A stretch of DNA of 14,551 bases, taken from Elusimicrobiota bacterium. Its GTDB lineage: Bacteria > Elusimicrobiota > Elusimicrobia > Elusimicrobiales > UBA9959. This document shows positions 1-14,551 of this stretch, piece after piece. Made by a program: the position numbers and the translations under genes. The notes beneath the pieces were generated by a model, which made no database searches, was not told where the DNA came from, and saw only the letters and a list, made by a program, of their open reading frames with translations. The DNA is taken from contig JBAXKK010000066.1 in the NCBI GenBank assembly GCA_037137395.1, positions 1 through 14,551 of the forward strand, written 5' to 3'. Within the stretch, counting starts at the first letter, position 1. Every line of letters starts with the position of its first letter.

Positions 1-1
1 T

Positions 2-3000
2 GGGTGGTGGAGTGAAACTATTGAGGATCCCCTGGGCGATAATCACGAGAGATTATCAAAAGATACTCTTGGGGCCATAACAAGTGTTTGTCCAGATATG
101 GGGGGCTCATTTTATTATGGGGATATTTGGGCGGCTACGGAAGGGAGTGCGGATGACACATATGCACACGGAGGAAATGCTGCAAATAATGACGGGCCTG
201 CTATGGGTTGGTGGACGAACGCTTTGTATGAATATAAGTATTTTAACTTCGGCGGAACATACGGTGCATATTGGTTCCTTGGATCAATGGCGCACTTGGT
301 GGAGGATATGGGGGTCCCGGCTCACGCCATGAATGTCCCCCATGTTTTTCCTGCCCTTGATAATTTAGAAAGCAATGCGGCTCGCAACTACACTTCAAGT
401 TCAGTAATGCTGTATTACAACGCCTCTAACTATCCCTCTGACTATAAAGACTTTTTGAAGGGTTACACGCAGGACATAGTTAATAACGATAGTGAAGTGT
501 CTCCGCCTGCTGGGAATAGTTGGAATGACTTTTGGGTTGCGGGAAGTTATGGGCCAAATGGTGACATATTCCATAGCACGGCTTTGGGTGCCACGGCAGA
601 GGAAAATGCGCTAGTGGCGCACCAGTTGGCTAGTGCGCGAAACTATACTGCGGGAGCTTTGCTTGCAGCTTCGAAAAAATTACCGCCGCTTGTGAGAACG
701 CAGTTGCTCCTTTCAGTTCCCGTAATCAACACTGAAACCGGGAATACTATTTCCTTTAAGGTTATTGAAAACCGGACCGCCGCCGTAAAAATAAGTCTTG
801 TTGTTGCAGAAACCGGCCAATTTATAAAAGATTCTTCCGGCAAAATCTGGAATAAATCCGAAGAAAGTTTGGACGCAGATTCGGAACTCCCGTTCGGAAA
901 AATTTTTAATAATATTATCTGGAAAGGGGCAGTTTCTGCTGGCGAACCCCTTGCAGACGGAAATTATAAGCTGAAGGTCCTGGTTTGGGACACCGAGGGC
1001 GTCCCAAATCAGGCCCCAACCAACGAAACAGACCCCCAAGGCATCGCTTCGGTGGATTTCACTGTTCGGGCAAGCAGTTTCGCTGTTTATGATGAAGCAG
1101 GTAACGCTATTGCCGACAACGCTTTCGTTGCCGTTGACGGCGTTTTAGCGACAGGCGCCGACGGCACGGCAAAAATAACTTTGGACGGCCCGGTGCAACA
1201 GGAGGTTATATTCTCTTCGGGTGAAGCGATCGCCGCGGAGTTTGACGGGATATGGGACGGGGTCTATACCGTTTCAGCCTATGACGCGGATAATAATCTG
1301 CTCAGTTCCTCTACTTTTACCAATGACCGCGCCGAGCCGTGGTTTTATACGATAGATGAGAATGGCGAATATGGTCTTTTTGCCACAAACTCCACAATGA
1401 TAACGGTGCACGCTGAAGACGATGGCTCAAAAGTAGACCGCATAGTTATGGACGGACCGAGCGGTTCAACCCGTGCCGTGAGCGGTCAGACTCCGGTTGA
1501 TGAGACGTTCAGCGGGCTTTCTGCAGGCGAGTATACTGTGTGGGTTTATGACAGATCCGGTAACGCCGCTAAGCAGATATTCTGGGTGATAGCCCCGCCG
1601 CCTGGTTCCGGGCATGAGCCGCTTCCCGAACTTGAAAGCAGTATCGCTATATTTCCGCCGCCCTCAATGAAAAATGTCGGTCCAAGCGCAGTACTCGCTG
1701 CGGCGCTTCCTGATGGCGGGTATTACATCGCAATACCCGGGTACTACGGCAGTTATCTGATTAAGGTAAATAGCTCCGGCGATATCGTCGGGGCTAGCGG
1801 CGGCGCGGGGGATTATTGGATAAAAGACATGGCGGTTGACGGTAGTGGGAAAGTGTATATAGCAGCTATAATGGAGGATCTCAATGGAAGACATTGTCAA
1901 ATTAACGGTACTAATCTTCCATATGATACGAGGGAAAGCGTTAAAGTGGCTGTAGATCCGGTTTTGAACCGTGTTTACGCGGCTTACCTATTTGGCAACG
2001 GGATACAGGTTGCTTCTTTTGATACTGATCTTAACCCACTGAACACTTGGACCTATGATCCTGGTTCTGTGCGGGAAGAGGTTAATTTAAGCGGTATTTC
2101 AGTGGATAAAACCGGTGACGTTTGGGTGGGTGGGGGCGAGGTTTTTGCTAATGACCGGGGGGCCAACTGGGACTATCTTCTGGCGTTTCACTTCGGACCC
2201 AATTTGTCCGGTCCCGCTGTAATGAAGCAGGGAACAATATTTACTGAAGGAGAAAGTGAAGGAGCTCTTAGCTTTGCAGGGAGTCCAAATGGCGGTGTTG
2301 TGCTCCCTAATAATGGAGTTTTATGGCGGATCACATCGGCAGGTTTTGGCACCCCGGTTACGCGGCAGTCGGTATATGGGGAGTTAGAAGTGGATGAGGC
2401 CGGTAATATATACGAAGCGGTCGAGAATCCGGTTAACGGCCTCGTTAAGATAGGCCCGGACAACGCTATTATCTGGGATCCGCCATATCTTGATACAGGC
2501 CTGGCGCCGGAGGCCATTGTAATACCGCAAACCGGGAAGTTGGATATTGGAATGATCGTTTATGAGGGTGGACCGGCTGAGAATTACCATCTTTCTATTT
2601 CGCGCTATGCGTCCCCTGCGCCGGTATTTACCGCCACCGCCCCGGATGGGCTTGCTACGCTTAATTCCGCAACAGGGGATGCGGTAGTATCCGCCGTATC
2701 GCCTGAAATTCAGGCCTCCGCAGGAGCCGCCGCGGAGGGGGACGGACTGCTTGCCGTCACTCCTTTTTATGAAGTGACTTCCGGTTCAAGTACGCTTTCC
2801 TTGCCAGCCGATATTACTTTAACTTATTCCACCAATACTCTTTCTGAAATGGAATTGTCTCCGTGGGATATAAGCGTGTATGAATATGACGCGGAGAACG
2901 GCTGGGTTTATATGGACGATCAGGTTACGGATGAGGATAATAACAGGCTCAGCGCGCCCATATCGGGCAGCGCGCGGATATTCGCCATTTTGGGCAGCCT

Positions 3001-5977
3001 CCCTGATGAATCCGCTCCGGTAGCGCAACTGGTGGTAAACGGTTTACCGCTTGAAGACGGCGCAACGGCATATATAAATGCAAACGATCCCATAACGATA
3101 TCAGCGGAGGATTCCGGCGCAGGCGACATTTCCGGAGTTGCGGACATATTATATTCTACAGATGTCGATTTCTCATGGGAAACCGCCGCAATTTACAGCG
3201 GGCCGTTCACGCTTTCCACAGGCGCGCACACGGTTTACTACACTGCGAACGACTACGCGGGGAATCAGGCGGAAGTTAAGACCGCTTTTATAACTGTGAA
3301 CGCGACGGCGGCTTATCAAGTGGTTGACCCGTCTTCCGGACCCATCGGGATGCCGTTTACGATAACGGGTACAGGGTTTGGAGCTTATTCCGCAGGCACG
3401 ACTATAGTGCTGATAGGCGGAGCTACCGCGCCGCTTACGCTGTGGAGCACAACCACCATAAAGGGCACCGTGCCCGGAAGTCTTGCCGACGGCGAGTATC
3501 CGGTTTTGGTGAAGCGCGGCACAATGACTATCGCCAATGTCCAGCCGTTCACGGTTGCCACGCCTGTGCAGGCTTCTATCATACCCTCCTCCGGAGCGAT
3601 AGGCGTGCCGTTCACTATAACCGGCGCGAACTTCGGCAATTATGTGGCCAACTACACCAAAGTGTTGATAGGCGGCACGACCGCCCCGCTGACATTGTGG
3701 ACCGATACCAAGATAGAAGGCACGGTGCCCGGAGCCCTTAGCCCCGGCGATTACGATCTTATGGTCGAGCGGGAACTTAACGGCGGAGTAGTGCAAACTT
3801 CCACGCTCACATTTACGGTGATCGCGCCGCAACTGTTTTCAACAAGTCAGTCGTCAGGCGCGATAGGTATAGCGTTCACGCTGACCGGCGCGAACTTCGG
3901 AAACTATGCCGCCAATTATACCAGGGTGCTTATTGGCGGTACGACCGCCCCGTTAACGCTGTGGACGGACGCCAAAATACAGGGCACGATTCCCGGCAGC
4001 CTGGGTTCAGGGCAGTATGCGCTGCTTGTGGAGTGTAAAACCCAGGACGGCGGCCTGATACAAACTTCGTCGGTAACATTCGAAGTGTTGGGTGTGAAGG
4101 TAAGCAGTATAACACCCGTGACCGGGCCTATCGGCCTGCCTTTTACTATCTACGGGGCCAACTTCGGCGGCTACTCAGCCAACTATACCAGGGTGCTTAT
4201 TGGCGGAACCACCGCCCCATTAACGCTGTGGACGGATACTAAGATCCAGGGCACTATTCCCGGCAGCCTGGCTGAAGGCGATTACCCTGTTGTTGTCGAA
4301 CGCACCTTCAACGGCGGGCAGGTTCAGTCTTCAACTCTGACCTGGACGCTGGCCGCGCCTTCCCTGGCTTCGGTAAGCCCGTCGTCGGGGCCCATCGGGA
4401 TACCGTTCATCATAATGGGTACAAACTTCGGTAATTATGTGGCTAACTACACTAAAGTGTTGATAGGCGGCGCGACAGCGCCGTTAACACTGTGGACCGA
4501 CACGAAGATACAAGGCACTATCCCCGGCGCATTAACCTCAGGAGATTACGAGCTGTATGTTGAAAGAGCTCTTAACGGCGGCATCGCCCGGACTTCAACC
4601 GCAACATTCACGGTGGCTTTGCCTGTTTTAAATACGGTCAGTCCGTCCACGGCGGCCGTCATAGCGCCGTTTACCCTGACCGGCTACAACTTTGGAAGCT
4701 ATGTGGCAAATTACACCAAGGTTTTAATAGGCGGAGCCACAGCGCCGCTGACCCTGTGGACAGATAGTAAGATACAAGGCAAACTGCCGTTCCTATTGAG
4801 TGGAACTTACCCGGTGCAGGTTCAGCGTTACTTTAACGGTGCTCTTGCCGAAAGCGCCACCGCGTATATAAATGTGGCCGGGCTTTCTATATCCAGTATG
4901 ACTCCTACAAGCGGCGCGGGCGCGACAGCATTTACTATATGGGGTTCTTACTTCGGCCCTTATGACGCCAGCCTGGTGAATGGGAAGCCCTCCACGCGCG
5001 TGACCTTGAACGGCGTGGTCTGTTCTCTGAGCCTCTGGACCGACATGCAGATAAAAGGCCTGATCCCGGATTCGATAAGTTATGGAACACATACAGTACT
5101 GGTTGAGCGTGCTTCATCCGCAGGTACGGCCTCTTCAAATGCAATACAATTTACCGTGCCCGGCGGCGGGTATGGCGTGTCGGCTGCTCCAGCTTTCGCA
5201 AAGCCGAAAGCCGTGGCGGGTGGCGGCGAGCATAAAGCCGAACTTGCGCTTTCGCCCGAATGGGGCGGCATAGTAGAAAGCCCCGGCCGCTCGGCTGTTA
5301 TAGTGCCGGAGAACGCTTTGGCTGAAGAAACCGTTATAACAATATCCCCTGATAAACCCTCAACTGAGGAGACGGCCATAAGGGAAGCCGCCATGAAGCT
5401 GGCTATGCTCGCGGCCGCGGGGGCCGCCGTGTCTTTCGGGCCTGAAGGGTTGATATTCGGCAAGGACGCCGAACTCAAGCTGCCCTACGACTATAATAAA
5501 CTGCCGAAGGGCAAAACCGTAAGCGACCTATCCGTCTACTGGTGGGACGAGAACAATAACGATTGGGTTATGTTGCCTTCGGAAACCGACGGCGGCCTGG
5601 CCAGGCTGAAAGCGACGGCCGGGCATTTCTCGGTCTATCAGGTGCTGGTGCGCGGTGTAACTCCGCTGGCCGCCGATCCCGCATTTACGGCGGGGGAACA
5701 TTACGCGTACCCCAATCCGGCCAAAGGCAATAATCCGCGATTCCATTTCGAATGCGGACTTGCCGACGGCGCGCGGCTGGTCGTGTATGATATAAGCGGG
5801 CATAGAGTGTATGAAACCGACATGGGTGCGGCTGTTACGACAGGGGGCAAATACGCGTATGTGCATACCTGGGAAGTACAGAACGCCGCGAGCGGCGTAT
5901 ATGTGTATATTATGCGCGCCAACAAGACCGGATATAGCGACATAGTAAAGAAAGGTAAAGTTGCGCTGGTTAGATAA
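2..5977 (+). CDS. Giant multidomain secreted/surface protein (5'-partial): Zn-dependent phospholipase C/P1-nuclease-like N-terminal domain, FlgD/Ig-like domains, beta-propeller-like region, ZU5-like domains, 7 IPT/TIG repeats, C-terminal T9SS type-A-like sorting domain
   Basis: The frame of the 98..5977 ORF stays open to position 2 (GWWSETIEDPLGDNHERLSKDTLGAITSVCPD-M), so the true start lies upstream of the window. Motifs: W-x12-H and AYWFLGSMAHLVEDMGVPAH (PLC/P1 Zn ligands); IWKG..G.PLADGNY (FlgD Ig-like); repeated P.SG.IG.PFTITG.NFG...VLIGG..APLTLWTDTKI.GT.PG; C-terminal YAYPNP...VYDISG..V...ASGVY...KKGKVALVR. Confidence 0.85.
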   Translation, partial: GWWSETIEDPLGDNHERLSKDTLGAITSVCPDMGGSFYYGDIWAATEGSADDTYAHGGNAANNDGPAMGWWTNALYEYKYFNFGGTYGAYWFLGSMAHLVEDMGVPAHAMNVPHVFPALDNLESNAARNYTSSSVMLYYNASNYPSDYKDFLKGYTQDIVNNDSEVSPPAGNSWNDFWVAGSYGPNGDIFHSTALGATAEENALVAHQLASARNYTAGALLAASKKLPPLVRTQLLLSVPVINTETGNTISFKVIENRTAAVKISLVVAETGQFIKDSSGKIWNKSEESLDADSELPFGKIFNNIIWKGAVSAGEPLADGNYKLKVLVWDTEGVPNQAPTNETDPQGIASVDFTVRASSFAVYDEAGNAIADNAFVAVDGVLATGADGTAKITLDGPVQQEVIFSSGEAIAAEFDGIWDGVYTVSAYDADNNLLSSSTFTNDRAEPWFYTIDENGEYGLFATNSTMITVHAEDDGSKVDRIVMDGPSGSTRAVSGQTPVDETFSGLSAGEYTVWVYDRSGNAAKQIFWVIAPPPGSGHEPLPELESSIAIFPPPSMKNVGPSAVLAAALPDGGYYIAIPGYYGSYLIKVNSSGDIVGASGGAGDYWIKDMAVDGSGKVYIAAIMEDLNGRHCQINGTNLPYDTRESVKVAVDPVLNRVYAAYLFGNGIQVASFDTDLNPLNTWTYDPGSVREEVNLSGISVDKTGDVWVGGGEVFANDRGANWDYLLAFHFGPNLSGPAVMKQGTIFTEGESEGALSFAGSPNGGVVLPNNGVLWRITSAGFGTPVTRQSVYGELEVDEAGNIYEAVENPVNGLVKIGPDNAIIWDPPYLDTGLAPEAIVIPQTGKLDIGMIVYEGGPAENYHLSISRYASPAPVFTATAPDGLATLNSATGDAVVSAVSPEIQASAGAAAEGDGLLAVTPFYEVTSGSSTLSLPADITLTYSTNTLSEMELSPWDISVYEYDAENGWVYMDDQVTDEDNNRLSAPISGSARIFAILGSLPDESAPVAQLVVNGLPLEDGATAYINANDPITISAEDSGAGDISGVADILYSTDVDFSWETAAIYSGPFTLSTGAHTVYYTANDYAGNQAEVKTAFITVNATAAYQVVDPSSGPIGMPFTITGTGFGAYSAGTTIVLIGGATAPLTLWSTTTIKGTVPGSLADGEYPVLVKRGTMTIANVQPFTVATPVQASIIPSSGAIGVPFTITGANFGNYVANYTKVLIGGTTAPLTLWTDTKIEGTVPGALSPGDYDLMVERELNGGVVQTSTLTFTVIAPQLFSTSQSSGAIGIAFTLTGANFGNYAANYTRVLIGGTTAPLTLWTDAKIQGTIPGSLGSGQYALLVECKTQDGGLIQTSSVTFEVLGVKVSSITPVTGPIGLPFTIYGANFGGYSANYTRVLIGGTTAPLTLWTDTKIQGTIPGSLAEGDYPVVVERTFNGGQVQSSTLTWTLAAPSLASVSPSSGPIGIPFIIMGTNFGNYVANYTKVLIGGATAPLTLWTDTKIQGTIPGALTSGDYELYVERALNGGIARTSTATFTVALPVLNTVSPSTAAVIAPFTLTGYNFGSYVANYTKVLIGGATAPLTLWTDSKIQGKLPFLLSGTYPVQVQRYFNGALAESATAYINVAGLSISSMTPTSGAGATAFTIWGSYFGPYDASLVNGKPSTRVTLNGVVCSLSLWTDMQIKGLIPDSISYGTHTVLVERASSAGTASSNAIQFTVPGGGYGVSAAPAFAKPKAVAGGGEHKAELALSPEWGGIVESPGRSAVIVPENALAEETVITISPDKPSTEETAIREAAMKLAMLAAAGAAVSFGPEGLIFGKDAELKLPYDYNKLPKGKTVSDLSVYWWDENNNDWVMLPSETDGGLARLKATAGHFSVYQVLVRGVTPLAADPAFTAGEHYAYPNPAKGNNPRFHFECGLADGARLVVYDISGHRVYETDMGAAVTTGGKYAYVHTWEVQNAASGVYVYIMRANKTGYSDIVKKGKVALVR
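3320..5160 (+). repeat. Seven tandem intragenic IPT/TIG-domain repeats (~88 aa each)
   Basis: The PLTLW codons start at 3431, 3686, 3950, 4217, 4481 and 4745 (spacing 255-267 bp). A seventh, divergent copy (SLSLWTDMQIKG) lies near 5025. Confidence 0.9.
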
Positions 5978-6010
5978 GGTGTAAAGGCGCAGAAAGAAAA
6001 GGATCGTACG

Positions 6011-6940
6011 ATGAAACAACGGATGATAATGATGGCGGTTTTAGCGGTCAACCTATGCGCATGGGCAGAAGCGGGAGTGTCTTCCGAAGCATTTTTGAAG
6101 ATAGGCGCGGGCGCCGAGGCCGCAGCACTAGGGAACGCCTATACCGCCGCCGCGGACGGCCCGGCCGCTATTTACTGGAACCCGGCCGGTATGGCCGGGA
6201 GCGGCAAAACAGCCGTAACGCTTACGCATACCATGCTTTATAATGAGGCGACGCACGACTTTGCAGCCTTCACTTTTAAAGGGCTTGGCGGTAATATAGG
6301 CGCGGCCATGACATGGTTAAGTTACGGCAGCCTTAACGGCAGGGATATAAACGGCATGGCCGCCGGTGACTTCTCGGCCGGGGATTCGGCTTTAAGTCTC
6401 GCGTACGCGGCAAACTTGGGCGCGGACATAAAGGCAGGGATGGCCGGGAAATACATACACAGCAAGATAGGCGGCGACACGGGGGACGGTTTCGCGCTGG
6501 ACGCCGGTGTAAAATGGGTCACGCCTGTAAATGGTCTTAAAGCCGGTTTCGCGATGCAGAACCTGGGTCCGGAATTCAGGTTTTCAGGAGATAAGAAGCC
6601 GCTGCCGCTCACCTGGGATATCGGTTTGGAGTACGGAGGTATAGATCGTTTTAAATTTTTGTTAGACGGTAAAGCGCGGCCCGAAGACGGGGATGATGAA
6701 CTATGCCTCGGAGCGGAATACCAAGTGGCTAAAGCTCTGTCTGTGCGGGCGGGATACAACGGAAAAGCCTTAAAGGCGGGTAAGCAGAGCGGGGCTAAAG
6801 GTTTGAAAGCGCTTGATAATCTGCGCGGCATAAGCGCCGGTTTCGGCGCGGCGCTTGGCGGATTTGAAGTGGATTATTCGTTTACGCCGTACGGCGAGCT
6901 GGGTAATGCCCAGCGGATAACCCTGTCCGCGGCTTTTTAG
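6011..6940 (+). CDS. PorV/PorQ-family outer-membrane beta-barrel protein (FadL-like)
   Basis: Signal peptide MKQRMIMMAVLAVNLCAWAEA; family motif FLKIGAGAEAAALGNAYTAAADGPAAIYWNPAG; C-terminal DYSFTPYGELGNAQRITLSAAF ending in Phe; RBS AAGGA at about 5999-6003; 33 bp after the cargo gene. Confidence 0.85.
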   Translation: MKQRMIMMAVLAVNLCAWAEAGVSSEAFLKIGAGAEAAALGNAYTAAADGPAAIYWNPAGMAGSGKTAVTLTHTMLYNEATHDFAAFTFKGLGGNIGAAMTWLSYGSLNGRDINGMAAGDFSAGDSALSLAYAANLGADIKAGMAGKYIHSKIGGDTGDGFALDAGVKWVTPVNGLKAGFAMQNLGPEFRFSGDKKPLPLTWDIGLEYGGIDRFKFLLDGKARPEDGDDELCLGAEYQVAKALSVRAGYNGKALKAGKQSGAKGLKALDNLRGISAGFGAALGGFEVDYSFTPYGELGNAQRITLSAAF

Positions 6941-6998
6941 TTGACCGCAGAGGACAGCGCCTATATGGCCAGTTGGGCAACGCCATAAAAATATTCAG

Positions 6999-7026
6999 TT
7001 AGAATGGAAGAAATTTTAAATATAAT
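6999..7026 (+). promoter_or_regulatory. Putative sigma70 promoter of the BMC operon
   Basis: Perfect TATAAT at 7021-7026 in an AT-rich spacer upstream of the AGGAGG RBS of the first BMC gene. The -35 candidate TTAGAA (6999-7004, 16-bp spacer) is weak. Confidence 0.4.
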
Positions 7027-7054
7027 AATATATGAGAGAGTATAGGAGGATAAA

Positions 7055-7342
7055 ATGGAAGCACTTGGAATGATAGAAACCAAAGGTTTAGTGGCCTGCA
7101 TTGAAGCGGCGGATGCCGCCGTGAAAGCCGCCAATGTTAAACTGGTGGGCTACGAGAAGATAGGCTCCGGCCTTGTCACGATTATGTTCCGCGGCGAAGT
7201 GGCCGCCTGCCGGGCCAGTTGCGACGCCGGCGCCGCGGCCGCGCAGAAAGTCGGGGAGGTTGTATCTGTGCACGTGATACCTTCGCCTCACTCCGATCTT
7301 GAAGGCAGGCTGCCTATCGGTATTGAAACCCGAAAGAAGTAA
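7055..7342 (+). CDS. BMC-H hexameric shell protein (EutM/PduA/PduJ-like)
   Basis: [27 protein letters not shown]...KIGSG...VHVIPSPH is the canonical single BMC domain; strong AGGAGG RBS. Confidence 0.95.
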
Positions 7343-7346
7343 AAAA

Positions 7347-7437
7347 AGTGTAGAGTGGGTAGTGTAAAGTGTAGAGCGGTTGAGTAAATCACTTGATGGT
7401 CTCTGCGCTAAATACTTTCTACTTTACACTCTCGACC
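7347..7437. repeat. Heptamer tandem-repeat hairpin A (AGTGTAG family)
   Basis: Left arm AGTGTAG AGTGGGT AGTGTAA AGTGTAG AGCGGTT (7347-7381); right arm CTGCGCT AAATACT TTCTACT TTACACT CTCGACC (7403-7437), approximately the reverse complement. Confidence 0.8.
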
Positions 7438-7454
7438 TTTGTCAGGGAGAACTT

Positions 7455-7763
7455 ATGTTATTTGCCAGAGTGGTCGGCAACGTGGTCTGCACGCGCAAGG
7501 ACGACAAGCTCGTAGGCTCAAAGCTGCTTATGGTTCAGCCAGTGGGACTGGATGATAAGCCGCGCGGCAATGTTCTGGTGGGTATTGATTCCGTGGGAGC
7601 GGGCGAGGGCGAACTGGTTCTGCTGGTGCAGGGCTCAAGCGCCCGTCAAACCTCTAAGACCGAGAGTACGCCGGTGGACTGTACGATCTTCGCTATTGTT
7701 GACACAATAGAGAAAGATGGTAAAACCGTGTTCACTAAACGGGACGACAGGATGGCAGTTTAA
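7455..7763 (+). CDS. BMC-P pentameric vertex protein (EutN/CcmL family)
   Basis: MLFARVVGNVVCTRKDDKLVGSKLLMVQP...DSVGAGEGELVLLVQGSSAR...PVDCTIFAIVD. Start moved to ATG 7455 (RBS GGGAGA at 7445-7450); the longer ORF runs through repeat A. Confidence 0.93.
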   Translation: MLFARVVGNVVCTRKDDKLVGSKLLMVQPVGLDDKPRGNVLVGIDSVGAGEGELVLLVQGSSARQTSKTESTPVDCTIFAIVDTIEKDGKTVFTKRDDRMAV

Positions 7764-7767
7764 CAAG

Positions 7768-7852
7768 AGTGGCAAGTGAATAGTGGTAAATTGAGGTATT
7801 CCTTAAACACTGACCACTCGTACTGATTACTCGACACTAATCACTAACCACT
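7768..7852. repeat. Heptamer tandem-repeat hairpin B (AGTGGTA / ACCACT family)
   Basis: Left AGTGGCA AGTGAAT AGTGGTA (7768-7788); right AAACACT GACCACT CGTACT GATTACT CGACACT AATCACT AACCACT (7805-7852). Confidence 0.8.
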
Positions 7853-7860
7853 GCTTTGAA

Positions 7861-9276
7861 ATGCTTATGAACGAAGAAGAACTTCAGCGCATAGTGACCG
7901 AAGTCCTCAAGAATATTGATCCTGTGGCCGCGCCGGTCAATCTTAGCGTTTCCGACGGCCCCGTGTTCTCCTCTGTGGACGCGGCGGTCAGCTCCGCTGA
8001 ACAGGCCCAGGTTGAATTTCAGGACTTGGGCATGGAAGCGCGTTCAAAGATCATAGATTCAATGCGCAGGGTTTCAGTGGATAACGCCGCGCGCTGGGCA
8101 AAGCTTGCTGTAGCTGAGACCGGCATGGGCCGCGTGGAAGATAAGACGCAAAAGAATCTGATCGTCGCCGCCAGGACCCCCGGGGTGGAGGATCTGAGAT
8201 CCATATCTTATACAGGCGACAAGGGGCTTACGCTGGTGGAGTGGGCGCCCTTCGGAGTGGTTGCGGCTATAACGCCTTCCACCAACGCTGTGGCCACCAT
8301 CATCAGTAACGCCATAGGAATACTTGCCGCGGGCAATTCCGTCGTGTTCTCGCCTCACCCGGCCGCCAAAGGCTGCGTGCAGGACTGCGTGCGCGTTCTT
8401 AACTCCGCTATAATTTCTGCCGGCGGCCCCGCCAACCTTGTTTCCACCATTGAAAATCCGACCCAGGACTCCACCCGTGAACTTTTAGCCCATCCCAAGG
8501 GCCGTATGAATATGGTTACCGGCGGTCCTGCTATAGTTAAAGTGGCCATGACCGTGGGCAAGGCTTGTAAGACTATCGCCGCCGGGCCCGGTAATCCGCC
8601 GATCGTAGTAGACGAGACCGCCATTTTTCCGGATTGCGCGCGCGAGATAATCACCGGCTGCGGGTTCGATAATAACGTGCTCTGCATAGCCGAGAAGGAA
8701 GTAGTGGTGACGGAGAGAGCCAAAGCTTTATTTCTGGAGAGCATGCGAAAGGACCCCAGGGCTTACGAGCTTACGGCCTCCCAGATAGACAAACTTGCCA
8801 GCCTCGCCATATTGGCGCCAGGAAAGGAGCCCAGATTAAACCGGGATTTTATCGGAAAGAACGCCTCCGTCATCGCCAAAGCCATAGGCCTCAGTCTGCC
8901 TGATGAGATACGCGTGCTCTGGTCGGAGGTCTCTGAAGACCATCCCTTTGTGGTTTCCGAACAGCTTATGCCGGTGCTGCCGGTAACCACGGCGCGCGAT
9001 ATAGACGCCGCCATAGAACTGGCTTATAAGCTGGAATGGGAGCACCACCATACTGCCGGCATGTACTCGACCGATATCAGAAATATGAGCAAAATGGGCC
9101 GCAGGATGGCTTGCTCCATTTTTGTTAAGAATGCCTGCACGCTGCACGGCCTGGGCCTTGGAGAAGGGTACGCTTCAATGTCCATCGGCACGCCTACCGG
9201 CGACGGCATAACCAAAACTTCTCATTTCGTGCGCCCGCTGCAGTGCAGTCTTGTCGGGTATATGAGAATAGCATAG
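7861..9276 (+). CDS. CoA-acylating aldehyde dehydrogenase (EutE/PduP family) with N-terminal encapsulation peptide
   Basis: ETGMGRVEDK..KN, PFGVVAAITPSTN, VTGGPAIV, AAGPGNPP, catalytic FDNNVLCIAEK, EQLMPVLP, GTPTGDGIT; amphipathic N-terminus MNEEELQRIVTEVLKNI. The start may be 7861 or 7867. Confidence 0.93.
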   Translation: MLMNEEELQRIVTEVLKNIDPVAAPVNLSVSDGPVFSSVDAAVSSAEQAQVEFQDLGMEARSKIIDSMRRVSVDNAARWAKLAVAETGMGRVEDKTQKNLIVAARTPGVEDLRSISYTGDKGLTLVEWAPFGVVAAITPSTNAVATIISNAIGILAAGNSVVFSPHPAAKGCVQDCVRVLNSAIISAGGPANLVSTIENPTQDSTRELLAHPKGRMNMVTGGPAIVKVAMTVGKACKTIAAGPGNPPIVVDETAIFPDCAREIITGCGFDNNVLCIAEKEVVVTERAKALFLESMRKDPRAYELTASQIDKLASLAILAPGKEPRLNRDFIGKNASVIAKAIGLSLPDEIRVLWSEVSEDHPFVVSEQLMPVLPVTTARDIDAAIELAYKLEWEHHHTAGMYSTDIRNMSKMGRRMACSIFVKNACTLHGLGLGEGYASMSIGTPTGDGITKTSHFVRPLQCSLVGYMRIA

Positions 9277-9417
9277 ATCGTAAAACGTAAAGAGTAAAGC
9301 GTAAAGGGTAAAGAGTGAGAGGCTGAGCGTAAAAGTTGTAAATTGTTTTGTTATTTTAATGAATGTCAGTCGTTTCGTGTTGTTACTCTTCACGCTTCAC
9401 GTTTTACGCTTTACGAT
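9277..9417. repeat. Heptamer tandem-repeat hairpin C (AGCGTAA / TTACGCT family)
   Basis: Left ATCGTAA AACGTAA AGAGTAA AGCGTAA AGGGTAA AGAGTGA GAGGCTG AGCGTAA (9277-9332); right TTACTCT TCACGCT TCACGTT TTACGCT TTACGAT (9383-9417). Confidence 0.9.
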
Positions 9418-9435
9418 AGAAAAAGGAGAATTTAT

Positions 9436-9993
9436 ATGCAGGCAAATACAGCCATCGGATTACTTGAGACCGCTTCGATCGCCAGGGGCGTGGAAACGCT
9501 GGACGCCATGTGCAAGGCCGCGGGCGTTGAACCGGAAACGGCTATGGCGATTTCCAAGGGCAAATACATAATAATAATTTCCGGCCCCGTGGGCGAGGTT
9601 GAATCGTCCATGGCTAAAGGCGTCGAGATCGCCGGGGATACCCTGGTGGCCAGCCACATTATCCGCAACATCCATTCAGGCGTGATAATGGCCCTTAACA
9701 AGAAGGTAAAAGCGGACAAGGTTGAAGCTGTCGGCATAGTTGAGACCAAAGAGGCGCTGCCGGCCGTGTTCGCGGCCGACGCCGCGGCAAAAGCGGCTTT
9801 TGTGCAAGTGTCCGAAGTTAACACCGGCAAAGGTATCGGCGGCAAAGGTTATTTTACTGTGACAGGGGACGTTGGGGCGGTCAGGACCGCGGTCTCCGCG
9901 GGGGTGAAGGCTATCGGCGAAGCCGCCGTCGTAGCCCGGATAGTCATCCCCAACGCGCACGCCCATGTGGCGGATGTGATAAGTGGTAAGTAG
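9436..9993 (+). CDS. BMC-T tandem-domain shell protein (PduT-like)
   Basis: Two BMC domains: AIGLLETASIARGVETLDAMCKAA...GKYIIIISG and AVGIVET...AADAAAKAA...GIGGKGYFTVTGDVGAV. Start ATG 9436 follows AGGAG (9424-9428). Confidence 0.92.
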   Translation: MQANTAIGLLETASIARGVETLDAMCKAAGVEPETAMAISKGKYIIIISGPVGEVESSMAKGVEIAGDTLVASHIIRNIHSGVIMALNKKVKADKVEAVGIVETKEALPAVFAADAAAKAAFVQVSEVNTGKGIGGKGYFTVTGDVGAVRTAVSAGVKAIGEAAVVARIVIPNAHAHVADVISGK

Positions 9994-10040
9994 TAAGTGA
10001 TAAGTGGTAAGTAGTAAGACTTATAACTTACTACTTAATC
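9976..10040. repeat. Heptamer tandem-repeat hairpin D (TAAGTRG family), overlapping the BMC-T stop codon
   Basis: TAAGTGG TAAGTAG TAAGTGA TAAGTGG TAAGTAG TAAG (9980-10018); right arm CTTATAA CTTACTA CTTAATC (10020-10040). Confidence 0.85.
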
Positions 10041-10060
10041 CTTTTTTACACGGAGGATTT

Positions 10061-10507
10061 ATGAGAATAGTTATAGGTTCCGATCACGCCGGTTTTGAAG
10101 CCAAGGAAAAGATGAAGAAATTCATCCAGGGTCTGGGCTATGATGTAACAGATTTTGGCTGCTACTCCGTAGAGCCGGTGGATTTCCCTGATATCGCCAT
10201 GCTTGTGGGCGACGCGGTGCGCAAAAAAGAATTTGAAAAGGGCGTGCTGATAGACGGCTTTAACGGCGCTATGCCGCTGGCCGCCAATAAAATTCCCGGT
10301 ATACGCGCGGTGGGAGCGTATGATATTATCTCGGCGCGCTTCGCCGCGGCCCACGAGGACTGCAACGTGCTATGCCTCGGCGGAAAGACCCACGGCGAAC
10401 TTGCCCTGCAGGAAATGATAAAGGTGTGGCTGAACACGCCTTTTGAAGGCGGGAAGTATCAGAAGCGCCTGGATAAGATAACGGCGATAGAGCAGAGATG
10501 TTGTTAA
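10061..10507 (+). CDS. rpiB: RpiB/LacA/LacB-family sugar-phosphate isomerase (atypical active site)
   Basis: MRIVIGSDHAGF, VDFPD, AANKIPGIRA, NVLCLG, WLNTPFEGG...RLDKI; RBS GGAGG at 10052-10056 fixes the start at 10061. Confidence 0.88.
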   Translation: MRIVIGSDHAGFEAKEKMKKFIQGLGYDVTDFGCYSVEPVDFPDIAMLVGDAVRKKEFEKGVLIDGFNGAMPLAANKIPGIRAVGAYDIISARFAAAHEDCNVLCLGGKTHGELALQEMIKVWLNTPFEGGKYQKRLDKITAIEQRCC

Positions 10508-10510
10508 CTG

Positions 10511-10635
10511 CTGCCATAAGCCGTATGCCATACGCCATAGACAGAAAGATTATAGGCCGTAAGTTTTTACAGATTTACTCATCTGGCCTATAGCCTATGG
10601 CTTATGGCAGATGGCGGGCGCGGCGCCCTTATGGC
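10511..10635. repeat. Heptamer tandem-repeat hairpin E (GCCATAR / YTATGGC family) with embedded GGGCGCGGCGCCC mini-hairpin
   Basis: Left GCCATAA GCCGTAT GCCATAC GCCATAG (10513-10540); right CTATAGC CTATGGC TTATGGC AGATGGC [GGGCGCGGCGCCC 10616-10628] TTATGGC. Confidence 0.9.
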
Positions 10636-10654
10636 AATGGATGTATCCTAATTT

Positions 10655-11008
10655 ATGAAACAGGCAAAAGTCATCGGCAGGGTGTTCTGTTCCAGGCAGT
10701 GCTGCGGCATGGACGCTAAAACCATGCTTTTGATACAGCCGCTGGACTGGGATACCGATAAGCCGGCCGGAGAGCCGCTGGTGGCCGCTGACACAGTCGG
10801 CGCGGGGGCCGGCGAGACTGTTTTTTTTGTAGCGTCCAGGGAAGCCATAATGGCTTTTGAAGGCTGGGAGGTAGGGGAAACCGCAGTGCGGTGTCCCACT
10901 GGGATGGATGTTTGGAAGGGGTGCCCGGAAACTTCCGTTAAGTCCAACCTGCCTCCGGTTGACGCGGCGATAGTCGGAATAATAGACGGGAAATCTGTCC
11001 GCCTGTAG
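10655..11008 (+). CDS. BMC-P pentameric vertex protein (EutN/CcmL family) with internal insertion
   Basis: MKQAKVIGRVFCSRQ...LLIQP...VAADTVGAGAGETVFFVASREA...PVDAAIVGIID; about 25 extra residues before PVDAAIVGIID compared with the other two BMC-P. Confidence 0.88.
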   Translation: MKQAKVIGRVFCSRQCCGMDAKTMLLIQPLDWDTDKPAGEPLVAADTVGAGAGETVFFVASREAIMAFEGWEVGETAVRCPTGMDVWKGCPETSVKSNLPPVDAAIVGIIDGKSVRL

Positions 11009-11028
11009 CGGATGTATGCCGCAAAGTT

Positions 11029-11141
11029 GCCATAGGCTTTAAGCCGTATGCCATAAGCTTTTGAGGAGTTTCTTATAGCCTATGGCGGGCGCGGCGCCCA
11101 TATGGCGTATAGCCTATAGCATATGGCCTATGGCTTATAGC
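11029..11141. repeat. Heptamer tandem-repeat hairpin F (GCCATAR / YTATGGC family) with embedded GGGCGCGGCGCCC mini-hairpin
   Basis: Left GCCATAG GCTTTAA GCCGTAT GCCATAA GCTTTTG (11029-11063); right TTATAGC CTATGGC [GGGCGCGGCGCCC 11087-11099] ATATGGC GTATAGC CTATAGC ATATGGC CTATGGC TTATAGC. Confidence 0.9.
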
Positions 11142-11174
11142 AATAGATACAACTAGAAATAAGGAAACATTCTG

Positions 11175-11474
11175 ATGTTCATCGCTAAAGTAATCGGCAA
11201 TGTGTGGGCTACCAGAAAGCATAAGGAGCTGAATAATTATAAGCTCCTGCTGGTGAAGGCCATTGACCCGTGTACCCCAGCTAAATTTTCAGGCGACACC
11301 ACTCTCGCCGTGGACGGAAATGTAGGCGCCGGTCCTGGTGATGTTGTGCTAGTCGTGGACGAAGGCGGTTCAGCCAGGAAGATACTGGGCAATCCCAAGT
11401 CGCCGGTGCGGACCGTTATTTGCGGCATAGTGGACCAGGTAAGTTCCAAAAGCGAGGTTAAAAAATATGCGTGA
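11175..11474 (+). CDS. BMC-P pentameric vertex protein (EutN/CcmL family)
   Basis: [27 protein letters not shown]...[24 protein letters not shown]...[19 protein letters not shown] at 11161-11165. Confidence 0.92.
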
Positions 11475-12468
11475 CGAAGAAATAAAAAAAATAGCCGAGG
11501 AAGTAGCCAAAATTTTGAGGGGAACCGGGCTGGGCGCAGCGCCTTATAAATATTCTATGCCGGGCGACTCCGTTTCCATCGGCACCGCCGGTAAGGTGTT
11601 CCAGCGCCCCCTGGTAAACTCGCCCTCCGCGCAGGTTCCTCAGGCCCCTAAAAAGTGTTCAGCCTCCGGTGAATGCCGGCTGGAAGAAAATACGTGCAGT
11701 TCCACCTGTCAAAACTGCAATCCGCTTAAAAGCTATACCGCCCAGCAGGTGAAAGAGATGGGGGTGGAGCGCGTCAGCTTTTGCAATCCGGACCAGTCGA
11801 GCAATTCCATAGCCGGGATGATAGACCATACTCTTTTGAAGGCTAACGCCACCCAGGAAGAAGTGGGGAAGCTTTGCGAGGAGGCCCGCAAGTACCGCTT
11901 TGCCTCGGTCTGCGTGAACCCGGGCTATGTGGCCATGTCCGCGCGCCTGCTTAAAGGGAGCTGTGTGAAGGTCTGCACGGTTATCGGGTTTCCGTTAGGC
12001 TCTACGACCCCGACCGTCAAAGCGATAGAGGCAAGAGACGCCATCGCCAATGGGGCGGAAGAGATAGATATGGTCATCAATATCGGCGCCTTAAAATCCG
12101 GGAATGATCTTATGGTGCTTGATGATATAAAGGCCGTGCGCGAGGCTACCCGGGGCCGGGTGCTGAAAGTTATCATTGAAACTTCATACCTTACCAAGGA
12201 TGAAAAGATCCGCGCCTGTAAAATGGCAAAGCAGGCCGGCGCCGATTTTGTCAAAACGTCTACGGGCTTTGGCTCCGGCGGCGCGACTGTGGATGATGTG
12301 GCTCTCATGCGCGAAGTTGTGGGTCCCGATATGGGCGTTAAAGCTTCGGGCGGAATAAAGGACGCAAAAGCGGCACAGGATCTTATAAAGGCCGGCGCCA
12401 CGCGGTTGGGTACAAGCGCCAGCATCGCCATAGTTTCCGGCGGGCAGGCCGTGAAAGGACAGTATTAA
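11467..12468 (+). CDS. deoC: Deoxyribose-phosphate aldolase with N-terminal encapsulation peptide and Cys-rich extension
   Basis: [44 protein letters not shown], Schiff-base [25 protein letters not shown]; about 110-aa N-terminal extension; overlaps the upstream gene by 8 nt. Confidence 0.95.
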
Positions 12469-12472
12469 AAAT

Positions 12473-12549
12473 AGGGTATAGGGTATAGGGTACAGGGTAC
12501 AGGGTAAGGAACTCCTTCCCTAGCCCCTGGCCCCTAACCCCTGAACCCT
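12473..12549. repeat. Heptamer tandem-repeat hairpin G (AGGGTAY / RRCCCCT family)
   Basis: Left AGGGTAT AGGGTAT AGGGTAC AGGGTAC AGGGTAA (12473-12507); central AAGGA-AC-TCCTT; right AGCCCCT GGCCCCT AACCCCT GAACCCT (12522-12549). Confidence 0.9.
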
Positions 12550-12565
12550 TTCATAAGGAGAATAT

Positions 12566-12859
12566 ATGTCAGAACCGAAAGAAGCGTTGGGAATGATCGA
12601 GACCAAGGGGTTTATCGGCATGATAGAATCTTCGGACGCCATGGCTAAAGCGGCTAACGTGCGGCTCATCGGTTACGAGAAGATCGGCTCCGGATACGTG
12701 ACCACGTTATGCGTTGGCGAGGTCGGCGCTGTGCGCGCGGCTGTGGAAGCGGGCGCGGCTGCCGCCCAGAAAGTCGGGGAACTTGTCGGGATGCACGTGA
12801 TTCCCAGGCCCCACGACGATCTGGATAAATATATAGCCAAAATATCCGTGAAAGCTTAA
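12566..12859 (+). CDS. BMC-H hexameric shell protein (EutM/PduA/PduJ-like)
   Basis: [27 protein letters not shown]...KIGSG...[10 protein letters not shown]...HVIPRPH; RBS AAGGAG at 12555-12560. Confidence 0.95.
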
Positions 12860-12888
12860 ATTATAGCGCTAGCGCTATAATTTAAGCT
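12853..12888. repeat. Perfect 36-bp palindrome overlapping the BMC-H stop codon
   Basis: AGCTTAAATTATAGCGCT|AGCGCTATAATTTAAGCT, 18-bp arms with no spacer, checked base by base. Confidence 0.95.
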
Positions 12889-12990
12889 GCCATAAGCCGT
12901 AAGCTTTAGGCCATAGGCAGAACGGTAAATAATTTACAGTAGTTGTTTTCTGCATACGGCCTATGGCGCGGCTGTTTCAGCCGCTTATGG
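12889..12990. repeat. Heptamer tandem-repeat hairpin H (GCCATAR family) with embedded GCGGCTG-TTT-CAGCCGC mini-hairpin
   Basis: Left GCCATAA GCCGTAA GCTTTAG GCCATAG GCAGAAC (12889-12923); right TTTCTGC ATACGGC CTATGGC [12968-12984 hairpin] TTATGG. Confidence 0.85.
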
Positions 12991-13013
12991 AGATAGTTGT
13001 ATCTAAAATTATT

Positions 13014-13274
13014 ATGCTCACAAAAGGCGATATTGCCGATGTTATTTCCGCGTACCTGGCGCGCGCCTCCGCCGGCGCGGCTGCGGAGACTCGCGGCCGA
13101 ATTCCCTCCAGGGCATCTAAACCTTTACCTAAGCGCGTATTTATAACCGACTGGGAGATGAAGCGCCTGGTGAAGCCCGGCCAGAAATCTGTAAGCGTTC
13201 CGGCCGGCGCTATAATCAGCCCGCTCTCGCTGGACTGGCTGGACTACGACGGCGTTAAAGTTGTTCGCGGGTGA
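13014..13274 (+). CDS. Small BMC-associated hypothetical protein (putative encapsulation peptide plus RVFIT...AIISPL..D domain)
   Basis: MLTKGDIADVISAYLAR amphipathic helix, Ala/Pro-rich linker, then KRVFITDWEMKRL...VSVPAGAIISPLSLDWL, resembling the small module seen on BMC-associated proteins such as the EutQ N-terminus. The start is uncertain; upstream ATGs lie in repeat H. Confidence 0.65.
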   Translation: MLTKGDIADVISAYLARASAGAAAETRGRIPSRASKPLPKRVFITDWEMKRLVKPGQKSVSVPAGAIISPLSLDWLDYDGVKVVRG

Positions 13275-13288
13275 ACTGGGGGATTTGT

Positions 13289-14377
13289 ATGGCGGATTTA
13301 GGTGTAATAGAAGGATTTTACGGCGAGCCGTGGAGCTGGGAAGAGCGGGCGGATTATGCGGCTTTCCTCAAACGCCATGGTTTCTCTTTTTATATCTACG
13401 CGCCCAAGGCCGACGGCTTCATGCGCAAAAAATGGCGCGAGCCTTTCCCCGAAGATCTGGAAAAGAATCTTACCATCCTCTCCGCGCGATGCCGCGCCTC
13501 CGGTGTAGAGTTCGGAGTCGGCTTCAGCCCTTACGAGATATACCTCTCGCCTTTTAACGACGGGGTCAAAAGCCTGCTTCAGCGCCGCATAGACGTCTTC
13601 AACCGCATCGGCGTGGACAAGTTCGGCCTGCTGATGGACGACATGAAGGGGGACTCCCCTGAACTGGCCTCGCGCCAGATAGAGATAGTCAATTGGGTGG
13701 CCGCGCGGACCACAGCCAAACAGATTATTTTCTGCCCGACTTATTATTCACTGGATCCGGTGCTTGAAAAACTTTTCGGCAAAAAGCCGGAAGGGTATCT
13801 GGAAACGCTCGGCAGGGAGCTTGACCCCAAGGTTCGTCTTTTCTGGACCGGCGAATTGGTCTGCTCCAAAAGTTACAGCGCCGAGCATCTCCGCGCGACG
13901 GCGGGCCTGCTGGGCCGCAAGCCTTTTCTCTGGGATAATTATCCGGTTAACGACGGGCCCCGGATGTGCAAGTTCCTGCATCTGCGGCCGATGACCGGCC
14001 GCCCCGCCGGCATCGGGCCATGGTTGTCAGGTCACGCGGTGAACCCTATGAACCAGCCGACATTGTCCAGGATCTCCCTCCTGACCCTGAAAGCCAGTTA
14101 TGAGCGTGGGGAAGCGTATAATCCCGCTGAGGCGTTCCTTGAGTCGGCCCAAACCGTGACCTGCGTGGAACTGGCGCGCCAGCTTGAGAAAAACCTGTCC
14201 GATTTTATGGACCGCGGCCTGGACCTCCTTCCCACGGAAGAGCGCGCCGTGCTAAAAGAGGCGTACAGGCCCTATCTTGATTCGCGCGAAGGCCAGACGG
14301 CCAAAGCGGCGCGGGAAGTGATAGACTGGCTGGACGACCGCTATACAGTCACTAAAGACCTCTTCCTGACGCAATGA
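13289..14377 (+). CDS. GH84 beta-N-acetylglucosaminidase (O-GlcNAcase/hyaluronidase catalytic domain), no signal peptide
   Basis: GVIEGFYGEPWS, YIYAPKAD...R..WRE, catalytic LMDDM, FCPTYY, FWTG, LWDNYPVND, NPMNQ are GH84 signature motifs; RBS GGGGGA at 13278-13283 before ATG 13289. Confidence 0.9.
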   Translation: MADLGVIEGFYGEPWSWEERADYAAFLKRHGFSFYIYAPKADGFMRKKWREPFPEDLEKNLTILSARCRASGVEFGVGFSPYEIYLSPFNDGVKSLLQRRIDVFNRIGVDKFGLLMDDMKGDSPELASRQIEIVNWVAARTTAKQIIFCPTYYSLDPVLEKLFGKKPEGYLETLGRELDPKVRLFWTGELVCSKSYSAEHLRATAGLLGRKPFLWDNYPVNDGPRMCKFLHLRPMTGRPAGIGPWLSGHAVNPMNQPTLSRISLLTLKASYERGEAYNPAEAFLESAQTVTCVELARQLEKNLSDFMDRGLDLLPTEERAVLKEAYRPYLDSREGQTAKAAREVIDWLDDRYTVTKDLFLTQ

Positions 14378-14478
14378 ATTAAAGTGGAATTAAAGTGACA
14401 CACAACTTAATTGTTGCCAATTAAGTTGTGTGTCACTTTAATTATGTGTCACCTTGTCACTTTAATTATGTGTCACCT
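14376..14478. repeat. 26-bp perfect inverted repeat with flanking tandem duplications; possible terminator or REP-like element
   Basis: AATTAAAGTGACACACAACTTAATTG (14388-14413), TTGC loop, exact reverse complement (14418-14443); GAATTAAAGTG x2 (14376-14397); TGTCACTTTAATTATGTGTCACCT x2 (14431-14478). Confidence 0.9.
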
Positions 14479-14551
14479 TATTTATTACCTTATTTAAAAT
14501 ATTGCTTGATTGTGATTATGGATTTCTGCTATATATATCATAGGGAAGTGG

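Follow-up and report, generated by a model that had tools for sequence, protein, structure and literature searches.

A sugar-phosphate microcompartment operon and its spacers

The window, the whole 14,551-nucleotide stretch of Elusimicrobiota DNA that was analyzed, carries on its forward strand a microcompartment (BMC) operon that begins with a BMC-H shell gene (7055–7342; PF00936), a BMC-P gene (7455–7763; PF03319) and an aldehyde dehydrogenase gene (AldDH, 7867–9276; PF00171). These are followed by a BMC-T shell gene with two PF00936 matches (9436–9993), an RpiB-family isomerase gene (10061–10507; PF02502), two further BMC-P genes (10655–11008 and 11175–11474; both PF03319), the gene for a DeoC aldolase with an N-terminal extension (11467–12468; PF01791), a second BMC-H gene (12566–12859; PF00936), and a small gene that is conserved in the locus and has no Pfam or NCBIfam match (13014–13274). 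The combination of DeoC, RpiB and aldehyde dehydrogenase with BMC-H, BMC-T and three BMC-P genes is that of the sugar-phosphate utilization (SPU) BMC locus, for which Elusimicrobia are named among the known carriers, and set against that description the gene content of the operon shows nothing unusual (PMC11585597).

Eight spacers of this operon, all between protein genes and none in an rRNA gene, fold as long imperfect hairpins to which no strand is assigned: A (7347–7430), B (7768–7852), C (9277–9417), D (9976–10041), E (10512–10636), F (11024–11144), G (12473–12549) and H (12890–12990). RNA folding against 200 dinucleotide shuffles gave z-scores ranging from −2.2 to −7.1, with sense/antisense values of −7.1/−2.6 for A, −2.6/−2.2 for B, −4.6/−7.0 for C, −3.4/−5.1 for D, −5.2/−5.7 for E, −2.2/−2.4 for F, −3.4/−4.6 for G and −4.1/−6.4 for H; B and F are the weak folds, and the spacer upstream of the operon (6941–7054) gave −1.1/−0.3. 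TRF reports period-7 arrays of 3.6–6.1 copies in A, C, D, E, F and G, and a looser setting of our periodicity detector, the strict setting of which misses A, B and H, finds them in all eight. No heptamer array occurs at the two tightly coupled junctions (11467/11474 and 13274/13289), and the claim of an earlier, sequence-only reading that every spacer other than these holds a repeat hairpin is upheld. An Rfam scan of the spacers brought no family near its gathering score, and no clear target-site duplication was seen by eye at the hairpins.

The same reading placed the repeat units at or just after the stop codon and sorted them into about six families (AGTGTAG, AGTGGTA, AGCGTAA, TAAGTRG, GCCATAR and AGGGTAY), and both statements need qualification. 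The placement is right in general, but array D (9976–10018) begins in the final codons of BMC-T, the stop codon of which lies at 9991–9993, and the heptamers of H begin about 30 nt past the stop, preceded by a perfect, non-heptameric palindrome (12857–12884) that overlaps the stop of the second BMC-H gene. The 3′ arm of hairpin D is short, a T run comes after it, and the element is also scored as intrinsic-terminator-like. The proposed families are closer to one another than their separation implies: read from the sequence, the units of A, C and G are one base apart and those of B and D overlap. E, F and H are of one family, which speaks against the suggestion that different units avoid cross-pairing. 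A GGG run occurs in the unit of family G only. Small GC hairpin modules lie inside the E/F/H arms, including the 3′ arm of E, and the window elements share partial matches only, no two of them having a near-identical full-length copy.

Heptamer arrays in the genome and in orthologous operons

Cyanobacterial STRR are short, unexplained intergenic heptamer arrays, of 2–6 units and close to start or stop codons. In the genome of this window (G000), for which all array counts come from a conservative, motif-free periodicity detector, arrays occur in 282/683 co-directional spacers of 60–200 nt (41%; 2.3% after shuffling) and are rarer in convergent (24/85) and divergent (16/79) spacers. Intergenic spacers hold 433 of the 535 period-7 arrays, and the period peaks at 7–8, with between 8 and 32 arrays at periods 5, 6, 9, 10, 11 and 13. 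The median array has 4.1 copies and lies 3 nt from the stop codon, and an inverted repeat is present in 168/259 array spacers; the size of about four units, the inverted pairing and the stop-codon proximity are those of Rehm/STRR-type repeats. The eight hairpins are among several hundred heptamer/octamer inverted repeats that occur across the genome, and a generic mechanism that places repeats into spacers, one of two options offered by the sequence-only reading, is supported. Colonization reaches 80% or more in 8 of 57 gene blocks, unrelated housekeeping genes among them, and ftsA-ftsZ-cmk, polA-trx-smc and gltX-recN-comEC-recR are equally dense.

The purine-rich arm, noted earlier as lying 5′ in the operon, does so genome-wide (143 of 168 elements, with 22 in the opposite order); because an inverted repeat reads alike on both strands, this order shows a conserved polarity and not a strand bias. 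A gene-less hybrid of C-type arm, linker and E-type arm has 22 matches of 85–96% identity, 12 of them sense, 6 antisense and 4 unclassifiable. A central loop palindrome is common to only 6–12 of 1150 spacers and so is not general, and a common unit grammar is weakly indicated (information 3.33 vs 2.89 ± 0.15 in 25 shuffles with fewer restarts). The idea that units are chosen for stop codons in all frames was rejected, 24/35 units having them where 20.1 are expected.

Among 24 orthologous BMC operons, absence at equivalent junctions of close relatives, one of the outcomes that the sequence-only reading had set against an RNA code, is frequent: the P1-AldDH junction (the site of hairpin B) is bare in 16/24, AldDH-T in 12/23, T-RpiB in 16/22 and RpiB-P2 in 13/22. 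Where an orthologous junction does have an array, the unit is often a different one, and the sister species (G001) is no exception, so that position is kept and unit changed, as had been anticipated. The sites of hairpins A and E hold C-type hairpins in G001, and of hairpin B the 5′ arm alone is kept there. Copy numbers also differ between the sister species, and identity falls below 70% in 19/27 array spacers vs 10/44 other spacers. Close relatives carry the same set of microcompartment genes with zero to eight hairpins, which makes the operon a ready comparison.

A four-helix-bundle gene between the same arms

G000 has one intact four-helix-bundle gene (PF05635/TIGR02436), vs more than 400 arrays. 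This gene (G000:C76, L001) lies between C-family arms that align with hairpin C, and its product matches PDB 2GSC, a pentameric four-helix-bundle fold (E = 1e-30), and gives a weak match to Avd. The corresponding junction is at most 36 nt long in 16/19 other relatives, which identifies the full cassette, laid out as arm, ribosome-binding site, four-helix-bundle gene and inverted arm, as an insertion. In other loci four-helix-bundle genes are flanked by A-type arms (L029, L030, L033), E/F/H-family arms (L066 and L069 (G001)) or G-type arms (L037, L053), and by eye each of the arm types A, B, C, D, E/F/H and G flanks some homologue. At least one arm accompanies 57/67 homologues examined vs 99/466 ordinary small genes of G000, and an inverted arm pair was detected at 23/67 vs 2/466; the PF05635 gene lies inside a terminal inverted repeat at G000:C76 and in 23 of the 67 homologues, and in none of the eight window elements. 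Cassette relics remain at G000:C8 and C4, among them a half-deleted G-arm copy (G000:C4:24630-24830). The cassette, which accounts for the arms, was missed in the sequence-only reading.

Arm and protein vary together. The arm unit is common to the nearest protein neighbor in 22/56 cases (permutation mean 1.9, maximum 9), and 8/13 arm-sharing nearest-neighbor pairs are at different sites; such co-variation can be plain co-inheritance. The number of four-helix-bundle genes follows hairpin load at BMC junctions (rho 0.76, or 0.74 with two set-aside hits) and in unrelated 18–280 kb samples (rho 0.75), kin not being independent in these correlations. Exceptions are G020 (two genes, no array in 40 kb), G032 (seven genes, two arrays in 40 kb), and G009 and G035 (no gene, two arrays each). 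A profile whose control was its detection of the G000 gene found no four-helix-bundle gene inside a BMC junction in 177 loci, of which 102 (partly redundant) have at least four BMC genes, and the long inserts seen in L010, L011 and L021 consist of other genes. No nuclease or recombinase tied to the cassette was found, GxxExxY cargo gave no match above cut-off in G000, and searches of open-access titles and abstracts yielded no paper linking the four-helix-bundle protein to heptamer arms.

Origin of the hairpins and relation to known systems

The other option of the sequence-only reading was an RNA-structure code, in which selection maintains the stems as sites of processing or stability and the shell:enzyme stoichiometry is fixed by them, in the manner of the cellulosome operon, for which selective RNA processing and stabilization is described (PMC4423207). 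All eight spacers fold, the colonization of eight in eight is high against the 41% background, the host has an RNase III gene, and the sense strand is the more stable fold in 107/168 elements (mean 2.9 kcal/mol, and strongly so in A). However, arrays are genome-wide and reach equal density among housekeeping genes, most junctions of the operon are bare in many relatives, unit exchange is seen in the sister species, and stem-loops are not kept at matching junctions as in a selective-RNA-processing operon. The proposed G-U-tolerant strand bias is not significant either, G-U and A-C standing at 392:347 in the stems (p = 0.11) vs 9:1 in tRNA acceptor stems, and we consider such a code very unlikely. 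Some RNA-level selection on the hairpins is conceivable, if not firm, given the more stable sense strand and the higher frequency of arrays in co-directional spacers. Neutral local slippage, with arrays arising de novo in each spacer and an incidental link to the protein, would fit the differing copy numbers of sister species and the lack of near-identical full-length copies in the window. But slippage alone yields neither paired inverted arms, nor the peak at period 7–8, nor recurring families and linkers, and it cannot give the contrast in paired arms between homologues and ordinary genes; it is largely refuted already and scarcely credible as the whole account.

REP/REPIN/BIME elements with their RAYT are non-autonomous intergenic palindromes that form mosaic clusters and turn over fast. 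An origin as elements of this type, moved by a RAYT (Y1 HUH) transposase, draws on the four Y1 transposase genes of G000, the GC modules within the E/F/H arms, and intergenic, mosaic, DNA-level behavior like that of REP clusters. Yet by eye the repeats on either side of the four Y1 genes are different ones and not heptameric, and one of them matches a different hairpin at 14377–14480 of the window; it is the four-helix-bundle gene that the heptamer arms go with. A RAYT link to the arms was rejected since cognate repeats do not flank the Y1 genes (by eye), and we allow a REP-type origin a small probability. Compared with REP/REPIN/BIME, the elements here have tandem-heptamer arms and a partner gene encoding a four-helix-bundle protein without known catalytic activity. 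We hold equally improbable a mobility at the RNA level, in which a DGR-type enzyme, with the Avd-like four-helix-bundle ring as cofactor, would reverse-transcribe the transcribed hairpin, to be written back near stop codons. The weak Avd match, a DGR with reverse transcriptase in G000, and the co-orientation of four-helix-bundle genes with their neighbors (23/27 upstream, 19/21 downstream) are compatible with it; against it stand the occurrence of the gene-less hybrid in both orientations and the lack of a G-U bias, and co-orientation is equally expected from the need for expression.

The evidence argues that the eight hairpins are probably gene-less forms of a small, selfish, intervening-sequence-like cassette that is rapidly lost, re-inserted and remodeled. 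Survival of the cassette is likely confined to the gap that separates a stop codon from the following ribosome-binding site, and its loss, re-insertion and remodeling are likely far faster than change in the surrounding genes. The four-helix-bundle gene would be lost through internal deletion, unit number would be altered by slippage, and the arms would spread as DNA, through recombination between near-identical units or copying from one such unit to another. The pentameric protein may bind its own arm units and help their spread, and host RNase III may cut the transcribed stems, as in 23S rRNA intervening sequences. The BMC operon is best read as a heavily colonized site, not a design, and stands as a warning that dense intergenic hairpins need not be a tuned expression code. 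More tentatively, the cassette could be a widespread, nuclease-less mobile element whose pentameric ring recognizes its cognate arm (4–5 heptamers of a subfamily-specific unit) and brings in a recombinase or reverse transcriptase of the host, which writes or overwrites stop-codon hairpins, turning hundreds of operon junctions into RNase III cut sites that change identity between sister species; we think this possible but doubtful. If true, it would bring STRR-type repeats, the TIGR02436 family and the way in which rRNA intervening sequences arose under a single explanation.

In sum, intergenic heptamer repeats (PMC4692102) and PF05635/TIGR02436 proteins (PMC4990558), for neither of which these sources give an established function, are joined here in one cassette that occurs filled, decaying, empty and as a hybrid. 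Inverted heptamer pairs are already in print: the account of Xanthomonas and Nostoc (Rehm et al. 2015, PMC4692102) describes intergenic repeats of about four units, with 70–75 convergent inverted pairs per Xanthomonas genome and a G-rich arm just past or overlapping the stop, mostly between aligned ORFs of all functional gene classes. Intergenic heptamers of about four units in inverted pairs near stop codons also hold here; in contrast to one family per genome, 83% kept between species, there are many families and fast replacement. The G-quadruplexes proposed in that account are out of reach for most units here, the GGG run being confined to family G, and the available text of the paper reports no link to mobile elements. 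The heptamers of Beggiatoaceae (MacGregor 2015, PMC4679880), unexplained, have 2–6 units, are intergenic near start or stop codons, and are described as direct repeats, vs the inverted pairs here; neither "four helix" nor "intervening" occurs in the available text of that paper. In ORF-bearing 23S rRNA intervening sequences of Coxiella and Leptospira, as described in PMC4990558, the loop closed by a terminal inverted-repeat stem carries a PF05635/S23p gene, distribution is sporadic, and excision by RNase III is shown. The cassette shares the PF05635 gene in an inverted-repeat stem, the sporadic distribution and the pentameric four-helix-bundle fold (2GSC), and an RNase III gene is present here; it differs in occupying mRNA spacers, in having arms of tandem heptamers, and in that most copies are gene-less.

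Heptamer hairpins within and beyond the microcompartment operon

The BMC operon (7055–13274, plus strand) lies on contig C66 of a 2.7-Mb draft genome, here G000, and encodes in order BMC-H, BMC-P, aldehyde dehydrogenase, BMC-T, RpiB, BMC-P, BMC-P, DeoC and BMC-H, followed by one small unknown gene. The sequence-only reading had placed a heptamer-repeat hairpin in every non-overlapping junction of this operon, and the folding analysis bears this out: all eight spacers (hairpins A–H, 5′ to 3′) contain period-7 arrays and fold better than shuffled sequence, with sense z-scores of −2.2 to −7.1, compared with −1.1 for the spacer upstream of the operon. Antisense z-scores are the stronger in 6/8 spacers, and raw folding energy favors the sense strand in 5/8. 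The closest named homologues of the window's DeoC are in Elusimicrobiota. The small gene (13014–13274) is kept in the BMC loci of relatives at 36–89% identity and has no match in Pfam or NCBIfam, and the N-acetylglucosaminidase gene beside it (PF07555, 13289–14377) adjoins the BMC locus in seven relatives too. The stretch 98–6940 holds a large IPT/TIG-repeat protein with seven TIG domains, then a PorV-like barrel gene.

Scanning the genome, as the sequence-only reading had proposed, revealed such arrays throughout G000. Using a purpose-made simple gene caller (2345 genes), we counted 433 intergenic arrays at period 7 and 89 at period 8, and 8–32 at periods 5, 6, 9, 10, 11 and 13; the median array has 4.1 units. 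A looser detector found arrays in 282/683 co-directional spacers of 60–200 nt (2.3% in shuffles), 24/85 convergent and 16/79 divergent spacers. At the median, the arm begins 3 nt past the stop codon, the stem is 38 bp, the loop 17 nt, and the next start codon lies 17 nt on. Elements cluster mildly, spacers being occupied in 110/204 cases next to an occupied predecessor and in 110/285 next to an empty one, and the window block (8/9 spacers) is one of 8/57 gene blocks at least 80% occupied. Dense occupation is also seen in blocks with the genes for FtsA/FtsZ/Cmk, for PolA/thioredoxin/SMC, for GltX/RecN/ComEC/RecR, for PTS proteins and for lipid A enzymes. A non-heptameric repeat of ~150 nt also occurs in spacers of contigs C98, C46, C2, C69 and C124, sometimes nested in heptamer hairpins.

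Spacer turnover and the proposed RNA code

One of two readings suggested for the hairpins was an RNA code tuning the stoichiometry of shell and enzyme, modelled on PMC4423207. Some strand asymmetry is consistent with selection on RNA and counts against an origin from gene cassettes: the sense strand is more stable in 107/168 elements, and by 23 kcal/mol in hairpin A. The purine-rich arm does come first genome-wide (143 vs 22 of 168 elements), a rule that is symmetric for an inverted repeat. G-U pairs are not significantly favored: in a strand-neutral alignment of arms counting opposite G-T and A-C pairs, mismatches comprised 392 G-T and 347 A-C (p = 0.11), compared with 9 to 1 in the acceptor stems of 43 tRNAs. 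Nor are the spacers themselves conserved. Among the 24/60 relatives found to have the operon, assembled spacers of at most 30 nt number 0/20 at H1-P1, 16/24 at P1-AldDH, 12/23 at AldDH-T, 16/22 at T-RpiB, 13/22 at RpiB-P2, 11/21 at P2-P3, 6/14 at DeoC-H2 and 2/13 at H2-X (junctions named by flanking genes; X, the small unknown gene), and a window-like unit recurs at a given junction in just one or two relatives. Since arrays are genome-wide, orthologous junctions are often ≤30 nt and G-U bias is not significant, a BMC-specific RNA code is not borne out.

Replacement is rapid even between close species. Operon proteins of the sister species, G001, are 81–100% identical to those of the window; by eye, hairpins C and G are retained, B lacks its 3′ arm, D, F and H are remodelled, and C-type hairpins stand in place of A and E, in line with the predicted conservation of position with change of unit. 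Across 290 kb of G001 with flanks 91.7% identical, spacers below 70% identity comprise 19/27 array-bearing and 10/44 others (p = 1.4e-4), some of these 10 being arrays missed by the strict detector; median length change is 27 nt and 1.5 nt, respectively.

A four-helix-bundle gene between heptamer arms

Four-helix-bundle genes (PF05635/TIGR02436) occur in such heptamer arms, and this association was put to the test. There are 98 PF05635 matches among 61 genomes; 70 homologues were examined and 67 kept, L050, L051 and L096, which lack arms and look Avd-like or weak, being set aside. An arm flanks 57 of the 67, both arms 29, and a detected inverted pair 23; the corresponding counts for 466 ordinary small genes are 99, 18 and 2. 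By eye, each arm family of the window flanks some homologue, that of E/F/H in G001. The arm unit tracks protein sequence, being shared by 17/26 protein pairs above 65% identity and 26/1322 below 45%, and the sharing holds across separate genomic sites in 8/13 pairs. The single intact gene in G000 encodes a relative of the pentamer 2GSC (E 1e-30). It precedes an aminomutase gene (PF16554), and the arms on either side of it can be aligned with hairpin C. Insertion is evident at this junction, which is filled in G000 and G001, ≤36 nt in 16/19 other relatives, and occupied by other inserts in three. A second intact gene may sit in unassembled sequence at the end of contig C35, which stops near 23790 within an E-type 3′ arm; the G001 equivalent is a full cassette (L069).

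Gene-less arms are the commoner state. Among 14 distinct G000 junctions corresponding to relatives' cassette sites (22 loci, by eye), 10 hold an empty array and four none, and no filled form was found in 102 BMC loci. Mean BMC operon occupancy is 0.03 in nine gene-less genomes and 0.52 in 16 with the gene; median arrays per 100 kb are 0, 5 and 14 for zero, one and at least two genes in hand-picked unrelated samples (26 genomes). This relation of gene count to hairpin load has exceptions, and kin in both sets are not independent. Decay intermediates include a 5′-truncated gene copy on contig C8 and, on C4, a copy reduced to its last ~20 codons, which G-type arms enclose and which shares the reading frame of the gene that follows; at C4:24630–25698 the 3′ arm encodes part of the N-terminus of that gene's protein. 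In-frame fusions are likewise seen in relatives, and L032, L037, L048, L049 and L053 carry four-helix-bundle genes or remnants joined in this way to the next gene. Hairpins A–H are best read as empty forms of this cassette.

Spacers with arms from two families recur, 26/89 two-array spacers being called unrelated, some wrongly. One such composite, which lacks the gene and keeps a constant linker, has 22 matches, some of them in tandem: 12 run in sense, 6 in antisense, and 4 lie at contig ends. Its presence in both orientations points to copying at the DNA level. The 5′ unit of hairpin C and the 3′ unit of E are one base apart, a near-identity that could plausibly serve as a recombination handle. 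Presumably units slip, arms are exchanged, and elements survive solely between stop codon and ribosome-binding site; the protein ring would bind its own arm units, and RNase III, the gene for which is present in G000, would cut the stems. Y1 transposases were considered as movers and rejected, all four G000 genes being flanked, as judged by eye, by other repeats. The sole reverse transcriptase in G000 belongs to a DGR (C52:11795–14836; L002, L278) comprising a target gene with a terminal variable repeat, an avd-like gene and a template repeat. Separately, the long non-heptameric hairpin after the window's last gene (14377–14480) is likely a REP/REPIN-type element, since it matches a repeat upstream of a RAYT-like Y1 transposase (C47:4631–4954).

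Relation to known systems

Searches of an open-access library yielded no description of such a cassette and no publication that connects PF05635 with heptamer arms. Several papers describe related systems. The operon's gene content is that of the sugar-phosphate-utilisation microcompartment locus (PMC11585597), and an S23p gene is enclosed by a stem cut by RNase III (PMC4990558). Heptamer repeats are described in direct orientation (MacGregor 2015, PMC4679880) and as inverted pairs of ~4 units beside stop codons (Rehm 2015, PMC4692102). Hairpins A–H are a real feature, best taken as a known kind of repeat and not as a BMC-specific code.
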